A stretch of 64,000 nucleotides of DNA. Origin: a virus. The stretch spans positions 24,428 through 88,427 of IMG/VR virus record IMGVR_UViG_3300034198_015569; one strand, written 5' to 3'. Made by a program: the position numbers and the translations under genes. Numbering within the stretch: the stretch's first letter is position 1; the number at the start of each line of letters is the position of its first letter. Positions 1 through 64,000 of the stretch are shown piece by piece. The notes beneath the pieces are model-generated. The model had not been told where the DNA came from and did no database searches. It was given only the letters and a program-made list of their open reading frames with translations.

Positions 1-37
1 CGAATTGGAGTATCTAGATATTGAATTGTGAGGAATA

Positions 38-412
38 ATGAAGGTTTATCGAGTTGAATTGCCATGTGGAGGCGGGCCTTTTCGATCCGCCACCTGCGCA
101 TTTGTTGGTGTTGGAAAAAATAATCATCCATATCCTGATGATGAAGGAATAGATTTTGAATATAAACATGTTTTTGGATGCCAGTCATTAAGGGATATTT
201 ATGGATGGTTCGGTCATCGAATACCACACCTTATGGATAATGGATTTGCTATTTCTGTTTATGATGTAAAGAAAGCACGAGTGGGAGGAACACAAGTTGC
301 TTTTGATCGTAAACATGCCAAATTGAAGAAAAGAATTTCTCTCTCTAAAATGGCTAAAGTAAAATATATTAGAGAATATCTAGATAGAGGAATTGTGAAA
401 AATGTCGCCTGA
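38..412 (+). CDS. hypothetical phage protein
   Basis: ORF with GAGG RBS. Confidence 0.6.
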   Translation: MKVYRVELPCGGGPFRSATCAFVGVGKNNHPYPDDEGIDFEYKHVFGCQSLRDIYGWFGHRIPHLMDNGFAISVYDVKKARVGGTQVAFDRKHAKLKKRISLSKMAKVKYIREYLDRGIVKNVA

Positions 413-731
413 TGAAAAATATAAAAAAGAATATGCAAAGGATGACTACAAACGTCTAGTTGAATTGTTTAGAAGAATTCATTCCGAAACGATGGTTTGG
501 GAACTTTCAAATCAAAAGCAAGTGGATTCTTTTAAGGCTATTCAGAAGTGGTCAACAGAAGCCATTTCTCTTCTTCGCCCGCATGACAATCCTTCAGATG
601 AAGAAAAGAAGATTGCATACGATCTTCTTAAGATTGCTTTGTTAGATATTGAAGAAACAAAACATAACGGTTTTAGAACTGAATATTGGACCTCTGAAGC
701 AAAGAGATTGTATAATGTCAAAGAAAAATAA
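402..731 (+). CDS. hypothetical protein
   Basis: ORF coupled to neighbours. Confidence 0.6.
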   Translation: MSPDEKYKKEYAKDDYKRLVELFRRIHSETMVWELSNQKQVDSFKAIQKWSTEAISLLRPHDNPSDEEKKIAYDLLKIALLDIEETKHNGFRTEYWTSEAKRLYNVKEK

Positions 732-1017
732 ACACCATAAGTTGGAAATATGCAATTATAATGGAGAAATTAGTTCATTATATTTGAATGATTATAGAAT
801 TTCTGGCCCGAAGCCTTACGGTGGTGGAATTATTGTTAAGAATTTCAAAGTTACAAATAAAGATTTACTTAGTTCAATTCCTGAATACCAAAAAGTTTTA
901 GATGTTTTAAAAATGGCCTTGAAGGAACACGATTATAAGTGTACAATGCAAGTCACTTTTACAGAACCTCAATGGGTTCATGAAGCACGGGCCATTATTA
1001 AAGAAATCGAGGATTGA
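715..1017 (+). CDS. hypothetical protein
   Basis: Likely start MSKKNK at 715; overlaps neighbours in operon fashion. Confidence 0.55.
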   Translation: MSKKNKHHKLEICNYNGEISSLYLNDYRISGPKPYGGGIIVKNFKVTNKDLLSSIPEYQKVLDVLKMALKEHDYKCTMQVTFTEPQWVHEARAIIKEIED

Positions 1018-2114
1018 ATATGGGCAAAGAAAAGATTAAGTCCTACGAAGATGCAGTAATGGCTTATGTGATCAAGAATCATGGTGAAGCTCTGGCTAGC
1101 TGCATCCAAGACCCTGTGTATCATGCTGAAGGTAGCGTGTGGACGCATACGGTTCGTGTTTTGGAAGAAGTAAAGAAAATCTCTTCTCCTTCTGAAATGG
1201 AAACAATGGCTGTTGCTGCAATTCTTCATGATATTGCTAAGCCCGGCACTCGTGAAGAATACTTTGACGAATCTATGGGTAGGGTTCGTGTGAGCCACAA
1301 GCATCATGCCAAGCTTGGTGCCATCGATGCATGGAACATCATGTGGAAGCTCGGCCTGCCTCTCCAGATGCGTCTTGACGTGTACGCAATTATCCTCTGG
1401 CATCAAAAGGTTTTCCATACTTTCTATAAGAAGAAAGAAAAGATGGAAGAGGAGTTTGTTCGCTTCTCCATCATTGGTAATTGGGATCAACTGATTCGCT
1501 TTGCGCTGGCTGACACTCGTGGTCGAGACAATGTGAATAATGATGATACTGAAGATACCCTTGCGGCTTTGACTGAAGCTGTGAAGGAATTTGGTGTGTT
1601 TGATTATTCATATCCTTTCGAAACGCCAAATCATCGAATCACGGCTCTTGAAAGCAAGAATCGCTTTTATGTGCCCATCGATCCTCCTGGCGGTGTGATG
1701 CATATCATGAGCGGTCCTCCCGGTTCTGGTAAGGATACTTTTATCGAAAAGAATCTTCCTTATCCTGTTGTGTCTTTGGATTCTGTTCGTGGCGAGCTTG
1801 GTATTAAGCCTGATGGAAATCAGGGAAGGGTTATTCAGGAAGCACAAAAGCGTGTGAAGGAATATCTCGCCGCAAAGGAAACCTTTGTTCTTAATATCAC
1901 TGGCCTGCGTAAGGAGACCCGTGACAAGTGGACAACCCTTGCTCGTGATTATCATGCGTTCATTTCTTTTCATTGTATGAATACACCTTATGACAAGGCT
2001 GTAATTCAGAATACAAATCGAAAAGATTCTGTACCGCAGAATGCATGGGATAAGATGGTTTCTAAGTGGGAGCCTGTCACTCTGGAGGAAGGACATTTTG
2101 TTGAGTGGGTGTAA
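1014..2114 (+). CDS. HD-domain phosphoesterase fused to P-loop polynucleotide kinase (HD-Pnk-like RNA end-healing enzyme)
   Basis: HAEGSVWTHT...LHDIAKP HD motifs; C-terminal GPPGSGKDT Walker A and SLDSVR. Confidence 0.85.
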   Translation: MNMGKEKIKSYEDAVMAYVIKNHGEALASCIQDPVYHAEGSVWTHTVRVLEEVKKISSPSEMETMAVAAILHDIAKPGTREEYFDESMGRVRVSHKHHAKLGAIDAWNIMWKLGLPLQMRLDVYAIILWHQKVFHTFYKKKEKMEEEFVRFSIIGNWDQLIRFALADTRGRDNVNNDDTEDTLAALTEAVKEFGVFDYSYPFETPNHRITALESKNRFYVPIDPPGGVMHIMSGPPGSGKDTFIEKNLPYPVVSLDSVRGELGIKPDGNQGRVIQEAQKRVKEYLAAKETFVLNITGLRKETRDKWTTLARDYHAFISFHCMNTPYDKAVIQNTNRKDSVPQNAWDKMVSKWEPVTLEEGHFVEWV

Positions 2115-2122
2115 AAACCCAC

Positions 2123-2149
2123 TTGACAGTTTAATTTAAAATATATAAT
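2123..2149 (+). promoter_or_regulatory. sigma70-like promoter
   Basis: TTGACA ... TATAAT in intergenic gap. Confidence 0.5.
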
Positions 2150-2190
2150 CTCTAATCATCGAAGTTCAATCCAAATAGGAGAATTTAAAA

Positions 2191-2418
2191 ATGGCTGGTG
2201 AGAACGTTATCGAAGTCCTGAACGGTCCTCGTATGTCGGTGCGGATTATCAAGAACATCGTGGGAAAGTTCATCGTTCAGTATGAATATCGCAAGGCCAA
2301 GCCGGGAATTCCGGCGCAGTGGAAGGCTCATTGGCGTGATCGTGAACATTGCTATACGTACGACGACATGAAGCCTGCCAAGGCTATGATGAAGGCCATT
2401 CACAAGCGAAATAACTGA
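2191..2418 (+). CDS. hypothetical protein
   Basis: AGGAG RBS, highly expressed codon style. Confidence 0.65.
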   Translation: MAGENVIEVLNGPRMSVRIIKNIVGKFIVQYEYRKAKPGIPAQWKAHWRDREHCYTYDDMKPAKAMMKAIHKRNN

Positions 2419-2420
2419 TA

Positions 2421-2669
2421 ATGAAAATCAGTTCAAGAATTCCTATTCAGTTTCTTCATGGTGAGAAACTGATTTCCACCAATCTCAATCATTCTTTCGC
2501 CATCTCGTGTAAGATGATTGAGATTGAGGAGGAAGTAATTACGGATGGAAAGAAGAAGAAATCTAAGGTTTCGCAACCTGCATTTACTTTGTATTTCTAT
2601 TCACACGTTCCCGGTAACTTTGAAATTGTAACGTCAACCAAGACCCATCAAATCGAAGTTCTCGCTTGA
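2421..2669 (+). CDS. hypothetical protein
   Basis: ORF in operon. Confidence 0.55.
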   Translation: MKISSRIPIQFLHGEKLISTNLNHSFAISCKMIEIEEEVITDGKKKKSKVSQPAFTLYFYSHVPGNFEIVTSTKTHQIEVLA

Positions 2670-2730
2670 CTTTAGGGCAGCAATGCCCTATTGTCGGTTT
2701 TTGTTTTTGTAGTTTTAATGAAAGTGAGTT

Positions 2731-3750
2731 ATGAGTACATCACAAATCGAAAAAATAATTAATCTAGATTATGATGAAAGCTTCTTTATTGAAGCATTTA
2801 ATGATTATAACGGTGACGTATATATTATTAAATTCAATGAAACTATTGACTTCCCTCCATATCTAATTACTGATTTCATCAAATCAAAATATCCAAGTAC
2901 CAAAGTAAAATTCTTTTCAGATAGTCAAGCAAATATCATCATATCTGATGATCTAAAGGCTTATATGTCTATTTCCAGCGGCGAATCTTATTTTGAAGAA
3001 AGTGATAATGCTACCACCGTTTATATTTCCGCTGGTGGCTCGCTCGAAAAAACTAAAGAATTTAATTCTTTAATTAAAAACTTTTTTGATAATATTGAAA
3101 ATAAGGCTCATTACGGTGAGTGGTGGTTTCTTTCAAAGAAAGGCGGAATCACAAATATCAGCCTTAAAGTAAAGCCTATGAAAAAGTTCAATCAGCTTTG
3201 CTATCCTTATATTGAAAATATTGAAGAGTTCATCAACGGTTTCTATGCGTCAGATGCTCCGGTTATGATTTTCCTTGGTCCTCCTGGCCTTGGTAAAACT
3301 TCAATTCTAAAATATATGATCAATCGTGATAATCTAAAAGTTGTCACTACTTATGACGAAAAAGTCATGGAAGATGATTCTTTTTACATGTCTTTTATTC
3401 GTTCAAAAAATGATCTTTTGATCCTTGAAGATGCTGATCGTATCCTTCGTGAACGCAAGCTTGAAAATTCTGTAATGTCTAAGCTTCTTAATGTGTCTGA
3501 TGGTATCTTCAGTCTCGATAAGAAAAAGATTATCTTTACAACTAATGCTGAAAAGCGTGAAATTGATGAGGCAATCCTTCGCCCTGGACGTTGCTACAAA
3601 TTGGTTGAATTCAGACCTTTGACACGATTGGAAGCCGAAGCATTGGCAGAATCTCTTGGTAAAGAGCTTACTGTTAACAAATCTGAATACACTCTGGCCG
3701 AAATTTTTAGCGGTCAAAACCAATCAAAAAATAAATTTGGATTTCGCTAA
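2731..3750 (+). CDS. AAA+ ATPase
   Basis: GPPGLGKT Walker A, LILEDAD Walker B, LRPGR arginine finger. Confidence 0.85.
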   Translation: MSTSQIEKIINLDYDESFFIEAFNDYNGDVYIIKFNETIDFPPYLITDFIKSKYPSTKVKFFSDSQANIIISDDLKAYMSISSGESYFEESDNATTVYISAGGSLEKTKEFNSLIKNFFDNIENKAHYGEWWFLSKKGGITNISLKVKPMKKFNQLCYPYIENIEEFINGFYASDAPVMIFLGPPGLGKTSILKYMINRDNLKVVTTYDEKVMEDDSFYMSFIRSKNDLLILEDADRILRERKLENSVMSKLLNVSDGIFSLDKKKIIFTTNAEKREIDEAILRPGRCYKLVEFRPLTRLEAEALAESLGKELTVNKSEYTLAEIFSGQNQSKNKFGFR

Positions 3751-3920
3751 AAAAGCTATTGACGGCATGTAGGGAATATCATAGTCTGTATGTGTTGAAG
3801 ATGCTTAGAGAAAAGAGAAATGAGACATAGGAGGCACCAATGCTCTGATAATTAAAAAAATATCTTGATTATAGATTTGTGATTTGATATAGATTGGATA
3901 GAAACCTTAAGGAGATTAAA

Positions 3921-3950
3921 ATGAATAGCTCCCGAGATTCCCCGATTTAA
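3921..3950 (+). CDS. micro-ORF MNSSRDSPI
   Basis: AAGGAG RBS at canonical spacing before ATG, TAA stop. Confidence 0.4.
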   Translation: MNSSRDSPI

Positions 3951-4009
3951 TACAAAATTGATAGTTAGATATAGATTGTGATTATTAGAGAAACTTTAGG
4001 AGATTAACT

Positions 4010-4039
4010 ATGGTAAGCAGCACTGGTCCCCCGAGGTAA
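4010..4039 (+). CDS. micro-ORF MVSSTGPPR
   Basis: TAGGAG RBS, upstream region repeats that of the 3921 micro-ORF. Confidence 0.4.
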   Translation: MVSSTGPPR

Positions 4040-4112
4040 AACTTAAAATGCGCCCCAAAACGGCGCTTATTAGATTGATAGATATAGATAAATTGTAGGT
4101 TGTAAGTGGTGT

Positions 4113-4145
4113 GGTCCTGGGCATGACCTTAACAAAAACTGCCCA
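4113..4145 (+). ncRNA. H-type pseudoknot element
   Basis: GGTC/GACC stem; loop TGGGCA complementary to downstream TGCCCA after an A-rich linker. Confidence 0.45.
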
Positions 4146-4166
4146 TTAGTTTTGTTGGGAGGTTGA

Positions 4167-4388
4167 ATGATTTTTGTATATACATTACAAAACATTATAG
4201 GATTATTGATTTTTACAATTTTCTTTATTGGTATAATATTTTATGGTATTGTAAAGGGAGTCAAATCTCTTAATCGATGGCGCAAATCTGGATTTTGCCG
4301 ACACGATTGGAAATTTAATAAATCAAATTCTTTTAGTCAAAAGCACTGGTATAAGTGTAATAAATGCAATGAAGAAAGGCTCATGTAA
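4167..4388 (+). CDS. small membrane protein with Cys/His motif
   Basis: N-terminal TM; CRHDW...CNKC. Confidence 0.55.
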   Translation: MIFVYTLQNIIGLLIFTIFFIGIIFYGIVKGVKSLNRWRKSGFCRHDWKFNKSNSFSQKHWYKCNKCNEERLM

Positions 4389-4657
4389 TGCCTTTTGTAT
4401 ATTCTGTTTCCGACGATAACCCAAATAGCAGTTATGGAAAAACTTACTTTTCTTCATTAAAATCTGCTAAGATACATGCACAAGAATGTGCAGATTTTGA
4501 CGGATTGACAAAAGAAGTCATAAAGAATAAACTTAATAAAATTAAAGCAAGTGAGCTTTATGTATCACTTCTTAATGGACATACATGGTGTTCCGAAACA
4601 GAAATTGTCTTTGTAGCCAAGCCTTCGCCTGATACGTCTCCCGAATGGAAGGAATAA
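4388..4657 (+). CDS. hypothetical protein
   Basis: TAATG coupling. Confidence 0.55.
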   Translation: MPFVYSVSDDNPNSSYGKTYFSSLKSAKIHAQECADFDGLTKEVIKNKLNKIKASELYVSLLNGHTWCSETEIVFVAKPSPDTSPEWKE

Positions 4658-4663
4658 TATAAA

Positions 4664-5020
4664 ATGAATTATGTAATTTTTTTGGACGATGAGCGCCTTC
4701 CTCCTGTAAATTTCGGGGCCAACATTTCAAGCCCATGGATTCTTGTTTGTCGCAGCGCAGAAATGGCTATTGTGGCAATCCAGAATATGCCAAAGAACGC
4801 CAATCTAGCTTATATTTCTTTTGACCATGATCTTGGCGAAGACCGGAAGACCGGCATGGATTTCGCCAAGTGGCTTGTTGATGCTGATGCGGGATATATT
4901 GAGGGACAGAGAGCAAACTTTATTCCTGATTATTTCCAATTTTATGTTCATTCTCAGAATCCGGTTGGTGCACAGAATATCCAGAGTTATATGGATAATT
5001 ATCTTAAAACCAAAAAGTGA
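4664..5020 (+). CDS. cyclic-phosphate processing receiver-domain protein
   Basis: IFLDDER, ISFDHDLG, TGMD, VHSQNPVG motifs. Confidence 0.75.
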   Translation: MNYVIFLDDERLPPVNFGANISSPWILVCRSAEMAIVAIQNMPKNANLAYISFDHDLGEDRKTGMDFAKWLVDADAGYIEGQRANFIPDYFQFYVHSQNPVGAQNIQSYMDNYLKTKK

Positions 5021-5138
5021 AAAATTTTCAAAAAGGTAGTTGACGAAAAAATAAAATCTGCTACATTACGAATATAGAGTGGTTGCCGGGAAGACCGGAT
5101 TAAATGAAGGAAACTTCGGCCACGGCTATCAAAAACAT

Positions 5139-5212
5139 CCTGTGGTCGTCTAATTGCGCAAGGACACCTCTGCGGAGTCGGAGGAAATGGCGGTTCGCGA
5201 CCGTCACACAGG
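5139..5212 (+). ncRNA. tRNA-like element (no CCA, 8-nt anticodon-position loop)
   Basis: CCTGTG/CACAGG acceptor, GTC/GAC D stem, CCTCT/GGAGG stem, GGCGG-TTCGCGA-CCGTC T arm. Confidence 0.5.
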
Positions 5213-5647
5213 TAGCTGTTTGATAAATGAATATAACAAAATCTAAAGTTTAGTCGAGTGCTTCTTGCGCCTAAAGCAGAAATGCCATGGGGAAGCCAAA
5301 AGAAATCCGGCTTGGGATTCGACTAATTCAATTGGTGAAATGAAGGTGAGCGGAACCTATAAGTCTCATAAATCTGGCCAGATGCCTTCATGTAGCCAAG
5401 TAAAGGGAAGCGCCTCTCCCTTGAAAATCATAAAGCGATAGAGTCCAGAATCGTAAGAAACTGGCAACTACTTTGCCACCGTTTAGACGGTTGGGGGAAG
5501 ATTAAAAAATGCCCTTAAAAATGGTGGAGCTATTTTACAATGATACGAAATTGGCCGGGCCTGAAGTGCTTCATTCTAGATTAAGGTTTGAATAGTTCTA
5601 GACTGGTTATTAACAGGTTCGATTCCTGTTACAGGGATTAATTCTTG

Positions 5648-5789
5648 AAACTATTTAAGTGGGCGGTTTGTTTATTATAGGAAAAATAAGCTCATATACA
5701 GCGGTAACTGTCATACATGAGCAAATATTTCGCCTTTACCGAGGAAACAGGGATAATACCCTGGAATGAACCGCCCACTTAAATAGTTT
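5648..5789 (+). ncRNA. structured RNA closed by perfect 21-bp inverted repeat
   Basis: AAACTATTTAAGTGGGCGGTT (5648-5668) / AACCGCCCACTTAAATAGTTT (5769-5789). Confidence 0.5.
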
Positions 5790-6017
5790 ATATGAATTGG
5801 GTAGTGATAAACGAAGAACAAGTAAAGGGATAGGCCATTTCTTGAACGAGGCTTCGGGCAGTAATTTAAGTAAAATTATGAAACCATGGATAACATAATT
5901 TGAAAGAATTATTGGGTTAACACGACTGGTCTGCCGACCGGAGAAATGTAGGTATAAGTCCTACCCCAATACGATTTTTATAAAGTTCGATACATCTCAA
6001 TTAATAAAGGAAAATAT

Positions 6018-6272
6018 ATGTCGCTTAAACCATTAAATGATCGTGTAATTGTTGAACGAATTGATACGGTTACAAGAACTCCTGGCGGGCTTTTAATTCC
6101 AGAGACTGCACAAGAAAAGCCTGTATTGGGAAATGTTGTTGCAACTTCAAATTCTTCTGTTAACATCAATGATATTGTTTTATTTGGTCGCCATGCAGGT
6201 ATTGAAGTTAAAGATGATGGAAAGACTTTGTTAATTCTTAAAGTTGAAGAACTCTTAGCAATTAAGAATTAA
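6018..6272 (+). CDS. groES: co-chaperonin GroES
   Basis: LKPLNDRVIV...TPGGLLIPETAQEKP, GDxVLF-like signature. Confidence 0.9.
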   Translation: MSLKPLNDRVIVERIDTVTRTPGGLLIPETAQEKPVLGNVVATSNSSVNINDIVLFGRHAGIEVKDDGKTLLILKVEELLAIKN

Positions 6273-6416
6273 TTTAAATGGTTAATATTTTATCTCGGAG
6301 AAAATAAAAATTTTGAGCTTATTTCAATATCAGACTGAAGAAAGTTGGTAAGGGCGCACCCTGTCTTTATGATATGTTAGACTCCCTATATTATTTTTAT
6401 TATGAAAGGAAATATT

Positions 6417-6725
6417 ATGCCTTGTTCTGATGCCGGTTTTGAACACTATGATAATATGGTTTTAAATGAAAAGATTAATACTTTGACTGAATTGCTTTGT
6501 GAAGCATCACACATTCTTTCAGAGAATGAACTTATGAATATTGCCAGCAATGATCTGAATAATTGGTGGAAACACCATGAAGCGGAAGATCGCAAGAGAC
6601 GGCAGAAGGAATCTGAACAGCGAGAACTTCGTCGCATCGCTGAAGAAGCCATGCGAAATCTGTCCCCTGCACAGAAGGAAGCGCTTGGTCAATTTTATGG
6701 CTTGAAGGCCAAGCTAATTCGTTAA
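6417..6725 (+). CDS. hypothetical protein
   Basis: AAGGA RBS before MPCSD. Confidence 0.6.
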   Translation: MPCSDAGFEHYDNMVLNEKINTLTELLCEASHILSENELMNIASNDLNNWWKHHEAEDRKRRQKESEQRELRRIAEEAMRNLSPAQKEALGQFYGLKAKLIR

Positions 6726-6803
6726 ATAAAGCTTAGGAGGGGGTTTAATCGGCAGTCTATTATCTTTGGATAATCAGCAACGGATTCCCCTCCTTTCGAT
6801 AAT

Positions 6804-6976
6804 GTCTCTATGGCGGAATGGTAGACGCACCTTCTATACAAGGAGGCGGTGGGTAATAGAACAAGGATACTTGTTTGAACCAAGAGTAATGGATATATTG
6901 GTTAGTGGCGCCACTAGTCCAATTGAAGACGACTCAAGACCCATCATCCGTGGTTCAAAACCCGGTAGAGACACCA
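6804..6976 (+). tRNA. atypical tRNA-like RNA with ~100-nt variable arm (loop TATACAA, TAC at anticodon position)
   Basis: GTCTCTA/TAGAGAC-ACCA acceptor, Leu-type D arm GCGGAATGGTAGACGC, CCTTC/GGAGG stem, T-arm-like GGTTCAAAACC. Confidence 0.65.
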
Positions 6977-6999
6977 CCAAAAATTAAATAGGAAATATC

Positions 7000-7329
7000 A
7001 TGGATTATATGTTAGCTCATGAATTTGAGAAACTGTCTAAAAATAAACTATCTAATGAAAAGTCTAAAGAATTAATTTGGAATAACAAAGATATTGATAT
7101 TGATTATCTTTATCCTAAGATAGTTTGTTGTGTCAATCGTCTTATTTCCAAAAAAACTCTAAACACTGAAGATTTGCGTTATTGGCACAGATTACTTTTG
7201 GATATCGCTGCTTATAAGAAAGATACGCCGTATTCTGAAAGATTTTTAGGTATAGCAGATTTGATCAGAACCCAAGTGTATTTTCGTGAAATTAAATACG
7301 AAAATAAAATGGATAATTTTTCAAAATAA
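7000..7329 (+). CDS. hypothetical protein
   Basis: AGGA RBS. Confidence 0.55.
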   Translation: MDYMLAHEFEKLSKNKLSNEKSKELIWNNKDIDIDYLYPKIVCCVNRLISKKTLNTEDLRYWHRLLLDIAAYKKDTPYSERFLGIADLIRTQVYFREIKYENKMDNFSK

Positions 7330-7341
7330 TAAGATTTATGT

Positions 7342-7812
7342 ATGAATGATTTTAATCTTCAAGTCTTACGCACTATAGATAAGTACGATAAGATTGGGGC
7401 TGATGGAGTGTTTAGACTTCTTACGGATGGAATGAAAGATAAAGAATCCGGTGCTTATATTCCTGGGGTTGGATTAGATAAAGTAAATGCTACTTTACTT
7501 GTTGAGTTTATACAAACCACTGGTAATTCTAATGAAGAAACATTAGAAAACATGGAAAAGTGGTTTTCAAAAGCCGCTAAGATAAAAAATCGAATTGATT
7601 TAATGATCCTTATGGAAGAAACTGTAATAGACTCTAAGGGAACCACTTTGTGGGATATTTTAATTCATATGTCTCAAAATGAAAATGAAACTTGGGAAAA
7701 CGGTGGTAGACCTAAAAATATTGCTTGGGCATTAGATGACATTTTAGAATCTGACATGAACTATATACAGTTTTTAAATAAACCCCCATCCATAGGCATA
7801 GAAAATGATTGA
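7342..7812 (+). CDS. protein resembling the insertion domain of alphaproteobacterial HisRS
   Basis: VLRTIDKYDKIGADGVFRLL...G.GL recalls the HisRS LRAIDKLDK.G..GV segment (from memory). Confidence 0.5.
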   Translation: MNDFNLQVLRTIDKYDKIGADGVFRLLTDGMKDKESGAYIPGVGLDKVNATLLVEFIQTTGNSNEETLENMEKWFSKAAKIKNRIDLMILMEETVIDSKGTTLWDILIHMSQNENETWENGGRPKNIAWALDDILESDMNYIQFLNKPPSIGIEND

Positions 7813-8359
7813 TTATAAACTCCTTCACGAATCTATTCTTCACTATGAAGAAGCCGGGTTTCGACGTATTGAAGCTCCCTGGCTTGTATCAGAAGCTATC
7901 AATGATATTACTTGTCCTGCATGGGCAGGAAAATATCATGTCATTAAAGGCGACAAGAAAAAGACCTTTGTGGCGAGTGGAGAACAGTCATTTCTTTATT
8001 TAATTAATAAGGGATTTCTACCAACTTCCGGTAAATACCAGACGATTACTCCTTGTATGCGTAATGATGATTTTGATACAACGCATACTAAATATTTTAT
8101 TAAAAATGAATTGATTTCATATGGACCATATGTATCCGAAAAGCATGTTGAGCCTATCATGACAGATGCTCTTGAATTCTTTTCAAAATATGTGATTAAG
8201 AATTTTATTAAGATAGTAAAGACAGCCGAAGGGTTCGATCTTGAATACCGAGGGGTGGAGATTGGTTCCTATGGATATAGAGAATGCTTATTCACCAAAT
8301 GGATTTACGCAACCGGCTTGGCAGAACCAAGATTTTCTCGTATGATATATGGAAATTGA
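7805..8359 (+). CDS. minimal class II aminoacyl-tRNA synthetase-like catalytic domain
   Basis: Motif1-like GFRRIEAPW, motif2-like TPCMRND..YFIKNEL, motif3-like EIGSYG...TGLAEPR. Confidence 0.65.
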   Translation: MIDYKLLHESILHYEEAGFRRIEAPWLVSEAINDITCPAWAGKYHVIKGDKKKTFVASGEQSFLYLINKGFLPTSGKYQTITPCMRNDDFDTTHTKYFIKNELISYGPYVSEKHVEPIMTDALEFFSKYVIKNFIKIVKTAEGFDLEYRGVEIGSYGYRECLFTKWIYATGLAEPRFSRMIYGN

Positions 8360-8602
8360 ATGAGTTATCATTTAACTAAAATACCAAAAGGAATATATGG
8401 AAAAGCGTCCAAAATAAAAGAGGAATATCTTGAATTTGAAGATGCCATTTATCAAGATAATCCTTTGATGGCTCTTCAAGAACTATCTGATATACTTGGT
8501 GCTATTGAGGCTTATTCCGCCGCCTATAATATGTCATTGAATGATCTTATTAAAATGAAGGAAGCAACTAAGCGAGCCTTCGAATCAGGACACCGAACAT
8601 GA
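8360..8602 (+). CDS. MazG-like nucleotide pyrophosphohydrolase
   Basis: KIKEEYLEFEDA...ELSDIL acidic helical motif. Confidence 0.55.
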   Translation: MSYHLTKIPKGIYGKASKIKEEYLEFEDAIYQDNPLMALQELSDILGAIEAYSAAYNMSLNDLIKMKEATKRAFESGHRT

Positions 8603-8790
8603 AAATTTGGTTTGTTATATTTCTTGTTATGATACTTTTAGCGATAGCAGTATTTTACACTACTGTCATTTTTAATATAGAAAAAACAAATTGGTGTAGT
8701 GAAAACAATTTCAACTCAATCTATATTGATAAAAGAGCATTTTGTGTTAATGAGCAAGGATTTGTATTTGTGCCAAACATTAAGGGATAA
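8599..8790 (+). CDS. small membrane protein
   Basis: N-terminal TM. Confidence 0.5.
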   Translation: MKIWFVIFLVMILLAIAVFYTTVIFNIEKTNWCSENNFNSIYIDKRAFCVNEQGFVFVPNIKG

Positions 8791-8971
8791 TAGTGCAGTT
8801 AAAAATATTTATTTTCTTATTTCGAGATGATAAATCACTTCAATATCAAATTGCTGAAATTACAGCATATTCTAGACAAGAAGCGATTCGATATTTTGTC
8901 GAAACCCATCCTTTAACAGAGTATGAAATCATAACTTGAATAAATAGAGTCGAACAACTAGGAGGAAAGAT

Positions 8972-9319
8972 ATGTTCGACTTTGGATTAGGTAAGGTATG
9001 GTCTACACTAATAGTAATAGCATTAGCAATTGCTCTCTCTGGTGCCGCATTTTGGTATGTGTATAGTTGGGGATATAATGACGCACAGGCAAAATGTCAG
9101 GTTGCAGCATTAGAAGAAATAATTAAATCTAAAGAACGTGATTTGGCAGTTATTCAAAAGAAAGCTAACGAAGAGACGGTGACGAAAATTGAGCTTGACA
9201 AGAAGCTTAAAGCAAGAGAAGATGAACTAGAAGAATATAAGAGCAAACTTTCCGAAAACAATTCATGTATTGCAACTGATGCTGATGTGGAATACTTTAA
9301 CGGAAAGAAAAAGAAATGA
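8972..9319 (+). CDS. inner-membrane spanin (Rz-like)
   Basis: N-terminal TM plus coiled coil; adjacent lipoprotein. Confidence 0.7.
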   Translation: MFDFGLGKVWSTLIVIALAIALSGAAFWYVYSWGYNDAQAKCQVAALEEIIKSKERDLAVIQKKANEETVTKIELDKKLKAREDELEEYKSKLSENNSCIATDADVEYFNGKKKK

Positions 9320-9570
9320 AGAAAGTATTAATTGTATTTTTATTGGGTATTGTATTAGCCGGATGTGAACAAACAGTTCCAAAACCCGAGCTTAAAATTA
9401 CACTCCCTCCACCACCTTCCTTTTGTGATAAGGTGGACCTTCCAAAATTAAAGAAAGGTGAAGATATTCGTGTATTTGCTGGACGATTAAAAGTGTTTGC
9501 AGAATCACGAAATGATGATCTATCATCATGTCGTAAATGGATTGAAGACTTAGCTAAAGAATATCAGTAA
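9316..9570 (+). CDS. outer-membrane spanin lipoprotein (Rz1-like)
   Basis: LAGC lipobox, proline-rich PPPP. Confidence 0.7.
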   Translation: MKKVLIVFLLGIVLAGCEQTVPKPELKITLPPPPSFCDKVDLPKLKKGEDIRVFAGRLKVFAESRNDDLSSCRKWIEDLAKEYQ

Positions 9571-9584
9571 AGGAAATTTTTATT

Positions 9585-9935
9585 ATGGATAAAGTGGTTA
9601 TTACTCTTACCGTTTCAGATATTGATCCTAAAATCCCTTCAATTTCAATTCCAATCCTATTGGTTGAAAGTGAGGAAATCGCACAAGATTTGGTTAATCG
9701 TATTCGAACTACTTTTAATGATATTAATGCCAAATCCCGCCAAAGATATGAACCCCTTCTTATTAAAGCTATGGAAGACCAAGATAAAGATACACAGAGA
9801 CTCCTTGTAAGTCAGATTTGTAAAGAATATGATGATGCTTTAAAGCAATATAATGTTCCTACTAATTATTTCTCTTGGATACATACTGTTGATATTAAAT
9901 TCATGGCATTTTATGTGAAGAATTGGGAAAATTGA
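9585..9935 (+). CDS. hypothetical protein
   Basis: ORF with RBS. Confidence 0.55.
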   Translation: MDKVVITLTVSDIDPKIPSISIPILLVESEEIAQDLVNRIRTTFNDINAKSRQRYEPLLIKAMEDQDKDTQRLLVSQICKEYDDALKQYNVPTNYFSWIHTVDIKFMAFYVKNWEN

Positions 9936-9936
9936 A

Positions 9937-10215
9937 TTGAAAATTTATAATATTGTAAGACGATTGATTGGCTGGAAGGATAGTTATTCTGAAACAATTA
10001 TTCTAAGAGCCTTTACCAATAAGGAGTCTGCCGAAACATGGCAGACTCGTAGAATCGAGCTTTACGATGCTGGAACTGTTGCGCTTAGCACTAATGATGA
10101 TGAAAAAATTCAATTGGCCTTTCTTGACATTGAAGCCCATGGTATTCCCCCGGTAAGTCTCGATATTTACATGGCTGAACGTTTTTATATTTGCGAAACG
10201 GAATTATATAAATGA
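9937..10215 (+). CDS. hypothetical protein
   Basis: TTG start, coupled to next gene. Confidence 0.5.
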   Translation: MKIYNIVRRLIGWKDSYSETIILRAFTNKESAETWQTRRIELYDAGTVALSTNDDEKIQLAFLDIEAHGIPPVSLDIYMAERFYICETELYK

Positions 10216-10661
10216 AATTATATTTTGCTGGACCTTCAGTTTTCCTTAAAAACGGACAATCAGAAATTACAGGTAATTTTTTAAAGAATCTTGCGTTGCG
10301 TTATGGAGCCACTGGTTTTTATCCCGGTGATTTCTCTTCAACTGATCCTGGAAAAATTTACGATAACTGTGTTTCAAACCTATTTGATTCTAATGCTATT
10401 ATTGCCGATATTGGTAGTTGGCGTGGTGCCGAGATGGATGTTGGAACAGCCGTCGAAATCGGAATTGCAATTGGAAAAAATATCCCAATTTATGGATATG
10501 CAGAAGATTGGGATATTCCGCTTGTTGACAAACTTCCTCCTTCAGTTGATTATGATACAGAAAATTTTGGATTTCCACAAAATCTAATGGTTATTTTTTC
10601 TTGTGTTGAAATCTTTGAAACAGCAGAAGAAGCCGTAAAAGCTGCCACTAAAAGAAGATAA
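10212..10661 (+). CDS. nucleoside 2-deoxyribosyltransferase family protein
   Basis: LYFAGP...DVGTAVEIGIA...NLMV. Confidence 0.8.
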   Translation: MKLYFAGPSVFLKNGQSEITGNFLKNLALRYGATGFYPGDFSSTDPGKIYDNCVSNLFDSNAIIADIGSWRGAEMDVGTAVEIGIAIGKNIPIYGYAEDWDIPLVDKLPPSVDYDTENFGFPQNLMVIFSCVEIFETAEEAVKAATKRR

Positions 10662-10662
10662 T

Positions 10663-10995
10663 ATGAGCAAACGTCATAGTTTACTTTCAAGAATTAAAAA
10701 AAGAAAATGGGGAAATGAATTAATAGAAACGAATAAAAACTGTTTCTATTGTGATACTCCATTTAACGATTTTAATGAATATGATCGAATGACGGGAGAC
10801 CATATTATTCCAAAGTGTCGTGGAGGAAAAATTGTAGAACATAATATTGTTCTTGCGTGTAATATGTGTAATGCGGTAAAAGACAACACAGATTTTATTA
10901 AATTCTATATGTTTGCACAATTATATATCAAGCATAATAGAATGAATAGTATTTCAAAATTAAATCATGAATATAGGAGAATACGAAATGGATAA
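10663..10995 (+). CDS. HNH endonuclease
   Basis: CFYC...DHIIPKCRGG...NIVLACNMCN. Confidence 0.8.
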   Translation: MSKRHSLLSRIKKRKWGNELIETNKNCFYCDTPFNDFNEYDRMTGDHIIPKCRGGKIVEHNIVLACNMCNAVKDNTDFIKFYMFAQLYIKHNRMNSISKLNHEYRRIRNG

Positions 10996-11239
10996 GTTGG
11001 TTACTGTACTTGGTGGAATTCTATTGGTTGGTCTGATTCTTACTCTAGGTGCTTTAGTTGGACCTTTGGTAGGAGCTTTCGTAGGTTGGGTTCTTTCATG
11101 GGCCATGCCAACGTGGATTTCCGGTGGATTTGCTGCTTTTGGATTAAATGTCAATCCTGATCAGTTTGTGGCAGTTGGCGCCATGCTTGGATTTGTTGGT
11201 GCATTTCTCAGAAGTACCGGACAATCAAATAAGTCTTGA
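10988..11239 (+). CDS. membrane protein
   Basis: Gly-rich hydrophobic helices; AGGAG RBS. Confidence 0.6.
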   Translation: MDKLVTVLGGILLVGLILTLGALVGPLVGAFVGWVLSWAMPTWISGGFAAFGLNVNPDQFVAVGAMLGFVGAFLRSTGQSNKS

Positions 11240-11290
11240 CCCTAAAATAAATTAGTATATTATGTAATAACAATTTGGGGGGAGAATCGT

Positions 11291-11485
11291 ATGGACATTA
11301 TTCTTAATGTTGAATATATTTCTGCTTCCAAATTGTGGCATGGTTATACACAAGAAACTGATGGGATTGAATTTATTTTTGCAGTGGCAGGTTGCCAAAC
11401 TCTGGATGAACTGATAGAATGTATGAACTATTTGGCTAATGAAAAAGGTAAAATTGTTTCGTTTATTATAAATAGGATTAAGTAA
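11291..11485 (+). CDS. hypothetical protein
   Basis: GGAG RBS. Confidence 0.5.
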   Translation: MDIILNVEYISASKLWHGYTQETDGIEFIFAVAGCQTLDELIECMNYLANEKGKIVSFIINRIK

Positions 11486-11688
11486 TGATTACGGAACGTG
11501 ATGTATATAAAGTAATTAAAGAACTTATAGAATTTCCTTTTCCACAAGTTTGTGTACATCATGCCGCAGGAAAGCTCATTACAATGCTTGAAAATTGTGG
11601 ATATGAGATTGACAATGATTTGGTACACTCTATAGTGTTTGCTGAAGATGAAAAATCATTAGCAATGTTGGAAGATAAAATTAAATGA
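11485..11688 (+). CDS. hypothetical protein
   Basis: TAATG coupling. Confidence 0.5.
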   Translation: MITERDVYKVIKELIEFPFPQVCVHHAAGKLITMLENCGYEIDNDLVHSIVFAEDEKSLAMLEDKIK

Positions 11689-11697
11689 AATTTTGAT

Positions 11698-11790
11698 GGC
11701 TGCGGGTGTAGGACACGGGAGGTGCTTATAACACCTTATAGTCCGCAGATAACGGATTCCAACTAGGATCGATACCTAGCGCAGTCACCA
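11698..11790 (+). tRNA. tRNA-Ile(TAT), atypical (short D arm, long variable arm)
   Basis: GGCTGCG/CGCAGTC-ACCA; AGGTG-CTTATAA-CACCT; CTAGG-ATCGATA-CCTAG. Confidence 0.75.
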
Positions 11791-11795
11791 TGATT

Positions 11796-12455
11796 TCATT
11801 TTATTGAAAGTTTCCAGCCATATTTTGAATATTGAGGAAATTGATTTTGTTTAATTTCTTTTATAATATCATTTTTTTCTATTCGAATTAATTTATAGTT
11901 TCGTTTCTTTTTTATTTTAATAGGCGGATTAGGATTGTTTTTATACTTATAAATTCTATCTGATGTATGTGCTGATTTTCCGTTATTTTTAGCAATTTGC
12001 TTCCATTCATCACTTTGAAAGTATGATTTATCTCTATTTTGATTGACAATCTTCATTGTATTTGAAATTTTTTGGCGTCTATCAATATCAGCCTCTCTAT
12101 CATATGTGGCTTTACGATATGTAGATATATCCTTACGAATAGTTTCATATAAACGAGAACATATTACTCTTTGAGATTGATGTTTATTATTTCGTCGGAA
12201 TGCTGTAACTGCCCAAGCTAACTTAAACCAAATATCAGTATTCTTCTCTACCATCTTGGTTAAAAGAATATGACAAATAAAGTGTTCTTTAGCGGAGAGT
12301 AAAACTAAATTGTTTTTGGTATTGTTTCCACCCAAACATTTAGGTATGATATGATGCTTTTCAAAATAATCGATAGAATTTTTAACTCTATTTTGTGATA
12401 TTGCATTAGAGATAATTTTATAATACCAAATGTAATATTTGTTGTTTAAAAACAT
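11796..12455 (-). CDS. HNH homing endonuclease
   Basis: EKHHIIPKCLGG...NLVLLSAKEHFICH; AAGGA RBS; minus-strand TATAAATA at 12483-12490. Confidence 0.85.
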   Translation of the reverse strand: MFLNNKYYIWYYKIISNAISQNRVKNSIDYFEKHHIIPKCLGGNNTKNNLVLLSAKEHFICHILLTKMVEKNTDIWFKLAWAVTAFRRNNKHQSQRVICSRLYETIRKDISTYRKATYDREADIDRRQKISNTMKIVNQNRDKSYFQSDEWKQIAKNNGKSAHTSDRIYKYKNNPNPPIKIKKKRNYKLIRIEKNDIIKEIKQNQFPQYSKYGWKLSIK

Positions 12456-12518
12456 ATTTATCCTTTGTATCTGTTGCAAAATTATTTATAAGCAGTTGAC
12501 AGAAAATCGATAGTGATC

Positions 12519-12526
12519 TATAAATA
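12519..12526 (+). promoter_or_regulatory. T4-type late promoter (with upstream TTGACA)
   Basis: TATAAATA ending 7 nt before tRNA cluster. Confidence 0.65.
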
Positions 12527-12533
12527 AATTCAA

Positions 12534-12611
12534 GCCTCTGTAGTCCAATTGGCAGGAGACAGCACCCTCAAAACGTGTACAGTATCGGTTCGAATCCGAT
12601 TGGAGGCACCA
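12534..12611 (+). tRNA. tRNA-Leu(CAA), short variable arm
   Basis: Cloverleaf, loop CTCAAAA, TTCGAAT, CCA. Confidence 0.85.
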
Positions 12612-12616
12612 AATTA

Positions 12617-12693
12617 GCGCATATAGTCCAACGGCAGGAGACAAGGCACTTAAAATGCCTACAGTGTTGGTTCGAATCCAACTATGCGCACCA
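12617..12693 (+). tRNA. tRNA-Leu(TAA), short variable arm
   Basis: AGGCA-CTTAAAA-TGCCT, CCA. Confidence 0.9.
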
Positions 12694-12718
12694 TTAAATT
12701 AATGATCCTGTGAATAAT

Positions 12719-12805
12719 GAGATTGTGGGTTCATGCGAATTCAGGCACAGCACGAATACTTAAAATATTCGACCTTTGTGGGTTCGATTCCCACCAATCT
12801 CACCA
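12719..12805 (+). tRNA. tRNA-Leu(TAA), expanded D region
   Basis: GAGATTG/CAATCTC-ACCA; CGAATA-CTTAAAA-TATTCG; GTGGG-TTCGATT-CCCAC. Confidence 0.7.
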
Positions 12806-12816
12806 ATTTCCCTTTT

Positions 12817-12891
12817 GCGGTTGTAGCTCAATGGTAGAGCAGGGCCTTCTAAACGCCATGGTAGTGGGTTCGAATCCCACCTACCGCACCA
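12817..12891 (+). tRNA. tRNA with CTA in anticodon register (possible amber suppressor; weak anticodon stem)
   Basis: 75-nt cloverleaf; loop TTCTAAA in canonical register, only 3 of 5 stem pairs. Confidence 0.55.
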
Positions 12892-12914
12892 TTCTTACAA
12901 AGGATACTTATATT

Positions 12915-13109
12915 ATGAATTCTTTTCTAAAAGGTTTTTTCAATGGCATTCTTGACTCCTGTGTTATTTTTTGCCCTCTAATTTGTAGTATAAATCTAGT
13001 TTTCGTTCCATCGCTATCTATTGTATGGATGCCTGCTGCTATTTTAGGTGGACTAATTCTAGCCAATGAAATTCGCAAAGGTTCGTTTGATTATATTGTA
13101 AATAAATAA
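12915..13109 (+). CDS. small membrane protein
   Basis: AAGGA RBS; hydrophobic. Confidence 0.5.
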   Translation: MNSFLKGFFNGILDSCVIFCPLICSINLVFVPSLSIVWMPAAILGGLILANEIRKGSFDYIVNK

Positions 13110-13186
13110 GTCCCTGTAGCTCAATTGGTTAGAGCCATCCGCTCATAACGGATCGGTTGTAGGTTCAAGTCCTACCGGGGACACCA
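13110..13186 (+). tRNA. tRNA(CAT), probably Ile2 (lysidine type)
   Basis: ATCCG-CTCATAA-CGGAT; Ile2-like body; CCA. Confidence 0.85.
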
Positions 13187-13473
13187 ATTCCTTTTCCTTA
13201 ATATTCATCTCTTCTTCAACCAAGATATCCATCGTTTAAATCTTCGGTTTGATGTTTGCCAATATAAATTTTTCCATTTGCACGACAGGTGGTTTTGTAT
13301 ATGGTATAAAACACAGACGCTTCCTAATTGTTGTTTGTCTGTGTATTTAGCACAGAGTGCTAATTTAAGCCGATAAGCTGGCCCTAGGGTCGCAAGACTT
13401 AGCTTATCGAAATTCACATAGGGCACAATTTAAAACAAAAAGCCCGTGCCCTAAAAGACACGGAAACTTAAAA

Positions 13474-13827
13474 ATGAAAAAGTATCTAATCATCTTCACC
13501 GCCGTTTTTCTTGGCGGTTGCCAGACAACGGAATCTGGAGTTCTTAAAAAGTATACCGCAACATCTTCTTATTATTGGCAGGGAAGCAAAACAGCAAGCG
13601 GCGAAAGATTTAATCCTCATGGATTGACGGCGGCGCATAAAAGGTATAGTTTTGGAACTAGATTGAGATTGACAAATCCAAAGAATAATCAATCGGTTGT
13701 CGTCAGAGTGAATGACCGTGGTCCTTTTATTAAGGGTCGTGATTTAGATGTTTCACTTGGTGCAGCTAATGCGCTTGGATTTCGTCAAGCTGGCGTAACT
13801 AATTTACATGTAGAGGTTTTAAAATAA
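13474..13827 (+). CDS. rlpA: RlpA-like lytic transglycosylase lipoprotein
   Basis: LGGC lipobox; TASGERF...TAAH...VRVNDRGPF...DVS. Confidence 0.9.
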   Translation: MKKYLIIFTAVFLGGCQTTESGVLKKYTATSSYYWQGSKTASGERFNPHGLTAAHKRYSFGTRLRLTNPKNNQSVVVRVNDRGPFIKGRDLDVSLGAANALGFRQAGVTNLHVEVLK

Positions 13828-13833
13828 GAATTC

Positions 13834-14289
13834 ATGGGCGTCCGTAATTATCCAGAAACACCAAGAGTATACTTTGATATGGATGGAGTTCTAGCCGATT
13901 TCGAGAAAGCGGCAGGACATGAGGGAATCCATCCAAAACAATTTAAAGGTATACATGGAGCATATGCTATGTTGCCGGTTATTACGGGCGCCCAAGAGGC
14001 AGTAGAACGGGTTATTAAAATGGGATACGAAAGTTTCGTTTGCACGAAAATTCCTGATGAAAACCCTTCTGCTGCAACAGATAAAATTTGGTGGATTAAG
14101 AAAAAATTTCCCATGCTACATGGTAGGGTGTTCATCGTTCCCGATAAAGGAGCCATAGGAAGACCATGTGATTTTCTTATTGATGATCATTTAGAATGGG
14201 CTAATGCTCATAATTTTCCTGGCACTAAAATTCCATTTAATGGAGATTGGGATACAATCTTCAACGTCCTTCCAAATTATAAAGGATAA
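13834..14289 (+). CDS. 5'(3')-deoxyribonucleotidase (HAD)
   Basis: YFDMDGVLADF...LIDD. Confidence 0.85.
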   Translation: MGVRNYPETPRVYFDMDGVLADFEKAAGHEGIHPKQFKGIHGAYAMLPVITGAQEAVERVIKMGYESFVCTKIPDENPSAATDKIWWIKKKFPMLHGRVFIVPDKGAIGRPCDFLIDDHLEWANAHNFPGTKIPFNGDWDTIFNVLPNYKG

Positions 14290-14293
14290 TATT

Positions 14294-14761
14294 ATGAATG
14301 AACTTTCTTTTCTTCTTTATCTAGCTCACGTTTCCGATAATATCGGAGGTGTTCTTGGGGTTCTTGGTGTTCTAACTTGCATCGGGGCAATAGTAATGGC
14401 GTTGTATTACACCATTACAAAATTTTTTGTTATACCAAGTATTGAAGTTGCTGGTGAATCTTGGAAGTCTTGGAGCACTGATGAATTTGACCGTTTGCTT
14501 GCCAGCGTAAAAGTTGCTGGTAAAGCTTTTGTTATTCTTTGTACCATTTCAATAACGGCAGGATTGATTAAAAGTTTTGTTCCCGACCGTAAGACTGTCA
14601 CATTGATTGCAGCTTCTCAGATTGGTGAAAAGATTATCAAGAGTCCGCAGGTTCAGTCTATTGTTGATCCGTCTATCACGCTTCTAAAGTCATGGATGGA
14701 ACAGCAAACACAGAGCATTGAAAAGGAAATGCTTAAGTCTAAACTGGATAACATGAAGTGA
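14294..14761 (+). CDS. membrane protein
   Basis: Two TM segments; AAGGA RBS. Confidence 0.6.
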   Translation: MNELSFLLYLAHVSDNIGGVLGVLGVLTCIGAIVMALYYTITKFFVIPSIEVAGESWKSWSTDEFDRLLASVKVAGKAFVILCTISITAGLIKSFVPDRKTVTLIAASQIGEKIIKSPQVQSIVDPSITLLKSWMEQQTQSIEKEMLKSKLDNMK

Positions 14762-15228
14762 ACATAGGTAGTGGAAATCCATATCCTTCTAACGCATTGA
14801 GCAACTTTGCGCCCCATCCCTTTGTTTTCAGAGGGGTGGAGTGCAATTCCATGGAAGGCTTGGTACAGAGCTTCAAATTCGACAAACCGCATATTCAGGT
14901 TGAAGTGTGTAAGCTTGTCGGATTGGCAGCAAAGAAGCGTGGTTCCGCTCGCAATAAGCAGTGGAAATCAAAGCAAATTCTTTGGTGGAATGGCAGTCCA
15001 TATCCTCGTGACAGCCAAGCATATCAAGACTTGCTGGACGAAGCTTATATCTGTCTTTCTTTTAATTCATCCTTTAAGAAAGCTCTTTTAGCGACTGGTG
15101 ATGCGGTATTGACACACTCCATTGGACGTAATAAGATCAATGAGACCGTGTTGACGGAAAAAGAATTTGTTTCCCGTCTAATGCTCATTCGTCAGATATT
15201 AAAAGGAAAAGAAAAGGATAATAAATGA
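14758..15228 (+). CDS. NADAR-like protein
   Basis: LSNFAPHPF...SMEG...ALLATGDAVLTH. Confidence 0.65.
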   Translation: MNIGSGNPYPSNALSNFAPHPFVFRGVECNSMEGLVQSFKFDKPHIQVEVCKLVGLAAKKRGSARNKQWKSKQILWWNGSPYPRDSQAYQDLLDEAYICLSFNSSFKKALLATGDAVLTHSIGRNKINETVLTEKEFVSRLMLIRQILKGKEKDNK

Positions 15229-15416
15229 CGTGGACACTTATTCTTTACATATTTGTAATTTCTTCGCCGTCCCGGTCTATGATGGATATGCAGACAGGAT
15301 ACACTTCATATGATACTTGTATGAAGGCTGGTGAACAAGCGAGTCCCGGTACAGTTAAATCTTCTAATTATGCGGTGCAAACACATTTCGTATATCGCTG
15401 CATTGAGGTAAAATAA
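15225..15416 (+). CDS. hypothetical protein
   Basis: ATGA coupling. Confidence 0.5.
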   Translation: MTWTLILYIFVISSPSRSMMDMQTGYTSYDTCMKAGEQASPGTVKSSNYAVQTHFVYRCIEVK

Positions 15417-15417
15417 T

Positions 15418-15816
15418 ATGCTTTCCCTTTACACAATTCTTATTCTTATTTTTGCTCATTGGTATGCCGATTTTGTTGAACAGACACAAGAAATGGCAAC
15501 CAATAAAAGCAAGAGTTGGGAGCATCTTAGCTGGCATGTAGTGAGCTATACCGTGAGCCTGTCTCTATTCGGGTTGGTTCTTGCCGCCGATATGATTGAT
15601 CGTGGACAGGCAACCCTGTGGGTTCTTGTTCCGTTGCTCGGTTGGCTTTTGCTCAACGGCGCATTGCATTTCATTACCGATGCTTGCACCAGTCGTTTGA
15701 CTGGATATTTTTACAAAAAGGGCGATTACCATAATTTCTTTGTGGTGATTGGATTTGAACAATTTATTCATTATACCTGTCTCTTTGTGACATGGTATTA
15801 TATGATTGGAGTATAA
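15418..15816 (+). CDS. DUF3307-like membrane protein
   Basis: AHWYADF.Q...K...H...HFITD...EQFIH. Confidence 0.7.
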   Translation: MLSLYTILILIFAHWYADFVEQTQEMATNKSKSWEHLSWHVVSYTVSLSLFGLVLAADMIDRGQATLWVLVPLLGWLLLNGALHFITDACTSRLTGYFYKKGDYHNFFVVIGFEQFIHYTCLFVTWYYMIGV

Positions 15817-15993
15817 TGTGCTTACTGAAGAAGAAATCGAAGATATAATCATTGCCGGCATCGAATATCATGGTTATTATGAACAAATTGACAATACGAT
15901 TTCTTGGTTTGAACAAGAGTATACTGGTAAATATGATCCTGAAGTTCTATTGAGAATTGCAGAAAAACATTGTTATTATTAATTGGAGTGGAC

Positions 15994-16440
15994 ATGACTA
16001 TTATTCAAAAACTAAACACTGATCTTCTTACCGCCCGCAAAGCTCGTAATTCTGAAAACATTACCATCCTTTCAACTGTTATTGGTGAGCTTAATGCAAA
16101 CGCAAAGCTCGTGGATGGTGTAAAGACGGTAACTGATGAGGAGGCAACTGCCCTTCTAAAGAAGCATATCAAGGGCATTGATGAGGTGTTGAAGTATCAG
16201 CCTGATAATACCAAGTCACAACATGAAAAGACAATTCTTTCAATTTATCTTCCTCAAATGATGAGCGAAGATGATTTGCGAAATACAATTCATAACTTTA
16301 TTAAATTTTATGCTGGCGCTGGCGAGCGGGCAGATTCGCTGCCAACTATGGGAATTGTCATGAAGTGGCTCAAGGACAATCATGCTGGACAATATGATGG
16401 CGCCCTTGCATCCAAGATCGTCAAGGAAACCCTGGCGTGA
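15994..16440 (+). CDS. GatB/YqeY domain protein
   Basis: ARKAR...YLPQMMSEDDL...MGIVMKWLK..GQYDG. Confidence 0.8.
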   Translation: MTIIQKLNTDLLTARKARNSENITILSTVIGELNANAKLVDGVKTVTDEEATALLKKHIKGIDEVLKYQPDNTKSQHEKTILSIYLPQMMSEDDLRNTIHNFIKFYAGAGERADSLPTMGIVMKWLKDNHAGQYDGALASKIVKETLA

Positions 16441-16775
16441 GTAAATATTTAGGGGAGACGCCTGTAACTGATTTTACAGGCACTCCATACGAAGGATTTA
16501 CTCCTACCGATTGGGCTATGTTGTTTATTACAAAATATGGTCAAATTAGTGGTGAACATCATAAAGCATGGGTATTAGATCAAGTATCCAGAATCCTCAA
16601 AGGAACGCCCGTTGAAGTAACTCTTGCAACTTGGGATACTGGAGAGAAAGAATATCGAATTAATACTGGAACACCATCTCAATCTTATTTGGGCTGGGTT
16701 TCCTATATGCTTGGTGAATATAATGAAGAAAACGAAGAATATGAATATGAATACGATGAAGGCAATGCTCCATGA
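16437..16775 (+). CDS. hypothetical phage protein
   Basis: GQI.GEHHKAWVLDQV motif. Confidence 0.6.
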   Translation: MSKYLGETPVTDFTGTPYEGFTPTDWAMLFITKYGQISGEHHKAWVLDQVSRILKGTPVEVTLATWDTGEKEYRINTGTPSQSYLGWVSYMLGEYNEENEEYEYEYDEGNAP

Positions 16776-17044
16776 TTAATATTAATTTATATATTGGAAA
16801 CCCATTTTCCAAACAAGTATATAATGAAATTTTAGAAGAACTTTATTATAAGAACTGGCGTCTGTGCTCACATAAAGTGTTTGAAGTACAAATATTTAAA
16901 TTTAATAAAAAAGATATTTTTGACTTCTCTTTTGAAATTCGCCCAAAGACGGTTGATCATGCTGGTTGGAGTTTTGAATTAAGACTCTTCGGGTTTGGTC
17001 CGTCATTTGCATTCTATGACACCCGACATTCTGATCAGCGATGA
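16772..17044 (+). CDS. hypothetical protein
   Basis: Coupled ORF. Confidence 0.55.
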   Translation: MININLYIGNPFSKQVYNEILEELYYKNWRLCSHKVFEVQIFKFNKKDIFDFSFEIRPKTVDHAGWSFELRLFGFGPSFAFYDTRHSDQR

Positions 17045-17919
17045 AAAAAACTATAAATTACGAATATTTGGAAGAAAAAGTTCATTATAATATTCCCGCA
17101 CTTGATACCAAATTGTATAAAGGAATAATTATTGATACTGAAACCGTCGATAAAAACGAAGATTCTGATATAATTGAATTGGCAGCACTTTTATTTACAT
17201 TTGATCTTAATGGTACGGTATATGAAGTAATCGACCAATATCATTCATACAACGATACAGATCAGGAAATATCTTCTGGTGCGTTTGCTAAACATGGTCT
17301 TACAAAAGACGATATTAAGGGACATTCTATAGATATAGAATTACTAAAAGATTGGCGAAAGCAATCTGTAATAGTAATTGCCCATAATGCTGTATTTGAT
17401 CGCGGAAAGCTTTTGAGAAAAATACCAGAATTTAGAAAAAGTTATTGGGCATGCACATGTTATGACATTGATTGGGAAGCGCAAGGCTATACCCATAAAA
17501 CCTTAGAATATCTTACTCTCAAAAATAGAATTCATTATGAAAATGGACACAGAGCCACAACGGATTGTCATTATCTTTTAGAGTTAGTTTCAAGAGAACT
17601 TCCTTCGACCGGAATTCCCATACTTCGTCATCTCATGGATGCCGCAAGTAAAGAGGTTTATATTATTGGGATTAAACTCGATCCATATTCAGAAGACTTA
17701 AAGAATTATCTTAAAGATTGGCGATATGATTATCATAAAGAAAATAAAGCTTGGACGAATAGTAAATTGAGCCAAAAAGAATTTATCGATCAATGTAAAA
17801 TTATTTCTGAATATGGAAATAAAGATAATATTAGATGGAGTAAAATTTCTAGACGTGATCCCGAATATTTTGACTTGACAAAGGAATATACATACAATAT
17901 GTTGTTCTCTCCAAAATAG
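17041..17919 (+). CDS. DEDDh 3'-5' exonuclease (DnaQ-like)
   Basis: IDTET, AHNAVFD, HRATTD motifs. Confidence 0.85.
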   Translation: MKKTINYEYLEEKVHYNIPALDTKLYKGIIIDTETVDKNEDSDIIELAALLFTFDLNGTVYEVIDQYHSYNDTDQEISSGAFAKHGLTKDDIKGHSIDIELLKDWRKQSVIVIAHNAVFDRGKLLRKIPEFRKSYWACTCYDIDWEAQGYTHKTLEYLTLKNRIHYENGHRATTDCHYLLELVSRELPSTGIPILRHLMDAASKEVYIIGIKLDPYSEDLKNYLKDWRYDYHKENKAWTNSKLSQKEFIDQCKIISEYGNKDNIRWSKISRRDPEYFDLTKEYTYNMLFSPK

Positions 17920-17928
17920 GAGGAAACT

Positions 17929-18321
17929 GTGTTTCTTTTAGATTATATTATGTACATTTATATAGGTAATGAATTTCATTTTGTTGAATATGATTCCGAT
18001 ATTGAAAAAGAATATGACCAGAAGACACTACGTTTTCTTGGTTGTATGGAAGACCTATTCTCAGAATTAACTCTTCTAGATGCTTATGGCGCAGCAAATG
18101 AAGAAAACATTAAGTGGCTCATTTATGATGTTGGAAAGCGTCACATGGGCTCTAATAAGAAGCAACTATTAAATGATTACTTTCGAGTAATGTATATGAT
18201 TTGGGGCGGACGAGAAGAAGGTCCGCGTTGGGATACTTTCATCTGTATGTTTGGTGTTCAGAGATTTATTGATGTTATGAAAGCCAGAATCGATGATCCA
18301 TGGAGAATTGGATATGAGTGA
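17929..18321 (+). CDS. protein resembling the anticodon-binding domain of class I LysRS
   Basis: IYDVGKRH...YFRVMYMIWGGREEGPRWDTFI..FG recalls the LysRS-I C-terminal LY..L.G...GPR.GSF segment. Confidence 0.55.
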   Translation: MFLLDYIMYIYIGNEFHFVEYDSDIEKEYDQKTLRFLGCMEDLFSELTLLDAYGAANEENIKWLIYDVGKRHMGSNKKQLLNDYFRVMYMIWGGREEGPRWDTFICMFGVQRFIDVMKARIDDPWRIGYE

Positions 18322-18541
18322 ATGGTATAAAGTTGATGAAGAATTAGACCCATTATTTCAGGCGAAACGTAAAGCTATTTGTAACGCAACAGAGAATCTT
18401 TTAAGGTTTTATAAATGTGACTTTATTTCGTTTGAAGAATTTACATTCTTAACTAAAGAAAGATTAAAATTCATACGAGAACATGATTTCTGCTATAGTG
18501 CAGAAAGAGGATATTATTGGAGAGTGAAAAATGAAAATTAA
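18314..18541 (+). CDS. hypothetical protein
   Basis: Overlapping-start ORF. Confidence 0.5.
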   Translation: MSEWYKVDEELDPLFQAKRKAICNATENLLRFYKCDFISFEEFTFLTKERLKFIREHDFCYSAERGYYWRVKNEN

Positions 18542-19010
18542 CTATATCAAGGGAAACCTTCTAGAAGCTCCTGATTTTCTCATTGGACATGGTTGTAATG
18601 CACAGGGCGTTATGGGCTCTGGTGTTGCTAAGTATGTGCGTGAAAAGTGGCCCAATGCCTATGAAATCTATCATAATGTATGTATAGAAGAGCCGAATAA
18701 TTTGGGAGGAAGAGTCATTCCAGTTAACGTTGGTAATGATAAGTATGTTCTAAATATGATTACTCAGAATTTGTATGGTACAGATAGCCGTAAGGCTAAT
18801 TATGAATATATCTATTCTGCATTCGAATCTATTAAAGAAGAAGTAAAAGCAGAAGGTTCTCTTGCTATTCCATTCATTGGTTGCGGCCTCGCTGGTGGCT
18901 CTTGGCATATTATCAAGGCTATCATTGAGAAGGTCTTTGACGATACAGACATTTCTATCAACGTCTATTATGTGGACGATGTAGAATTTAAAAGAATTAT
19001 GGAGAGTTGA
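18531..19010 (+). CDS. macrodomain protein (ADP-ribose processing, T4 Tk.4-like)
   Basis: GNLL...HGCNAQGVMGSGVA...PFIGCGLAGG. Confidence 0.85.
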   Translation: MKINYIKGNLLEAPDFLIGHGCNAQGVMGSGVAKYVREKWPNAYEIYHNVCIEEPNNLGGRVIPVNVGNDKYVLNMITQNLYGTDSRKANYEYIYSAFESIKEEVKAEGSLAIPFIGCGLAGGSWHIIKAIIEKVFDDTDISINVYYVDDVEFKRIMES

Positions 19011-19013
19011 TTC

Positions 19014-19202
19014 GTGGAAAAGTTTCTTGATTATTTCACAACCATAGGAGTAGCTGGTTTCTTTATCGTTATGGGCGGGGTTGTCGGAACCCTAATTGGT
19101 GCAATTTTAACCTTCTATCCTATTACCTCTGCAATAGTAGTTGGTATTTTTGTTGTTTTTTCATTTATTTGGAGATTAAAAAAATATGGCAAACTTTTCT
19201 AA
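19014..19202 (+). CDS. small membrane protein
   Basis: Two hydrophobic helices. Confidence 0.5.
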   Translation: MEKFLDYFTTIGVAGFFIVMGGVVGTLIGAILTFYPITSAIVVGIFVVFSFIWRLKKYGKLF

Positions 19203-19992
19203 TCAGATTTTTGTGAGTTCTGTAGATCAAAATAAACCTAAAACTTTATTTTTTGTACAAGTAAAGAATTCTGAAGATTTTCGCAAAACCCAAAGCCAAC
19301 ATCCTCATGGTGTAATTTTCGATAATATTCCTACAAAGGGGTTCAAGATTAACGGGGTTGAATCAACTTATTCTAATAAAAATAAATGGTTTCAAGTTAT
19401 TGATCCTCGTGGTTTCATTGAACAAGTATCTGCTGATAATCTCGTGGATATCATGAAACATACGGGCGTTGATAAAGGCGAGCTTACTGGTGAATATGTA
19501 TGGGGAAAACAAGGCGGTTGGGCATTTCTTGCACGTCTTGACCATCCTGAACTTGTAAAGTATCTCAATCCTGTAGCAGACCCTATTGTAAATCCTGGCG
19601 ATTATGTCAAATCTAATTATGTAGATGGCGTATATTGCGGAACGTTTTATGTCATGGAATATACTGAGAGATTGCAATATCCTCCCGGTTACTCTTATTG
19701 GAACAGTCGCAATAATGGTGTGCAACCAAAACAAATTCCATCTGTAAAAATGAGTAAAGATCGAAGTAAACTTGTATATAGAGATACAAATAAACATAAG
19801 TATTATGACTTCGTAAAATCATTTGGTAAAGATCATGTTGTTGCTTCAACTAATAATAATTTTCCTAAATTTGAAAATGGTTATGTGATTTACGAATATA
19901 GCAATATGAAGTTGTTGTTTGTTACAAAACAGGCTATGCTTAATTTTGATCAAACAAAACTTGCTGATTTGTATAAACAACGTCCTAAGTGA
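19186..19992 (+). CDS. hypothetical phage protein
   Basis: DN.PT.GFKI...IDPRGF motif. Confidence 0.65.
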   Translation: MANFSNQIFVSSVDQNKPKTLFFVQVKNSEDFRKTQSQHPHGVIFDNIPTKGFKINGVESTYSNKNKWFQVIDPRGFIEQVSADNLVDIMKHTGVDKGELTGEYVWGKQGGWAFLARLDHPELVKYLNPVADPIVNPGDYVKSNYVDGVYCGTFYVMEYTERLQYPPGYSYWNSRNNGVQPKQIPSVKMSKDRSKLVYRDTNKHKYYDFVKSFGKDHVVASTNNNFPKFENGYVIYEYSNMKLLFVTKQAMLNFDQTKLADLYKQRPK

Positions 19993-20086
19993 TAATTTTA
20001 CAACAGTAAAAAAATATTTTCAAAATTGATCTTTTTTCTTGACCCCAAGCATAAATAAAATTATACTTGAGGAATGAACAAAAGAT

Positions 20087-20162
20087 GGCTGTAGGGGGGT
20101 AGTGGAATCCCACCGTCCTCATAAGACGGACCAAGCTGGATCGAAGCCAGCTACAGCCACCA
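20087..20162 (+). tRNA. tRNA-Met(CAT)
   Basis: GGCTGTA/TACAGCC-ACCA; CCGTC-CTCATAA-GACGG. Confidence 0.8.
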
Positions 20163-20175
20163 AATTCCTTAATAT

Positions 20176-20251
20176 TCGCCTTTAGTTTAAATGGTAAAAC
20201 ACTTGATTCTGATTCAGGCAGATGTAGGTTCGAATCCTACAGGGCGATCCA
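20176..20251 (+). tRNA. tRNA-Gln(CTG)
   Basis: U1-A72; loop TTCTGAT; TTCGAAT; CCA. Confidence 0.85.
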
Positions 20252-20338
20252 ATATTATGAACCTGTGAAAATTATATTCTAATACTTTTCCAATAAAAAT
20301 TATTTACATAAAATCTCATTTTAGGGATTGACAATTTT

Positions 20339-20701
20339 ATGATTTACGGTAAAATCATCAGTGCACACGATGCAATAACCTTTGAATACATTGGAGCAAA
20401 CGGAAAGAACACTCCAATTCTATATGAAGATATTGATGGCAACCTATTCTATGTATTGAAATACAAATATCTTATTAGTGAAGATTCTCCTATAGAAAAT
20501 ACATTAGCACATTTTGAAGTATTCTATGATAGAGCCCTTAATGTCATATTAATAGATAGTAGAGATTTATTACATTCGTTCAAATATGATGAGATATACG
20601 TAGTATATGTTGCAGATAATTCACGTATAAAAGATGGCACTATGAGATTTAAAATTTCTCCCATTACAATATTAGATATACATTCTTTAAAAGATTTATG
20701 A
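20339..20701 (+). CDS. hypothetical protein
   Basis: ORF. Confidence 0.5.
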   Translation: MIYGKIISAHDAITFEYIGANGKNTPILYEDIDGNLFYVLKYKYLISEDSPIENTLAHFEVFYDRALNVILIDSRDLLHSFKYDEIYVVYVADNSRIKDGTMRFKISPITILDIHSLKDL

Positions 20702-20702
20702 G

Positions 20703-21488
20703 GTGACAGTGAGTATTTTTGAAGCAAAACGTTTTCTTACACCAAGATTTAAAACTATTGTGGATGCATTAGCAGATTATAATAAAGAACATGATGCTAC
20801 TTATTATTTCTCTGGTACATGTCTTACAAATGCTTATCATGGTTTTAAACAAACAGATATAGATTTTTTTATTAATCCTAAAGATACATCTAAGTATGCA
20901 GATGATATGGGAGCTTATTTAGAAAAATTATTTCAAGATGGGCAAATCGAAAACTATAGTATTTCAGAAGATTTCTTATATTCTTTGACTTACATTGATA
21001 TTAATGACGTAAAGTTTAATCTTGTGGTTTCAGGTAATAATCCTTTAGAACAGATTGATTCTCACGATTTACAACATACTCAATGGTTTACAAAGAATAT
21101 TGAAGAAAACTTCTGGTTTGGTGAAGAGGAGAAGCAAGACTTCTTTTTCTACAGCTATCCAACAACTCGAATGGCAATTGAGAATAAATGGCTCTTGCCT
21201 ACATTTGAATTTAGAAATTTGATCAATAAGGTAATGGCAAATATTGCTGAAGAAGATGAAATACATAGAGTGTGCAAAATGCTCCTACGTATTAAGAAAT
21301 TCAAAGCAAGAGGAATGATTATTCCTGAACAGTCGGATTTTAAAAAGACAGTACGTTCTCTAACAACCAAGCTTAAAGATAGATATGAATTTGAAAAAGA
21401 TACTAATATGTCATTTGATGTCGAATCGATGGGATTAGGTATTGCCCCTAAAGATGGTATTTTTGACGAAGAGGATATTTTAATATGA
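20703..21488 (+). CDS. possible nucleotidyltransferase-fold protein
   Basis: YFSGTC...TDIDFF resembles the hG[GS]...DhD NTase motif. Confidence 0.4.
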   Translation: MTVSIFEAKRFLTPRFKTIVDALADYNKEHDATYYFSGTCLTNAYHGFKQTDIDFFINPKDTSKYADDMGAYLEKLFQDGQIENYSISEDFLYSLTYIDINDVKFNLVVSGNNPLEQIDSHDLQHTQWFTKNIEENFWFGEEEKQDFFFYSYPTTRMAIENKWLLPTFEFRNLINKVMANIAEEDEIHRVCKMLLRIKKFKARGMIIPEQSDFKKTVRSLTTKLKDRYEFEKDTNMSFDVESMGLGIAPKDGIFDEEDILI

Positions 21489-21979
21489 CTGCATACAAAG
21501 CTCCTCAAGATTATCCTATGGGAAATAATGAAGAATACGTATTTCTTGCAGGTTCAATTGAAATGGGTAAAGCTGTAGAGTGGCAAACTCTTATTGAAAA
21601 AGAATTTGAAGGTTCGGGTATTAATACTCTAAACCCAAGACGTGATGATTGGGATAGTTCTTGGGTTCAAGACCCAACTCCCGGAACTAAATTTCACGAA
21701 CAGGTTACTTGGGAGTTGACGGGATTAGAAAATTCAGATATGATTGTTTTCTATTTTGATCCAAAGACACAAAGTCCGGTCACTCTTTTGGAATTGGGTA
21801 AGTGTTTAGAAAATAATGAAGATAAATTAATTTTTGTATGTTGCTCACCCGAATATTTTCGATACGGCAATGTAAAAATTATGTGTGATCGAGAGTTTGA
21901 GCGAAAAAGTTTAATTTTATTTTCTGAAAACTTTGATGATCTGGTTTCAGATATTCGACTGGCATTAGCATTTATGTAA
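21485..21979 (+). CDS. nucleoside 2-deoxyribosyltransferase-like protein
   Basis: VFLAGSIEMG..W Q...NPRR..WD...QVTWE...SPVTLLELG. Confidence 0.8.
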   Translation: MTAYKAPQDYPMGNNEEYVFLAGSIEMGKAVEWQTLIEKEFEGSGINTLNPRRDDWDSSWVQDPTPGTKFHEQVTWELTGLENSDMIVFYFDPKTQSPVTLLELGKCLENNEDKLIFVCCSPEYFRYGNVKIMCDREFERKSLILFSENFDDLVSDIRLALAFM

Positions 21980-22017
21980 AAAATAAATTAGTAGTTGACA
22001 CAAAAATCAACTTAGTG

Positions 22018-22025
22018 TATAAATA
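22018..22025 (+). promoter_or_regulatory. T4-type late promoter
   Basis: TATAAATA upstream of tRNA cluster. Confidence 0.6.
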
Positions 22026-22047
22026 GATAATCAAAGAAGCGCTTTGC

Positions 22048-22119
22048 TCTGGTGTACTCAACTGGTAAGAGAGCAAGCTGTTAACTTGTCATATGTTCGT
22101 TCGAATCGAACCATCAGAG
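22048..22119 (+). tRNA. tRNA-Asn(GTT) without CCA, acceptor stem extended by 11 bp
   Basis: GCAAG-CTGTTAA-CTTGT; flanks AAGCGCTTTGC/GCAAAGCGCTT. Confidence 0.7.
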
Positions 22120-22134
22120 CAAAGCGCTTTTTAT

Positions 22135-22213
22135 TCCCGATAACCCGAGCTTGGCGCATGGGCTGTGCTGTTAACACATGATTAGGCTGGTTCGATCCCA
22201 GCATCGGGAGCCA
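22135..22213 (+). tRNA. tRNA-Asn(GTT)
   Basis: TCCCGAT/ATCGGGA-GCCA; loop CTGTTAA. Confidence 0.85.
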
Positions 22214-22383
22214 ATTTTTGGAGATTGACAAATGGATGAAGAAAATCTTATTGTCGGTTTCCTTTTCGGACTACTTATAATAACTATTATATTTAGTGCT
22301 GAATTAATAACATTATCTAATGAAAAACAACCTTCTATTGTAGATTATATTCGTCAAATAGAAAGTAAACGAATTAAATAAAT

Positions 22384-22457
22384 GCGGGTATGGTATATAG
22401 ATTGTGCCTTAGCCTTCCAAGCTAATGAAAAGGGTTTGAGTCCCTTTATCCGCTCCA
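22384..22457 (+). tRNA. tRNA-Gly(TCC)
   Basis: TTAGC-CTTCCAA-GCTAA; U73-CCA. Confidence 0.85.
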
Positions 22458-22501
22458 ATACTAGTTTGTAGGTATTCTGTGTTTACTTGAAACCTTCGAA
22501 T

Positions 22502-22579
22502 GCTCCTGGCGAATGGCTGGTGCCTGTTCGCTAGACTGAAAATCTAGAGGTAGTAGTTCGATTCTACTCGGGAGCACCA
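22502..22579 (+). tRNA. tRNA-Phe(GAA), atypical D arm
   Basis: CTAGA-CTGAAAA-TCTAG; CCA. Confidence 0.8.
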
Positions 22580-22724
22580 TTTAAGTTGAGGAATCTGGAC
22601 GCTCCCTTATCCTACTTTAAAATGGATAAAAAACCAGAAAGAATTTAGTTTGGGGGTTACATGTAGTGAGAGAGAAAGGTATCTTTCTTTTGTAGGTGAA
22701 AGCCCTACCCCTTAAGCCTTCAAT

Positions 22725-22799
22725 GCTCCTGTCGTCTACTGGCTAAGGCATTCAGTTGATACCTGAAAAAAGGATGATCGAAACATCCCTGGAGCACCA
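22725..22799 (+). tRNA. tRNA-Ile(GAT)
   Basis: TTCAG-TTGATAC-CTGAA; CCA. Confidence 0.8.
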
Positions 22800-22821
22800 T
22801 ATTTTATACAATAGATGAGGT

Positions 22822-23100
22822 TTGATGTACAATCTTTCAATTCCTGTTCCTGCGCCAGATTGTTCAAGTTTTACTCCAATTTCATATGAATTTTTACATC
22901 CTTACAAAGCTATTTTGACTGACAAGGATGGAAATAAAGTTTTGACTGGTTATGGTATTGGTGAACTTATCCATATTATGGAACCAAGCGTTCAACTTCT
23001 CGTTTGCGCATACGATTACTATAAAGAACTTCCTTTAGAAGGTGGTTATAAGTTGGAAGTGAATGATGATCTTCATCTTAAGAAAGTGTGGGTGCGATGA
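22822..23100 (+). CDS. hypothetical protein
   Basis: GAGG RBS. Confidence 0.5.
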   Translation: MMYNLSIPVPAPDCSSFTPISYEFLHPYKAILTDKDGNKVLTGYGIGELIHIMEPSVQLLVCAYDYYKELPLEGGYKLEVNDDLHLKKVWVR

Positions 23101-23369
23101 TCGATGACAAAGGAGTTTTGGGTTTCAATTGCCATTTAAGTAAAAAGACTTGGAATGGAGTTGATTATTTTGTTCGTATCTATGCATGTCGTGGAATTGG
23201 AACAAAATATGACGAATTTTATAAGTGGTTAAACACTGTAAAGCATGTGACAACTTCATGTGATTGGCCCTGGCATTATTTTTATTTTGAAGATATGCGT
23301 GAAGAACAAATATTCTTGAGTAAATATGCTTCTAAATTTATTTATTTTGATGCACGGGAAGATGAATAA
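23097..23369 (+). CDS. hypothetical protein
   Basis: ATGA coupling. Confidence 0.5.
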   Translation: MIDDKGVLGFNCHLSKKTWNGVDYFVRIYACRGIGTKYDEFYKWLNTVKHVTTSCDWPWHYFYFEDMREEQIFLSKYASKFIYFDAREDE

Positions 23370-23566
23370 TGGCTAAACTATCTGATTCTGATATTAGTGT
23401 ATTAAAATTAATCCTTCGTTCTCCTAATCATGGGGCAGGATGGCGCCATGTGTCTGAACAGCTTTGGTTTATTATTGAAGAATTTGAACGAAAAGAATTG
23501 CTTGAAATTAAGCCTTTAATGGTTCGATTTAGTGAACGTGGATTGGTCGTGATAGATTACATATGA
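23369..23566 (+). CDS. hypothetical protein
   Basis: Coupled ORF. Confidence 0.5.
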   Translation: MAKLSDSDISVLKLILRSPNHGAGWRHVSEQLWFIIEEFERKELLEIKPLMVRFSERGLVVIDYI

Positions 23567-23787
23567 AGACATGGTATTTTGCTAAGTGTAATAAATGTAT
23601 GGAAGTTAAATATTTCTTTATAAATGATCCAATTTATACTCACGTTATGTTTGGTGATCAAGACAAATCTACTGAAATTAAACAATGGTTTATTAAACAT
23701 TATGGTTGTGAATTAACTCTTGGATGGCGAGATGATCATTTAGATGAGCTTTGGGATGAAGGTTACGAGAATAAAGATTTATATTAA
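23563..23787 (+). CDS. hypothetical protein (CxxC)
   Basis: Coupled ORF. Confidence 0.5.
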   Translation: MKTWYFAKCNKCMEVKYFFINDPIYTHVMFGDQDKSTEIKQWFIKHYGCELTLGWRDDHLDELWDEGYENKDLY

Positions 23788-23959
23788 TTAAAGTTTTGGG
23801 TTCGTGTTCCCATCACAATTTGATGCGGGCTATTCGCAAGATAGCTGCTAGTCTGGTTCGATTCCAGCCTTCTTTAAGCAACGCATCAATCTATTTTAAG
23901 AAAATGTAATTACAATGTAAATAGAAATGCTCGTAAGGCGAGTGATATTTGAAATAAAT

Positions 23960-24035
23960 GCGTGTGTAGTATAAAGGATAATTATTCCTGATTGCCAATC
24001 AGAAGACGAGGGTTCGAATCCCTCCACCCGCACCA
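23960..24035 (+). tRNA. tRNA-Gly(GCC)
   Basis: Loop TTGCCAA; GAGGG-TTCGAAT-CCCTC; CCA. Confidence 0.8.
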
Positions 24036-24051
24036 GTTAAGGAACTTTGAT

Positions 24052-24378
24052 ATGAGTTTACTTGATGAAGTTTGGAAAGAATTCTTTGATCATGGTTTTG
24101 ATAATGAAACCTATAATCGAATTCAAACCAACTGCCTAAAAATAGCTCAAGAGATTGATCCACGAACAACACATGTTCATGTTGATATCGTCCCTGGTGC
24201 CAAAGAAGAAGATATTTACAAGGCTTATAAAGAGGCGATGAAACAGATTGCTTCCGGTGATTATGAAATAGTTGAAAGTTTTCATGAGGACTTTGACAAT
24301 CCTCCTTTCACTGGTTCGAAAAAAATGACTGTCGAGGAATTTATAAAATCTCTTGACAAAGATAAAGAATCAGAGTAA
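24052..24378 (+). CDS. hypothetical protein
   Basis: AAGGA RBS. Confidence 0.55.
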   Translation: MSLLDEVWKEFFDHGFDNETYNRIQTNCLKIAQEIDPRTTHVHVDIVPGAKEEDIYKAYKEAMKQIASGDYEIVESFHEDFDNPPFTGSKKMTVEEFIKSLDKDKESE

Positions 24379-24380
24379 GA

Positions 24381-25040
24381 TTATCTAGTGTGTGCGAAAT
24401 ACAATATATGTTGAATTATATTTTTAGATTTTAGTTCTTCGCTCATAATTAGAAGTAAATTTGGACAGGATGCTTGTCTGATATTATCATTATTTCTAAT
24501 GTATCTTTTACCTTTAATTTCTATCCAAATTTGATAATCTGGTAAATAAAAATCGGGTACATAATACTTATTTACATTGTTAATATCGTAATGAAATCTT
24601 ATATTTGTATTTTTAAACCATCTAATATTAAATTTATCTAATAATTGACAAAAATATAATTCGGCACCGGAATCTAATTGAAATCCTTTATAAATAGTTC
24701 GATGTACTCGTGTTGAATTTGGATGATAAGAATGTTTGTTCGAACAAGTTCTAGAACAATATTTTCTAGTTCTTGTGGCACAACTGTCATCAATAAATTG
24801 TTCATTGCACTCTTGACAAGTTAGAAGCGGTCTATTACAAATACGTTCAGATGGTTTCCAACGATTTTTTCCACCTTTGCTCATATCGGCTTTGGATGGA
24901 AGAACATAATTCTCTTTAACTTTAGTTCTAATCTTTTCTCTTGTTTCTAGAGAATGATTACGTGAACTAGAACAACTTCTGGAACAAAAAATTCCAGGTT
25001 TTTCATGAGATGAATTACATTTTGGGCAAGTTTTAGTCAT
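24381..25040 (-). CDS. putative homing endonuclease (Zn-finger repeats plus PD-(D/E)xK domain)
   Basis: CPKC..FCSRSC, YCSRTC; YVPDFYL...IEIKG. Confidence 0.8.
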   Translation of the reverse strand: MTKTCPKCNSSHEKPGIFCSRSCSSSRNHSLETREKIRTKVKENYVLPSKADMSKGGKNRWKPSERICNRPLLTCQECNEQFIDDSCATRTRKYCSRTCSNKHSYHPNSTRVHRTIYKGFQLDSGAELYFCQLLDKFNIRWFKNTNIRFHYDINNVNKYYVPDFYLPDYQIWIEIKGKRYIRNNDNIRQASCPNLLLIMSEELKSKNIIQHILYFAHTR

Positions 25041-25043
25041 AAT

Positions 25044-25118
25044 GGTCCTATAGTATATGGTTTAACATTCTTATCTGTCTAATAAGAGAATCGGGTTAGA
25101 GTCCCGATAGGATCGCCA
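25044..25118 (+). tRNA. tRNA-Asp(GTC)
   Basis: CTTAT-CTGTCTA-ATAAG; G73-CCA. Confidence 0.8.
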
Positions 25119-25160
25119 TAATTATTTATAACAATGAGATTAAGTGAGTTTGATTATAAT

Positions 25161-25234
25161 GGGGTATGGGCTAGGACCCGGAAAATCCTTGCAAGATTTT
25201 AGCCTGATCGGGGCGGAACCGATATACTCCACCA
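25161..25234 (+). tRNA. tRNA-Ala(TGC), atypical D/T loops
   Basis: G3:U70 pair; AAATC-CTTGCAA-GATTT; CCA. Confidence 0.75.
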
Positions 25235-25251
25235 TTTATTTTACCATTAAT

Positions 25252-25326
25252 GGGCTTTTAGTGCTAATGGGAACACACTGCTTTTGCAAAGCAGAATCGA
25301 CGGATCGTAACCGTCAAGGTCCACCA
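25252..25326 (+). tRNA. tRNA-Ala(TGC)
   Basis: G3:U70; CTGCT-TTTGCAA-AGCAG; CCA. Confidence 0.8.
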
Positions 25327-25577
25327 ATTTTCTTATTGTGCGGCAATTGCCGAAAGTAGAGTCGTTCTCTACAATCCTAGAACGGATACTGCAATCTATC
25401 CCTAATAAGGAGGATTTCTTGAGCTTCGGCAAGACAGATATCTAGGGTGAGTTTTTGATATTTGAGCAATAAAGACTTGTTCTTGCGCTGCAAAAATCAA
25501 TTGTTTCTCTCCTCATTGAATGAATAAAAAACAAGAAAGCCGTTCTGTTAAATTAAATTATGAACTTGTGAGGAAAA

Positions 25578-26078
25578 ATGATTCTTAAAGATTTCCTAGA
25601 AGCGATTGAATTTCAAGTAAGAGAATGTGTACCTTATCATTGGTCATGTTATGGTGAACGTTGTATGATCATGGATGGATATAATGAATATGGTGAAGCA
25701 TCTTGCGTTTATTCGCTAGAAACTTCACAAGTATTTGAAGTTTCTATCTCTGATAAGCTTGCTGATCGATATCAATACACATGGGTTGATCCTGATTATA
25801 AGGATGAATACGAAGCTGAAGCTAAGTCTCGTCATATTGAACCATATATGTGGCTTGATGGAGAAAAGTATTCTGTCACGGATTCTGAAGAAGATATTCT
25901 TGACAAGGTGACTGCAATTCTTAATAATAGAAGTTTCGATGAGACGGTAGTTATTACTTTAATAATGACACCAGAAGAAAAAATTCTTATTGAAACTGCG
26001 GCTGCAAATCTTGGTATCACGATTGATAAGTTTGTCGAGCGTGCTATTATGGAAGTTGCATACGAATTGGTAAATTAA
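25578..26078 (+). CDS. hypothetical phage protein
   Basis: GAGG RBS. Confidence 0.6.
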   Translation: MILKDFLEAIEFQVRECVPYHWSCYGERCMIMDGYNEYGEASCVYSLETSQVFEVSISDKLADRYQYTWVDPDYKDEYEAEAKSRHIEPYMWLDGEKYSVTDSEEDILDKVTAILNNRSFDETVVITLIMTPEEKILIETAAANLGITIDKFVERAIMEVAYELVN

Positions 26079-26098
26079 TTTTATAAATAAAAATATAT

Positions 26099-26178
26099 TC
26101 CGGTTGGGGCTGCTAGGCGTGGCCGCATGGCTTTGAACCATGACAAACAGCCTCGTTCGAATCGAGGAACCGGAACCA
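26099..26178 (+). tRNA. tRNA-Gln(TTG)
   Basis: CATGG-CTTTGAA-CCATG; U1-A72; TATAAATA at 26082. Confidence 0.8.
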
Positions 26179-26182
26179 AAAT

Positions 26183-26259
26183 GCTCTACGACCCAGCTAG
26201 TGAAGGGGCTGTCCTGATAAGACAGTAGCCGCAAGGGGCGGAACCTTGGTGGAGCACCA
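26183..26259 (+). tRNA. tRNA-Ile(GAT), atypical T loop
   Basis: CTGTC-CTGATAA-GACAG; CCA. Confidence 0.75.
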
Positions 26260-26322
26260 TATATCATGATCCTGTGAATTATAATTTCTTAGATACAATC
26301 CTTAAATTGTGAGGTTTATATA

Positions 26323-26889
26323 ATGGAATTTTTTGTATTGGCTGGAATCACACTTTTTAATGTGTGGGGAGCCTTGATTTTACTTGCAGCTATTACAATC
26401 GCTTGTATACTTAGTTCCAATGAATATACATTGGCATCACTAGGAGTACTTTTAGTGGCCGCGACGGTTACGGCATTTTTCGGTCTAGCTCCTGTTTTTT
26501 CTTTTATCGTAAACAACCCATTGACTTTTGCGATTTGGGCTGTAATATATTTGGTAGTTGGAATCGTTTGGTCCATCTATAACTGGTGGGTTTTTGTAAA
26601 GAAAGTAAGAAATTACTATAATGAACAAAAAGCATCCTTAAGTAACAATCCTACGGAAAAAGATATTAAATTTGCTAGGGACCGAGTTGTAAATTATTTT
26701 GATTTGCTTTCTTTGCCTCCTAAGGCAATGGACCATAAATCACATATCATTTCCAGCATGGTATACTGGCCGATGTCGATGATTTGGTATTTACTTGCTG
26801 ATTTCCTAAAAGAAATTTTCACCAAGATTTTCAACTACTTCCGTAACCTTTATCAGAGTATTTCTGATAGTGTTTTTAAAGATATGTGA
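26323..26889 (+). CDS. multi-pass membrane protein
   Basis: Several TM helices. Confidence 0.65.
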   Translation: MEFFVLAGITLFNVWGALILLAAITIACILSSNEYTLASLGVLLVAATVTAFFGLAPVFSFIVNNPLTFAIWAVIYLVVGIVWSIYNWWVFVKKVRNYYNEQKASLSNNPTEKDIKFARDRVVNYFDLLSLPPKAMDHKSHIISSMVYWPMSMIWYLLADFLKEIFTKIFNYFRNLYQSISDSVFKDM

Positions 26890-26907
26890 TAGGAGAATTT
26901 TAATATT

Positions 26908-28584
26908 ATGACTAACACTGGCGCCGCCAAGCTTCGTGAAACCCGAGCCGTTGACACGGTTCTGACTGAAGCTGTTCGCAATCGTACCCGCACTGCTACT
27001 CGTGAAACTGCAAATGAGGCTGATAGTCGATTTGCTAGTATTCAGACGAATACATTTCATCAAATTATGTTTGCTCGCGATCTGTCTCCCGAGGCAAAGA
27101 AGGATGCCATGACACAGGCAATTTCCTTCATTGGAACCAAAGAAGAAACCCGCACCCGAATCGCTGAATATGAACTGTTTAAGGAATTTCTACAGTCCAA
27201 GCGTGAGGAGATGGAAGTTCAAATTATGAAGCTTACGGACACTGAAGCTTATAGCGAGCTTAAGTCCGTGATCGAAGGTCTCAATGGTGGAATGCTCGAT
27301 TTCGAAGAGCGTATGACTCCTTTGATTGAAATTATTGACGCCATTTATGTTCTTCGTACCAATGGTCTTACTTATGACGCATTTAAGGAAATTCGTGACG
27401 AACGAAATCTTGAAGATGAGTATAATGAAAAGCGTTCTGATATTACTACTCGTTTCAATACTTTGAATAATGATATTACAAATCTTCAGAATGAAATTGC
27501 TACTCTTGGCGAACAAAAGAGTTTCTTCGGATTTGGTGGGGTGACACAGGAAGCTCGTGAGGCAATTTCACGCAAGAATCTAGAGCTTACTACGGCGCAG
27601 AATAACCTCGCCACACTTCAGTCTGAATTGATTGCTCTTAATGTTGAACGTGCGGAACGTCAGTCTAAGAATGGCGAATTCGCTGCGGAAAAAGCAAAGC
27701 TTCGTGAACTTCTGGATATTTCTTCGGATGACCATAAGGAACGTCAGAAGGGACTTGTAAGCTCCGCTCTTAACTTCGTGACTGTGTCCAAGGAACGAAT
27801 TGGTTCCATTCGTGACCATTTCGGTAAGATGGATAGCCAGATTGAAAATCTTGTGGATGCAAATTCCACCATGCTTAAGATTTACGCAATTATGGGCGAG
27901 GCTACCAAGGAAGCCGAACAGAAGAATCAGGAAATCCGTGCTTCTCTTGAAGCTCCCGAAGGCGATGAAAACATGATCGCTAAGATTACTCGTGAAGAAA
28001 AGAAGATGGCTGTTGAGGAGCATATTGAGCTTCTTAATACCTCTACTGCTGATACCACGATGACCTTTGCGGACCTGTCTTCCAAGGCCATTCGTATCAA
28101 GGGTATGAAGGATGCAAATTCTTCGCAGATGGCGAAGGTTCGCACCATGCATTCACAAGGTGTAGCTGGTATTGCTGATCGGCTGAACGTGGTGCTCCAG
28201 GCGGTTTCTGCCGCTGCGCTTGGCGAATCTTCTTCCATCGCCAAGGATACGCTCACTCGTATGACTGATAGCACAAATAAGATTTCTCAAAAGGAATCTA
28301 TCCGTCAGGCTATGTCTGGTGCAGAAATCAATGCCGACCTTGAGAAGGCTCTTGATGACCTTGACGCCTATGGTGAAGTCGTCCGTGCCGCCACTGACAT
28401 TACCCGTGAAAATGTCACGGAAATGCGCAGCAAGCTTGATGAGCTTCAGAATCTTGCAAAGTCTGTGCAGGGTGATGTCAAGGAAGCCTATGCGGTGCAC
28501 GCCGATGTTGGTATGGGCGAACAGAAGAAGGAAAAGGCTTCAACCAATTCTTCTTCCAATGATCCTTTCAACTTCGCGGCGTGA
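26908..28584 (+). CDS. large coiled-coil protein
   Basis: 558 aa, heptad-rich, AGGAG RBS. Confidence 0.7.
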   Translation: MTNTGAAKLRETRAVDTVLTEAVRNRTRTATRETANEADSRFASIQTNTFHQIMFARDLSPEAKKDAMTQAISFIGTKEETRTRIAEYELFKEFLQSKREEMEVQIMKLTDTEAYSELKSVIEGLNGGMLDFEERMTPLIEIIDAIYVLRTNGLTYDAFKEIRDERNLEDEYNEKRSDITTRFNTLNNDITNLQNEIATLGEQKSFFGFGGVTQEAREAISRKNLELTTAQNNLATLQSELIALNVERAERQSKNGEFAAEKAKLRELLDISSDDHKERQKGLVSSALNFVTVSKERIGSIRDHFGKMDSQIENLVDANSTMLKIYAIMGEATKEAEQKNQEIRASLEAPEGDENMIAKITREEKKMAVEEHIELLNTSTADTTMTFADLSSKAIRIKGMKDANSSQMAKVRTMHSQGVAGIADRLNVVLQAVSAAALGESSSIAKDTLTRMTDSTNKISQKESIRQAMSGAEINADLEKALDDLDAYGEVVRAATDITRENVTEMRSKLDELQNLAKSVQGDVKEAYAVHADVGMGEQKKEKASTNSSSNDPFNFAA

Positions 28585-28588
28585 TTAA

Positions 28589-28852
28589 ATGAAAACTATT
28601 ATTAAAGCAAGTGAGGCGCCTTTGGCGCCTTACTATGCAATCTGTTTCGAAGAACAATATGTAGAAAAAAATGATTACTATTATGACAATAGTATTAATC
28701 ATAAGATCAAATTCAATTATCAAGCCTATTTTGATAAAAAGGAATGGGAACATGATATTGAAATTTACACTATTAAAAATATGAAATTCTTCGCATTCCA
28801 AGCAAATCCTGCAAAAGTAACAACTACTGTTAATGTGGAGATTACACTATGA
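28589..28852 (+). CDS. hypothetical protein
   Basis: ORF between coiled-coil gene and ClpB. Confidence 0.5.
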   Translation: MKTIIKASEAPLAPYYAICFEEQYVEKNDYYYDNSINHKIKFNYQAYFDKKEWEHDIEIYTIKNMKFFAFQANPAKVTTTVNVEITL

Positions 28853-30996
28853 AATATATGACAACTGGAACAGAATATCTTGCCGAAAAGCCAGATTTTA
28901 AATTGGTTGGTCGTGATGCGGAGCTTCAAGAACTTGCTTCAATTCTCATGCGAAATCGTGCTAATTCTGTTCTATTGGTTGGTGCCGGTGGAGTTGGTTG
29001 CACGGCTCTTTGCCTTGGTCTCCAGGCTCTTAAGAATCAGCCAAATGTACCGTTCGATATCGTGTCTAAGCGTTTGTTTTGGCTGAACGTGGATGATCTT
29101 TTCTCTTCTGAAAATGCTGCGGCGGAATTCCAGAAGGTTTTGAACACACTTCGCAAGACTCCTGATTCTGTTCTTATTATCGAGGATACGAAGGATTTCA
29201 TTGAAGCCGCTCGTAACAATGGTTCAACCAACTTTATCAACCCGCTTAATGCAGCGGTAAAGGATGGTTATATACAGGTTATCCTTGAAACCCGAGATGA
29301 GGATTTGGACCTGATTCTTAAATCACATTCCGATATGCGAGAATGCTACACGATGATGGACCTTGGGGAACCTACTGGTGCTGCCCTTGAGGAAATCGTA
29401 AAGGTTTCTGCCGAATCGCTTTCTCGTTTCCATGGTATTAAGCTTGATCCGGCTGTTATTAAGGCTTCAATTGATTTAACAAATAAGTATCGTACACAGG
29501 ATTTGGGCCTTAATCGTGCTCAACCTGAACGCACTGTTACTTTGATTGATCGTGCTTTTGCTACTTATCGTTTGAATGCGCACAAGGCACCTCCTGGATT
29601 TAAGGAGCTTGAAGCAAAGTATAATGCAACAAATGATTCTTCCATTTATGAAGAATTGAGGTCTCGGTTTATGGTTTGGGAAGCGTCTCAGACAAAACTA
29701 AAGAATCTATTCCGTCTTCAGAGGCAGGCTGAAACTGCTATTGTGGAATTCGAAGAACAGATTGAAACTATTAAGAAGGAAGAGGAAGATCGCCGAAAGC
29801 GTGGTGATAATGTCACTGAAGGAAAGTTTAATGCGCTGAACCAACTTTCTTCAAATAATGGATTTGAAAGTGCTGCGGTAACAGAAATTCGCCAAAAGAT
29901 TGAAGAATTGAATAAGGCTGCGGCTGCAAACAAGGCTGAATTTGAATCTGAAACGGCGAAGATCAATGAGCATTTGATTTTGACGAATGATTTGATTGTT
30001 GCTGAATTTAGCAGCATTTCTGGAATTGATGTTTCCAAGCTGAACGAAGATGATCGTATTAAGCTGAAGAATTTGGCCGAAACTCTTAATCAAAGAATCT
30101 TTGGTCAACATGAAGCTGTGCGTCGTCTGTCTGACGCTGTGAAGGTGGCCCGCACGGGTAAGAAGATGAACAATCGCCCGCAAGCTTCATTCATGTTCCT
30201 TGGCCCGTCTGGTGTGGGTAAGACTGAAATCGCCAAGGCTCTTGCTGTATCCTTGTTCGGAGATGAAGGCGCATTGATGCGTTTTGATATGTCTGAATAT
30301 ATGGAAAAGCATGCTGTTGCTAAGATGATTGGTGCACCTCCTGGCTATGAAGGCTTTGAAGCTGGAGGTATTCTTACCAATGCAGCACGTAAGTTTCCTA
30401 ATCGAATTTATCTATTTGATGAAATCGAGAAGGCACACCCTGACGTGTTCAATATCTTTCTTCAAATCCTTTCGGATGGTCGTTTGACTGATAACGTTGG
30501 CCGTACCGTGTCTTTTGCAGATGCGATTATTATTATGACTACCAATATTGGACAGCCGATTGCACTTGATCCCGATTTGACTTGGGAAGAGATTGAAGCG
30601 GGAATGAAGGAAGAACTTGATAAAACCTATCGTTCTGAATTCTTGAATCGTTTTGCTGGGCGACAGAATATTGTTTGTTTCAAGAAATTGGAACTTGAAC
30701 ATATTGAAAATATCGTTCGTAGGGAAATTAAGAATCTTAATATTACCTATGGTGAAATGGGTGTAGAGATTGAGATTTCTGATAAGAGCCTTAAAGCTTT
30801 TTGTCGTGATCATTATGACCCAAAAATTGGTGCCCGTGGTCTACCCGGTTACATCCAAGCTAATTTGGAGCCAACCATTGTAAATACAATCCTTGACACG
30901 CCTGATGCTTCAGGTACAATGATTGTTGAATATAATGAAGCGACAAAAGCTTTTGATATTTCAATGAATATAAAAGAAAGTTTGGCTGCGGCCTGA
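28849..30996 (+). CDS. clpB: ClpB/Hsp100-like AAA+ chaperone lacking N-domain
   Basis: LVGRDAEL, M-domain coil, FLGPSGVGKTE, DMSEYMEKH, GAPPGYEG, FDEIEKAHPDV, GARGL. Confidence 0.85.
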   Translation: MKYMTTGTEYLAEKPDFKLVGRDAELQELASILMRNRANSVLLVGAGGVGCTALCLGLQALKNQPNVPFDIVSKRLFWLNVDDLFSSENAAAEFQKVLNTLRKTPDSVLIIEDTKDFIEAARNNGSTNFINPLNAAVKDGYIQVILETRDEDLDLILKSHSDMRECYTMMDLGEPTGAALEEIVKVSAESLSRFHGIKLDPAVIKASIDLTNKYRTQDLGLNRAQPERTVTLIDRAFATYRLNAHKAPPGFKELEAKYNATNDSSIYEELRSRFMVWEASQTKLKNLFRLQRQAETAIVEFEEQIETIKKEEEDRRKRGDNVTEGKFNALNQLSSNNGFESAAVTEIRQKIEELNKAAAANKAEFESETAKINEHLILTNDLIVAEFSSISGIDVSKLNEDDRIKLKNLAETLNQRIFGQHEAVRRLSDAVKVARTGKKMNNRPQASFMFLGPSGVGKTEIAKALAVSLFGDEGALMRFDMSEYMEKHAVAKMIGAPPGYEGFEAGGILTNAARKFPNRIYLFDEIEKAHPDVFNIFLQILSDGRLTDNVGRTVSFADAIIIMTTNIGQPIALDPDLTWEEIEAGMKEELDKTYRSEFLNRFAGRQNIVCFKKLELEHIENIVRREIKNLNITYGEMGVEIEISDKSLKAFCRDHYDPKIGARGLPGYIQANLEPTIVNTILDTPDASGTMIVEYNEATKAFDISMNIKESLAAA

Positions 30997-31006
30997 AAGG
31001 CAATGA

Positions 31007-31744
31007 ATGTCTGATTCTTTACTTGATAAGATGAAGCGATTGAATGATTCGGTTAATTCCAATTCATTCAATCGCCAGAAAACACACGATCAATCACGTA
31101 TTGGTCGAATGCAAGATGATGTAACCAAGCTTCATCGCTTTTGGCTACAATTTACTTTTGCATGTTGGTGGGTTTGGACACGAATTCTTTTTCCTATTTT
31201 CAGATTTATGTCTAAACCAATGAGATGGGCATTTTATGCCTATCGTCATCTCTGGAGTATTGTAGTTTATACACAGGATAAATATGGAGCACTTGTTTTT
31301 TCGAAGATGCGTGCTGGTATGTTTCTGACAGCAACTGTCATTATTCTTTATATGATGCCAGTTATTGCAAACCTGACATATGACACTACAATGTTTGCAG
31401 CCACGGTTGATTATGACGAAGAGGTTTATCTAACCAATTCTCAGGAAATCATTCCAGAATCAGACATTCATTCTGTCCAAGGTTGTAATAAACTTCCTTG
31501 CACTGATGATAATAGTATTTACTATCGTGTGAACCCGTCTTTGTTCAATCATATCTGGAGTTTTATTACCAATAAGAATTGGTTTTTTCCAGATTATGTT
31601 GCGGCGGCTGTTCCTCCTGGCGTGAGTAAGTGTAAGATCACGTCATATGGAATTCGTATTAAGCTTCTGATTCGAAATGCGGATATATATCCCGACCTTC
31701 TGCAAGCGAGTTGTCAACCTATAAATACTGAAATTGGAAAATGA
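31007..31744 (+). CDS. membrane protein
   Basis: TM segments followed by Cys-containing soluble domain. Confidence 0.6.
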   Translation: MSDSLLDKMKRLNDSVNSNSFNRQKTHDQSRIGRMQDDVTKLHRFWLQFTFACWWVWTRILFPIFRFMSKPMRWAFYAYRHLWSIVVYTQDKYGALVFSKMRAGMFLTATVIILYMMPVIANLTYDTTMFAATVDYDEEVYLTNSQEIIPESDIHSVQGCNKLPCTDDNSIYYRVNPSLFNHIWSFITNKNWFFPDYVAAAVPPGVSKCKITSYGIRIKLLIRNADIYPDLLQASCQPINTEIGK

Positions 31745-31745
31745 A

Positions 31746-32123
31746 ATGAAATATGCTATAATTACAACGTTCTGTTTACTTTTTCTTGCTGCATGTGATT
31801 CGGATGCTAATGTTGCTTCCTATAATTTATCTAAAGCAGCGGACCAATTTGAAATCAATCGCAGAATTGTTTTCTATAATGGTATTACTGATAGTTATAT
31901 GTTAACTATCGAGGGACTATGCTCATTGGGTAATGATGACAAGCCGGGACAACGCACAGTAACTTGTAAAGTTGGCCCCAATGCTTATAAAAAACATTAT
32001 TTGGGTCTTTCCGATAATGTGACGTATTTTGCAGAACAACTTGAATCGGCACAGGTAAGTAAATACCATTATAAGGTTATTTTCAAACCTTCTGTCATTC
32101 TTCCCGATGTAGATTTAAAATGA
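31746..32123 (+). CDS. phage lipoprotein
   Basis: LAAC lipobox; ASYNLSKAAD.F...RRIVFYNGITD. Confidence 0.7.
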   Translation: MKYAIITTFCLLFLAACDSDANVASYNLSKAADQFEINRRIVFYNGITDSYMLTIEGLCSLGNDDKPGQRTVTCKVGPNAYKKHYLGLSDNVTYFAEQLESAQVSKYHYKVIFKPSVILPDVDLK

Positions 32124-32142
32124 TCCTAGAAAATAATTTTCA

Positions 32143-32172
32143 TTGACACCACAAAAAAGTTGATATAAAATT
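32143..32172 (+). promoter_or_regulatory. sigma70-like promoter for CUA tRNA operon
   Basis: TTGACA followed by TATAAAAT at -10 spacing. Confidence 0.5.
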
Positions 32173-32188
32173 ATAAATCATTAAGTAT

Positions 32189-32264
32189 GATCCATTAGTT
32201 TAAGGGTAAAACACCGGGCTCTAATCCCGGAGATGACAGATACCAGCACTGTCATGGGTTGCCA
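32189..32264 (+). tRNA. amber-suppressor-type tRNA (anticodon CTA)
   Basis: GATCCAT/ATGGGTT-GCCA; GTTT/AAAC D stem; perfect CCGGG-CTCTAAT-CCCGG arm; atypical 9-nt T loop. Confidence 0.75.
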
Positions 32265-32285
32265 ATGAAAATAAAAGGAAAGAAA

Positions 32286-32336
32286 ATGACCCTCTAGATT
32301 AAAAAGTATTAGATTCGTGGTCCCCCGTGTACCTAA
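32286..32336 (+). CDS. amber-containing micro-ORF MTL*IKKY*IRGPPCT
   Basis: AAGGA RBS; TAG at codons 4 and 9; TAA stop. Confidence 0.45.
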
Positions 32337-32381
32337 TTGAACCAAATAAACAAAATTTAATTCAATTAGGAGAATACACAA

Positions 32382-32753
32382 ATGATTAACAACATCGAAA
32401 AGTACATTAATTCTAACCATCTTTACACTCAATATAACCTTGTGAGAAAGCAAGGCCAGCGTCTTATAGATGCAGCTACGGTAAATTCTAAAGAGGAATA
32501 CCTAGCTTGGGTAAAGGATTGGAAAGAATCTATTAAGAACCTCGAATCTCATATTCGTTATTGTAAGTTTATGCGCAGTCCAGTACGTCAAGAAAATGAT
32601 CCAAATAAGCCAGAAGGCTTCATAATTGATGCTGATCAATATTGTCGGTTTGCAAACGCATATGGACTTCTCGCTCATGAACTTTACAATAAGCGTGTTG
32701 AAATGAAAGAGGCTTCAATTGAAGCAAAGAAAAAGCTTCTAGAAGTAGCATAA
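32382..32753 (+). CDS. hypothetical protein (paralog of 32835)
   Basis: EEYLAWVKDWK motif; AGGAG RBS. Confidence 0.7.
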   Translation: MINNIEKYINSNHLYTQYNLVRKQGQRLIDAATVNSKEEYLAWVKDWKESIKNLESHIRYCKFMRSPVRQENDPNKPEGFIIDADQYCRFANAYGLLAHELYNKRVEMKEASIEAKKKLLEVA

Positions 32754-32834
32754 GTAAAATTAGGAGGCTGGAAATTAATCCAGCCTCCCTATTGAAATCT
32801 CATTTAGAATCATATATTGTGAAGGAGAAATTAA

Positions 32835-33182
32835 ATGCAGAAGTTTAATACGCAGCGTCAGCTTTCCAATTATAAGAATAAGCATACTCATGAAGTAAAT
32901 ATCAATGAGTTGCGGAATAATATTCTTTATACAATTGCTCTAGCTGATGTTGATACTCGTGAGAAGTATCTAGAATGGGTTGAGGCATGGAAGAAGACGA
33001 ACGTTGATCTTGTGAAGCTGATCAAGGCTTATAAGAAGAAGCGTCAGAATCTTTCGAATGATTCGGCTTCTACCGAAGGAATTCTTGCTGAAGCTCGCTA
33101 TCTCGCACAGTCTTTTTATGCGCAGCGTTATCGTATGAAGATTATGTCAATTCTTAATCAGGCTGATGATTTGGAAGTTTGA
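32835..33182 (+). CDS. hypothetical protein (paralog of 32382)
   Basis: EKYLEWVEAWK motif; AAGGAG RBS. Confidence 0.7.
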   Translation: MQKFNTQRQLSNYKNKHTHEVNINELRNNILYTIALADVDTREKYLEWVEAWKKTNVDLVKLIKAYKKKRQNLSNDSASTEGILAEARYLAQSFYAQRYRMKIMSILNQADDLEV

Positions 33183-33589
33183 ATATAAATAAATTAGGAT
33201 ATTTGTTGAGTTTATTAAATTTATCGTCGGTTTCACAGGGAACAGTAGGTCTTGGATTTGCAATTGCTCATTATGTAGCAGAAGGCAAAATAGTTTCCAT
33301 TCCATTAAACGACAATCAAGATTATGATTTAGTTGTTGAAGAAAATGGGAAACTTAAAAAAGTTCAAGTCAAAACATCTCGTGTGAAAGAGAACGGTAAT
33401 TTTAGAGTCGAAATACGAAAAATTCGATCAAATAAAACAATAAATAAAGTAATAGAATTTAATAATACAACTTGTGATATTGTATTTGTATATTGTGATG
33501 ATGGAACAAAATATTCAATACCATCTGATAAAATACATACAAAAACTACAATTGTATTAAATCAAAAGTTTAATGAATTTAAACTTTAA
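33179..33589 (+). CDS. PD-(D/E)xK endonuclease (homing type)
   Basis: VSIPL.D...YDLVVE...KVQVKT. Confidence 0.75.
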   Translation: MNINKLGYLLSLLNLSSVSQGTVGLGFAIAHYVAEGKIVSIPLNDNQDYDLVVEENGKLKKVQVKTSRVKENGNFRVEIRKIRSNKTINKVIEFNNTTCDIVFVYCDDGTKYSIPSDKIHTKTTIVLNQKFNEFKL

Positions 33590-33590
33590 T

Positions 33591-33683
33591 GGATACTGAA
33601 CTTCACCAGCGTGGAGCCCGATCTTGAAAATCGGTGGAACCCCTAGTAAGGGTTTGGAGGGCAGCACTACCCGGTATCCGCCA
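33591..33683 (+). tRNA. tRNA-Ser(TGA)
   Basis: CCGAT-CTTGAAA-ATCGG; long variable arm; G73-CCA. Confidence 0.75.
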
Positions 33684-33689
33684 ATTCTT

Positions 33690-33780
33690 GGAAAGTAAAC
33701 CATACGGGGTATGGCACTGTTTGGAAAACAGTTGGAACCTTGAAAAAGTGTTTGCGGATCGAGACCGCTGCTTTCCTCCA
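33690..33780 (+). tRNA. tRNA-Ser(GGA)
   Basis: ACTGT-TTGGAAA-ACAGT; long variable arm; CCA. Confidence 0.75.
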
Positions 33781-33807
33781 TTTTTAAAATAATGAATAGG
33801 TGAAAAT

Positions 33808-33999
33808 ATGACTCTTACTGAACTTCACATTGAATGGGATAATCTATCTAAGTCTCGTCGTGAGACTGCTATTCGCTCATTGTTTGATGAGCTTCAGCGT
33901 GATCCAGAGCAATATGAAGATTTTATTTATGATATCCTGTCTCAAGCTGTTGATCTTGAGACCGATGATTATTTTGGAACTGAAGGCTTGAAAGTTTAA
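33808..33999 (+). CDS. hypothetical acidic protein
   Basis: AGGT RBS; DDYFGTEG tail. Confidence 0.55.
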   Translation: MTLTELHIEWDNLSKSRRETAIRSLFDELQRDPEQYEDFIYDILSQAVDLETDDYFGTEGLKV

Positions 34000-34047
34000 T
34001 TTTTCTCTGTATAATTAACTCCTCATTAACTTAAAGGAGTTAAGAAA

Positions 34048-34245
34048 ATGAATAATTTTTGGTTGGCATTTTTTCTCGCTGCGGGAATGACCTTTTGGTC
34101 AATCATCACATATATAGTTGTATATTTTCTAGTTGGATTGCTTGGAGTTGTACTCGCAATTATCATAATTTTTGGTATGTTTTTGCTGGTGTTGTGGCTA
34201 TTGGCACATCTCATTATGGAGAGACCGATTCCCACTGAACCGTAA
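34048..34245 (+). CDS. small membrane protein
   Basis: AAGGAG RBS; hydrophobic. Confidence 0.55.
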   Translation: MNNFWLAFFLAAGMTFWSIITYIVVYFLVGLLGVVLAIIIIFGMFLLVLWLLAHLIMERPIPTEP

Positions 34246-34258
34246 AAGTGGTCTAAAT

Positions 34259-34333
34259 GCTCCCTTAGCTCAGTGGTAGAGCGCTTCTATGACACGGAAG
34301 AAGTCGTATGTTCGATTCATACAGGGAGCACCA
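34259..34333 (+). tRNA. tRNA-Val(GAC)
   Basis: Canonical cloverleaf, loop ATGACAC, CCA. Confidence 0.9.
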
Positions 34334-34436
34334 TTAAGTTTTCTTTAACCATATACTATCGCACTGCAATAACATCATTGACAGCGAAGATAGCCATTGA
34401 TACCTTCTCCTTACATTCAATCAAGGGGAGGCTTTA

Positions 34437-34655
34437 ATGACCCATCTCTTTAAGAAGCTGTTTCGTAATGTGATCAAGGGTTCGGTTGTGTTCGTTGGCT
34501 CTGGTATAATCGGAGCGGTTCTAATGTACACAATGTGGCTGATGCCCCTGGCGTATGCTGCTTTTTGGGGTTTCGTGGCTGTTCTCTATATCGGGTATCT
34601 CGTCTATGAAGTGAGAGAATGGCGGCATGGATGCTGCACACGGTACTGGAGTTAA
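34437..34655 (+). CDS. small membrane protein
   Basis: GGAGG RBS; two TMs. Confidence 0.55.
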   Translation: MTHLFKKLFRNVIKGSVVFVGSGIIGAVLMYTMWLMPLAYAAFWGFVAVLYIGYLVYEVREWRHGCCTRYWS

Positions 34656-34673
34656 AAAAATAATTGGAGGGTA

Positions 34674-35063
34674 ATGAACGTTAATCAAAAAGGAGTTAAG
34701 GGTTTAATCAAAATTATAGACCATTTAACAGATAAAAGCTGGTATTGTTTTCCAGCTTTTGATGATCATTCTCCAGTTGACTTGATAATTATGAATGAAG
34801 CTGGTAAGCTTATGAAACTCCAGATAAAATATAGGAGTCGCATACAAAGGTTCGTATCAGAAAGATATGAACTACAAGCATCTTCCGTTGTCAACGGAAA
34901 ACGAGTAGATATCAACAGGATTTTAATAGATGGTTGGGGTGTGTATCTTGAGGAAGCACAAAAAGTAGTTTTCATCCATAAAAATTATTTAATTAATAAA
35001 AAAAGTTTTATTATTAATCCTAATATAAATTACTTATCTTTGGAAGAATGGCCGAGTGGTTGA
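34674..35063 (+). CDS. PD-(D/E)xK endonuclease (homing type)
   Basis: DHSPVDLII...LQIKY; 3' end overlaps tRNA-Ser. Confidence 0.7.
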   Translation: MNVNQKGVKGLIKIIDHLTDKSWYCFPAFDDHSPVDLIIMNEAGKLMKLQIKYRSRIQRFVSERYELQASSVVNGKRVDINRILIDGWGVYLEEAQKVVFIHKNYLINKKSFIINPNINYLSLEEWPSG

Positions 35064-35129
35064 TGGCGCTCCTTTGCTAAAGGAGTGTACGTAACAGTAC
35101 CATGGGTTCGAATCCCATTTCTTCCGCCA
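35042..35129 (+). tRNA. tRNA-Ser(GCT)
   Basis: Canonical class II cloverleaf; loop TTGCTAA. Confidence 0.9.
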
Positions 35130-35203
35130 AAATTCAAGTATAAAACCTGTTGACAACTCACTTCTTCGTGATATACTTAGATAATGAACAATAAGAGAGA
35201 TTA

Positions 35204-35740
35204 ATGACAGTATTTGTAACATCCGATACGCATTTTGGACATAAACGCATAATTGAACTTTGTAATCGTCCATTTCCTTTAGAAGATAAAACTTTCGAAA
35301 TGGATGAAGTTCTAATCAAAAACTGGAATGCTAAAGTCCGACCCAATGACACAATTTATCATTTGGGCGATTATACCTATCATTATGATTCTGATTATCT
35401 CAGAGAACAGTTTGATAGGTTGAACGGACACAAATTCCTAATTGAAGGCAACCATGATCCCGCATACGTGAAGAATCTTCCGTGGGATGGTGTCTTTAAA
35501 TACCAAGAAATTAAATACAATAAGAAAGTTTTTGTTCTTTTCCACTATCCGATTCTGGAATGGAATGGGTTTCACAGAAACAAAGATGAATTGGTCTATA
35601 TTCATTTACATGGACACATTCATTCGACTCCTTTAGACTCTAAATACCCGAAAATTCGGGGACGAATGGATGTAGGTGTTGATGCCAATGGTTTCACACC
35701 ACTATCATTGGATGAAGTTATTCGATCCGTCGAATACTAA
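35204..35740 (+). CDS. calcineurin-like metallophosphoesterase
   Basis: SDTHFGH, HLGD, GNHD, HGHIH. Confidence 0.9.
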   Translation: MTVFVTSDTHFGHKRIIELCNRPFPLEDKTFEMDEVLIKNWNAKVRPNDTIYHLGDYTYHYDSDYLREQFDRLNGHKFLIEGNHDPAYVKNLPWDGVFKYQEIKYNKKVFVLFHYPILEWNGFHRNKDELVYIHLHGHIHSTPLDSKYPKIRGRMDVGVDANGFTPLSLDEVIRSVEY

Positions 35741-35858
35741 TTTGATGAAAGTAAAAAAGTTCAAATTAGTAGTTGACTTAAGGAGTTAACTCGAATAGAC
35801 TACAGAACATAGGGGGAGTCAATACCGGAGGGGAATAACCTAACCGAAGGAGACTCAA

Positions 35859-36095
35859 ATGAACCGTGGTAATATCAGTGTGCAGGAAACGATGAAGGCT
35901 CTTCCGATGGGTGGTCGTATGACCGTCACGGGCGTGCCTCGCCAGCAGGCAGCACGAAATGATTTGATTAAAAAGATCGATCGTATCGGCAAGCTTGCGG
36001 CGGCCAACCATCAGGGAAAGGTTCCGGTGAAGTTCATTCAGCGGAATTCCCGAGGTGGTGGTATCGAAGTTTTCAAGGTCCGTGCTGGGGAATGA
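35859..36095 (+). CDS. hypothetical basic protein
   Basis: AAGGAG RBS. Confidence 0.6.
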   Translation: MNRGNISVQETMKALPMGGRMTVTGVPRQQAARNDLIKKIDRIGKLAAANHQGKVPVKFIQRNSRGGGIEVFKVRAGE

Positions 36096-36136
36096 GCACA
36101 AATCGATTGATTTGATCGATTTGCAGGACACCTGAT

Positions 36137-36168
36137 AAGCCCGGCGAATAAAATCGCCGGGCTTTTCT
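36137..36168 (+). terminator. intrinsic terminator
   Basis: AAGCCCGGCGA/TCGCCGGGCTT hairpin plus T run. Confidence 0.65.
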
Positions 36169-36221
36169 AACCACAAAAAAAGGAAAAAATTCCTATACAT
36201 TAAATATATGTTGGGGGAAAA

Positions 36222-36527
36222 ATGTGTATTACGGAAATACCCACCAAATCAGAAAAGTTTGTAAAGGCACAAATCATAAAGGCTGAAGAACTGGAAGATA
36301 GTTTGGACTCGGATGTTCCGGTGTATTTTGTAAATCCTCGATATAACAACACTGGCTTGTATATTTGTATCGGGGATAATGGAGAGTATGAAGTTTGGCG
36401 AGCAATTTTCTCGGAAGCAACCGAAGAAACTATAGAAGCAAATCTTATAGCTTCATTTCAAACCTTTACAGGAATTCTCGAATCAGTCAATATGGAAATC
36501 AATCGTGGGTGGTTGTATTTCCATTAA
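36222..36527 (+). CDS. hypothetical protein
   Basis: ORF. Confidence 0.5.
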   Translation: MCITEIPTKSEKFVKAQIIKAEELEDSLDSDVPVYFVNPRYNNTGLYICIGDNGEYEVWRAIFSEATEETIEANLIASFQTFTGILESVNMEINRGWLYFH

Positions 36528-36584
36528 ATAATTAAAAGAGAAGATATAATAATCTTCTCTTTTAATGAAAAATTGGATTTTGTA

Positions 36585-36592
36585 TATAAATA
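36585..36592 (+). promoter_or_regulatory. T4-type late promoter
   Basis: TATAAATA upstream of cassette 1 and TROVE gene. Confidence 0.55.
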
Positions 36593-36625
36593 CACGTCCA
36601 TGATTATAATTAAGTTAATTGAATT

Positions 36626-36673
36626 AGAACGATTTCAGCACTTAAACGCTTGGTATGCAAAAAAGTCGTTCTG
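36626..36673 (+). ncRNA. Y-RNA-like cassette 1
   Basis: AGAACGATTT-CAGCA...AAGTCGTTCT-G. Confidence 0.6.
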
Positions 36674-36694
36674 TTAAACAAAAGGAATATTTAA

Positions 36695-38110
36695 ATGAAT
36701 ACTTTCGCACGTAATGTAGCATCAAACGTTGGTGCCTCTTCTCCTAAGATTGCTAAGACCCGCACTGAAAATGGTGCAGTTGCTTACACTTCATCCGGCA
36801 AGGCCAATCTTGATTTGTTTGCTGCAATTGGCGCAGCCCGCTCCCGTGATCTAACCAATGATTTCAAGGCGGCTCTTAATGAGAATCCTGAATTGGCAAC
36901 ACGTATCCTTCTATGGGCTCGTGATTGTCGTGGTGGTGCTGGTGAACGTTCAACCCCTCGCAAGCTTCTAGCTGTGCTTGAGACTGTAGACGTTGAACTA
37001 GCAGAGAAGGTGCTTCGTAAGCTACCAGAACTTGGCCGTTGGGATGACCTTCTAGATAGCGTTAAGACCCCTCGCCTTCGTGAGATTGGTTTCGGCCTAA
37101 TCCGTGACGCTTTGGCGGCTGGTAACGGTCTGTGCGCAAAGTGGATGCCACGTAAGGGTGATGAGGCTATCCAGCTTCGTTCATTCCTTGGTTGGTCTCC
37201 TAAGCGTTACCGTAAGACCCTGGTTTCACTAACCAAGGTTGTAGAACAGCAAATGTCTGCTAAGCAGTGGAGTGAGATTAAGTATCAATCCGTTCCTTCT
37301 GTTGCCATGGCACGCTCGATGAAGGCTTTCAGCCGTAACGATACTGTTCGTTTTGGCGAATACTTAAATAGAGTAAAAAAGGGCGAAACAAAGATTAATG
37401 CCTCTGTGGTATTCCCACATGACATTATTCGCTCTCTAAAGAGCGGACAAACTGCCGGTGCGGATGCTCAATGGAATGCATTGCCTGATTTTGTTGCATC
37501 GGACGAAAACTTTCTTCCAATTTGTGACGTATCAGGATCAATGAGTGTAGCTGTATCGGGTACGGTTTCTGCACTAGACGTTTGTCTTGGTCTTGGTCTG
37601 TATCTTTCAGAACGTGGTAAAGGTGCCTTTAAGGATATCTTTATGACTTTCTCTGCCCGCCCAACTCTTCAGAAGGTAAGTGGTTCACTAAGTGAACGTA
37701 TGAACCAAATGAATCGTGGTGCTTGGGATATGAACACGGACATGGAAGCTGCATTTAATGCTGTACTAGATCACGGTATTAAGTACAAAGTTCCGCAGGC
37801 AGATATGCCAACCACACTTATTGTCTTCTCCGATATGGAGTTTGATCAGTGTATTCGTAATGGAAATGATACCATCTATCGCAATATGCGTAAGCGTTTT
37901 GCTGATGCTGGTTACAATGTTCCTAAGGTTGTGTTTTGGAATCTTAATTCCAGAAATAAGCAGTTCCCTGTAACTGCAAAAGACCCAAACACTGCACTAG
38001 TGTCAGGCTTCAACCCAATTCTTGTTAAGAATCTTCTTGGCAAGGCGAATATCACTCCAGAACAAGTAATGCTTGACACTGTCATGGTAGAGCGTTATAA
38101 TCTAGATTGA
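36695..38110 (+). CDS. Ro60/TROVE-related (DUF2828-like) protein with C-terminal vWA domain
   Basis: TENGA, RDCRGGAGER, GRWDDL, AKWMPR; vWA MIDAS DVSGSM, SDMEFD, VFWNL. Confidence 0.8.
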   Translation: MNTFARNVASNVGASSPKIAKTRTENGAVAYTSSGKANLDLFAAIGAARSRDLTNDFKAALNENPELATRILLWARDCRGGAGERSTPRKLLAVLETVDVELAEKVLRKLPELGRWDDLLDSVKTPRLREIGFGLIRDALAAGNGLCAKWMPRKGDEAIQLRSFLGWSPKRYRKTLVSLTKVVEQQMSAKQWSEIKYQSVPSVAMARSMKAFSRNDTVRFGEYLNRVKKGETKINASVVFPHDIIRSLKSGQTAGADAQWNALPDFVASDENFLPICDVSGSMSVAVSGTVSALDVCLGLGLYLSERGKGAFKDIFMTFSARPTLQKVSGSLSERMNQMNRGAWDMNTDMEAAFNAVLDHGIKYKVPQADMPTTLIVFSDMEFDQCIRNGNDTIYRNMRKRFADAGYNVPKVVFWNLNSRNKQFPVTAKDPNTALVSGFNPILVKNLLGKANITPEQVMLDTVMVERYNLD

Positions 38111-38145
38111 GAGTAGGGGATTCGTTCCCTACTTTCCTTAAGTTT

Positions 38146-38205
38146 AGGGCAATTTCAGCAAACATTTTAAATTTTTCTTTGTACGAAAAACTAAAAGTTG
38201 CCCTG
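38146..38205 (+). ncRNA. Y-RNA-like cassette 2 (anticodon-like hairpin TGT)
   Basis: AGGGCAATTT-CAGCA...AAGTTGCCCT-G; TTTTTC-TTTGTAC-GAAAAA. Confidence 0.65.
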
Positions 38206-38211
38206 TAATTA

Positions 38212-38275
38212 AGAACAATTTCAGCAAGTATTTAATACTTTTCCGCCAACAATTGGAAAATAAAACGTTGTTCTG
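38212..38275 (+). ncRNA. Y-RNA-like cassette 3 (acceptor-stem mimic)
   Basis: AGAACAATTT-CAGCA...GTTGTTCT-G; TTTTCC-GCCA...GGAAAA. Confidence 0.6.
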
Positions 38276-38293
38276 TTAAAATAAAGGATTATT

Positions 38294-38548
38294 ATGAATT
38301 TAGATGATGTTACTGCTGGTAATATGCGAACACTTTCCGAAAGATCGCTTCTTACTTTAAAAGAGGATGAATTTAGGAAAATTCGAAATCTTATTCATAA
38401 TGCGGCAAATTCTGGTGCATATTATATTCAATGTGATATAAAGTATCCAGAAACAGAGAATATGTTAAAAGATTTAGGTTTTAAGTTTAAAATTATGACC
38501 TTTAATAAAGATGTTACCACGTATAAAATTACATGGTGGATTGATTAA
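38294..38548 (+). CDS. hypothetical protein
   Basis: AAGGA RBS; embedded in cassette array. Confidence 0.6.
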   Translation: MNLDDVTAGNMRTLSERSLLTLKEDEFRKIRNLIHNAANSGAYYIQCDIKYPETENMLKDLGFKFKIMTFNKDVTTYKITWWID

Positions 38549-38554
38549 GAATTG

Positions 38555-38678
38555 AGAACCATTTCAGCAAATTTACTTTTATTTGCCTACGAAGCAAAAG
38601 GTGTCGGTTCGAGCCCGGCCCACCACACCAACTATGTGGTGGTAGTTTAATTGGATAGAACTTTATAAGGTGGTTCTG
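38555..38678 (+). ncRNA. Y-RNA-like cassette 4 containing circularly permuted tRNA-Arg(ACG)
   Basis: Order: anticodon arm, T arm, 3' acceptor plus ACCA, 5' acceptor, D arm, inside AGAACCA/TGGTTCT stem. Confidence 0.75.
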
Positions 38679-38695
38679 ATAAAAGATTAGAATTA

Positions 38696-38751
38696 AGAAC
38701 GATTTCAGCAACTTAAAAATTTCACTGTTAATGAAAACCAAAGTCGTTCTG
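38696..38751 (+). ncRNA. Y-RNA-like cassette 5 (anticodon-like hairpin GTT)
   Basis: AGAACGATTT-CAGCA...AAGTCGTTCT-G; TTTCA-CTGTTAA-TGAAA. Confidence 0.65.
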
Positions 38752-38760
38752 ATAAAATTT

Positions 38761-38870
38761 AGGATATTTTCAGCAATCTAAATTTCAAACAATGTAACAT
38801 GGGTTCGAATCCCATACATTCGAAAGAATGTTAGCCAAGTGGTAAGGCAATTGTCAAAAAAGTTATCCTG
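38761..38870 (+). ncRNA. Y-RNA-like cassette 6 (YrlA-type: T arm, capped acceptor, D arm)
   Basis: ATGGG-TTCGAAT-CCCAT, ACATTC-GAAA-GAATGT, TAGCCAAGTGGTAAGGC. Confidence 0.75.
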
Positions 38871-38981
38871 TTAAAATTATGGGCAAGACCCGAAATTCTT
38901 ATGCGTCGGGAGATATTACAAGCGTGTTAATGGGGGCTATGTAATAATTAAATTTCCGGTTGACAAAAAATTAACTTGGTG

Positions 38982-38989
38982 TATAAATA
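38982..38989 (+). promoter_or_regulatory. T4-type late promoter
   Basis: TATAAATA before tRNAs; TTGACA upstream. Confidence 0.6.
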
Positions 38990-38998
38990 ATAGAATAT

Positions 38999-39073
38999 TG
39001 CTGGCGGGAGGTTTAGAATCTCATTGGTCTCATAAACCAAAGAACTGGTGCAAATCCATGGCTTCAGCAACCA
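38999..39073 (+). tRNA. atypical tRNA(CAT)
   Basis: TTGGT-CTCATAA-ACCAA; degenerate T arm; ACCA. Confidence 0.55.
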
Positions 39074-39079
39074 ATTTAA

Positions 39080-39165
39080 TGCGGGGACAAGCCGGAGTGG
39101 CTAACTAGCCTCATAAGCTAGAGATTAATTTCTAATGGAATGTGCAACTCATTCCCCCGCAACCA
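39080..39165 (+). tRNA. fMet-like tRNA(CAT) with extended variable region
   Basis: TGCGGGG/CCCCGCA-ACCA; CTAGC-CTCATAA-GCTAG. Confidence 0.7.
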
Positions 39166-39336
39166 ACACGGTAAGGTTTACTATTCTTATCCCATATAAT
39201 GGTGTGATATTAATGGGTAAATCATATTGACGGCGAGGGCAAAGATCAAAGCGGGAAACCGGCACATTCGTTGTTCTATTTGAGGATAGACTTTGTGGGG
39301 GCCAGTCAATAATTATTTTAAAAGGTTAAACATTGA

Positions 39337-39831
39337 GTGTTTTGTTTAAATTGTAATAAAGAAACAAAGAATCCAAAATATTGTTGTAGATCATGTTCTG
39401 TATCTAAAAATAATTTAGGCGTACAAAGAAATAAACCAGTTGACAAAATATGTTTAAACTGTAGTAATAAAGTAAAACGAAATAAATCGAAATTTTGTTC
39501 TATGGAATGTTCCTTAAATTATAAGGCTATAGAAAAGAGAAGAGAAGTTTTAAGTAATCTTGAAAATGGAAAATATATTTCATTTAAGCAACTTAGAGCA
39601 CTTCTGTTAGATACATATAAAACTTGTCAAGAATGTAATATTGAACCTATATGGAATAATAAACCATTAAGTTTTCAAATAGATCATATTGACGGAAATA
39701 GTGATAATAATGACATTAAAAATTTACGGGTATTGTGTCCTAATTGTCATACACAAACTATAACATGGTGTTCAAGAAATATAAAAAACACCAAACGTAA
39801 TAAATATCTTAGAAGATATAAGGCTCCTTAG
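39337..39831 (+). CDS. HNH homing endonuclease
   Basis: Zn fingers; IDHIDGN..NN..NLRVLCPNCH; stop lies inside tRNA-Val. Confidence 0.85.
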   Translation: MFCLNCNKETKNPKYCCRSCSVSKNNLGVQRNKPVDKICLNCSNKVKRNKSKFCSMECSLNYKAIEKRREVLSNLENGKYISFKQLRALLLDTYKTCQECNIEPIWNNKPLSFQIDHIDGNSDNNDIKNLRVLCPNCHTQTITWCSRNIKNTKRNKYLRRYKAP

Positions 39832-39895
39832 TTAAAAAGGATAACATCTCTTTTACACGGAGAATTCGGCGGGGCGGTACCGTCAGGAGCTACCA
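39822..39895 (+). tRNA. tRNA-Val(TAC)
   Basis: TCTCT-TTTACAC-GGAGA; CCA. Confidence 0.8.
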
Positions 39896-39950
39896 AAATT
39901 TAAGAACAAGAAAGCGGCCATAATGCCGCTTTTCTTTTAAGTGGAGTAAT

Positions 39951-40523
39951 ATGAATACACATAAAGATTACGAAGTTTTTAGATCGCCACTTTTTGTATA
40001 TAAATGTTTATATGATAATTATCCTAATTTAATTAAAGGTGATGTATTGGACCCATCCGCAGGTGATGGAAGAATGATTTTAGAATTAATAAACCGTGGG
40101 AATAATAATAAACACATGTTGTGTGATATTCGAGAAGAAGAAATTACTACATGGAAAAACATTCCTTCTTTTATAAATGCTGAATTTAAAATTGGCAACT
40201 TTCTTGAAATTGAATCATTTCGTAAATTTGACTCAATTATCACCAATCCACCATTTACACTCACTGTACCCTTTATTGAACATGGTATGAAGTGGTTAAA
40301 AGACAATGGTAATATAGCCATTCTTCAAAGATCAAATTGGTTAGGAACATATAAACGAAGTCAGTGGCTTAAACAGTCAGGACTTAGATACGTTTTGGTA
40401 ATCCCTAAACGTCCCATATGGGAGATTGATGGGCGGGATAATCGCTCTGATACATATGAATATTTCTGGTTTATTTTTCAAAAAGGTTATACCGGATTAC
40501 CTGAAGTTGATTGGCTCTTATAA
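39951..40523 (+). CDS. DNA amino-methyltransferase (N6-adenine type)
   Basis: LDPSAGDG motif I; ITNPPF motif IV. Confidence 0.85.
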   Translation: MNTHKDYEVFRSPLFVYKCLYDNYPNLIKGDVLDPSAGDGRMILELINRGNNNKHMLCDIREEEITTWKNIPSFINAEFKIGNFLEIESFRKFDSIITNPPFTLTVPFIEHGMKWLKDNGNIAILQRSNWLGTYKRSQWLKQSGLRYVLVIPKRPIWEIDGRDNRSDTYEYFWFIFQKGYTGLPEVDWLL

Positions 40524-40740
40524 TAATTTCTTTTTGTCAAGATAAATACTTTTAAAATGAACATAATAAAAAATATTTTACTCGTAATTGGGCTATTGAT
40601 TTTTGGGATAGGATTGGTATTATTAGCCATCGTCGCTTTGGTTCCACTGATTCTAATTATTATTTCTCTAATAATAATGAAATTTGGAATTAGAGAGACA
40701 TGGGGAACGTTTTAATGTAAATGTGAGGGGAAGTTTTAGT

Positions 40741-41196
40741 ATGATTAAGCATAAGTATTTTGAAATTTCTAATGCTGACATTGACAATAACTTTGGTCTA
40801 TTTCGATCTTTGGCCCGCAATAATATCTACTCATCTGATGGAGTTTTTGAACAAACTTGGAATTATCCTAACGATACTATTCCAAATAAAGTTTATATGT
40901 CTGTAGCATTTATTGGCGAAGAGCCTCTTGCTGTTGCCATGGTAAACAAAAAGGTATATTATGGGTGGGAATTTACCAACTATGATATCAAGAAAACCGA
41001 TGGAATGTTTGGAGTTTTTGTGCATCCTCTCCATCGGCTACGTGGACTTGGCGAATATACTACGAATCATTTGTTTAAGAATTCTAACCTACGTCAAGTT
41101 TCTTTGGTGGGGGGAACTGCTGAAAGAATCGTTAAAAACGTAACTCCTGTAATGAAGTATATTCGGGCAGACGTTTTTAGCTCTATTTTGGCATAA
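40741..41196 (+). CDS. GNAT-like protein
   Basis: FVHPLHRLRGLG acetyl-CoA motif A. Confidence 0.55.
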   Translation: MIKHKYFEISNADIDNNFGLFRSLARNNIYSSDGVFEQTWNYPNDTIPNKVYMSVAFIGEEPLAVAMVNKKVYYGWEFTNYDIKKTDGMFGVFVHPLHRLRGLGEYTTNHLFKNSNLRQVSLVGGTAERIVKNVTPVMKYIRADVFSSILA

Positions 41197-41243
41197 GATG
41201 AATAAAAAGAGTTGGTAGGGGAGTGTCCCCTACCCAAGAGTTT

Positions 41244-41367
41244 AGGACTATTTCAGCAAATAATAGCTTTGGAAAAACCTTGTGTCGGCGGTTCAAATCC
41301 GTCTCTCCCGCCCAATCGGGAGATAGCTCAGTCTGGTAGAGCAAAGGATAGCAAAAAAGTAGTCCTG
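41244..41367 (+). ncRNA. Y-RNA-like cassette 7 (YrlA-type)
   Basis: AGGACTATTT-CAGCA...AAGTAGTCCT-G; GGCGG-TTCAAAT-CCGTC, TCTCCCG/CGGGAGA, TAGCTCAGTCTGGTAGAGC. Confidence 0.75.
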
Positions 41368-41390
41368 TTAATAACACATAAGAGGTATCA

Positions 41391-41645
41391 ATGACTCTAT
41401 CTAGCCTTATTTTAAGGCAAGCAGCAGCACATGCTGTTATCATTTCTGCATTGATGACAACATGTTGGTATTCGGTAACGATATATTTTTATAATACTGG
41501 ATATCCGATTACAGCCGGAATGTTGTATTTGGTAGTTTTCTTGTATTTTATGAGTATTGTTGAGCGTCGAAGACAAATGTTTATTGAATTTATCAATCAA
41601 TTAATGGTTATTACAGAAAATATAAATAAAATAAAGAAAAATTAA
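41391..41645 (+). CDS. small membrane protein
   Basis: GAGG RBS; two TMs. Confidence 0.55.
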   Translation: MTLSSLILRQAAAHAVIISALMTTCWYSVTIYFYNTGYPITAGMLYLVVFLYFMSIVERRRQMFIEFINQLMVITENINKIKKN

Positions 41646-41712
41646 TTTTTCTTTAAATCAATATACTAGAAAGGGGTTTTCTAGTATTCTTTAATGCAAA
41701 GGAGTTTTGCAC

Positions 41713-42825
41713 ATGTCTAAAAAGTTCAAGTTGGCCGTTTTCATTGGCCGTTTCCAGCCACTTCATAATGAGCACGTTCGCAATATTCAAACGTGTCTAG
41801 ATGTAGCCGACAAGGCTCTAATTCTTATTGGTGGCGCCAATCTTTCCCGTTCTCCTAAGAATCCTTTTACGTTCGCTGAACGTCGAGATATTATCTATAA
41901 TCATTTTTATCGTAAAATGTCTTTGGATGATATCCTTCCTTGTAATGAATATCAGTCTGATGATGATCGTTGGGCGGCAGAGGTTCAAAAGACCGTCTAT
42001 GGTCTTGGATACAAGGATGAAGATGTAACTCTTGTGGGTTGCAATAAGGATAATTCTTCATTCTATTTGAAGATGTTCCCTGGTTGGAAGGGAACCAATG
42101 TACCATTCCTTAAGAATATCAATGCGACTGATGTTCGTAATGATTTCTATAATTATGGTAACATTAATGTAAACCTTTCTCAGGAACTTCCTACTAGCAC
42201 CATTGATTTTCTTAATGATTTCTATTTCAACAAAAAGGAAATCTATGATTGGTTGGTGGATTGGCATAATTATGATCAGTCCATTGTGTGGATGAAGAAG
42301 CCCGTCGCTGATCTTGATACATTGATCAAGCTCTTCAATCAAAGTCAGAAGGCGGGGAAGGATTTTTATTTTACAAATTATCCAATCCAAACGCCTTGTG
42401 TTGATGCAGTTGTTACACAGTCGAATCATATTCTTTTGGTTGAAAGAAAGAACCATCCTGGCAAGGGGCTTTTGGCTCTTCCTGGCGGCCACCGAAATGA
42501 AGATGAGCGGGATATTGATGCTGCTGTTCGTGAGCTTCGGGAAGAGACTTGCATTGCGGATCGATACGGGGAAATTCCTCCTGGCAAGCTGAAGGATTTC
42601 ATTGTAAATCCTCAAGGTTTGAACGTGGATTGTCCCTGGCGTTCGGAAAGAGGCCGTGTGACCTCTACCGCATTTCATTTCAAGCTTCCTGATGTTACCA
42701 AGCTGTATAAGGTAACGGGAACTGATGATGCGGCAACTGCTAAGTGGTATCCTCTAGGTACTCTTAAGGATAATGATTTCTTTGAAGATCACAGAGATAT
42801 CATCCGTCAGATTTTGGGATTTTGA
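41713..42825 (+). CDS. nadM: bifunctional NMN adenylyltransferase / Nudix ADP-ribose pyrophosphatase
   Basis: GRFQPLHNEH, KNPFT; Nudix box PGG...AAVRELREET. Confidence 0.9.
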   Translation: MSKKFKLAVFIGRFQPLHNEHVRNIQTCLDVADKALILIGGANLSRSPKNPFTFAERRDIIYNHFYRKMSLDDILPCNEYQSDDDRWAAEVQKTVYGLGYKDEDVTLVGCNKDNSSFYLKMFPGWKGTNVPFLKNINATDVRNDFYNYGNINVNLSQELPTSTIDFLNDFYFNKKEIYDWLVDWHNYDQSIVWMKKPVADLDTLIKLFNQSQKAGKDFYFTNYPIQTPCVDAVVTQSNHILLVERKNHPGKGLLALPGGHRNEDERDIDAAVRELREETCIADRYGEIPPGKLKDFIVNPQGLNVDCPWRSERGRVTSTAFHFKLPDVTKLYKVTGTDDAATAKWYPLGTLKDNDFFEDHRDIIRQILGF

Positions 42826-42827
42826 AC

Positions 42828-42998
42828 ATGAAAAAATGGGAATATAAAGAAGCGTTCCATTATAAGTGGAGAAGTATCCACTTCATCGATTTTCTAAACG
42901 ATGAAGGCAATTCCGGATGGGAATTGGTTTCTTGGAAATTTGATAAAACGGAAGATGAATATCAATGCATCTTTAAGAGAGAGATTATAAATGATTGA
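42828..42998 (+). CDS. DUF4177-like small protein
   Basis: KWEYK...LN..G..GWELV...FKRE (below ORF-track cutoff). Confidence 0.55.
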   Translation: MKKWEYKEAFHYKWRSIHFIDFLNDEGNSGWELVSWKFDKTEDEYQCIFKREIIND

Positions 42999-43209
42999 TA
43001 GAAATATTAAAGTAAAACTAACTGAATTCTACATGGTCCAATATACACTTCCTGCCGGTGGAGACCAAAGAGATCATTGGTCTTCCCGTCTGGTACAAGA
43101 AACCTTTCGAACGGAAGATGAAGCAAATAATTTTGCTAGAAACTTCTCTCATCAGACAGTTGGTTCTATCGAAGTTTTTTATATAAAACATATAAAAGAT
43201 TGGCGATAA
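42991..43209 (+). CDS. hypothetical protein
   Basis: Coupled ORF. Confidence 0.5.
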   Translation: MIDRNIKVKLTEFYMVQYTLPAGGDQRDHWSSRLVQETFRTEDEANNFARNFSHQTVGSIEVFYIKHIKDWR

Positions 43210-43317
43210 AAAATAATTGATGTATGTATTAAAAAACTGGACAACTTGAATTGACACAGGTACAATATCATCCATCAAAAAGAAACATTTTGACAGATGA
43301 TGAGGTTAAGTTTTTAG

Positions 43318-43602
43318 ATGTCTCTATGTAACAATACTATTATTGTATTTGAGCGTTATCAAAAGATTTTACGTGAAGAATTGTGGGCAAATCCAATTGT
43401 AAATTTGGATGATCCCACTTCATTTAATCATCTTCTGTGGATGTGCGAAGAAACAATCTATCAACTTAAGAATAATCCAAGCTATGCTATGGATAAAGCC
43501 CATAGATGGCTTGGATATATTCAGGGGTGTTTAGTTTGTAAGAACGTAATCAAGGTCGAAACTGAACGCAATTTCACCAGACCTTTATTCACAAATATAT
43601 AA
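43318..43602 (+). CDS. hypothetical phage protein
   Basis: HLLWM...DKAHRWLGYIQG motif. Confidence 0.6.
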   Translation: MSLCNNTIIVFERYQKILREELWANPIVNLDDPTSFNHLLWMCEETIYQLKNNPSYAMDKAHRWLGYIQGCLVCKNVIKVETERNFTRPLFTNI

Positions 43603-43653
43603 TTCAACTGGAATTACAGGGGTTGTAATTCTTTAATCTAGCAAAAGGAGTTT

Positions 43654-45063
43654 TTGCAAATGCGTAATAATATTCTACTATTTACTGATAGCTACAAATT
43701 TTCTCACTACAAGCAATATCCCGAAGGCACTAAGTTTGTTTCTTCATACATTGAGTCCCGTGGCGGCATGTATGATAAGACTTTGTTCTTTGGCCTTCAG
43801 ATGTTCTTGAAGGAATATTTTTCTAAGCCTTTTTCTCTTGAAGATATTGAAGAATATGATGAGCTTTGTAGAGCCCATGGTTTTGAGCCTAATACCAATG
43901 ATTGGCTCGCCATTTACAATAAGTATAACGGTTATCTGCCCGTTGAAATTCAGGCAGTGAAGGAAGGAACCGTTGTTGACGGAAAGAATGTTCTTGTTCA
44001 GATTAAGAACACGGACCCTAATTATCCTTGGCTTACGTCTTATCTTGAGACTTGTATTCTTCAAGCAATTTGGTATCCCGTGACGGTTGCAACTCGTTCT
44101 TGGACCATTAAGCAGAAGATCAAGGCGGCTCTTGAAAAGACTTCTGACAATGCAGCCGCAGTGCTCCCGTTCCGTCTACATGACTTTGGCGAACGTGGTG
44201 TTTCTTCTCGCGAATCGGCTGGTATTGGTGGGTGTGCTCACCTTGTCAACTTCATGGGAACCGACACGGTAGAAGGCTTGCGTTATGCCCGCCGCTACTA
44301 TGGAGAGATGATGGCAGGATATTCTATTCCTGCCACGGAGCACTCTGTGTCTACTTCCTATGGCCCTGGAAAGGGCGAATATGATTATGTTGATCGTATT
44401 CTTACCAATCTAGAGAATGCTCCTAATGGTAGCTTGCATGCCATTGTGGCGGATACGTATGACGTATACAATTTCTGTGAAAATATCCTTGGAGGCGATA
44501 CCTTCCGCGATCGTATTAAGGCTCTTGCAGAAAAGAATAAGGTTCTTGTGCCTCGCCCTGATAGTGGTGATCCTATACTTGTTCCTGTAAAGGTTATTGA
44601 AATCCTTGGAGAAAAGTTCGGTTATACCGTTAATTCTAAGGGATTCAAGGTTCTTCACCATGCCGTTCGTGTAATCCAGGGTGACGGTATGAATGACGAA
44701 TCTGTTGAGATTCTTTTCTGCAACTTGATTGTTAAGGGATGGTCTCTCGAAAACATCGCCTTCGGTATGGGTGGTAAGCTTCTTCAGGGACTTGACCGAG
44801 ATACTTTGAAGTTTGCAATGAAGTGTTCGGCAGTTAAGGGTGAGCATGATTATGACTGGCGCCCTGCTTTTAAAGACCCTATTACCGATAAGGGTAAGAA
44901 GTCTAAGAAGGGCCGCCTTGGTCTTGTAATGAAGGAAGGTAAGTATATTACTGTTTCTGAAGTTGAGGCAGGTAAGAACAATCTTCTAGAGGTTGTGTAT
45001 CGAGACGGTAAACTTCTGCGAAATCAGTCGTTCACGGAAATTCGAGCAATTTCTAATAGTTAA
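43654..45063 (+). CDS. nadV: nicotinamide phosphoribosyltransferase (NAMPT)
   Basis: TDSYKFSH, LHDFG.RG, PATEHS, RPDSGDP, IQGDG, GMGG.LLQ. Confidence 0.92.
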   Translation: MQMRNNILLFTDSYKFSHYKQYPEGTKFVSSYIESRGGMYDKTLFFGLQMFLKEYFSKPFSLEDIEEYDELCRAHGFEPNTNDWLAIYNKYNGYLPVEIQAVKEGTVVDGKNVLVQIKNTDPNYPWLTSYLETCILQAIWYPVTVATRSWTIKQKIKAALEKTSDNAAAVLPFRLHDFGERGVSSRESAGIGGCAHLVNFMGTDTVEGLRYARRYYGEMMAGYSIPATEHSVSTSYGPGKGEYDYVDRILTNLENAPNGSLHAIVADTYDVYNFCENILGGDTFRDRIKALAEKNKVLVPRPDSGDPILVPVKVIEILGEKFGYTVNSKGFKVLHHAVRVIQGDGMNDESVEILFCNLIVKGWSLENIAFGMGGKLLQGLDRDTLKFAMKCSAVKGEHDYDWRPAFKDPITDKGKKSKKGRLGLVMKEGKYITVSEVEAGKNNLLEVVYRDGKLLRNQSFTEIRAISNS

Positions 45064-45066
45064 TAG

Positions 45067-45091
45067 ATGGGGGAGAAATCCCCCATTTTTT
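45067..45091 (+). terminator. intrinsic terminator
   Basis: ATGGGGGA-GAAA-TCCCCCAT plus T run. Confidence 0.7.
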
Positions 45092-45147
45092 ATTTGACAA
45101 AATATTTTAACAATGCTAACTTAAATTAGTTAGAAAGGAATATATTT

Positions 45148-46332
45148 ATGAGCAAGTTTGAAGTTCCTGTTGTACGTGTATCTAAAGTAACTGACCACGA
45201 AAATGCGGATAGACTTTCACTCGTTTACTTTAATGGTTTCATTACCATTTCAGCCAAGCTAGATGATGGTTCCCATCGTTATAAGGTTGGCGATCTAGTC
45301 GTTTATGTTCCAGAAGGCGCAATCGTTCCTGAATATCTTCTTCGTCAGGGATTTTGGGATTCTGAAAAAGAAAAAGGAATTCTTGCTGGCACCAAGGGAA
45401 ACCGTGTCAAGGCAAAATCGCTTAGAGGTGTCATTTCTCAGGGAATTATGTTTCCTGTAGAATATTCAAAGAAGTTTGAAGGGGATGAAGGTATTCCGAC
45501 TGTATTCAATGATACTGATGGTACCTTGATCGTGTGTGAAGGCACGAACGTTGCTGAATTTCTCGGTATCCAGAAATGGGAACCTGAAATTCCAACTAAC
45601 TTTGCTGGCGACGTGATTAATGTTGGAACCCACAATACTGTGGATTTTGATATTGAAAACCTTCAGAAGTATCCTGACACATTCCTGGCAACAGACGATG
45701 TTGTTGTAACCGAAAAGCTTCATGGAACCTGTGCTATCTATGGATGGCTTGGTGATTTTGATGACGCTGATCTATATAAGAACAATATGTATTCTTCTTC
45801 AAAGGGAATGGCTAGTAAGGGACTTGTTTTCAAGTTTAACCAGTCAAATCAGGAGCGTAATCTTTATACCCGTATGGGTGTAGAGCTTAAGATTTTTGAC
45901 CAGTTGGAATTGATTGTTGAAGTTCTAAAGAAGAAGTATACTGTCATCAATAAGGTTGTTCTTCTCGGGGAAATCTTCGGTAGAGGTGTGCAGGACTTGC
46001 ACTATGGTCTCGGCAAGCCTTCATTTCGTGCCTTTGAAATCTTTGTTGATGCTGAAACAGCAGGAGGCGAGCGTTTCATTGGTTGGGTTGATAACTATAA
46101 ATATGAACTAATGTTCTTTGGTGACATTGATCCAGTTCCTATTCTATATCGTGGTAAGTTTGATCTTACTAAGATGGAAGAACTTCGCACTGGAGAAGCT
46201 TCTATTGGCGGCGGACATGTCAAGGAAGGTGTTGTTATTACACGCTTCAATGATGATGGAACCCGCACCATTATGAAGTTCATCAATCCTTCGTATTTGA
46301 CACGTAAGGGTGAAGTAACCGAATTCAATTAA
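45148..46332 (+). CDS. RNA ligase, DRB0094 family
   Basis: N-terminal OB HENADRL...RGVISQG; TEKLHGT, GEIFG.G.Q, EGVV. Confidence 0.85.
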   Translation: MSKFEVPVVRVSKVTDHENADRLSLVYFNGFITISAKLDDGSHRYKVGDLVVYVPEGAIVPEYLLRQGFWDSEKEKGILAGTKGNRVKAKSLRGVISQGIMFPVEYSKKFEGDEGIPTVFNDTDGTLIVCEGTNVAEFLGIQKWEPEIPTNFAGDVINVGTHNTVDFDIENLQKYPDTFLATDDVVVTEKLHGTCAIYGWLGDFDDADLYKNNMYSSSKGMASKGLVFKFNQSNQERNLYTRMGVELKIFDQLELIVEVLKKKYTVINKVVLLGEIFGRGVQDLHYGLGKPSFRAFEIFVDAETAGGERFIGWVDNYKYELMFFGDIDPVPILYRGKFDLTKMEELRTGEASIGGGHVKEGVVITRFNDDGTRTIMKFINPSYLTRKGEVTEFN

Positions 46333-46341
46333 GGAGAATAA

Positions 46342-46668
46342 ATGATTACTATTGAAGAATTGCTTGAAAAAGCAAAAAGCAATAAACTGGATCAAGACAC
46401 TGTTATTGTTATCGATTCTGTGGAATATAAGGTTTTGGGCTTTACTTTCAGCAAGGAAGAGTTTACAGTTAACGTTCGTGTAAGAAATATGCTAACCTCA
46501 TCTGAAAAAGATATTGTTTTGCCATATACTTATGTAAAAACTGATATACTTCGTCCCGTATTCCAAACCTCGGATGATGAATCTATGATCCGTAATGAAG
46601 TTGAGGTATCGAAACCTAAAAAGATTCGAAAATCTTATCCGGGGAGAGGAACCTTTGTTCAAGAATAA
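46342..46668 (+). CDS. hypothetical protein
   Basis: AAGGAG RBS. Confidence 0.55.
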   Translation: MITIEELLEKAKSNKLDQDTVIVIDSVEYKVLGFTFSKEEFTVNVRVRNMLTSSEKDIVLPYTYVKTDILRPVFQTSDDESMIRNEVEVSKPKKIRKSYPGRGTFVQE

Positions 46669-46752
46669 GCTTGACATTTCAGACATTTAGTATATACTTA
46701 GAAAGGATCGGTCAACCCGGTCCTTTTTCTTTTAAATTTATGGAGATTAAAT

Positions 46753-46842
46753 ATGCCTCATCCAAAGAAGTGTGGAAAAGGCCGCCGTAAGGTTGGTTCA
46801 ACAAAGCGCCGTAATCGTCGTAAGAATCGCATTAAGACCTGA
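46753..46842 (+). CDS. 29-aa highly basic peptide
   Basis: GGAG RBS; MPHPKKCGKGRRKVGSTKRRNRRKNRIKT. Confidence 0.55.
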   Translation: MPHPKKCGKGRRKVGSTKRRNRRKNRIKT

Positions 46843-46853
46843 TTGGAGTTAAC

Positions 46854-47087
46854 TTGATGGTTCGTGTTCCGCCACTTATTCAAAATGAATTAAATAAAAT
46901 TCCAAAAGAACATATTTATATAGTAAACGGAACAAAACACAATAAAATTTATATTTTTGGAAAATTGATTGCGTCTCTTCCAAGGTGTAAATTTAAAGAT
47001 GATGGGCCTGCTAGGCGTGCTGATCAAAAAATCGCTTGTCGGATAAAACGGGCGGTATCAAAAAACCTTATACCAACATACCCTTGA
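46854..47087 (+). CDS. hypothetical basic protein (paralog of 47145)
   Basis: PPLIQNEL..IP motif. Confidence 0.55.
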   Translation: MMVRVPPLIQNELNKIPKEHIYIVNGTKHNKIYIFGKLIASLPRCKFKDDGPARRADQKIACRIKRAVSKNLIPTYP

Positions 47088-47144
47088 CACATATACCTCT
47101 ATAGGGGTAGTCTGTTTCGCTATCATAGCAAAAAGGCTGCCCCT

Positions 47145-47384
47145 ATGAGTGTTATACCATCGTGGATGCCACCCTTAATTCGGCAGGAACTTGAAAGAAT
47201 TCCTATCGAATCTTTGCGTATTGAACGTAGTAAAAGAGGGACAAAAATCATAATTGCTGGAAGGCCAGCAGCTATAATTCCTCCTTCTGGTAAAAACCTC
47301 CGAAACACTAAGAATAACGAGAAAGGATTGTCGGCACGCATCAAACGAATTGCCCGTGCGCGAAATCAATATGAGTATGGATAA
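47145..47384 (+). CDS. hypothetical basic protein (paralog of 46854)
   Basis: PPLIRQEL..IP motif. Confidence 0.55.
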   Translation: MSVIPSWMPPLIRQELERIPIESLRIERSKRGTKIIIAGRPAAIIPPSGKNLRNTKNNEKGLSARIKRIARARNQYEYG

Positions 47385-48996
47385 ACAACAGATTCGAGCT
47401 ATTGTAGAAGAAAACTTCCCTAAGGAAGAAGAGTTTAACGGTCAAGTAACGACCATTACTAAAATCGTTGACGCTTTTCTCAACAAAGAGAAGCGTCACG
47501 TCTTTTTAGATGCCCCTACAGGCTCTGGAAAATCAGTGATTGCCGTAGGCGTGGCACAGACAATGAACGCTATTCATGGTGGGTTGCATAAAACCTCGAT
47601 TGTAACTTCTACTCGAAATTTGCAAACCCAATACAGCGATGATTTTGAGACTATTAGCAGCCTATGGGGCAAGCGCAATTATGATTGTAGGTTTGATACC
47701 TATTATGGCTCTGGTGAGTGTTTTATCAAGCGCAAAGAGAACCGCTGTTCTAATGAAGTATGCCCCTATTTTAATGCTCGTGAAGAATGGATGTATTCCA
47801 ATCTTCGAATGACCAATACAAGTTTTCAAATTTCTGCTAGTGACATTATTACAAACCTACCAGACACAAGGGCAAATCTCATCATTATTGATGAATGCCA
47901 TACACTTGGTGATAAAATTCAAGAGCATTGCACAGTTAAGTTTGAGCCAGCGGCTTTTGAGCCATATCGTTTAATTCTTCGCTCTGAAATCAATAATATC
48001 AATCAAGTGATTAAAGAATTGTTGAAAATTATTGAAGATAATACCGTATCTGGTGTAACACAGTTAAAAGAATCCCATAAGGCTAATCTGGAAAAAATTT
48101 CAGAATACTTTAAATATATTTACAAATCAATGAATACAAAACGAGATGGGTTAACGCTTGGAAACAAGGATAAGGCTCTTATTTACCATCATACAGAATG
48201 CGCATTTCTTGCAAGTGAATATGGAGGTATGGCCGAGCTTCTTCATCTTAATATCGGACAACCAATGTTGAATGATGATGGCAAGCTTCGTCCGGTTTTT
48301 CCAGGCTCATTCGCTTATTACGCTGTATATAGAAAGGCAAACTACTTCCTCCACATGTCTGCTACCATCTGTGGATTTGAAAGCTACGGAAAAGAGGTTG
48401 GTATTAAAAACTTTGAAGCTGTAAAAGTATCAAATTACATTCCTAAGGAAAATCGACGTATTATTTTTTCACCTAAACAAAATGTCTCGAAAGATGCTTT
48501 AAATAGTGATATGATCAAAGAGATTGATCAAATTATTGATGATCATAAAAACCAAAATGGCATTATTCACACTACGTCCTTCCGCCGTGCTGATGAAGTT
48601 ATAAAGGCTTCCAAGCACGCGAAGAATATGAGCGTGTTAACTGGACGTGATGAAATTATTTCTCTTCTTTCTTCAAAGAAAGGTAAAATTATTCTCAGTC
48701 CTTCCATGGTTGAAGGGTTCGATCTAAAGGATGATCTGGCCCGTTTTCAAATCCTGTTGAAGGTTCCCTATGAGGATACAACTGAACCGATGACAAAACT
48801 TATTTTTCAAAAGAATAAGCCTTTGTATTTCCGCCGTGCTGTCCTCAAGATTGTTCAAGCATGTGGGCGAACAACTCGTCATAATGACGATTATTCCGAA
48901 ACATATCTCTTGGATTCTGCTTTCTATAACCTGATGAAACATAATACTGACTTGTTTCCAGAATGGTTCATTGAAGCTATTGAGGTTAAGAAATGA
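47371..48996 (+). CDS. DinG/Rad3-like SF2 helicase
   Basis: APTGSGKS, IIDECH, SAT, EGFDL, QACGRTTRH..D; Cys cluster. Confidence 0.85.
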   Translation: MSMDKQQIRAIVEENFPKEEEFNGQVTTITKIVDAFLNKEKRHVFLDAPTGSGKSVIAVGVAQTMNAIHGGLHKTSIVTSTRNLQTQYSDDFETISSLWGKRNYDCRFDTYYGSGECFIKRKENRCSNEVCPYFNAREEWMYSNLRMTNTSFQISASDIITNLPDTRANLIIIDECHTLGDKIQEHCTVKFEPAAFEPYRLILRSEINNINQVIKELLKIIEDNTVSGVTQLKESHKANLEKISEYFKYIYKSMNTKRDGLTLGNKDKALIYHHTECAFLASEYGGMAELLHLNIGQPMLNDDGKLRPVFPGSFAYYAVYRKANYFLHMSATICGFESYGKEVGIKNFEAVKVSNYIPKENRRIIFSPKQNVSKDALNSDMIKEIDQIIDDHKNQNGIIHTTSFRRADEVIKASKHAKNMSVLTGRDEIISLLSSKKGKIILSPSMVEGFDLKDDLARFQILLKVPYEDTTEPMTKLIFQKNKPLYFRRAVLKIVQACGRTTRHNDDYSETYLLDSAFYNLMKHNTDLFPEWFIEAIEVKK

Positions 48997-49403
48997 TAAA
49001 GCTGTTCAAAAGAAAGGTGGGGGGAATAAAGGAATTGCCTATCCCTCCATCTCGTGTCATTTATAATCCAAGATATGTTGAAAGATATATAAGGGACGCC
49101 AAGCTTAATTACAGCATTCTTTATGAAGATATGGAAGGTATTGATTATATTTGTGTTAAAACAATAGGCGAAATTAAGTTCAATAATATTAGAAACACAG
49201 TATGCGGACCTTTTACCATGGATGAATGTGGAAAACTTTATTATTGTAATATATTTCACAATAAAGATTTTCTAGAAGTTAATAAGTATTGGATGGCACC
49301 AATACTTAAGTTGACCATCGAACCTAGATATATTGGAAACTTATACAAAAATGTTAATATAATTGACATAGATGAAGTTTCTTTCAAAAAGTTAGATATT
49401 TGA
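48993..49403 (+). CDS. hypothetical protein
   Basis: Coupled ORF. Confidence 0.5.
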   Translation: MIKLFKRKVGGIKELPIPPSRVIYNPRYVERYIRDAKLNYSILYEDMEGIDYICVKTIGEIKFNNIRNTVCGPFTMDECGKLYYCNIFHNKDFLEVNKYWMAPILKLTIEPRYIGNLYKNVNIIDIDEVSFKKLDI

Positions 49404-49452
49404 GCTTGACAAAAGAAATAATTATGATTATAATCCGTAGGCGAGGGCGAGG

Positions 49453-49905
49453 ATGAAACAACCTGATATGGATGAAAAACCACCATACTTAAGATTAAAA
49501 AAAGATGGTGATTATTCTGAATATTTCATTAGCATAGCAAGACCATCTAAGATGGATCGATATGATAAACAATATATTCATTCATATAAAAATCAAGCGT
49601 CCTTGAAAATGCCAGTTTTATATGAAGATGTAAACGAATATAAGTATTTACTATTAAGAAGTTTAGGTTCTTTATTTGAAGAGTATCCTCATTGCTTTTA
49701 TATAGATGAGGCTGGTAATTTATATACATGTAAGAATTTCTTAGGAGATTTTAATACTTGTTATCTATTATTATTATCTGGTCTAATGGATATGAACTAT
49801 TGGGATTATGAATTAATTGAAAATAAAGATAAAGATTCTGATTTGAATGGATTTTGGTACTTTGATTTAGATTATTCGCCGCTATGGTGGGAGATTAAAA
49901 CTTAA
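49453..49905 (+). CDS. hypothetical protein
   Basis: ORF; shares LYED...DE.G.LY pattern with 48993. Confidence 0.5.
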   Translation: MKQPDMDEKPPYLRLKKDGDYSEYFISIARPSKMDRYDKQYIHSYKNQASLKMPVLYEDVNEYKYLLLRSLGSLFEEYPHCFYIDEAGNLYTCKNFLGDFNTCYLLLLSGLMDMNYWDYELIENKDKDSDLNGFWYFDLDYSPLWWEIKT

Positions 49906-49922
49906 ACTTACAGGAGAATTAC

Positions 49923-50546
49923 ATGGCAATTGGATTGAATACATTGGTTTTGTCGCCAAACTTTTCACCAGAATCTGTATTTCCTCTATCTACACTTTCT
50001 GCCGAAGAGGCAATTGTAAAGGTTCTTACCGAAAAGTTTGATGTTCTTTACTATTATGATAGACCTGTACTTACACCTTCTCGATTTGATTTGAGATGGC
50101 CGTCTGTTGTTGTGTCTCCTTACATGCCAAAGCATGATAGGAAGGTACAGATGAAGAAGCATTTTCTGTTCCTTCGGGATCATGGACGGTGTATCTTCTG
50201 TACAAGACAGCTAAAAGAAAGTGAAGTTACAAAGGAACATATCATTCCAACTTCTAAGGGTGGTAAGAACACTTGGACGAATGTTGGCGTAGCATGTCTT
50301 GACTGTAACTCTGAAAAGGGTGACAGTATGCCAACTGGTAAGTGGACCCCTAAGTCTAAAGCTTATGAGCCTACTTATTTTCAGCTTATTGAATTGAGGA
50401 AGAAGTATCCTGTGGTTATCGATGATGTAATTTGGAAGGATTTCCTTCCCGGTTGGTCTGGTGATATCATTTTGAGAGACCCAACTACAGGTAACAAAAC
50501 CAATCTCAAAAGAGAATATATAGCAGAGGAACAGGCGGCGGAATAA
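49923..50546 (+). CDS. HNH endonuclease family protein
   Basis: LRDHGRCIFC...EHIIPTSKGG...W.NV..AC..CN. Confidence 0.8.
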   Translation: MAIGLNTLVLSPNFSPESVFPLSTLSAEEAIVKVLTEKFDVLYYYDRPVLTPSRFDLRWPSVVVSPYMPKHDRKVQMKKHFLFLRDHGRCIFCTRQLKESEVTKEHIIPTSKGGKNTWTNVGVACLDCNSEKGDSMPTGKWTPKSKAYEPTYFQLIELRKKYPVVIDDVIWKDFLPGWSGDIILRDPTTGNKTNLKREYIAEEQAAE

Positions 50547-50579
50547 GTCGCCTGTTCTATTTTTAAGAATAGTTTAAAT

Positions 50580-51125
50580 ATGATGAAAGAACATTTATTA
50601 AAAAGATATTGTGAAACTGAAAGATATACATGTTACATTGACGAAGAAACTCATGCAGCAACATTCTTCTTATTTAATTTAACAGGCCAGCTAGTCGGAT
50701 ATCAAAAGTATGATCCTCTGGCGAATAAAGATGGTCGCAACGATCAATATGGTAAATATTACACTTGGTGTTTAGATGAAGGAGAAGGCGGAAAGTCTAA
50801 AAAGGCTCTAGCTTTTTTCGGTTGGGAGAGTTATTATTATCGCTCTGACATTTTATGTGTGACAGAAGGTTTATTTAATGCAGCCCGTTTACATACCAGA
50901 GAAATTCCCTGTTTAGCACTATTGGGAAACGATTTAAAGAAATCCATGTCTCTTCTTCGCACCATTGGTATAAGAAGAAAAATTCTGGCTATTTGTGATG
51001 GTGATGAAGCCGGTAGAAAGTTAGCCAAATTTGGAGATGTATCATTTGAGTGTGGAACCAATGATGTTAACGACATGACCACATTTGAATTTGAAAATTT
51101 GCTTAAATGGATTGAAAGTGTATAA
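50580..51125 (+). CDS. Toprim-domain (primase-like) protein
   Basis: VTEGLFNA, ALLG, ICDGDEAG. Confidence 0.7.
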   Translation: MMKEHLLKRYCETERYTCYIDEETHAATFFLFNLTGQLVGYQKYDPLANKDGRNDQYGKYYTWCLDEGEGGKSKKALAFFGWESYYYRSDILCVTEGLFNAARLHTREIPCLALLGNDLKKSMSLLRTIGIRRKILAICDGDEAGRKLAKFGDVSFECGTNDVNDMTTFEFENLLKWIESV

Positions 51126-51170
51126 GGATTGTGTTATATAATTTTCTTGTAATACATAAAAATATGGAGA

Positions 51171-52295
51171 GTGATAATGTTTCCAAAAATTAAACATATA
51201 AATGACGTTCTTCCATATATTCAAGGTAAAACTGAATTTATTGTTGCGGAGCGTGAAGATTATACTGTTATTGATTATGTAGTGCAAAAGGGCGATACTT
51301 TTGTTGCTGAAGATGCATATGCTGAAAGCATTCTTCGTGAATGCCGTGGTATTGTCTTTGACAAGTCTGGTAATCTAATTCGCCGCCCTCTACACAAGTT
51401 TGATAATTTGAATCAAAATGAAGCTGCACATTATTCTAATGTTGATTGGGATAGTGAACATGTTCTTTGGGAAAAAATGGATGGCAGTATGATTGCCCCA
51501 ATTCCTATTGATGGAGATTTCCGTCTAGGCACTCGTATGGGTGTTACTGATGTTGCAATACAGGCTGAAAAATGGCTATCAGCGGATCATACCAGCTTTA
51601 TCAATACTTCAATTAAAATTGGTATGACACCAATTTTTGAATATATTGGGCCTGATAATCGTATTGTTATCCGATATGATGAACCACAATTGGTATTGCT
51701 CGCATTGCGTTATAATGAGACTGGTGAATATTATAGTCCTGACTACTTGAAAAATGTGGCAGATTGCTATAAGATTCCTGTTGCTCGTTCTTATGGTTCT
51801 GTAAAGGAAATCAAATCCTTTCTTGAAATCGCCCAAAAGGAAGAAGACAAGGAAGGTTATGTGGTTGCCTTTGCAACTGGTGAACGATACAAGATCAAGA
51901 ATGAACTTTATCTTAATCTACATAAATCTAAGGATTTGATGCAGTCTAAGAGAAATATTGTTCTTCGTGTCTTGGATAACACCATTGATGACTTGAAGGG
52001 ACTTTTGTTTGATTCAAATGATCTAGCTGAAGCTATTCGAGTTGAAAAGCGCACATGGGAACTTGTTGATAGCCATACAGATTTCATTCAATTTGCATAT
52101 AATTCTGCCCGTGAGAAATATGTAGATAAGAAAGATGTGGCGTTGAATGGTGATCAAACCAGAGAAACCAAATCTTACATTTTCGCAATGTGGGATGGTA
52201 AGAAAACCGCCAGAGACCTAGCGATTGAAGATATTCGATCAAATTGTTCTCAGGATAAGGTTTACAATGAGAAGCTGTCATCCATGATTGGGTGA
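51171..52295 (+). CDS. RNA ligase 1 (T4 Rnl1-like)
   Basis: RECRGIVF, HKFDNL, EKMDGS, FEYIGP.NRIV, EGYV, KIKN. Confidence 0.85.
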   Translation: MIMFPKIKHINDVLPYIQGKTEFIVAEREDYTVIDYVVQKGDTFVAEDAYAESILRECRGIVFDKSGNLIRRPLHKFDNLNQNEAAHYSNVDWDSEHVLWEKMDGSMIAPIPIDGDFRLGTRMGVTDVAIQAEKWLSADHTSFINTSIKIGMTPIFEYIGPDNRIVIRYDEPQLVLLALRYNETGEYYSPDYLKNVADCYKIPVARSYGSVKEIKSFLEIAQKEEDKEGYVVAFATGERYKIKNELYLNLHKSKDLMQSKRNIVLRVLDNTIDDLKGLLFDSNDLAEAIRVEKRTWELVDSHTDFIQFAYNSAREKYVDKKDVALNGDQTRETKSYIFAMWDGKKTARDLAIEDIRSNCSQDKVYNEKLSSMIG

Positions 52296-52361
52296 CAGCA
52301 ATTTTTTAATCAATATAATATGAATATGTGAAAGGAGGAAGTGGAGGTAAATGAATAAAGC

Positions 52362-53117
52362 TTGGGCCACAATGTTGGTGGGCTTGAGTATGAAAAAAAG
52401 ATTAGAAATTGTGTGAAACAAGTAAATTTAAATAATGTTAAACTTTTGAGTGACAATGGTGGATTTAATTGCAATGATGTCGATTTACAACTATTAATAA
52501 ATGGAAAAAATACTAATTTTGAAGTGAAATGTAAGGATGCACAAATGGGCGAAAGTTCATACAGCTACTTACAAAACAGGAGTCCGAAGTTTGTTCCCAC
52601 AACCGAGAAAGCGGACCCTGATATATCTGATATAATCATATCAGAATTAAAAAATATGGAAGGTTCTATACTGGAATTGTTTGATTATTTAAAACAGCAA
52701 GAACCAGTTCATTATCATTGTCCTATTGACGGATTGCCTCTGAGAGTTACTAAGCGAGCGTGGACACGGGCAATTTCCGATAAAAAGATATTGCCTATTA
52801 ATGCCAGAATTCAATTTGATGAACGAATTATAGAACATCATTATAATACACGAAATGTGTTCTATATCCAGATTGAAGACTTAGGATTATTTTATTTAAA
52901 AGAAAATCCTCTCAATCTACCAATACCACGATTACAGGGCAATGTGCTTATTGAAGTGCGCTTAAAAAGAGGTGGCTCTTCGTTGTTAAAATCTATCGGA
53001 GAAAATGCGGCAACTGTAGTGCTTAGAGCTTCTGGAAGGCTTAAATTTAAAGGGAAATCCGAATACTCCTTGGACTGTCCTGAAAAAATTTCAAAACTTT
53101 TTTCAGAAGTGTCTTGA
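52362..53117 (+). CDS. putative restriction-like PD-(D/E)xK nuclease
   Basis: G..YE...DVDL...FEVK spacing. Confidence 0.45.
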   Translation: MGHNVGGLEYEKKIRNCVKQVNLNNVKLLSDNGGFNCNDVDLQLLINGKNTNFEVKCKDAQMGESSYSYLQNRSPKFVPTTEKADPDISDIIISELKNMEGSILELFDYLKQQEPVHYHCPIDGLPLRVTKRAWTRAISDKKILPINARIQFDERIIEHHYNTRNVFYIQIEDLGLFYLKENPLNLPIPRLQGNVLIEVRLKRGGSSLLKSIGENAATVVLRASGRLKFKGKSEYSLDCPEKISKLFSEVS

Positions 53118-53210
53118 CGGAAGGAACAAGAAAAAGTAAGGTTGTGATATGGCCGCTGATGGCGCCACCATCTTAACCATATATCATAATTAAATGAGGA
53201 GAATGTGAAT

Positions 53211-53873
53211 ATGTCTGATGCAACCGTTACCGCTTCTGAAATTCTTGAAACTCGAATCACTTCTACTGGTTCGACGGGAGTAGCAAAGCGCCGGGGCCGT
53301 GCCCCTTGGAGTCCAACCCGTGAAGAGATCGATAGTCTGGTTCTGAAGGTCGGACGTGGAGATGATCTAATTGCAGATTGCAACATTTCTCGTGTGATGG
53401 CAACCAAATATCTGGAACCCACGGGACTTTTCAAGCGCTTCGCTAAGCATGCGATTTCTATGCAGCGAGGCCAGCCGGAACAGAAGTATTTTCTTACCGA
53501 AGCCGGTGTAGCGATGTTTGATAAGCTTACGGGCGGTACTGAAACTCCCGTTCGCCCTCCGCAGCGCATTTCTCTGAAGGACTATCGAGCGCTTGAGGCA
53601 GCGAAGAATGTCACTGTCCCTGTCCCGGAAGCTCCTTCCAATGCGGAAGCCGAAAAGGAAGCTGTGGTTTCGGTTAATGCTACCGAAATCAAGGAGGAGA
53701 CTGTGACGGAAACCGTTGCGGAGACTCCCAAGCTCGAAAAGCCTAAGCGCAAGGCTGCTACCGAAGCTCTCAAGAAGGTAGCGGAAGAAGCTAAGGTTGC
53801 TCCTGCAACCTCGGAAAAGCCCAAGCGCAAGCGAGCTTCCCCAAAGCCCGCTGCGGTTAGCGAAGCCTCTTGA
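53211..53873 (+). CDS. putative DNA-binding protein with histone-like K/A/P/E tail
   Basis: wHTH-like YFLTEAG; repeated EKPKRK; own promoter and terminator. Confidence 0.55.
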   Translation: MSDATVTASEILETRITSTGSTGVAKRRGRAPWSPTREEIDSLVLKVGRGDDLIADCNISRVMATKYLEPTGLFKRFAKHAISMQRGQPEQKYFLTEAGVAMFDKLTGGTETPVRPPQRISLKDYRALEAAKNVTVPVPEAPSNAEAEKEAVVSVNATEIKEETVTETVAETPKLEKPKRKAATEALKKVAEEAKVAPATSEKPKRKRASPKPAAVSEAS

Positions 53874-53888
53874 ACCTTTCAACTTTAG

Positions 53889-53919
53889 AAAAGCCGGGGA
53901 ATCCCCGGCTTTTCTTTTT
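53889..53919 (+). terminator. intrinsic terminator
   Basis: AAAAGCCGGGGA/TCCCCGGCTTTT plus T run. Confidence 0.7.
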
Positions 53920-53976
53920 GTTTGACTTTTATAATAAAGATGTTATATTAAACTTATAACATATAGGAGATAATAA

Positions 53977-54453
53977 ATGCGGTGTATTATGTTGATTGGC
54001 CTTCCTGCCGCTGGTAAGAGCACTTGGCGCTCTCAGTTTTTGAAGACTGTTAATTGTGACGAATGGGTTTCGATTTCGTCTGATGATTTTATTGAAAGTT
54101 TTGCAAAATCTTCCGGTAAAACCTACACAGAGGTTTTTAACGATGCCAACAAACTGGCAATGGAAGATATGGAGAAAAATATTCGTTCGGCCATTACGAT
54201 GGGCAAGAATATGATTTGGGACCAGACTAACACGACTGCTAAGGCTCGTGTTAAGAAAATGAAACAGATTCCTTCTTCTTATAAAATCGAAGCGGTCTAT
54301 GTAGTTGCTCCTGATGAGAAAGAGCATATCCGCCGACTGAACTCCCGCCCTGGTAAGATTATTCCCGATTATGTGATTAATAGTATGCGGGCTGGCTTTG
54401 AAGTTCCCACGATTGAAGAGGGGTTTGAAAAGGTTACTATTGTTCATTCCTGA
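53977..54453 (+). CDS. P-loop kinase (polynucleotide kinase-like, AAA_33)
   Basis: GLPAAGKST, ISSD, WDQTN...R, EEGF. Confidence 0.8.
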   Translation: MRCIMLIGLPAAGKSTWRSQFLKTVNCDEWVSISSDDFIESFAKSSGKTYTEVFNDANKLAMEDMEKNIRSAITMGKNMIWDQTNTTAKARVKKMKQIPSSYKIEAVYVVAPDEKEHIRRLNSRPGKIIPDYVINSMRAGFEVPTIEEGFEKVTIVHS

Positions 54454-54508
54454 TTAAAGTTGCCGCTATTGCTAAATAAAGCTATAGCGGTAAACTTAAG
54501 GATTAGAA

Positions 54509-55051
54509 ATGAAAGATAGTTTTGATAAATTTATACTAGAAGTATTTGCATCAGAAGGTGGATTAGATGATAGACCTGCTCATGAAGACCCTGGAGGAAT
54601 AACAAATTTTGGCATAATCAGATATGATTTAGCAGAATATAGAAATTTGCCCATAGAAAAAATAACACGAGACGATATCAAAAATCTCAAAAAATCAGAA
54701 GCTCTTAGCATTTATAAAAAATTATATTGGGATAAAATAAAAGGTGATTCTTTACCAATTGGAATTGATGTATGTGTTTTTGATTTTGGAATTAATTCTG
54801 GAAATGGGACAGCAATTAGAAAGCTTCAGGCTCTTGTAGGAACCTCAGTTGATGGTATAATAGGAAATGCTTCTTTTAGAGCTATCGATAATTATATTGA
54901 AAAAAATGGCATAAAACAAACAATTGAAGAATATCAAAATATTCGAAAAATTTATTTGAAGTCTTTGAAAAATTTCAAATATAATCCTGGATGGCTACCT
55001 AGAGTAGACAGAGTTACTAAATCTGCATTATTATTAATACAAGGAAAATAA
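54509..55051 (+). CDS. glycoside hydrolase family 108 endolysin
   Basis: EGG...DPGGITNFGI, FDFGINSG, DGIIG, GW..R. Confidence 0.88.
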   Translation: MKDSFDKFILEVFASEGGLDDRPAHEDPGGITNFGIIRYDLAEYRNLPIEKITRDDIKNLKKSEALSIYKKLYWDKIKGDSLPIGIDVCVFDFGINSGNGTAIRKLQALVGTSVDGIIGNASFRAIDNYIEKNGIKQTIEEYQNIRKIYLKSLKNFKYNPGWLPRVDRVTKSALLLIQGK

Positions 55052-55330
55052 ATGAATTAGGTTCAAATCCATTGGATTGAAGGAAATTGTCCAGTTCAAG
55101 CCGAAGGATGTATTGGCGAGGAATTATTTTACTTTAGAGCACGAGGAAATCGCTGGAGAATAGAAGTTGGTAATTCAACGGTAGAGCCTATTTGGACATG
55201 TGAAGTTACATATGGAATTGATAGATTTGCGGCGGGCTGGATGGATAAAGAGGAAGTAATCTCTTTCATATATATGGCGGCCGATATTTATTTTAAATCA
55301 AAAGTAAAGGAGAACTCTAATGATTATTAA
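55052..55330 (+). CDS. 92-aa protein with in-frame TAG at codon 3 (readthrough candidate or pseudogene)
   Basis: AAGGA RBS, ATG AAT TAG then 89 sense codons including GNCPVQAEG...YFRARG..W...AGWM. Confidence 0.55.
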
Positions 55331-55425
55331 GGAAATTGTGGAATGGACGATTGTTGCCGGACTCCTGTATGGTGGTGGCTTTCTTCTATTTAAGTTGCTT
55401 TACTGATTAACCTTTTGGTGATGAA

Positions 55426-55995
55426 ATGACTGTGAATTATAAAGAAATGATTGAGAATGCGAACGCTCGGGCTTTTAATGTTCGTGATGATCTACAGGGA
55501 ATGGAGCTTGATTCTATTAAGCTTCATCAGCCTAAGCTCGGTTTCGCTGTGTGCCTTCTAAATTTGGCAGGTTCACTAAACATTGGAACTTGTGTTCGCT
55601 CTTCAGTTATTTTTGGAGCTAACCGGGTTTATATCGCTGGCCGTAAGCGTTATGATCGTCGCTCTACTGTAGGAGCTTATAATTACATTGATATTGTCTC
55701 ACTTCCTCATATGATTTCTGAAGAAGAAGTGGATGTTCGTGCAGTCATTGCTGATATTGTAAAGGACGGATATACACCTGTCCTATGCGAGACTGGTGGA
55801 GCTTCACTAGGTGAATTTAAATGGCCTCACAACCCTTGTGTGATCTTGGGTAGTGAAGGGGCAGGTATTCCGGCTGATATCGTGGCCGAATCTGAATATG
55901 TAGTTGGAATTGAAATGCCCGGAATTCTTCGTTCTTTGAACGTTTCTTCGGCGGCATCAATTGTTCTATATAATCTTGCAATGAGCTTGTCATGA
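55426..55995 (+). CDS. SpoU/TrmH-family RNA 2'-O-methyltransferase
   Basis: NIGTCVRS, ILGSEGAGIP, SLNVSSAASI. Confidence 0.88.
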   Translation: MTVNYKEMIENANARAFNVRDDLQGMELDSIKLHQPKLGFAVCLLNLAGSLNIGTCVRSSVIFGANRVYIAGRKRYDRRSTVGAYNYIDIVSLPHMISEEEVDVRAVIADIVKDGYTPVLCETGGASLGEFKWPHNPCVILGSEGAGIPADIVAESEYVVGIEMPGILRSLNVSSAASIVLYNLAMSLS

Positions 55996-56354
55996 GTCTT
56001 TTTCCACTAAAACAAAAGGAGTATTCGGCAGACTATATAAATGAGGTGATGGCGCATAAACCTTTTACTAAATATAAGAATTATTGCCTTTTTTCTGATA
56101 CTATTGGAATAAATCTTCGTTGCATTTTACTATTACCAAATAGAAGACTTTCTCAAGTATGGTTTATTGATGAAAATTATGGTCTTTGGTATAGATCGTG
56201 TAATACTAAATCTTATGAAGTGAACCATTGTTATTTGTTTGAGTATAAAGTTTATTTTAACAATGAAAGATGGATGCTTGAAGATAGGGTATTCGGAAAT
56301 ACTGGTAGAAGTCTGGATAATTGGGATTTAATATTAAAAATAGGAAAAAATTAA
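55992..56354 (+). CDS. hypothetical protein
   Basis: ATGA coupling. Confidence 0.5.
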   Translation: MSLFPLKQKEYSADYINEVMAHKPFTKYKNYCLFSDTIGINLRCILLLPNRRLSQVWFIDENYGLWYRSCNTKSYEVNHCYLFEYKVYFNNERWMLEDRVFGNTGRSLDNWDLILKIGKN

Positions 56355-56356
56355 AA

Positions 56357-57286
56357 ATGATGGATGAAAAAACAGGTTATTATAATAACGCTAAAGGTGG
56401 TACGGAATTAATGCGTGAACGTATTCTGTCGCATTTGGATACAACTGGTGTGCAGATTATTTGTTCTCGTCTTAGAGAACTTGAAGAAGGTAAAAAGAAA
56501 ATCTTTTGGGCACATGATTACTTCACCGACCCGGAAAACCAATTCCTTCAAGACCCTGAAATTGTTAAACAAATTGATAAGTTTGTGTTTGTATCGCATC
56601 AACAATTCACTACGTATAATGTGGCATTTGGAATTCCTTACAATAAATCGGTTGTGATCGAGAATTGCATTGATCCTATTGAAGGTGTAGAATCAAACCC
56701 CACTGATGAAATTAAACTTATCTATCACACCACTCCGCATCGTGGCCTTGAAATCCTTGTGCCAGTGTTTGAAAAGCTATGTGAAACTCATAAGAATATT
56801 ACATTGGATGTTTATTCGTCATTTAATATCTATGGTTGGGGCGAAAGAGACGCTGTATATGAACCAGTATTTGATCGTTGTCGCAATCATCCAAAGATTA
56901 ATTATCACGGTACAGTTTCAAATGCAGAAGTAAGAGAAGCCCTTAAAAAGGCTCACATTTTTGCTTTTCCTAGCATTTGGCCTGAAACCAGTTGTCTTGC
57001 TGCAATCGAGGCTATGAGTGCAGAATGTTTGGTGGTTTGTCCTGATTTGGCAGCACTCTCCGAAACGGTAGGAATGTATGGCTTGACATATCGCTTTGAT
57101 GAAGACCATAATAAGCATGCGAATAAATTTTATTATGCTTTAGATTATGCAATTCGTGGTGTTGAAAATAAACACGAGGATATTGAAGCTCGATTAAAGT
57201 TAGCAAAAAATCGTGTTAACATGAAATATAACACGGCACGATCTATTGTGCTATGGAACAATCTTTTAAATGAGTTAAAGAGTTAA
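56357..57286 (+). CDS. GT-B glycosyltransferase (group 1-like)
   Basis: GGTE, TPHRGL, FPSIWPETSCLAAIEAM. Confidence 0.85.
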   Translation: MMDEKTGYYNNAKGGTELMRERILSHLDTTGVQIICSRLRELEEGKKKIFWAHDYFTDPENQFLQDPEIVKQIDKFVFVSHQQFTTYNVAFGIPYNKSVVIENCIDPIEGVESNPTDEIKLIYHTTPHRGLEILVPVFEKLCETHKNITLDVYSSFNIYGWGERDAVYEPVFDRCRNHPKINYHGTVSNAEVREALKKAHIFAFPSIWPETSCLAAIEAMSAECLVVCPDLAALSETVGMYGLTYRFDEDHNKHANKFYYALDYAIRGVENKHEDIEARLKLAKNRVNMKYNTARSIVLWNNLLNELKS

Positions 57287-58431
57287 TGGCAAGAACAAAA
57301 AAACCTCGCCTGCGCACGCCAAAACATGCGGAGGCGGCAAAACGGGGAATCCTTCCCCTTGATGAAGAATACCAAAACACAACTATTACTGAAGATAAAA
57401 TTCGTGAAGTGTTTGATTTTTATGGATTTTGGTTTCCGAAAAATATTGATCGAATTAAATTTGTAAAAGATTTCGCTGAAAAAAATGGTCATGAAAATCT
57501 TGCAAAGAAAATTAAACAACTCCCAAATAGCAAGATTACCACCAGCACATGTTGGGTAGCACGTTTAAGACTTCGAAATGTTGAGCTACCCTTAAATATC
57601 ATGGCAAATTTTATGACCAACATTGAAGAGTTGGAAAAGTTAGCCAGTTTAATTAAAGACGAGGAACCCAAGGAAGAATCTTTATTTACAAAGAAATCCA
57701 AAGCTGAAGAGATGATGGATTATCTGTATGAAGATTTGTATGAGGTTGCCTTAAAAAATGCTGGTGCTGCAACTCCTTTGGATACGTGGTTTCTTGAAAA
57801 TCAATTAAATCAATCGCAAGCAAATGAATTATTGCGTCGTTGGACTATAGCTAAACAAAATGCTGAAGAAGATTATAATTATATTGTAAATGATTATAAA
57901 AGTCTCGGTAAAACCATTACTAAAGAAGAAAAGAATAGAGTGGTGCAAGCTACTATTGCATTTAAGAATATGCGAATTAGCTATGAGATTATTATTAAGA
58001 AATTAGAATTGGTTGTTGCTAATAATAAGGCAGTTCGCAAGCCTCGAAAGAAAAATCCGGCGGTTGAATTAAAGAAGCTCGATAAGGTTCAATATCAAGA
58101 ATTCGATCCTGAATTGAATATTAAGAGTATGCCAATTAGTAACGTTGTGGGCAAAACATATATTATTGCTTACAATGCTAAATATAGAGTACTTACACTA
58201 TTTAAATCAAATGATCCGAAAGGAATTTCATTTAAAGGACAAACGGGTATATTGGGAATAGATGAAGCGGCATCGAAATCAAAGAAATTACGAAAGCCTG
58301 CTGATGTTATTCCTAAGGTAATGACTGCTGGGAAACGAGAAATTGAAAATATTTTCAAGTCGCTTACAACAACAGAAACATCACCTAATGCAACTACAAA
58401 TAATTTTACTCTATTTTTGAGGGCATTTTAA
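57286..58431 (+). CDS. conserved T4-like phage hypothetical protein
   Basis: YNAKYR...S..KKLRKP C-terminal motif; position upstream of RNase H. Confidence 0.65.
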   Translation: MARTKKPRLRTPKHAEAAKRGILPLDEEYQNTTITEDKIREVFDFYGFWFPKNIDRIKFVKDFAEKNGHENLAKKIKQLPNSKITTSTCWVARLRLRNVELPLNIMANFMTNIEELEKLASLIKDEEPKEESLFTKKSKAEEMMDYLYEDLYEVALKNAGAATPLDTWFLENQLNQSQANELLRRWTIAKQNAEEDYNYIVNDYKSLGKTITKEEKNRVVQATIAFKNMRISYEIIIKKLELVVANNKAVRKPRKKNPAVELKKLDKVQYQEFDPELNIKSMPISNVVGKTYIIAYNAKYRVLTLFKSNDPKGISFKGQTGILGIDEAASKSKKLRKPADVIPKVMTAGKREIENIFKSLTTTETSPNATTNNFTLFLRAF

Positions 58432-58736
58432 TGGACGAAGCTTCAATCGCTGTAGAAAAGCATTTTGGATATATTAATGGCAAACACGTAATGCAAGTTG
58501 CTCTGGTTAAGAATAAACTACCTACTTTTGATGCCTCTTTAAAATATCTCAAAGAGGCCATTACTAAAGATTTGGAATATTTTGTTAGCGCTATACCAGA
58601 ATATAGTCATATGTCTACAGAGGTTGAAGTTTTTACTTTATCTCTAAATGAAGATTCACCAGAAATGGTGTATGTTTCCTTTGATCCTTTGTGGGATATC
58701 GCCTATATCACTACAACTCTATATAGACTCTTTTAA
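58431..58736 (+). CDS. hypothetical protein
   Basis: Coupled ORF. Confidence 0.5.
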   Translation: MDEASIAVEKHFGYINGKHVMQVALVKNKLPTFDASLKYLKEAITKDLEYFVSAIPEYSHMSTEVEVFTLSLNEDSPEMVYVSFDPLWDIAYITTTLYRLF

Positions 58737-58745
58737 GGAATTTAC

Positions 58746-59054
58746 ATGCAAGAAACAACTAATAAAGTATTACTATATCCATATTTAAAGAAAACAGGAA
58801 CTAAAGTTGATATGGATGACGTGAAGCAAGAAGAAGTTGAAGCTATTATAGATCACTATCTTTATCAATTCGTTCAACAATTGAAGAACCATGGATTTGA
58901 TTTAAATGGTTCATTTGCAACAGATTTTCATTTCGCTTCTGAATTTACTAAATCTGCCGTATTCAAAACTGTAGGCATTCATCATAAATTACAGGATGCC
59001 GTTGATGAAATGCTTGAAGAAGCACATTTTGAAAATATTGATGACGAGGATTGA
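58746..59054 (+). CDS. hypothetical protein
   Basis: AAGGA RBS. Confidence 0.55.
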   Translation: MQETTNKVLLYPYLKKTGTKVDMDDVKQEEVEAIIDHYLYQFVQQLKNHGFDLNGSFATDFHFASEFTKSAVFKTVGIHHKLQDAVDEMLEEAHFENIDDED

Positions 59055-59905
59055 TGATACTTTTAGATTATTCCAACATTGCTATGGCCGCTATGACTGC
59101 CGTCTGGCGCCCAAGTGATCCCATTGAACGAATGAATTTAAAGTACACAATCATAAATTCAATTCGTAACAATAACAAGAAATTTCGTAAAGAATATGGC
59201 GAATTGATTTTATGTTGTGACCATTCTTCGCCTTCTTGGAGAAGAGAAGCATTTCCTCAATATAAACAGAAACGTAGAGAAGGAAGAGAAAATTCTTCTT
59301 TTGATTGGAAAAAGTTTTTTTCAATTTTAGATGAAACTAAAGTTGACTTGAGAGAGATTTTCGGTTATAGAGTAATATCTGTCTCTGGTGCAGAAGCTGA
59401 TGATATAATTGCTGTGCTTTCTAGAAATGGCGCAAAGAATCTTATCATTGGAAACGATAAAGATTTTGTTCAGCTTTTGAATGAAGAAAACGTTCATATG
59501 TTTTCGCCACGTCAAAAAGCAATGGTAGCAATACCTGAAGATGCTAGATGGCATACACGATATCAGGTTTTGACAGGTGATAAGGATGACGGTGTGCCTA
59601 ATGTGTTGTCTGATGATGATTGCCTCGTGGCGGCTGGCAAAAGACAAAAGGCACTCTCACAAAAGAAGATACTAGAACTTATAAATTATAATTGGGACAC
59701 GGCAGATATGCCAGATGAATTAAGAAGAAACATTAAACGTAATGAGATGCTTATTGATTTATCCAAAATACCGCAAACCATTGAAGACTCAATCTTGGCT
59801 GAATCCAACTCCCAAGAAAGAATTATCGATGCTTCAAAAATTACAAACTATCTTATCGAGAATAAATATCAATCTCTTTACGAAAAAATCGGGGATTTCA
59901 AATAA
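59051..59905 (+). CDS. rnh: T4-like RNase H (5'-3' exonuclease/FEN)
   Basis: WRR..FP.YK..R, EADD, DKDFVQL, GDKDDGVPN. Confidence 0.9.
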   Translation: MMILLDYSNIAMAAMTAVWRPSDPIERMNLKYTIINSIRNNNKKFRKEYGELILCCDHSSPSWRREAFPQYKQKRREGRENSSFDWKKFFSILDETKVDLREIFGYRVISVSGAEADDIIAVLSRNGAKNLIIGNDKDFVQLLNEENVHMFSPRQKAMVAIPEDARWHTRYQVLTGDKDDGVPNVLSDDDCLVAAGKRQKALSQKKILELINYNWDTADMPDELRRNIKRNEMLIDLSKIPQTIEDSILAESNSQERIIDASKITNYLIENKYQSLYEKIGDFK

Positions 59906-59909
59906 ACCT

Positions 59910-60377
59910 ATGGCTACAATGAACGATACTAAAACAATTTATAAAATTTTAAAACAGGTGGACGAACAGCCTAACGAAAAAGAAAGAGTTAGAAAACTAC
60001 AAGCGCTCTCTTGCAAAGGTGTAAAAACTGTTTTAGACTTAATCTATAATCCTAACATTAAGTGGTTGCTACCAGAAGGCGAGCCTCCATATAAACCAAC
60101 AGAGGATGCTGAAGCATCAACAACAATTAGATTGCAACAAGAACTTCGCAAATTATATATATTTGTCAATGTTGGAACGTATAGCAATCTAAAGGATAAT
60201 AAACGACAACAGATTTTTATTGATTTATTGCAGTATATTCATCCTGATGATGCTAAACTTCTTGTTGCAATTAAAGATAAGAAGCTCCCGTTTCCACATG
60301 TAACTAAAAAAGTCGCAGCAGCAGCGTTTCCTATCCTAGCTAAAAATTGGACAGAACCTAAAGAGGAGAAAAAGTAA
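59910..60377 (+). CDS. conserved T4-like phage protein
   Basis: WLLPEGEPPY...RKLYIF...HPDDAKLL. Confidence 0.7.
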   Translation: MATMNDTKTIYKILKQVDEQPNEKERVRKLQALSCKGVKTVLDLIYNPNIKWLLPEGEPPYKPTEDAEASTTIRLQQELRKLYIFVNVGTYSNLKDNKRQQIFIDLLQYIHPDDAKLLVAIKDKKLPFPHVTKKVAAAAFPILAKNWTEPKEEKK

Positions 60378-60537
60378 GTGTCTAAATCTTTTAAGCGTGA
60401 GCGAAATTTTTGGAATGATGATGACTATCATCAGGATTCCAAAAATTCAAAACAGCGTAAAAAAGAAGAAAAAGATCGCCGTAAGCGTAAAATGAATACG
60501 AGAACGGTTGATGATACAGTGGAGAATTATAACGAAG

Positions 60538-61080
60538 ATGAGTAAAACGTGTAGTATAATTGGAAATGGTCCGTCCAGACAATGGATTAATTTAAATAAT
60601 ATTCCTAGACCAACGTTTGGATGTAATGCTATTCATAGAACGTTTGTGCCAGATTATCTAGTAGCTATTGATCCTCTACCGACATATGAAATTTTATCAT
60701 CTTCGCATTATAAGAAATTCTTACCTACGATTTTTAATGATCAATTTGAGGATGCAGATTATATTAAAACGCATCCAAATCGTTGTCGTAATAATGCTGG
60801 AATGGTTGCTATGCAAAAAGCAATTGATATGGGATTTGAAACCCTTCAATGTTATGGGTTGGATTTTATTATAGATGATGTTGAGATGAATATGGGAAAT
60901 ATATTCTATAATACTTTTGGATATGATGGCGCTACGTCAGCTTCTTATGAAGATATTTTAGCTCGGGTGGAATATTTTACGTGGTTTGCGAATAAACATA
61001 ATAATATTTCATTTAAGTTTTATGTGCCGACTGAATTTAAAATGAGAAATATTGTAGCTTCTAATGTTCAACAACTATGA
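60538..61080 (+). CDS. conserved phage protein (glycosyltransferase-like Rossmann motif)
   Basis: IIGNGPSR...GCNA..R...PDYLVAID...G.D. Confidence 0.55.
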   Translation: MSKTCSIIGNGPSRQWINLNNIPRPTFGCNAIHRTFVPDYLVAIDPLPTYEILSSSHYKKFLPTIFNDQFEDADYIKTHPNRCRNNAGMVAMQKAIDMGFETLQCYGLDFIIDDVEMNMGNIFYNTFGYDGATSASYEDILARVEYFTWFANKHNNISFKFYVPTEFKMRNIVASNVQQL

Positions 61081-61679
61081 TAAATGTTGAACAATTTATT
61101 CATTTTAATTACTTATCATTACAATATGATCAAAATATCGTTTGTCCCCCAACATTACAAACGAAAAATATTACATTAAGTGAAGTAAAGATAAAAAAGA
61201 AGTATAAGTACTTTGCTTTTGATATCCAAAACTTAAATACACTTTTATGTTTTTCTGATCTAGAAACTGTAAAGTTTTGTAATATACCAAATGAGAGTTA
61301 TTTAGTGTCTCATCGAAATTTTGATTGGTGGACACCTACAGATGATTTTATTGATTTTGACAGGAAAACTTTTGAAGAAATATCATCACAGACCGGGACA
61401 CATAATGTGTTGTTTCCAGTAGCTCTTAAGTACGAAGGACTTGCTCGCGGAAGTGATAGTGATCATTCTTTTTCCTCCAGACATATGTTTAAAATAAAAA
61501 CAAAAATTGATTTAGATTCTATTAAAAAAGAATTAAACCGTAACTTTGAATTTTCAAAAAATAGATGTTATTTTGTTATGATTGATAAAGAATATAATAT
61601 TAAAAAAGTATGTTATGATATTAATACCAAGAATGAATTTCTGTCAAATCCTCTTGGCGTTTTCCAATTACATAAATAA
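61077..61679 (+). CDS. hypothetical protein
   Basis: Coupled ORF. Confidence 0.5.
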   Translation: MINVEQFIHFNYLSLQYDQNIVCPPTLQTKNITLSEVKIKKKYKYFAFDIQNLNTLLCFSDLETVKFCNIPNESYLVSHRNFDWWTPTDDFIDFDRKTFEEISSQTGTHNVLFPVALKYEGLARGSDSDHSFSSRHMFKIKTKIDLDSIKKELNRNFEFSKNRCYFVMIDKEYNIKKVCYDINTKNEFLSNPLGVFQLHK

Positions 61680-61712
61680 TTAAATAATCCCTTACATTTA
61701 AAGAGGTGCAAT

Positions 61713-61961
61713 ATTCCAAATTATACTTTTAAAAATATAAAAACTGGAGAAATCTGGACAGCCACTATGAAAAATTCTGAACGTGAAGAATTTCTGTCCC
61801 AAAATCCAGATGTAGAACAACAACTTTCTAGTTTTAGTATTGGAGACCCTGTTAGATTAGGACTAAAAAAAACTGAAGGCGGTTTTAGAGATGTCCTCAA
61901 ACAAATTAAAAAACAAAATAGAGGATCGACTATAGATTCAGGCAATTTAGGACAAATTTAA
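61713..61961 (+). CDS. FmdB-like small protein upstream of phoH (probable ATT start)
   Basis: GAGGT RBS then ATT-PNYTFKNIKTGE in frame with 61767 ORF. Confidence 0.55.
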   Translation: MPNYTFKNIKTGEIWTATMKNSEREEFLSQNPDVEQQLSSFSIGDPVRLGLKKTEGGFRDVLKQIKKQNRGSTIDSGNLGQI

Positions 61962-62041
61962 ACTTAAATACGTTTTTATATAAAATGTTTGTGTGATAGT
62001 ACCGCTAATTTGGCAGCGATTTCTAACACTAGGAGTATAGA

Positions 62042-62836
62042 GTGTTCGTAGAACAACAAATAACATATATGGATACAGAACAAAGACAATACCAAAACAC
62101 ACGTAAACGCTCAACTAAAAAAGAAAGTAGAAGAAAGCAGAATAACGCAGTTAATGATACTACAAGTTCTCAAAATTTTAATATAAAACTTGAAGCTGTA
62201 TATCCAAAGACTGAAAATCAGAAAAGAGTATTTAAGGAATATGATAAAGGAAATCATATTTTACAACATGGTTCGGCTGGTTGTGGTAAGACATTTTTAA
62301 GTCTTTATCTATCATTCCAAGATATTTTATCAAAGGATTCCCAACATTCTAAAGTGATTATTGTTCGCTCCATTGTGCCTTCTCGTGAGCCGGGCCATTT
62401 GCCTGGAGATATGAAACAAAAGGCGGCTGTATATGAAGCTCCTTATTATGGTATCTGTTCTGAATTATTTGGTAGAGGAGATGCATATGACCTTTTGAAA
62501 AGAAAAGGCTTGATTGAATTTACAACTACTTCATTCTTGAGAGGAACCACGTATCGCGATTGTATTCTAATCGTGGATGAATTTCAAAATCTTGCTTCTC
62601 ATGAAATGAACACTCTAATGACTCGTGTAGGCGAAAACTGCCGTGTTATTATTTGTGGAGATTATAAACAAACTGATTTTACTAAAGATGTTGATAAAAA
62701 ATCTGCACATGATTTAATCCGAATTGTGAAAAGAATGCCACAATTTTCAACCATTGAATTTACTAGAGATGATATTGTAAGATCAGCTTTTGTAAAGAAT
62801 TTTATTATAGCGAAAGAAGAATTGAATATTGTTTAA
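62042..62836 (+). CDS. phoH: PhoH-family ATPase
   Basis: PKTENQ, GSAGCGKTF, GHLPG, FLRGTT, VDEFQN, TRVG, GD..Q.D, DIVRS. Confidence 0.92.
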   Translation: MFVEQQITYMDTEQRQYQNTRKRSTKKESRRKQNNAVNDTTSSQNFNIKLEAVYPKTENQKRVFKEYDKGNHILQHGSAGCGKTFLSLYLSFQDILSKDSQHSKVIIVRSIVPSREPGHLPGDMKQKAAVYEAPYYGICSELFGRGDAYDLLKRKGLIEFTTTSFLRGTTYRDCILIVDEFQNLASHEMNTLMTRVGENCRVIICGDYKQTDFTKDVDKKSAHDLIRIVKRMPQFSTIEFTRDDIVRSAFVKNFIIAKEELNIV

Positions 62837-63467
62837 TTATCCAAACCTTAAAGCGCATAACACTGATAATGGTAGATTTTATGAAGCTCCTAACGGTGAA
62901 CTTTATCCTTCCGTTACAACAGTATTAGGTGAGTATTATAAGGATTATTATGATGCACTGGCTAAAAAGATTGGTCGGGCAAAATGGGAAAAGCTGAAGA
63001 GACTCGGTGCTGATCGTGGAACAAAAGTCCACGATCTAGCCGAAAGTTACCTAAAAGGAGAAGCTGATTTCTCTTTGGTAAATCCTGGCATTATGAATTT
63101 TTTTGTTCCAATCAAGAATTTCCTTGACGCTAATGTCGATGAAGTATTAGCGATGGAGCAAACGGTTTATTCTAACGCATTGCGTATGGCCGGTAGATTT
63201 GATTTATTGGCTCGTTTAAAAAATGGAACATTATGTTATATTGACTTTAAAACATCAACCCATCACAAAGAAAGAAAAGATATTGATAGTTACTACTTTC
63301 AGTGCACAGCATATTGCACAGCATTGAGAGAATTATTTGGATTAAAAGTAGATCAATTCTGTATTGTTATTACAGAAGAAGGTTCAAGTGTAGCTAATAC
63401 ATTTTATGGCGATCCAAATCAATATATCGCTGGCCTTGTGAAATTACGCAGGAGCGTTAACTTATGA
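62829..63467 (+). CDS. Cas4/PD-(D/E)xK-like exonuclease
   Basis: YPSVTTVL, RGTKVH..E, AGRFD...IDFKTS...Q..AY. Confidence 0.85.
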   Translation: MFNYPNLKAHNTDNGRFYEAPNGELYPSVTTVLGEYYKDYYDALAKKIGRAKWEKLKRLGADRGTKVHDLAESYLKGEADFSLVNPGIMNFFVPIKNFLDANVDEVLAMEQTVYSNALRMAGRFDLLARLKNGTLCYIDFKTSTHHKERKDIDSYYFQCTAYCTALRELFGLKVDQFCIVITEEGSSVANTFYGDPNQYIAGLVKLRRSVNL

Positions 63468-63829
63468 AACTTTTAACTAAATTTCCTTTATTGGTAGTAA
63501 TATTCTTCACAACTTTTTTTTATTCTAATATTCTTTTAAGTGCGCAAGAATTGCCTATTGCGCCTAAACAAGAAACACAAACTCCCAAATTAAAGTGTGC
63601 TCCTTGGGAAGTTATTAAAAAAGCATTAACAGAAAATGAATTTGACGTTATTTCGATGGGAACTTTGGATACAGATACGATTACGTTTACCGTAATTAAT
63701 CCAAAGAATGTATTCATTACATTTATTCTTAATACACAAAAATCGTTAGCATGTGTTATTTTGGAAGGTAGTAACTATCAATACATAAATCCAAATTCCA
63801 TTGCTAAACCCGAAGAAAAGGAATCTTGA
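63464..63829 (+). CDS. secreted/membrane hypothetical protein
   Basis: Signal-peptide-like N terminus. Confidence 0.55.
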   Translation: MKLLTKFPLLVVIFFTTFFYSNILLSAQELPIAPKQETQTPKLKCAPWEVIKKALTENEFDVISMGTLDTDTITFTVINPKNVFITFILNTQKSLACVILEGSNYQYINPNSIAKPEEKES

Positions 63830-64000
63830 AAAATGAAGAATTCTTTTTATGGTTGGATTTTATTAAATTTCCCTATATTTTCTATAGTGATATTTGGATT
63901 GGTAACAGGATTAATATTTCCATTATTCAATGATGTAACATATATTACTCATGTAATAGCATTAACATTTTTTATAGGACTAATACAATCTGGTTATATA

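Follow-up and report, generated by a model that had tools for sequence, protein, structure and literature searches.

A tRNA-Leu-like element with a branched 98-nt domain in its variable arm in a large uncultured phage

The size and shape of tRNAs are nearly constant, as these molecules share processing enzymes, EF-Tu and the ribosome. In this study, we analyzed a 64,000-nt stretch of DNA (the window) from an 88,427-base record of a large uncultured phage. At positions 6804 to 6976 of its plus strand lies a tRNA-Leu-like element of 173 nt. It has a full class II tRNA-Leu body that is complete and apparently chargeable, and the body carries a folded domain of about 100 nt, which departs from the usual constancy. 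What could a phage do with such a gene? On balance, and with appreciable doubt, we favor the view that a real phage gene here encodes a matured tRNA-Leu-derived RNA that takes no part in decoding and whose arm serves as a functional module.

Anatomy and fold of the element

Standard tRNA finders pass over this locus. ARAGORN called 17 tRNAs in the window and Rfam gave 12 tRNA matches at gathering score (29 bits for RF00005), but the element was in neither set, and an Rfam search of positions 6700-7050 at E <= 10 returned nothing tRNA-like. Our own scanner, which searches for units of 100-400 nt that combine a T arm and a D arm with a 7-bp acceptor and U8, found the element as the only match in the 88,427-base record; 1 of 20 shuffled records contained a match. 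When element positions 55-132 were deleted in silico, ARAGORN at default settings called a 95-nt tRNA with TAC at the anticodon place. As the element escapes the standard tRNA finders, genes of its kind go unannotated in phage genomes.

In the minimum free energy (MFE) fold, the element is a complete cloverleaf, with a 7-bp acceptor, a D arm, an anticodon-place hairpin and a T arm whose loop has the TTCRA motif. A previous sequence-only reading had described an intact acceptor with ACCA, and this is what we found: the 5' strand GTCTCTA (6804-6810) makes 7/7 Watson-Crick pairs with 6966-6972 in the MFE fold and in our scanner, including U2-A71 and C3-G70, and the 3' strand TAGAGAC is followed by the discriminator A73 and an encoded CCA (6966-6976). 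U8-G9, the D arm GCG / GAATGGTAGA / CGC and A26 occupy 6811-6829. The assignment of this D arm to the Leu type agrees with an exact 21-nt identity between element positions 8-28 and cyanophage sequences, where the site is annotated as tRNA-Leu in one of the five matching records, and with its alignment by covariance model R1 to the D arms of ordinary phage tRNA-Leu genes. The anticodon place holds a 17-nt hairpin, CCTTC / TATACAA / GGAGG (6830-6846, element 27-43), found in the MFE fold and by ARAGORN on the trimmed element. The T arm, CCG-t-GG / TTCAAAA / CCCGG (6948-6965), has one bulged U in its 5' strand according to both the fold and our scanner.

Between the anticodon-place hairpin and the T stem, the folds and R1 delimit a variable region of 101 nt (6847-6947), made of C44, a 98-nt three-way-junction domain and A-U (U48). 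This is the insert of about 100 nt that the sequence-only reading had placed at the variable arm, and its closing helix GGTGGGT / ACCCATC folds at 6848-6854 with 6939-6945 (element 45-51 and 136-142). Both sub-hairpins named there occur in the sequence and fold as listed. The first, GAACAAG-GATA-CTTGTTT, spans 6859-6876. The second branch (6884-6935) consists of the helix GAGT/ACTC, an internal loop and a distal hairpin at 6897-6923. The long hairpin of the arm reads ATTGGTTAGTG/CACTAG-T-CCAAT, and the tip of the distal hairpin contains a 14-nt perfect palindrome around GGCGCC, also recovered as a minus-strand self-match. A second match to this palindrome in the record looks like chance. The 7-mer ACAAGGA is present twice in the element (35-41 and 58-64), a coincidence that is probably fortuitous.

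The MFE fold of the element comprises 49 pairs, with all tRNA helices unbroken, and reaches -55.8 kcal/mol versus -42.7 +/- 4.0 in shuffled sequences (z -3.26), a value matched by none of 200 shuffles. The fold was retained on addition of the flanks. The insert had also been proposed to be structured. Indeed, the 98-nt arm alone folds at -29.0 versus -18.5 +/- 2.9 kcal/mol in shuffles (z -3.68), again with no match in 200. Moreover, the G+C content of the element is 47% in a genome of 36%, and falls in the 41-53% range of three window tRNAs.

These data bear on the possibility that the element is a decaying tRNA-Leu pseudogene, with extra sequence in the variable arm, anticodon-loop mutations and no function. 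The lack of homologs in any of our searches, which leaves the element a singleton, would fit such an origin, as would the presence of other Leu tRNAs (CAA and TAA, by ARAGORN) elsewhere in the phage, the A at position 33, a triplet that is not one for Leu and the bulge in the T stem. Nevertheless, the helices of body and arm are all intact and far better than those of shuffled sequences (0/200 each), and the tRNA-like G+C content is kept in an AT-rich genome. A clean three-way junction is unexpected from a random insert, and analogous long Leu-scaffold genes are conserved elsewhere, as described below. We therefore regard a pseudogene as unlikely.

A Leu-type body and the anticodon place

In covariance model R1, the insert falls at the position of the variable arm in ordinary phage tRNA-Leu genes of 84-88 nt. 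Among these genes, L102:3057-3142 has the highest score, with 52.8 bits, and the C...AU frame at the base of the arm is common to it and the element. As in tRNA-Leu, the variable arm of the element begins past position 44 and stops two bases short of the T stem. The element shares with class II tRNA-Leu (RF00005) the 7/5 acceptor/T branch, the 3-bp D stem with its D loop, A73 and A15-U48, whereas A33, the non-Leu triplet and the bulged T stem set it apart. A Leu anticodon (NAG or YAA) in a 7-nt loop with U33 is absent from the element, and the single short hairpin of an ordinary class II arm is replaced by a three-way junction of 101 nt. For comparison, the variable region of the cyanophage S-RIM4 tRNA-Leu has 16 nt, in contrast to the 101 nt of the element, which are branched.

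The review PMC9976931 gives A73, A15-U48, G18G19, A20a, U54:A58 and the D/T-loop pairs as determinants of E. coli LeuRS. It also describes the anticodon and the long arm as dispensable for this enzyme, in agreement with the argument of the sequence-only reading that LeuRS does not depend on the anticodon. The full set of these determinants is found in the element sequence. Thus, the body has every known bacterial LeuRS requirement and leucylation by a bacterial LeuRS is possible; from the sequence, we consider that charging of the element by this enzyme would be plausible.

The loop at the anticodon place, TATACAA, has A as its second base, so that U33 is missing, as previously pointed out. 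Three points go beyond the earlier reading: the T-stem bulge, a possible cis role on the flanking genes and the finding that UAC occupies positions 34-36 in the canonical register, followed by A37. In addition, U32 and A38 are able to pair, and they do so in the MFE fold of the element, where the loop is thereby reduced to 5 nt. A comparable case is found in the 242-kb genome of a distant relative (G001): a Leu-type unit of 104 nt, with G33 and with 34 nt in its variable region, located 4 nt past a tRNA-Leu(UAA) and ahead of a terminator-like hairpin. This unit presents UAG in the same register as the UAC of the element, its loop is also of 5 nt in the MFE fold, and no other Leu(UAG) was found in G001 by ARAGORN. 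Orthology between the two was considered and is supported neither by score nor by synteny, because R1 prefers the ordinary tRNA-Leu of G001 (36.3 bits) to the odd unit (25.0 bits) and the gene neighborhoods differ.

These loops raise the question of whether the element could be a working decoder. According to this explanation, UAC would read GUA, the RNA would be charged by LeuRS or ValRS, purine 33 would guard against a host anticodon nuclease, and the G001 unit, with UAG in the same register, G33 and no other Leu(UAG) in its genome, would be the Leu counterpart. The canonical register of UAC in a 7-nt loop and A37 are consistent with decoding, and A35, C36 and A73 are what we take to be ValRS marks. 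The 88-kb record yielded no Val(UAC) tRNA, and 28% of the Val codons in 60 long ORFs are GUA; however, the record is 36% complete and this absence therefore means little. U33 is nearly universal in elongator tRNAs, and the 98-nt branched arm is, to our knowledge, about four times longer than any arm of a ribosome-used tRNA. Furthermore, pairing of U32 with A38 closes the loop to 5 nt in the MFE fold, and the loop of the G001 unit also has 5 nt in its own MFE fold. Phage tRNAs are reported to escape tRNA-targeting defenses through anticodon-loop mutations (PMC10264068), which counts in favor of a decoder. Even so, we find decoding very unlikely. As to the chargeable, non-decoding scaffold that the sequence-only reading had inferred, the Leu body, the LeuRS marks, the lack of U33 and the structured insert all speak for it, and its expression, maturation and charging stand as predictions.

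Introns are common in phage genes, and an intron or a small mobile insertion of 98-101 nt could in principle be cut out of the transcript, with a normal tRNA as the product. In G001, the anticodon loop of a tRNA-shaped gene of 221 nt holds about 150 nt, some Leu units from IMG/VR (such as L102 and L160) have a CTT..AAAA anticodon loop interrupted by about 70 nt, and the phage record itself encodes an RNA-ligase-family protein. In our element, however, excision would leave an A33 loop and a 3-nt variable loop, that is, no working tRNA. Since removal of the insert leaves no working anticodon loop, the gene would gain nothing from splicing. Group I and group II introns need more than about 100 nt, and no Rfam intron or ribozyme was matched even at E <= 10; a known riboswitch was likewise discarded for lack of an Rfam match. 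RtcB was not found in the record (G000) or in the records G001-G003, which argues against RtcB-type splicing, and the insert has neither flanking direct repeats nor a second copy in the record. Altogether, these data make an intron or a mobile insertion highly improbable.

Genomic setting and searches for relatives

The element lies between two same-strand ORFs, 23 nt upstream of an ATG at 7000, and a 60-nt hairpin is found upstream of it at 6735-6794. The downstream operon codes for a class II synthetase-like protein of 184 aa (7805-8359), which matches phrog_4806, annotated as histidyl-tRNA synthetase (E 4.9e-36), and weakly Pfam tRNA-synt_2. A downstream 109-aa protein, on record from two contigs, had no relative beyond itself among 5.8 billion proteins. 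The position of the element would fit a role in cis, either as a cut mark for RNase P and 3' enzymes on a polycistronic message, or as a mimic of tRNA that precedes the downstream operon in its leader and could be bound by the synthetase-like protein for feedback. Yet the ordinary tRNAs of this phage also lie between ORFs, and the position of the element therefore says little. A cutting signal needs neither a 98-nt arm nor the full LeuRS marks, and in 12 related loci with the synthetase-like gene no such element was present nearby. A cis-acting role thus seems quite unlikely.

We found no relative of the element by several approaches. Megablast of positions 6000-8000 against phages gave no match, blastn against phages gave the D-arm match alone, and IMG/VR pattern scans aimed at the element or its neighbors recovered no relative of the element. 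A metagenome pattern produced 16 matches, all of them chance, and two patterns run against bacterial genomes produced none. When the insert was compared with 163 fetched loci, blastn returned eight weak matches (E >= 0.097) and nhmmer none. Model R1 had no match in five whole related records, with a weak prefilter that let through 0-3 candidates per record. With default filters, R1 found nothing in the full G001 and G002 records, overlooking the known G001 unit, which scores 25 bits unfiltered; the R1 negatives are therefore weak. DNA contigs from three runs were identical to the window across the element, where neither joints nor variants occurred, and hence provide no informative variation.

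A putative off-ribosome role and analogous Leu-scaffold genes

Several known systems combine a tRNA-like structure with an unusual shape or task. Allo-tRNAs and irregular long-arm tRNAs are non-standard tRNA-shaped genes of bacteria and phages with long variable arms, and for some of them a regulatory role in place of decoding has been suggested (Mukai et al., PMC5389517). The branch of acceptor and T stem that defines allo-tRNAs is 8/4 or 9/3, and their D arm is Sec-like, in contrast to the 7/5 branch and Leu D arm of the element. The passages considered term the arm "long" and make no mention of branching, whereas the arm of the element is branched. Identity with an allo-tRNA was discarded on the basis of the 7-bp acceptor and the 5-bp T stem with one bulge. 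A bacterial LysRS-charged tRNA-shaped RNA is aminoacylated and thought to work outside decoding, as we propose for the element, but it has ordinary tRNA size and no added domain. In tmRNA, which is aminoacylated, a tRNA-like acceptor/T module is likewise joined to a large extra RNA domain. Unlike the element, which is a full cloverleaf, tmRNA has the G3:U70 Ala identity, pseudoknots and a tag frame and lacks the D and anticodon arms. A tmRNA was rejected, as the ARAGORN tmRNA search of the record was empty and the element has C3-G70. YrlA and other bacterial Y RNAs (RF02553), partners of Ro60 in bacteria and some phages, also unite tRNA-like and protein-binding modules, but with the free ends in the Ro-binding stem instead of an acceptor stem. 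A Ro60 handle of this kind was discarded too: the element has no Rfam match to it, and a TROVE protein was found in none of the four records (G000-G003, with G000 36% complete), the control genomes being positive. Other comparisons are the T4 tRNA cluster with its stable RNAs and the tRNA-miRNA chimeras of MHV68. Among the open-access papers searched, we found no description of a phage tRNA with an arm of this size, although supplementary tRNA tables could list such genes.

With regard to the expression, processing, charging, ribosome exclusion and possible partners of a non-decoding tRNA-Leu-derived RNA, we infer the following course. The element would be transcribed together with the flanking same-strand genes. 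RNase P would cut its 5' end and the 3' end would be trimmed back to the encoded CCA, as for the 17 ordinary tRNAs of the region. The product would adopt the tRNA L-shape, with the 98-nt three-way-junction domain jutting from the variable-arm side, and A33, a loop able to close to 5 nt, the large arm and the bulge of the T stem would bar it from normal decoding. In this scenario the arm would be the working part and act as a handle for some partner, either protein or RNA. It might titrate a tRNA-binding host factor, as a decoy or sponge would, or tag an aminoacyl carrier, and its palindromic tip could pair two copies.

A wider interpretation, which we put forward tentatively, is that the element may be a natural tRNA-scaffolded RNA, in which a leucine-accepting body is used by the phage for making, stabilizing and perhaps aminoacylating the 98-nt module. 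It would then represent one lineage of a broad phage class with interchangeable domains and an off-ribosome role against the host, for example, trapping a tRNA-directed defense or repair factor, or delivering an amino acid to a non-ribosomal acceptor. Such a class of Leu-body RNAs is absent from Rfam 15 and we found no description of it among the open-access papers searched. Provided that these RNAs are produced and charged, the engineered tRNA scaffold would have a natural counterpart in them, and they would be a new kind of player in the phage-host tRNA conflict.

Analogous genes are numerous. A scan of IMG/VR returned at least 49 further single Leu-scaffold units of 99-173 nt, in a census that began with a Leu D-arm pattern and is thus biased to that D arm. 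Because a single pattern scan returns dozens of such genes, the question can be tested in cultured phages. Like the element, these units have a Leu D arm, a paired acceptor, a T arm and extra sequence between the D and T arms (25-100 nt). Their inserts have no sequence similarity to that of the element, for which no homology to the insert of another class member was found, and they have other acceptor and T arms. The domain of many of these units belongs to the anticodon arm, whereas that of the element belongs to the variable arm. Among the matches listed, 10 of 50 units, the element included, had a perfect local hairpin of 5 bp at the anticodon place and 75 nt or more after it. Units L181, L095 and L197 and a family of at least six sequences (family beta) resemble the element in having a short element and then a long closed domain. 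In family beta, the layout is that of the element and the insert is almost invariant. Three acceptor pairs covary in this family, one insert pair occurs as AU, UA and GC, and 98.9% of cells are paired, a proportion reached by none of 500 shuffles.

Anatomy and placement of the inserted domain

The element, a 173-nt tRNA-Leu-like unit, occupies window positions 6804-6976 (+). From 6804 it comprises the acceptor 5' strand GTCTCTA and U8-G9, a D arm GCG/GAATGGTAGA/CGC followed by A26, a hairpin CCTTC/TATACAA/GGAGG at the anticodon place with C44 after it, a domain of 98 nt whose closing helix is GGTGGGT/ACCCATC, A-U, a T arm CCG-t-GG/TTCAAAA/CCCGG, and the acceptor 3' strand TAGAGAC with A73 and CCA, ending at 6976. 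Folding to minimum energy reproduces this cloverleaf exactly and gives the domain the form of a three-way junction. The first branch is a hairpin, GAACAAG-GATA-CTTGTTT. The second runs from the helix GAGT/ACTC through an internal loop into a long hairpin, ATTGGTTAGTG-GCGC-CACTAG-t-CCAAT, the tip of which is a 14-nt perfect palindrome around GGCGCC. Sequence and fold both bear out the anatomy described in the sequence-only reading, to which we add a single bulged U in the T stem. The G+C content is 47% in the element versus 36% in the record.

This fold is more stable than expected by chance. The whole element reaches -55.8 kcal/mol versus -42.7 +/- 4.0 in dinucleotide shuffles (z -3.26; 0 of 200 as good), and the arm alone -29.0 versus -18.5 +/- 2.9 (z -3.68). 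The insert is therefore structured, a point on which the earlier proposal depended, since none of 200 shuffles matches the arm. Adding 78 nt upstream and 26 nt downstream leaves the fold unchanged. We also used a custom scanner for units of 100-400 nt with a 7-bp acceptor, U8, a D arm with GG, a TTCRA-type T loop and a 5-bp T stem that may contain one bulge; the element was its sole match in the record, and one of 20 shuffled records gave a match. Element positions 8-28 share a 21-nt identity with five cyanophage records, in one of which the site is annotated as tRNA-Leu.

Standard tools miss the element: it was called neither by ARAGORN at normal stringency, with or without introns, nor by Rfam, at the gathering score or at E <= 10. 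When positions 55-132 were deleted in silico, keeping the closing helix of the arm and a 6-nt loop, ARAGORN by default recognised a tRNA of 95 nt, with TAC at position 34. Hence, the body is a normal cloverleaf by ARAGORN rules, and arm size alone conceals it. Set beside the fold, the idea that the element is a pseudogene seems unlikely to us.

To place the insert, we rely on R1, a covariance model built from the element and its fold and run against 100 fetched phage loci. The top matches were ordinary tRNA-Leu genes of 84-88 nt (best L102:3057-3142, 52.8 bits). R1 aligns the variable-arm base of these genes with the closing helix of the domain, and the element and ordinary tRNA-Leu have the same C before the arm and the same A-U before the T stem. 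These positions indicate an expanded variable arm rather than an anticodon-loop insert, in agreement with the location first proposed. It is extremely unlikely that the insert is an intron: its removal leaves the A33/UAC loop unrepaired, together with a 3-nt variable loop, so that excision could not rescue a decoder.

Anticodon place, plausible charging and possible role

Position 33 is almost always U in elongator tRNAs. The 7-nt loop TATACAA of the element carries A33, consistent with the loss of U33 already remarked upon, and the triplet in the canonical register is UAC, which is no Leu anticodon. Moreover, U32 and A38 can pair, and do so in the minimum-energy fold, leaving a 5-nt loop. A decoding role, as an unusual tRNA whose position 33 is a purine, appears very improbable.

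In the part of the review PMC9976931 that deals with E. coli tRNA-Leu, leucine identity depends crucially on A73 but on neither the anticodon nor the long arm. Also required are A15-U48, G18G19, A20a and the D/T-loop pairs G18:U55, G19-C56 and U54:A58, and charging persists even in minimal tRNAs from which both the anticodon arm and the long arm are missing. Every base listed in that part of the source occurs in the element, which makes leucylation of its RNA plausible. The main ValRS marks are A35, C36 and A73. As the element has these too, any amino acid that it carries could be Leu or Val.

We lean modestly towards the element producing a functional, matured, non-decoding RNA derived from tRNA-Leu, which would have a roughly even chance of being aminoacylated. 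Such an RNA would be co-transcribed with the neighbouring genes, matured like a tRNA and folded into an L whose variable-arm side bears the branched domain. It would be excluded from the ribosome by A33, by its small loop and bulky arm, and perhaps by the bulged T stem, and would work through its arm. As RNA, the palindromic GGCGCC tip could pair two molecules. That the element acts in cis instead, in processing or regulation, we regard as decidedly unlikely. Altogether, the observation made in the sequence-only reading is confirmed; its interpretation, a chargeable scaffold carrying an extra RNA domain in a non-decoding role, is supported in part, charging being plausible.

Compared with known RNAs, the element is a class II tRNA body plus an added domain. 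It deviates from a decoding tRNA-Leu in U33, anticodon, arm length and Rfam score, and on the features tested it does not group with tmRNA, allo-tRNA, YrlA or intron-bearing tRNA genes. Neither a Ro60-type protein nor RtcB is encoded in the window's own record (36% complete) or in three related records. In searches of open-access full text, we found no phage gene described that has a tRNA shape and so large an arm. The anatomy is striking, and the element belongs to an apparently uncatalogued class.

Long Leu-scaffold genes in other phages

Neither of the two small proteins flanking the element has a relative in IMG/VR, and the downstream one matched nothing but itself in a set of 5.8 billion proteins. 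A 184-aa minimal class II synthetase-like protein is encoded 830 nt downstream (7805-8359, +; phrog_4806, E 4.9e-36; Pfam tRNA-synt_2 weak at 23.6 bits, under the cut-off). Its 12 IMG/VR relatives are 46-57% identical, several on contigs of 186-246 kb; nothing resembling the element was found at these 12 loci, where it is thus unlinked to that gene. No copy was found in whole-record searches of five relatives, or by the custom scanner and a D-arm search across complete G001 and G002, two related records. Pattern scans gave 16 matches in metagenome contigs, all chance, and none in either of two scans of bacterial genomes. Contigs from three DNA runs of one study are identical to the window across the element. 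The insert has no sequence likeness in any fetched locus. As judged from these searches, the element is an isolated lineage among phage long Leu-scaffold genes, that is, units with a Leu D arm, paired acceptor and T arm around an extra-long middle.

G001 is a 242-kb relative with scrambled gene order and shared proteins 25-59% identical. It carries an odd 104-nt unit (L018:13338-13441, -) with a 7-bp acceptor, a Leu-type D arm, A73, CCA and a variable region of 34 nt. At the anticodon place, its hairpin has a 5-nt loop in the minimum-energy fold or a 7-nt register, TGTAGAG, with G33 and UAG. The unit, which ARAGORN does not call, lies 4 nt downstream of an ordinary tRNA-Leu(UAA) and upstream of a terminator-like hairpin. 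R1 gives it 25.0 bits against 36.3 for the adjoining tRNA-Leu, so that kinship with the element is supported no further than a common Leu origin. G001 also has a 221-nt tRNA-shaped gene (L026:6255-6475, +) with a 7-bp acceptor, D arm, T arm, A73-CCA and a fold z of -3.46; about 150 nt separate its anticodon-stem strands ACAAG/CTTGT, and it may be an intron-bearing tRNA.

The element and the 104-nt unit have the loop form U-R-U-A-S-A-R in common; because it was reused as a search pattern, subsequent matches to the motif are not independent evidence. The pattern matched four near-identical contigs (L043, L052, L054 and L062), each yielding two to three Leu-scaffold units of 104-105, 119 and 151 nt, none called by ARAGORN. 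Their acceptor, D and T arms are common and nearly identical, and their middles are unrelated. This one phage group thus has at least three such units, set between small ORFs; on L043, units occupy 435-585 and 820-924, and 1156 is a third D-arm site.

Scanning IMG/VR for a Leu D arm with a T loop 95-125 nt further on gave at least 115 loci (L089-L203). Requiring a paired acceptor left at least 55 distinct units besides the window's among the matches listed. Six of the 55 are two tandem tRNAs by ARAGORN and were discarded as false positives; single long units number at least 49 among the matches listed, with lengths of 99-173 nt. In 10 of the 50 listed units, the window's included, the anticodon place has a perfect local hairpin of 5 bp, and 75 nt or more separate this hairpin from the T stem. 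With introns allowed, ARAGORN assigns the other long units anticodons for many amino acids, differing between close relatives, which argues that long units are not generally intron-bearing Leu decoders. A few of them (L102, L160) resemble a tRNA-Leu(UAA) whose anticodon loop contains about 70 extra nt, and L102 and L160 have the core there in common.

The listed long units form several insert families (for example L113/L123/L137/L161/L168/L190, L109/L121/L125/L145/L158, L090/L112/L122/L198 and L102/L160), and inserts are more conserved than acceptor stems. Family beta, with six sequences, is laid out like the element, with about 16 nt at the anticodon place, then a long domain, 4 nt and the T arm. 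Its domain is closed by an invariant 6-bp helix, and the insert is almost invariant, one helix pair being AU in three sequences, UA in two and GC in one; the acceptor stem varies with compensation at three pairs. Overall, 98.9% of cells are paired, a value reached by none of 500 shuffles and compared with 29-57% in slid controls; six sequences are few, however, and such shuffles overstate significance when the sequences are related. In family gamma (five sequences), the insert is likewise almost invariant. The Rfam tRNA model detects some long units, and no other Rfam family accounts for them. By sequence comparison, long Leu-scaffold genes whose inserted domains are conserved are real and common in phages.

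The record and its tRNA genes

The source record is an IMG/VR virus of 88,427 bases with a CheckV completeness of 36%, which would put the phage at about 240 kb. By ARAGORN, the window has 17 tRNA genes, dispersed among small ORFs and without exception on the + strand. Two of them, at 12534-12611 and 12617-12693 (+), have the Leu anticodons CAA and TAA, 77-78 nt and a short variable loop, a class I shape that differs from bacterial tRNA-Leu. The tRNA at 12817-12891 (+) has the anticodon CTA, of amber-suppressor type, and is labelled Pyl by ARAGORN; it hints that the phage may use TAG as a sense codon in some genes. This phage (11698-11790, +) and G001 (L021:8529-8620, -) both have a tRNA of 92-93 nt with anticodon TAT, in which the D arm is small and the variable arm long.

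Downstream of the ORF 6402-6725 stop, and ahead of the element, is a hairpin of 60 nt (6735-6794, +) with AGGAGGGGG/CCCCTCCT as its closing strands. Further upstream, 900 nt at 5075-5975 (+) lack an ORF, are relatively G+C-rich and contain several tRNA-like pieces, including an isolated T arm near 5610-5631 and a long-insert unit at 5795-5971. An HD and AAA_33 kinase protein is encoded at 1014-2114 (+), and an RNA-ligase-family protein, which many large phages also have, at 45697-46284 (+; PF09414, E 1.5e-14). Together, these two proteins look like an RNA-repair toolkit of the large-phage kind.

What the first reader, a model, noticed from the sequence alone, without database searches (positions are those of the whole stretch)
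32143..33182. Amber-suppressor tRNA followed by a two-amber micro-ORF ending in RGPP, upstream of a paralog pair
Seen: a promoter, then a tRNA with a perfect CCGGG-CT CTA AT-CCCGG arm and CCA. An RBS-led ATG ACC CTC TAG ATT AAA AAG TAT TAG ATT CGT GGT CCC CCG TGT ACC TAA starts 21 nt later, followed by two paralogous genes. Known: RAPP/RAGP/RGPP-type motifs are ribosome arrest signals. Inference: the ribosome reaches RGPP only when both ambers are suppressed, so this could be a sensor that couples suppressor-tRNA activity or RF1 status to downstream expression or to its own feedback.
Basis: partly seen in the sequence, partly recalled or inferred. Interest (0 to 1): 0.85.

Follow-up and report, generated by a model that had tools for sequence, protein, structure and literature searches.

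The report
Stop-codon-gated stalling leader beside suppressor tRNA
A large uncultured phage places a UAG-reading tRNA-like gene, a tiny leader that reaches a ribosome-stalling Arg-Gly-Pro-Pro motif only if two UAG stops are read through, and two small helical-protein genes in one unit, which looks like a natural switch that turns those genes on only while stop-codon read-through is working.

Summary
Window 32143-33182 contains, in order:
- a strong sigma-70-like promoter;
- a tRNA-like gene with a CUA anticodon. Rfam scores it 35.8 bits against a cut-off of 29. ARAGORN misses it, and its T-loop is an odd 9 nt;
- an SD-led micro-ORF 21 nt later, with two in-frame TAGs, then RGPP, then TAA;
- a hairpin that hides the SD of the next gene;
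- two real paralogues.

RGPP occurs once in all six frames of the 88-kb contig, and that one occurrence is here. Folding shows the hairpin survives a ribosome stopped at either UAG and is lost when a ribosome sits at RGPP.

Comparative support is thin but independent:
- An unrelated IMG/VR phage lineage has the same cassette: promoter, CUA tRNA, amber leader, same protein family. There the leader runs through a terminator and has no RGPP.
- In the cultured jumbo phages Atu_ph07 and Phosso the same protein family ends operons led by stop-interrupted Pro-Pro leaders.
- The leader's stop matches each phage's suppressor tRNA: UGA with UCA in Atu_ph07, UAG with CUA in Phosso.

This scan has noted the same design on other DNA, as unchecked AI notes. 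Four literature searches found no published natural example.

Best reading, at confidence about 0.6: a read-through-gated arrest leader. Nothing has been tested experimentally. The function of the adjacent tRNA and of the gated proteins is unknown.

The parts
32143..32171 (+). Sigma-70-like promoter, TTGACA-17-TAAAAT
   Evidence: 11 of 12 matches. The homologous cassette in L067 also begins with TTGACAC, has a 17-nt spacer and TATACT, ending 15 nt before its tRNA.
32189..32264 (+). tRNA-like gene with CUA anticodon, discriminator G and encoded CCA; atypical 9-nt T-loop
   Evidence: Rfam RF00005 35.8 bits against 29. ARAGORN is silent. The 5' third, acceptor part plus D-arm, is nearly identical to the phage's own tRNA-Gln(CUG) at 20176-20251.
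32275..32279 (+). Shine-Dalgarno (AAGGA) of the leader, 6 nt before its ATG
   Evidence: Read from the sequence. Listed among the 15 SD-led intergenic micro-ORFs of the contig.
32286..32336 (+). Leader micro-ORF of 16 sense positions: M T L UAG I K K Y UAG I R G P P C T UAA. UAG at 32295-32297 and 32310-32312; RGPP codons 32316-32327
   Evidence: RGPP is unique in six frames of the 88-kb contig. The start 'ATGAC.. TAGATTA' is shared with the L067 leader.
32327..32379 (+). Hairpin that hides the next SD. 5' arm 32327-32341 (last leader codons and stop); 3' arm 32361-32370 plus 32375-32379
   Evidence: 15 pairs, z -2.64, 3 of 200 shuffles as stable; intact with a ribosome at either UAG, lost with a ribosome at RGPP or at UAA.
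32368..32372 (+). Shine-Dalgarno (AGGAG) of paralogue 1; three of its five bases pair in the hairpin
   Evidence: Mean P(unpaired) is 0.40 free and 0.63 with the stalled-ribosome constraint.
32382..32753 (+). Paralogue 1 (123 aa), a three-helix-bundle protein of an unnamed family with motif ..KEEYLxWVxxWK..
   Evidence: (AF2 pLDDT 90.3).
32762..32789 (+). GC-rich hairpin between the paralogues; role unknown
   Evidence: (11 pairs, listed as terminator-like on the minus strand).
32835..33182 (+). Paralogue 2 (115 aa), same family
   Evidence: 33% identity, E 3e-9.
12817..12891 (+). Second, more canonical CUA-anticodon tRNA of the phage; a possible real suppressor acting in trans
   Evidence: ARAGORN; Rfam 60.6 bits. 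Its D-arm and anticodon arm resemble the cassette tRNA of L067.
20176..20251 (+). tRNA-Gln(CUG), probable source paralogue of the tRNA-like gene

Best explanation
This is a read-through-gated regulatory leader. One promoter drives a CUA-anticodon tRNA-like gene, a 16-codon leader and two paralogous genes.

- With normal termination, ribosomes on the leader stop after three codons at the first UAG, or at the second. They are then too far upstream to disturb a hairpin that pairs the Shine-Dalgarno of paralogue 1, so that gene stays poorly translated.
- When UAG is decoded, the ribosome reaches Arg-Gly-Pro-Pro. The decoder would be the phage's CUA tRNA(s), probably inserting Gln, competing against RF1.
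- The ribosome then stalls with Pro codons in the P and A sites. Its footprint covers the 5' arm of the hairpin and frees the SD, switching on paralogue 1. Whether paralogue 2 is under the same control is not shown.
- Two ambers make the output depend on roughly the square of suppression efficiency, which gives a threshold.

Shown: the anatomy, the rarity of the motif, the fold geometry, and recurrence of the tRNA / stop-leader / protein-family association in other phages. Inferred: decoding, stalling, unmasking and the direction of control.
For: - Anatomy and coordinates.
- RGPP occurs once in 176,850 codon positions of the contig, and that is here.
- RGPP is reported as the most robust arrest core, refractory to EF-P, the most avoided tetrapeptide, and enriched near the C-termini of small uORFs (PMC12992588, abstract and sections 8, 10, 12, 13).
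- The hairpin is unaffected by a ribosome at UAG-1 or UAG-2 (MFE -17.5 and -15.5, SD P(unpaired) 0.40). It is abolished by a ribosome at RGPP (MFE -1.3, 0.63).
- The IMG/VR lineage L067-L069 (GC 45%, near-identical in the promoter-to-gene stretch printed, so counted once) is a lone plus-strand cassette among minus-strand genes. It has TTGACAC promoter, ARAGORN-called tRNA(CUA), a leader starting ATG ACG TAG ATT A.., and a 109-aa member of the same family. With TAG read, that leader runs 44 codons through a 14-bp terminator (z -6.07) and ends in TAA overlapping the gene's ATG.
- A family profile also hits the last gene of the Pth2 operons of Atu_ph07 (E 1.6e-7) and Phosso (E 5e-8).
- Those operons are led by micro-ORFs with an internal stop followed by Pro-Pro codons complementary to the next SD. 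The stop is UGA in Atu_ph07, which has one UCA tRNA and no CUA among 30 ARAGORN calls (PMC6102473 passage). It is UAG in Phosso, which has 2 CUA and 0 UCA or UUA among 60.
- The genes after the two leaders are orthologues (36% identity, E 1e-20).
- The stop matches the suppressor in 4 of 4 lineages examined.
- Control: 0 of 117 chance matches to the shared leader-start pattern lie within 400 nt of a CUA tRNA.
Against: - There are no expression, charging or stalling data. No RNA run holds the stretch, and DNA contigs of two samples are identical to the window, so there is no variation to read.
- The adjacent tRNA-like gene has a 9-nt T-loop, is missed by ARAGORN, and scores second-lowest of the window's Rfam tRNA hits.
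- RGPP and the SD hairpin are not conserved in the only homologous cassette, L067, which uses a terminator and coupling instead.
- The comparative base is four lineages.
- No closer relative was found in seven of the eight scans of viral contigs (one found the L067-L069 lineage), two of metagenome contigs, one of genome contigs or seven searches of GenBank phages.
- Arrest by RGPP has been shown in the papers read only within longer arrest peptides; a 13-residue chain is untested.
- Two-amber short frames with an SD occur 3 times in the contig by pattern alone.
- No Pth2 lies in this 88-kb fragment, unlike the loci in the scan's earlier notes.
Confidence: 0.6

Rival explanations
1. Coincidence. 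The tRNA-like gene is real or decayed, but the micro-ORF is untranslated intergenic sequence. The TAGs, RGPP and hairpin have no joint function; the hairpin may simply stabilise or process the mRNA.
For: - Short frames with two or more in-frame TAGs are 21 of 2103 ATGs, 3 with an SD.
- A 15-codon stretch free of TAA and TGA is not unusual in this composition.
- The promoter scan is not enriched overall.
- RGPP is absent from the L067 cassette.
Against: - RGPP is unique in six frames and lies exactly in the SD-led frame ending in the hairpin arm.
- The leader start with its amber is kept in an otherwise diverged homologous cassette.
- The stop covaries with the anticodon in Atu_ph07 and Phosso.
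- 0 of 117 chance pattern matches lie next to a CUA tRNA.
Confidence: 0.17
2. The leader works, but as a gauge of host release factor 1 or of the canonical CUA tRNA at 12817. The adjacent tRNA-like gene is a non-decoding relic or a processing handle that defines the 5' end of the mRNA.
For: - Aberrant T-loop, no ARAGORN call and a low Rfam score.
- A second CUA tRNA scores 60.6 bits, and its arms resemble the L067 cassette tRNA.
- The phage carries many tRNA look-alike RNAs.
Against: - The element keeps a full cloverleaf, a 7-nt anticodon loop with U33 and A37, a G discriminator and an encoded CCA, and stands directly behind a strong promoter.
- Several other ARAGORN-called tRNAs of this phage are missed by Rfam, so odd tRNAs are the norm here.
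- It lacks the shared handle of the Ro60-associated RNAs.
Confidence: 0.15
3. The phage reassigns TAG genome-wide in late genes. The micro-ORF is then an ordinary small gene read in that code, not a sensor.
For: - There are two CUA tRNAs.
- TAG ends only 5 of 108 plus-strand ORFs of 80 aa or more.
- Only about 36% of the genome is in hand.
- Recoded phages with suppressor tRNAs are known (bioRxiv 10.1101/2021.08.26.457843, abstract seen in the listing).
Against: - No conserved gene in the 88 kb needs an in-frame TAG. The one TAG-joined pair, 17041-18321, has homologues covering only the first part.
- A 16-codon peptide ending in the most avoided stalling motif, overlapping an SD-hiding hairpin, looks regulatory.
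Confidence: 0.05
4. A T-box-like RNA switch. The UAGA words act as specifier codons for the CUA anticodon, and the UGGU inside the RGPP codons pairs with the GCCA end of the uncharged tRNA, with no translation involved.
For: Both UAGs are followed by A. UGGU lies 5' of the SD-hiding hairpin. MFE folding of 32172-32400 pairs the tRNA 3' end with that stretch.
Against: - No T-box (RF00230) match among the 10 matches at E up to 10.
- The leader is about 115 nt, with no Stem I platform.
- An SD and ATG sit in front of the frame.
- The Atu_ph07 and Phosso leaders have different sequences but the same coding logic.
Confidence: 0.03

Closest known systems
RAPP/RGPP-type regulatory arrest peptides (ApdA, ApdP, ApcA; SecM with RAGP; RAPP/RGPP uORFs of Streptomyces lividans; CruR). 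PMC12992588 (abstract and sections 8, 10, 12, 13 read); PMC10987492 (search listing only)
   Same: - A small upstream ORF with R-G-P-P close to its C-terminus.
- A downstream gene whose ribosome-binding site lies in a structure that a ribosome stalled at the motif would open.
- The motif is otherwise avoided; it occurs once in six frames here.
   Different: - Known examples are longer peptides, mostly with signal or membrane segments, and the stall is relieved by Sec/YidC pulling or modulated by a ligand such as copper.
- Here the peptide has 16 positions and no localisation signal.
- The input is whether two stop codons are read through.
- Arrest has not been demonstrated.
Synthetic 'Uaa transcriptional switch': a TAG placed in a trp/tna-type leader peptide, so downstream genes need amber suppression (PMC6412442, section 6 and the Figure 8 legend, passages read)
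   Same: Same logic: translation of a leader beyond an inserted UAG, by a CUA suppressor tRNA, is required for downstream expression.
   Different: - Engineered, dependent on an unnatural amino acid, and acting through Rho/rut-dependent transcription termination.
- The present element is natural, has two UAGs, and appears to act on translation initiation through a stall and an SD hairpin. Its L067 relative uses an intrinsic terminator.
Stop-interrupted Pro-Pro leaders of the Pth2 operons of Agrobacterium phage Atu_ph07 and Sinorhizobium phage Phosso. Seen here; this scan's earlier AI notes describe similar loci
   Same: - A micro-ORF with an internal stop that matches the phage's own suppressor tRNA.
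- Pro-Pro codons next to or within an anti-SD.
- The gated operon contains a member of the same three-helix protein family.
   Different: - Those leaders have one internal stop and KPP-stop or RSPP, gate a five- to six-gene operon with a peptidyl-tRNA hydrolase, and lie kilobases or more from the tRNA.
- Here there are two ambers and RGPP, the tRNA-like gene is in the same transcription unit, and no Pth2 is in the fragment.
prfB (RF2) autoregulatory frameshift site and tnaC. Recalled from general knowledge; not checked in a call
   Same: Gene expression set by how efficiently a specific stop codon is terminated inside a short leader or early coding region.
   Different: prfB uses a +1 frameshift at UGA to sense RF2. 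tnaC senses tryptophan through inhibited termination. Neither uses a suppressor tRNA or a stall motif behind the stop.
Phage stop-codon recoding with suppressor tRNAs (bioRxiv 10.1101/2021.08.26.457843, abstract in the search listing)
   Same: A phage-encoded CUA tRNA, with the idea that read-through times the expression of some genes.
   Different: There the TAGs lie inside many late protein-coding genes. Here the visible genes use the standard code, and the TAGs are confined to a leader.

Membership tests
RAPP/RGPP-type regulatory arrest peptide leader | R-[A/G]-P-P core near the C-terminus of a small upstream ORF | tested here: met
   RGPP at codons 11-14 of 16, three codons before the stop. 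It is reached only by reading two UAGs, and is unique in six frames of the contig.
RAPP/RGPP-type regulatory arrest peptide leader | A stalled ribosome would open a structure that hides the downstream ribosome-binding site | tested here: met
   In silico only. The hairpin is 32327-32379. Constraint folding gives MFE -20.7 free and -1.3 with 32310-32337 held single-stranded.
RAPP/RGPP-type regulatory arrest peptide leader | Demonstrated translation arrest (toeprint, peptidyl-tRNA accumulation) | not testable with these tools
   No RNA or ribosome data. No RNA holder was listed.
RAPP/RGPP-type regulatory arrest peptide leader | N-terminal signal or membrane segment that lets a localisation machine release the stall (Sec/YidC monitors) | tested here: not met
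   Only 10 residues precede RGPP, with no hydrophobic segment. So this is not a Sec/YidC-monitoring member, although it may work like one at the stall step.
tRNA (Rfam RF00005) | Covariance-model score at or above the gathering score | tested here: met
   35.8 bits against 29.
tRNA (Rfam RF00005) | Canonical 7-nt T-loop with T54-Psi55-C56 | tested here: not met
   The loop is 9 nt and lacks the signature. ARAGORN gives no call.
tRNA (Rfam RF00005) | 7-bp acceptor stem, 7-nt anticodon loop with U33 and a purine at 37, discriminator and CCA | tested here: met
   Read from the Rfam alignment and the sequence. Two G-U pairs lie in the acceptor stem.
tRNA (Rfam RF00005) | Aminoacylation and decoding of UAG | not testable with these tools
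   Only an inference of Gln type, from a 5' third nearly identical to the phage tRNA-Gln(CUG).
Stop-codon-gated leader next to a phage suppressor tRNA (unpublished class noted by this scan) | The in-frame stop in an SD-led micro-ORF matches the anticodon of a phage-encoded suppressor tRNA | tested here: met
   - Window: UAG twice, with two CUA tRNAs.
- The same match in L067-L069, Atu_ph07 (UGA and UCA) and Phosso (UAG and CUA).
Stop-codon-gated leader next to a phage suppressor tRNA (unpublished class noted by this scan) | Pro-Pro or RxPP motif after the stop, placed against the next gene's SD | tested here: met
   Met in the window, Atu_ph07 and Phosso. Not present in L067-L069, which use a terminator.
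Stop-codon-gated leader next to a phage suppressor tRNA (unpublished class noted by this scan) | Pth2 (PF01981) gene in the gated operon | tested here: not met
   No PF01981 match at E up to 1 in the 88-kb contig, which is about 36% complete. The gated genes are two members of the three-helix family that ends the Pth2 operons of Atu_ph07 and Phosso.
T-box riboswitch (RF00230) | Match to the covariance model; Stem I with specifier loop and antiterminator bulge | tested here: not met
   No T-box match among the 10 matches at E up to 10 in 31500-33500.
Genome-wide TAG reassignment (code-15-like phage) | In-frame TAG inside conserved protein-coding genes | tested here: not met
   In the 88 kb held, 5 of 108 ORFs end in TAG and none needs TAG read. 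The one candidate join is unsupported by homologues. The rest of the genome is unseen.

The most novel reading that the evidence does not exclude
The promoter / CUA tRNA / amber leader / three-helix-protein unit is a portable, self-checking 'code-switch' module. The small helical protein would be the effector that makes suppression work, or makes it tolerable, for instance by antagonising release factor 1 or handling the products of read-through. The amber-gated leader would give positive feedback, so the module commits only once read-through passes a threshold. The duplicated gene here and the fused, Pth2-linked versions in Atu_ph07 and Phosso would be variants of one system that lets phages with a standard-code genome run a private stop-codon read-through state.
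Probability: 0.15. Interest if true: 0.92.

Novelty: new variant of a known kind. Interest (0 to 1): 0.78.

Why it matters
Many large phages with standard-code genomes carry suppressor tRNAs whose purpose is unclear. A leader that can be read to a stall motif only through stop codons matching that tRNA gives such tRNAs a concrete regulatory job. It would also be a natural sensor of the cell's stop-codon read-through state, a device so far known only from synthetic biology.

This window adds three things:
- A compact cassette with tRNA, leader and cargo in one transcription unit.
- A link to a previously unnamed three-helix protein family that recurs behind such leaders.
- Two cultured phages, Atu_ph07 and Phosso, in which the leader's stop and the suppressor's anticodon differ together. 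That makes the idea testable at the bench with ordinary reporters.

Tried and rejected
**Close relatives of the locus: none found**
- Megablast of 31000-34500 against GenBank phages.
- tblastn of paralogue 1, the L067 protein, P0010 and P0006 against phages.
- Viral contigs with paralogue 1, alignments A1 (only Atu_ph07 itself) and A5, and P0004.
- Metagenome contigs with A1.
- Genome contigs with A4.
- The word-index protein search returned only the protein itself.

**DNA patterns**
- The anticodon arm gave 0 matches in viral contigs. It gave 26 unrelated GC-rich matches in metagenome contigs, none tRNA-like.
- The pattern TAG-N12-TAG-N3-RGPP gave 34 loci, all chance matches, mostly out of frame in GC-rich contigs.
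- The shared leader-start pattern gave 117 matches in 116 loci, none next to a CUA tRNA.

**Expression**
- No RNA holder was listed.
- The laid contigs of X1 and X2 are identical to the window, and X3 holds only unrelated short matches.

**Function of the paralogues**
- No Pfam family; one weak PHROG of unknown function.
- The first AF2 model, from two sequences, was poor (pLDDT 60.4). The second, from 19 sequences, was good.
- That model had no PDB match at E up to 0.001 and no usable atlas hit.

**Ideas dropped**
- That the T-loop's CAGCA ties the element to the Ro60-associated RNAs. CAGCA occurs 46 times in the window, and the shared handle is absent.
- That TAGATT is a phage promoter word. 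It is intergenic in 17 of 35 cases, against 395 of 934 for TAG itself.
- That the TAG between 17041-17919 and 17929-18321 is a programmed read-through. Homologues in 17 records cover only residues 13-273.
- That gp607, next to the Atu_ph07 opal tRNA, belongs to the family (hhalign probability 0.6%).

**Pth2 loci of other phages** (regex scan; five loci scanned)
- Phosso: positive.
- RsoM2USA: a possible ochre-interrupted micro-ORF, not followed.
- phiM12: one hit inside a gene, taken as chance.
- Xoo-sp13 and XacN1: none.

Complex prediction was not used, because I claim no binding. Supplementary files of the papers were not opened.
Full report
**Where the window lies.** The window is bases 24428-88427 of an 88,427-bp IMG/VR virus contig, estimated about 36% complete. 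Almost all genes lie on the plus strand, and the contig carries 20 ARAGORN tRNAs. Its closest named relative is the 490-kb Agrobacterium jumbo phage Atu_ph07. The ClpB-like ATPase is 48.5% identical, and the flanking gp493-like and gp488-like genes are syntenic. GC content is 36%, so the host is not Agrobacterium.

**Checking the observation.**
- A TTGACA-17-TAAAAT promoter lies at 32143-32171, 11 of 12 matches. It is the joint best of 14 sites in 3 kb, though the scan as a whole is not above its shuffles (12.9 expected).
- At 32189-32260 Rfam's tRNA model scores 35.8 bits against a gathering score of 29. E is 2.6e-5 in a 2-kb search and 8.2e-4 in the whole window.
- The element has a 7-bp acceptor stem with two G-U pairs, a D-arm, a perfect 5-bp anticodon stem and the loop CUCUAAU (anticodon CUA). 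It also has a 4-nt variable region, a 5-bp T-stem, discriminator G and an encoded CCA ending at 32264.
- It is atypical. The T-loop has 9 nt without the T-Psi-C signature, and ARAGORN does not call it.
- Odd tRNAs are common in this phage. Seven ARAGORN tRNAs of the window are absent from Rfam's gathering list.
- Its 5' third is almost identical to the phage's own tRNA-Gln(CUG) at 20176-20251. It is therefore probably a Gln-type duplicate whose anticodon became CUA.
- A second, more canonical CUA tRNA lies at 12817-12891 (ARAGORN; Rfam 60.6 bits).

**The micro-ORF.** Twenty-one bases after the CCA, an AAGGA (32275-32279) precedes the ATG at 32286 by 6 nt. The frame reads M T L UAG I K K Y UAG I R G P P C T UAA, with TAG at 32295 and 32310, RGPP at 32316-32327 and the stop at 32334-32336. 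No ATG, GTG or TTG follows the ambers, so RGPP can be reached only by read-through. A further in-frame ATG lies at 32265.

**Is it more than chance?**
- Two ambers in a short frame are not rare by themselves. Of 2103 plus-strand ATGs, 21 start frames of 25 codons or fewer with two or more in-frame TAGs, and 3 of those have an SD-like word.
- RGPP occurs exactly once in 176,850 codon positions over six frames, and that occurrence is this one. RAPP never occurs, and RAGP occurs once, inside a tRNA.
- The 10-nt word that encodes G-P-P occurs twice in the window (0.02 expected; 0 of 100 shuffles reach two). The other copy is also in frame, in an SD-led micro-ORF at 4010-4039.
- So 2 of the contig's 8 plus-strand Gly-Pro-Pro codon triplets fall in its 15 SD-led intergenic micro-ORFs.

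**What is known about RGPP.** Fujiwara et al. (PMC12992588; abstract and sections 8, 10, 12 and 13 read) report the following.
- RGPP generally supports the most robust arrest among RAPP-like cores.
- The arrest is refractory to EF-P.
- RGPP is the most under-represented tetrapeptide in 10 major bacterial groups.
- RAPP and RGPP concentrate near the C-termini of small ORFs upstream of regulated genes.
- Those experiments used longer arrest peptides. A 13-residue chain has not been tested.

**Geometry.**
- RNA folding of 32261-32400 gives a hairpin. Its 5' arm (32327-32341) consists of the last Pro codon's final base, the Cys and Thr codons, the UAA and five more bases.
- Its 3' arm (32361-32370 plus 32375-32379) pairs three of the five bases of the AGGAG of paralogue 1. 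The start codon at 32382 follows. The z-score is -2.64, and 3 of 200 shuffles fold as well.
- I modelled ribosome footprints as forced single-stranded stretches.
  - A ribosome at the first or second UAG leaves the hairpin intact (MFE -17.5 and -15.5; SD mean P(unpaired) 0.40, as in the free RNA).
  - A ribosome with the Pro codons in the P and A sites removes it (MFE -1.3; 0.63).
  - A ribosome terminating at UAA does too (0.51).
- This is the arrangement used by known arrest-peptide switches. It is a model, not a measurement.

**The genes behind the leader.**
- The genes at 32382-32753 (123 aa) and 32835-33182 (115 aa) are true paralogues, 33% identical, E 3e-9. Neither has a Pfam family.
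- A profile of the pair finds 29 representative proteins at E up to 0.001 among 1.84 billion, the two own proteins included. These are small proteins sharing a ..KEEYLxWVxxWK.. helix and a C-terminal Y..R..K helix, many ending in Ala.
- With 19 sequences AlphaFold gives a confident three-helix bundle (pLDDT 90.3, pTM 0.79).
- That model has no PDB match at E up to 0.001, and the atlas gives no usable hit. The function is unknown.

**Comparative evidence: a homologous cassette.**
- Close relatives of the locus were not found (see Tried and rejected). DNA contigs from two samples of one study are identical to the window, so there is no micro-variation to read.
- A family-based scan of IMG/VR did return one independent lineage, L067-L069. 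The three contigs are near-identical in the promoter-to-gene stretch printed, have GC 44-45%, and are counted once.
- There a single plus-strand cassette sits between minus-strand genes. In order it has:
  - a TTGACAC-17-TATACT promoter;
  - 15 nt later, an ARAGORN-called tRNA(CUA) with a normal T-loop and a G discriminator;
  - a leader that begins ATG ACG TAG ATT A.., against ATG ACC CTC TAG ATT A.. in the window;
  - a 109-aa family member.
- If the TAG is read, that leader continues for 44 codons through a 14-bp intrinsic terminator with a U-run (z -6.07). It ends in a TAA that overlaps the gene's ATG.
- The gating logic is therefore the same, but the output device differs: antitermination and coupling in place of a stall and an SD hairpin.

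**Comparative evidence: two cultured jumbo phages.** Earlier notes of this scan led me to look here.
- The same family profile hits the last gene of the Pth2 operons of Atu_ph07 (E 1.6e-7) and Sinorhizobium phage Phosso (E 5e-8). These are 2 of the 7 hits among all ORFs of 22 loci plus the contig (hhalign 88.9%).
- Each operon opens with a stop-interrupted micro-ORF.
  - Atu_ph07: M K UGA I V F K P P UAG. Its Pro codons are complementary to the next SD.
  - Phosso: a promoter-proximal M N K K Y T H L UAG L H R S R S P P ... frame. Its S-P-P codons are complementary to the next SD, and its stop overlaps the next start.
- The genes that follow are orthologues (36% identity, E 1e-20).
- Atu_ph07 has one UCA (opal) tRNA and no CUA among the 30 ARAGORN calls covering 31 Rfam hits, one of which is unresolved. 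Its paper states the same (PMC6102473, passage).
- Phosso has two CUA tRNAs, one 3.6 kb upstream of the leader, and no UCA or UUA among 60.
- So the leader's stop and the suppressor's anticodon change together between two related phages. Counting the window and L067-L069, the stop matches the suppressor in 4 of 4 lineages.

**Is the phage recoded?**
- In the 88 kb held, TAG ends 5 of 108 plus-strand ORFs of 80 aa or more.
- No conserved gene needs TAG read. The only TAG-joined pair (17041-18321) has homologues that cover only the first part.
- So in the visible third of the genome the ambers are confined to the leader. The remainder is unseen.

**Mechanism proposed.**
- One promoter makes a tRNA-mRNA transcript.
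- Ribosomes that load on the leader terminate at UAG-1 or UAG-2 unless a CUA tRNA out-competes RF1.
- Those that pass both reach RGPP, stall, and hold the hairpin's 5' arm single-stranded, so the SD of paralogue 1 becomes available.
- Two ambers make the response steeper than one.
- Which CUA tRNA decodes (32189, 12817 or both), which residue is inserted (Gln is inferred), how the stall is resolved, and what the helical proteins do are all unknown.
- I put this reading at about 0.6. The rivals are: pure coincidence 0.17; a working leader with a non-decoding neighbour tRNA 0.15; a genome-wide code change 0.05; a T-box-like RNA switch 0.03. No T-box model matched.

**Comparison with what is known, and novelty.**
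- The element works like an RAPP/RGPP arrest leader. It lacks the localisation signal and the force- or ligand-dependent release that define the described members, and arrest is untested. I therefore do not file it as a member of the Sec/YidC monitors.
- Its input logic equals the synthetic 'TAG in a leader peptide' switch (PMC6412442, section 6 passage).
- Four literature searches returned no natural suppressor-gated leader. Supplements were not seen.
- This scan has reported the same design on other DNA: many AI notes of amber-interrupted RGPP/RPP leaders with Pth2 and CUA tRNAs. I treated these as leads and tested only what is cited above.
- Compared with what those notes summarise, three features of this window stand out: the tRNA-like gene shares the transcription unit, no Pth2 lies in the fragment held, and the cargo is a duplicated member of a three-helix family that I also found at the end of the Atu_ph07 and Phosso operons.

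Noticed in passing
window 3750-4170: A 400-nt intergenic stretch holds three strong-SD micro-ORFs: M L stop at 3840, M N S S R D S P I stop at 3921, and M V S S T G P P R stop at 4010. The third shares the exact 10-nt Gly-Pro-Pro word with the amber leader (0.02 expected). A GC hairpin with a weak U-run follows it, upstream of a 73-aa membrane-protein ORF. It may be another pausing leader.
   Followed up: partly
window 12717-12806: A tRNA-like stretch between tRNA-Leu(UAA) and the CUA tRNA. It has a canonical T-arm and CCA end but an odd 5' half, and neither ARAGORN nor Rfam's gathering list calls it.
   Followed up: no
window 12817-12891: The second CUA tRNA has mismatches at both ends of its anticodon stem (G-A and C-C), although its overall score is good (60.6 bits).
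   Followed up: no
window 17041-18321: An RNase_T-type exonuclease ORF (292 aa) ends in TAG and continues in frame into a 130-aa ORF. Homologues cover only the first part, so programmed read-through is unsupported but not excluded.
   Followed up: partly
family alignment A3 (window 32382-32753, 32835-33182 and P0004-P0026): Many members of the three-helix family end in Ala, Ala-Ala or Val-Ala. The meaning is unknown; a degradation tag is one guess.
   Followed up: no
L083 (Ralstonia phage RsoM2USA) about 2400-2450: Inside a tRNA cluster, and about 500 nt upstream of the Pth2-like gene, lies an SD-led micro-ORF M G I UAA D E A V K F P Q S P P UAG. It may be an ochre-gated version of the same leader type. 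I did not look for a UUA tRNA in this phage.
   Followed up: no
L081 2214-2285 (Atu_ph07 430713-430784): The opal-suppressor tRNA of Atu_ph07 is not among the features listed for this stretch of the RefSeq record, although the phage's paper describes it.
   Followed up: partly
window 33179-33589 and 34674-35063: Two PD-(D/E)XK_5 endonuclease-like genes flank tRNA-Val and small membrane-protein ORFs just downstream of the paralogues. They may be mobile insertions in the tRNA region.
   Followed up: no
window 31734-32123: The gene just upstream of the promoter matches Pfam Phage_VG64 / PHROG 478 (annotated as a recombination directionality factor) at E 5e-55. It is absent from the syntenic place in Atu_ph07, where the gp488 homologue is followed directly by small genes.
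   Followed up: partly

What the first reader, a model, noticed from the sequence alone, without database searches (positions are those of the whole stretch)
36626..41367. Ro60/TROVE gene surrounded by seven Y-RNA-like cassettes, each displaying a different tRNA module
Seen: seven elements (36626, 38146, 38212, 38555, 38696, 38761, 41244) share an AG-initiated 5' stem arm, then TTTCAGCA, a variable cargo, and a complementary 3' arm ending CTG. The closing stem co-varies (AGAACGA/TCGTTCT, AGGGCAA/TTGCCCT, AGGACTA/TAGTCCT, AGAACCA/TGGTTCT) while CAGCA stays invariant. This pattern fits a conserved RNA structure with a protein-binding motif. The cargos are 7-nt anticodon-like loops, an acceptor-end mimic, two T/acceptor/D modules and a whole permuted tRNA. 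Known: bacterial Ro60 (Rsr) binds Y RNAs, and YrlA RNAs carry a tRNA-like T/acceptor/D domain. Inference: a modular phage RNP system in which the TROVE-vWA protein loads a panel of tRNA-mimic RNAs, for example as decoys for host anticodon nucleases or as tethers for RNA repair. Cassette 1 sits in the 5' UTR of the TROVE gene and could autoregulate it.
Basis: partly seen in the sequence, partly recalled or inferred. Interest (0 to 1): 0.93.

Follow-up and report, generated by a model that had tools for sequence, protein, structure and literature searches.

The report
Phage Ro60-like gene with tRNA-mimic RNAs
A phage gene for a ring-shaped RNA-binding protein of the Ro60 type is surrounded by eight small RNA genes that share one constant stem-and-motif handle and each carry a different piece of a tRNA, and the same arrangement turns up in very different phages, which points to a widespread, so far undescribed RNA-protein system.

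Summary
Each has a 7-bp closing helix (AG-N5 / N5-CU, then G), the motif UUUCAGCA(A), a variable cargo and an A-rich 3' strand.

The gene at 36695-38110 is Pfam DUF2828 + DUF7788, not Pfam TROVE. Its AlphaFold model nevertheless matches only Ro60 structures at the top of a PDB fold search.

The RNA module is a real family tied to this gene:
- 66 of 84 phage loci carrying a homologue have it on the gene strand: 146 hits, against 3 on the opposite strand.
- It occurs in phages of E. coli, Listeria, Staphylococcus, Campylobacter, Mycobacterium and cyanobacteria.
- It is absent from T4 and T5, which lack the gene.

Cargos are tRNA parts: anticodon stem-loop mimics, T/acceptor/D modules and a whole permuted tRNA. 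A short copy sits just before the gene's start codon in 52 of 117 loci.

It works like a Ro60-Y RNA particle but is not a YrlA member: the binding motif differs and the Rfam threshold is not met. Protein binding, discrete RNAs and function (decoy or tether in conflicts over tRNA) are inferred, not shown.

The module also resembles Dictyostelium Class I RNA below threshold. Verdict: new variant of a known kind, high interest.

The parts
25379..25547 (+). Probable eighth element (169 nt): AGAACGG-AUACUGCAA...AGAAAG-CCGUUCU-G, followed by UUAA; cargo of unknown structure
   Evidence: Descriptor hits; sequence; lies between genes; cargo fold no better than shuffles
36626..36673 (+). Element 1, the leader copy (48 nt), ending 21 nt before the ATG of the DUF2828 gene
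   Evidence: CM R1 33.9 bits (in training set); leader position conserved in 52 of 117 loci
36695..38110 (+). Gene for a 471-aa DUF2828 + DUF7788 protein with the Ro60 fold: helical ring plus vWA domain, with MIDAS residues D278, S280, S282
   Evidence: Pfam and PHROG 850; AF2 pLDDT 88.5; the 12 best Foldseek PDB hits (ranks 1-13) are all Ro60; invariant columns
38073..38101 (+). Promoter-like site TTGACA-17-TATAAT (12 of 12) in the gene's 3' end, ahead of elements 2 and 3
   Evidence: consensus match only; promoter-like sites as a whole are not above shuffles
38109..38136 (+). Terminator-like hairpin after the gene's stop codon
38146..38205 (+). Element 2 (60 nt): cargo is a 5-bp stem with 7-nt loop UUUGUAC (anticodon-like UGU)
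   Evidence: RF01414 19.7 bits; R1 53 bits (in training set)
38212..38275 (+). Element 3 (64 nt): cargo is two small hairpins
   Evidence: R1 46.1 bits (in training set)
38555..38678 (+). Element 4 (124 nt): a whole circularly permuted tRNA. It has an anticodon arm with loop CUACGAA, a T arm, an acceptor stem capped by a loop containing ACCA, and a D arm; the ends lie between the D arm and the anticodon arm
   Evidence: Rfam YrlA 28.7 bits and tRNA 25.2 bits, both below threshold
38696..38751 (+). Element 5 (56 nt): cargo is a 5-bp stem with loop CUGUUAA (anticodon-like GUU)
   Evidence: RF01414 24.3 bits; R1 56 bits (in training set)
38761..38870 (+). Element 6 (110 nt): T arm, acceptor hairpin capped by GAAA, and D arm
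   Evidence: YrlA 25.2 bits; R1 37.2 bits although not in the training set
41244..41367 (+). Element 7 (124 nt): T arm, 7-bp acceptor stem whose capping loop contains CCCA, and D arm
   Evidence: z -3.4; YrlA 38.9 bits

Best explanation
The locus encodes a Ro60-type ribonucleoprotein system of a branch not described before.

The 471-aa DUF2828/DUF7788 protein is a structural Ro60 paralogue: a helical ring plus a vWA domain with a MIDAS site. The eight elements are genes, or processed segments, for small RNAs built on one constant handle. That handle is a 7-bp helix joining the 5' and 3' ends (A-U and G-C at its outer end, with a 3' G after it), followed on the 5' strand by N-U-W-CAGCAA and on the 3' strand by an A-rich stretch. 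By analogy with Y RNAs, the handle is the protein's binding site.

The variable cargo displays parts of a tRNA: anticodon stem-loops, the T/acceptor/D body, or a whole permuted tRNA. The particle therefore presents tRNA look-alikes. Most likely it holds or diverts enzymes that recognise tRNA (anticodon nucleases, repair or modification enzymes), or it tethers the ring to them during infection. The short cargo-less copy next to the ribosome-binding site probably lets the protein repress its own translation.

Shown here: sequence and structure conservation, linkage to the gene, the protein fold, and the tRNA-like cargos. Inferred: that discrete RNAs are made, that the protein binds them, and both functions.
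For: - Protein. AF2 model pLDDT 88.5. The 12 best Foldseek PDB hits (ranks 1-13) are Ro60 from Thermus phage phiLo, Xenopus, human and Deinococcus, with E 8e-9 to 8e-6 and TM 0.5-0.64 over the full length. The MIDAS DxSxS residues are invariant in 51 sequences.
- RNA family. In 84 loci with a homologue, a descriptor found 146 hits on the gene strand and 3 on the opposite strand; 66 of 84 loci have at least one. In the 80 IMG/VR loci there were 140 hits, against 0-7 in five shuffles, with median distances of 144 nt (upstream) and 175 nt (downstream) from the gene and 50 distinct arms. Positions the descriptor did not impose are conserved, for example U two nt before CAGCA in 125 of 133.
- Reverse test. 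Of 94 matches to the 5' half alone in IMG/VR, 64 have the complementary 3' arm. Of those 64, 43 have the gene within 6 kb, all on the same strand. Of the 30 without the arm, 0 do. Five of 5 'orphan' records tested carry the gene elsewhere.
- Whole genomes. Elements lie only beside the gene in wV8, P100, LeBron and this contig. T4 and T5 lack the gene and show only background hits.
- Covariance model. In 622 kb of independent phage DNA, all 10 hits at E<=1 lie beside DUF2828 genes, and none is in T4 or T5.
- Cargo. 42 of 146 short cargos have a 5-bp/7-nt hairpin with a YU-NNN-RN loop, against a shuffle mean of 0.6 and maximum of 2; 36 of the 42 read CU...AA. Elements 4, 6 and 7 get sub-threshold YrlA hits. 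A circularly permuted form, with the handle in place of a tRNA's anticodon arm, occurs in 10 or more loci.
- Leader copy. 52 of 117 loci have an element ending 10-60 nt (median 15) before the ATG. These are short: median 55 nt against 118 nt for the others.
- Context. The gene sits inside tRNA clusters. RNA ligases and a kinase-like gene lie in the window, and RtcB lies beside the gene in Listeria phage P100.
- Precedent. Phage Ro60 with adjacent Y-like RNAs is known in mycobacteriophages, CcrColossus and phage G (PMC4201824, passages and Table S2) and in phiLo (PMC12135203, passages).
Against: - No evidence of expression: no RNA run is listed for this sequence, and no ends are mapped.
- No binding data. 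The handle has no resemblance to the known Ro60 site (GNCGAA / GGUCCGA), so binding rests on linkage and analogy only.
- 18 of 84 homologue loci gave no descriptor hit.
- 21 of 64 full elements had no gene within 6 kb, and only 5 of those 21 were followed up.
- The stem 'covariation' in the descriptor set is partly circular, because complementarity was a selection rule.
- Fold z-scores of single elements are modest (-1.4 to -3.4). Element 8's cargo is no better than shuffles.
- LeBron's three elements are missed by the covariance model.
- Promoter-like sites in the region are not above shuffles (19 against 20.5).
- The anticodon tally (UGU 12, UUU 6, GGA 4, ...) does not single out known nuclease targets.
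Confidence: 0.75

Rival explanations
1. The elements are processing or stability signals of the tRNA-cluster transcripts, for example nuclease recognition hairpins that mark where precursor RNAs are cut. They act without the DUF2828 protein, and the link to the gene is only shared residence in tRNA regions.
For: The gene and the elements sit among tRNA genes. The conserved flanks WW-AG and CUG-UU at the helix ends could be cleavage sites. Some elements lie 6-100 kb from the gene.
Against: T4 and T5 have tRNA clusters but neither the gene nor the elements. All 5 orphan records tested still carry the gene. A copy abuts the gene's own ribosome-binding site in 52 of 117 loci. LeBron has three elements directly after its DUF2828 gene with no tRNA gene annotated in the 9.4-kb stretch fetched around it.
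Confidence: 0.1
2. They are ordinary members of the known YrlA / bacterial Y RNA family bound by a canonical Ro60, so nothing here is new.
For: Rfam YrlA aligns to elements 7, 4 and 6 (38.9, 28.7 and 25.2 bits). They lie on the same strand and within 3.3 kb of a protein with the Ro60 fold. Multi-copy cassettes beside a phage TROVE gene are in print for CcrColossus (PMC4201824 Table S2; about seven seen).
Against: The YrlA gathering score of 69 is not reached, and no YrlA hit at gathering was found in 16 related loci. The YrlA hits rest on the tRNA-like cargo; the alignments misplace the closing helix. The GNCGAAN0-1G motif is absent from the 5' strand and replaced by UWCAGCAA. Five of the eight elements have no T/acceptor/D module. 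Pfam TROVE is not hit, whereas the CcrColossus protein hits it at 1e-17. The CcrColossus cassettes do not match this descriptor or model.
Confidence: 0.1
3. The repeats act at the DNA level, as promoters, terminators, recombination sites or a small mobile element with inverted ends.
For: Short inverted repeats flank a variable middle. Some copies follow terminator-like hairpins.
Against: The arms differ between copies yet stay complementary, across 50 distinct arms. There is a strict strand bias with the gene: 146 against 3. The cargos are tRNA-like RNA structures. The handle also occurs circularly permuted inside tRNA-like genes, which only makes sense at the RNA level.
Confidence: 0.03

Closest known systems
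Bacterial and phage Ro60 (Rsr) with Y RNAs of the YrlA type (Chen et al. 2014, PMC4201824; Thermus phage phiLo Ro60-Yrl1/2, PMC12135203)
   Same: A ring-plus-vWA protein of the Ro60 fold. Small RNAs are encoded next to it on the same strand. Their 5' and 3' ends pair into a helix with a conserved motif on the 5' strand, and part of the RNA mimics the T arm, acceptor stem and D arm of tRNA. Several copies occur per locus.
   Different: The protein belongs to Pfam DUF2828/DUF7788, not TROVE. The conserved RNA motif is UWCAGCAA with an A-rich opposite strand, not GNCGAA/CGAA. Cargos also include bare anticodon stem-loop mimics, whole permuted tRNAs and near-empty leader copies. The handle can also replace the anticodon arm of an otherwise normal tRNA. 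No binding or PNPase data exist.
Dictyostelium Class I RNAs (Rfam RF01414; Kjellin et al. 2021, PMC7919456)
   Same: 42-65 nt RNAs with a 6-bp helix joining the ends and a conserved first G paired to the C of a terminal CUG(U). The motif (C)CUUACAGCAA sits directly after the 5' arm, and the rest is variable. Many phage copies read UUACAGCAA, and one aligns CUUACAGCAAUU letter for letter with the model consensus. RF01414 matches six phage elements over its full length at 19.7-30.7 bits.
   Different: The gathering score of 41.5 is never reached. The linker between helix and CAGCAA is one nt shorter. The phage RNAs lack the eukaryotic DUSE promoter and sit beside a Ro60-like gene. The known Class I binder is an RRM protein (Rnp1A). 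The paper states that Class I RNAs were found only in Dictyostelia; it searched eukaryotes and Myxococcus, not phages. Whether Dictyostelium has a DUF2828 protein could not be tested here.
Caulobacter phage CcrColossus TROVE locus
   Same: About seven tandem cassettes upstream of a 469-aa Ro60-type gene, each with a closing helix and mostly tRNA-like cargo. Three are listed as YrlA in PMC4201824 Table S2.
   Different: The protein hits Pfam TROVE. The handle sequence is GGUGGCGUAG...ACUUCG / GUUCCCCCACC, not CAGCAA. This study's descriptor and covariance model found no hits there.

Membership tests
YrlA / bacterial Y RNA (Rfam RF02553) | Reaches Rfam's gathering score (69 bits) | tested here: not met
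   Best 38.9 bits (element 7), then 28.7 and 25.2. No YrlA hit at gathering in 16 related loci; best there at the E-value threshold was 39.3 bits.
YrlA / bacterial Y RNA (Rfam RF02553) | GNCGAAN0-1G motif near the 5' end, the presumed Ro60 contact (PMC4201824) | tested here: not met
   The 5' strand after the helix reads UUUCAGCA(A) in 7 of 8 elements and AUACUGCAA in one. Family consensus is N-U-W-CAGCAA.
YrlA / bacterial Y RNA (Rfam RF02553) | tRNA-like domain with T arm, acceptor stem and D arm | tested here: inconclusive
   Present in elements 4, 6 and 7; absent in elements 1, 2, 3 and 5; unknown for element 8.
YrlA / bacterial Y RNA (Rfam RF02553) | Encoded near a Ro60 orthologue and on the same strand | tested here: met
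   Seven elements lie within 3.3 kb of the gene on the same strand. The same holds in 66 of 84 loci.
YrlA / bacterial Y RNA (Rfam RF02553) | Bound by the Ro60 protein in cells | not testable with these tools
   Needs immunoprecipitation or a gel-shift assay.
Ro60 / TROVE proteins | Match to Pfam TROVE (PF05731) | tested here: not met
   Only DUF7788 (2e-50) and DUF2828 (1e-32) are hit. The CcrColossus protein hits TROVE at 1e-17. No PDB hit by sequence.
Ro60 / TROVE proteins | Ro60 fold: helical-repeat ring closed by a vWA domain | tested here: met
   The 12 best Foldseek PDB hits (ranks 1-13) are all Ro60, with probability 1.00 and TM 0.5-0.64 over about 500 aligned columns. Model pLDDT 88.5.
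Ro60 / TROVE proteins | vWA domain with MIDAS motif | tested here: met
   D278, S280, S282, T348 and D380 are invariant in 51 sequences. Homologues give weak VWA_2 matches.
Dictyostelium Class I RNA (Rfam RF01414) | Reaches Rfam's gathering score (41.5 bits) | tested here: not met
   19.7-30.7 bits on six phage elements. None at gathering in 16 loci. About 4 of some 15 short elements in the 8 loci were reported at E<=10.
Dictyostelium Class I RNA (Rfam RF01414) | Short helix joining the 5' and 3' ends, with the first G paired to the C of a terminal CUG(U) | tested here: met
   AG-N5 ... N5-CUG(U/A) in all 8 window elements. U follows CUG in 88 of 140 family members.
Dictyostelium Class I RNA (Rfam RF01414) | 11-nt motif CCUUACAGCAA directly after the 5' arm (invariant U3, C6, C9, A10, A11 per PMC7919456) | tested here: inconclusive
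   The phage consensus N-U-W-CAGCAA shares C6, C9, A10, A11 and one U. The linker is 1 nt shorter. The window has UUUCAGCAA; many relatives have UUACAGCAA.
Dictyostelium Class I RNA (Rfam RF01414) | Occurrence in Dictyostelia with an upstream DUSE promoter | tested here: not met
   These are phage loci with bacterial-type signals.

The most novel reading that the evidence does not exclude
The CAGCAA handle is the signature of RNA partners of the whole DUF2828 branch of Ro60-like proteins, in eukaryotes as well as phages. On this reading, Dictyostelium Class I RNAs, abundant developmentally regulated RNAs with no known mechanism, are the same kind of molecule as these phage RNAs: Y-RNA-like ligands of a Ro60 paralogue. 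DUF2828 proteins of fungi and plants would then also have undiscovered small-RNA partners.
Probability: 0.2. Interest if true: 0.95.

Novelty: new variant of a known kind. Interest (0 to 1): 0.82.

Why it matters
Homologues of this gene are in 711 of 50,697 deposited phage genomes and in at least 585 IMG/VR contigs. They include well-used phages such as the Felix O1 relatives, Listeria P100, staphylococcal, campylobacter and cluster L mycobacterial phages. No paper in the searched library links DUF2828 to any RNA.

If the reading holds, it would mean three things:
- Hundreds of unannotated small-RNA genes can be placed at once with a simple descriptor.
- The Ro60-Y RNA principle extends to a second protein branch with a different RNA handle.
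- Phages systematically display anticodon arms and tRNA bodies on a protein ring. That is a testable lead for how phages handle defences that cut or modify tRNA, and for what the tRNA-like part of Y RNAs is for.

The leader copy also offers a simple autoregulation model. The sub-threshold likeness to Dictyostelium Class I RNA gives a concrete hypothesis for a 20-year-old orphan RNA class.

Tried and rejected
- Rfam at gathering thresholds: nothing but tRNAs in the window and in 16 related loci.
- PDB search by sequence: no relevant hit.
- Megablast of the region against phages: no match.
- Sequencing runs: no RNA holder listed; two metagenome DNA runs of one study hold the stretch.
- Earlier findings of this scan: nothing on this system.
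- Dictyostelium DUF2828, not settled:
  - The protein atlas gave only phage and bacterial clusters.
  - Paper searches for Dictyostelium with PF11443, or with TROVE/Ro60, found nothing useful.
  - Avesson et al. 2011, which lists the Class I RNA pull-down proteins, is not held.
  - The supplements of PMC7919456 do not name those proteins; file 1 was not searched.
  - My last protein search used an alignment whose length class became 1823-5000 aa and found nothing, which is uninformative.
- A first hairpin-form scan had a coding error; it was corrected.
- The first collection pattern had too few specified bases; it was corrected.
- I did not use the count of structure pairs on the descriptor-selected alignment, because complementarity was a selection rule and the count would be circular.
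- A look-alike in T5 (94185-94401, minus strand, 217 nt, AGAGCTT-AAGCAGCAA...AAGCTCT-G-TTA) was rejected as chance: the covariance model found no hit in T5 and T5 has no DUF2828 gene.
- The hairpin-form hit at window 44698-44722 lies inside the NAMPT reading frame and lacks the A-rich strand and a T loop; it was rejected.

Full report
THE OBSERVATION

Each begins with AG plus five variable bases. TTTCAGCA follows (CAGCAA in six, CAGCAC in element 1), then a cargo of 25-101 nt, an A-rich run ending in G, the complement of the first arm ending in CT, a G, and then (T/A)TAA.

TTTCAGCA occurs 13 times in the window, against 4.62 +/- 2.01 in 100 shuffles; 1 of 100 shuffles reached 13. Seven of the eight + strand copies lie within 4.7 kb. 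All seven minimum-energy folds close the terminal helix, with z from -1.4 to -3.4.

A descriptor scan of the window and of the whole 88,427-nt contig found one more element with every hallmark, at 25379-25547, about 11 kb upstream. With relaxed rules the contig gives about 8 background hits per strand. None of these has the TTAA-type tail. So there are eight elements, not seven.

THE GENE

ORF 36695-38110 (471 aa) matches Pfam DUF7788 (2e-50) and DUF2828 (1e-32), and PHROG 850 'RNA-binding protein' (3e-147). It does not match Pfam TROVE, and it finds nothing in the PDB by sequence.

An AlphaFold2 model built on 51 sequences has pLDDT 88.5 and pTM 0.87. In a Foldseek search of the PDB, the 12 best hits (ranks 1-13) are all Ro60: Thermus phage phiLo, Xenopus, human and Deinococcus Rsr. 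E-values run from 8e-9 to 8e-6 and TM from 0.5 to 0.64 across the whole chain. After them come isolated vWA domains at E around 1e-2.

The MIDAS residues of the vWA domain (D278, S280, S282, T348, D380) are invariant. The protein is therefore a structural Ro60 paralogue of a separate sequence family. Homologues occur in 711 of 50,697 phage records, all below 60% identity, and in fungi.

THE ELEMENTS ARE A FAMILY TIED TO THIS GENE

I first read the flanks of three homologues.
- Synechococcus phage BUCT-ZZ01 has the same open-form elements upstream of the gene, for example AGGTTGC-CTGCAGCAA...GCAACCT-G-TTAA.
- Downstream of the gene, BUCT-ZZ01 has a circularly permuted form. Two tRNA-like genes carry A-rich/3'-arm/GUAA loop/5'-arm/AUUCUGCAA in place of the anticodon arm.
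- Cronobacter phage S13 has the same permuted form. It is annotated there as a 121-nt 'tRNA-Ser' and a 'tRNA-OTHER'.

I then wrote a descriptor: AG+5 nt arm; C[AT]GCA starting 1-5 nt after the arm; a complementary arm followed by G; total length up to 260 nt.
- On 84 loci with a homologue (4 named phages and the best 80 of 585 confirmed IMG/VR places), it gave 146 hits on the gene strand against 3 on the other. 66 of 84 loci have at least one hit on the gene strand, against 4 of 84 on the other.
- On the 80 IMG/VR loci it gave 140 hits, against 4, 7, 0, 0 and 5 in five shuffles. 77 lie upstream, 56 downstream and 7 overlap the gene. Median distances are 144 and 175 nt.
- There are 50 distinct 5' arms.
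- Positions I did not impose are conserved: U at arm position 5 in 131 of 133 (paired with A in 133 of 140), U two nt before CAGCA in 125 of 133, and A after CAGCA in 112 of 133. The window's own arms have C-G where most relatives have that U-A.
- Because complementarity was a selection rule, I do not count the arm variety itself as independent proof. The strand bias, the shuffles and the unimposed positions are the evidence.

Reverse test. A 5'-half pattern alone (TAGGATNNNTACAGCAA) was searched in IMG/VR.
- Of 94 matches in those 80 loci, 64 have the complementary arm plus CTG within 300 nt.
- Of those 64, 43 have a DUF2828 homologue within 6 kb, all 43 on the same strand.
- Of the 30 matches without the arm, 0 do.
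- Of the 21 full elements without a nearby gene, I followed up five that lie in large records. All five records encode the protein elsewhere, 6 to about 100 kb away. The other 16 were not followed up.

Whole genomes. T4 and T5 have no homologue, while wV8, P100 and LeBron have one each.
- A lineage-neutral descriptor gives only scattered background in T4 and T5: 5-8 hits per strand, mostly 150-310 nt long.
- The true elements cluster beside the gene: four in wV8, three in P100, three in LeBron, eight in this contig.
- One T5 look-alike (94185-94401) is not supported by the covariance model.

Covariance model. I built it from 122 of the 141 short elements. Nineteen were left out: 16 from short-flank loci L167-L209 and 3 near-duplicates.
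- In the window it recovers element 6, which was not in the training set, at 37.2 bits. Nothing else outside the elements scores above 16.2 bits.
- In 622 kb of DNA not used for training, all 10 hits at E<=1 lie beside DUF2828 genes: SEP9 2, P100 2, CPX 2, wV8 4.
- There are none in T4, T5 or the CcrColossus locus. LeBron's three GC-rich elements are missed.
- In LeBron the outer pair is U-A instead of A-U (UGAGCGC...GCGCUCA-G). In SEP9 the arms start AAG.

THE CARGOS

In the window:
- Elements 2 and 5 carry 5-bp stems with 7-nt loops UUUGUAC and CUGUUAA.
- Element 4 is a complete tRNA in permuted order: anticodon arm with loop CUACGAA, T arm, 7-bp acceptor stem capped by a loop containing ACCA, then D arm.
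- Elements 6 and 7 are T/acceptor/D modules. Element 7's capping loop contains CCCA.
- Element 1 has only a 2-3 bp hairpin. The 'acceptor-end mimic' reading of element 3 is unsupported.

Family-wide there are 343 unique elements.
- 42 of 146 short cargos have a 5-bp/7-nt hairpin with a Y-U-NNN-R-N loop, against a shuffle mean of 0.6 and maximum of 2.
- 36 of the 42 read CU...AA.
- The 'anticodons' are UGU 12, UUU 6, GGA 4, GAA 3, GUU 3, UCU 3, GUA 2, GCU 2, GCA 2 and five singletons.
- The hairpin form of the handle, capped by GNNA-type loops, occurs in 10 or more distinct loci, mostly between a D-loop-like GG and a T loop.

The family therefore presents either the anticodon arm, or the rest of the tRNA, or both, on one constant handle.

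THE LEADER COPY

In 52 of 117 loci with a defined start, an element ends 10-60 nt (median 15) before the ATG of the DUF2828 gene. These copies are short, with a median of 55 nt against 118 nt for the others. Element 1 ends 21 nt before the ATG. This conserved placement against the ribosome-binding site supports, but does not prove, translational autoregulation.

COMPARISON WITH KNOWN SYSTEMS

Ro60 with adjacent Y-like RNAs is in print for several phages.
- Cluster C mycobacteriophages, phage G and CcrColossus are covered in PMC4201824 (passages and Table S2 seen).
- Thermus phage phiLo has structure, binding and PNPase data in PMC12135203 (passages seen).
- A jumbo-phage survey notes ROT/TROVE proteins with a tRNA-like partner (PMC7824862, passage seen).

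All of these rely on a GNCGAA/CGAA motif. CcrColossus, whose protein does hit Pfam TROVE, shows about seven cassettes with its own handle and no hit of my descriptor or model.

Here the Rfam YrlA model reaches only 38.9, 28.7 and 25.2 bits (69 needed), and through the tRNA-like cargo only. So this system works like Ro60-Y RNA but is not a member of YrlA, and the protein is not a Pfam TROVE member.

No paper in the searched library links DUF2828 to RNA: 5 papers hold the word, and all are unrelated.

AN UNEXPECTED LIKENESS

The best Rfam family for the short elements is Dictyostelium Class I RNA (RF01414). It scores 24.3 and 19.7 bits in the window. In four of roughly 15 short elements of eight other loci it scores 30.7, 25.4, 24.4 and 23.0 bits. 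These matches are always full length and coincide with the descriptor's coordinates to within one base. One element aligns CUUACAGCAAUU letter for letter.

Class I RNAs are described as follows: start AAG, 6-bp terminal helix, 11-nt motif next to the 5' arm, variable remainder, end CUGU. They are said to be found only in Dictyostelia (PMC7919456, passages seen). That study searched eukaryotes and Myxococcus, not phages.

The gathering score of 41.5 is never reached, and the linker is one nt shorter. Because the phage elements are related to each other, the repeated hits are not independent. I could not establish whether Dictyostelium has a DUF2828 protein. I rate real kinship at about 0.2.

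CONTEXT AND MECHANISM

The gene lies in a region with 17 or more tRNA genes. The window also holds two RNA ligases, a kinase/nucleotidyltransferase-like gene and NAD salvage genes. In Listeria phage P100 an RtcB-type ligase and a phosphohydrolase follow the gene.

This fits a role in conflicts over tRNA. Two versions are possible: a decoy or trap for enzymes that recognise anticodon arms or tRNA bodies, or a tether that brings such enzymes or damaged tRNAs to the ring. The data do not decide between them, and the anticodon tally does not single out known nuclease targets.

No RNA data exist for this sequence. Expression, ends, binding and function all remain to be shown.

VERDICT

This is a new variant of the Ro60-Y RNA kind, widespread in phages and apparently undescribed.

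Noticed in passing
window 39822-39892; 38993-39070; 39081-39166: Rfam calls a tRNA at 39822-39892 (42.1 bits). ARAGORN missed it, and it overlaps the end of the HNH endonuclease ORF 39337-39831. Two further tRNA-like stretches ending in ACCA lie at about 38993-39166; only a sub-threshold tRNA hit (18.4 bits) covers the first.
   Followed up: no
window 12817-12891: tRNA with anticodon CUA, called 'tRNA-Pyl' by ARAGORN. This is an amber-suppressor type tRNA in a phage whose ORFs here read normally in code 11.
   Followed up: no
window 1014-2114, 45148-46332, 51171-52295, 41707-42825, 43654-45063: The window holds an RNA repair and NAD salvage set: a polynucleotide kinase / nucleotidyltransferase-like gene, two RNA ligases (one like T4 Rnl1), an NMN adenylyltransferase-NUDIX gene and a nicotinamide phosphoribosyltransferase gene.
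   Followed up: partly
L004 (Caulobacter phage CcrColossus) 4460-5640, minus strand: About seven tandem cassettes with the handle GGUGGCGUAG...ACUUCG / GUUCCCCCACC lie upstream of the TROVE gene. The 2014 paper's table lists three YrlA RNAs there.
   Followed up: partly
IMG/VR record G003, 114275-115267 and 116404-116772 (minus strand): The DUF2828 homologue is in two pieces about 1.1 kb apart. This could be an inserted element or an intron.
   Followed up: no
L213 (Listeria phage P100) 6078-8021: A metal-dependent phosphohydrolase and an RtcB-type 'tRNA splicing ligase' follow the DUF2828 gene, recalling the bacterial rsr-yrlBA-rtcBA arrangement.
   Followed up: no
L022 120-407: A permuted tmRNA gene (Rfam 76.7 bits) lies in a phage contig that also carries the DUF2828 system.
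   Followed up: no
L002 (Cronobacter phage S13) 7857-8099; L003 7580-7830: Genes deposited as 'tRNA-Ser' (121 nt) and 'tRNA-OTHER' (113 nt) are tRNA bodies whose anticodon arm is replaced by the CAGCA handle capped with a GNNA-type loop. They are likely misannotated as tRNAs.
   Followed up: yes
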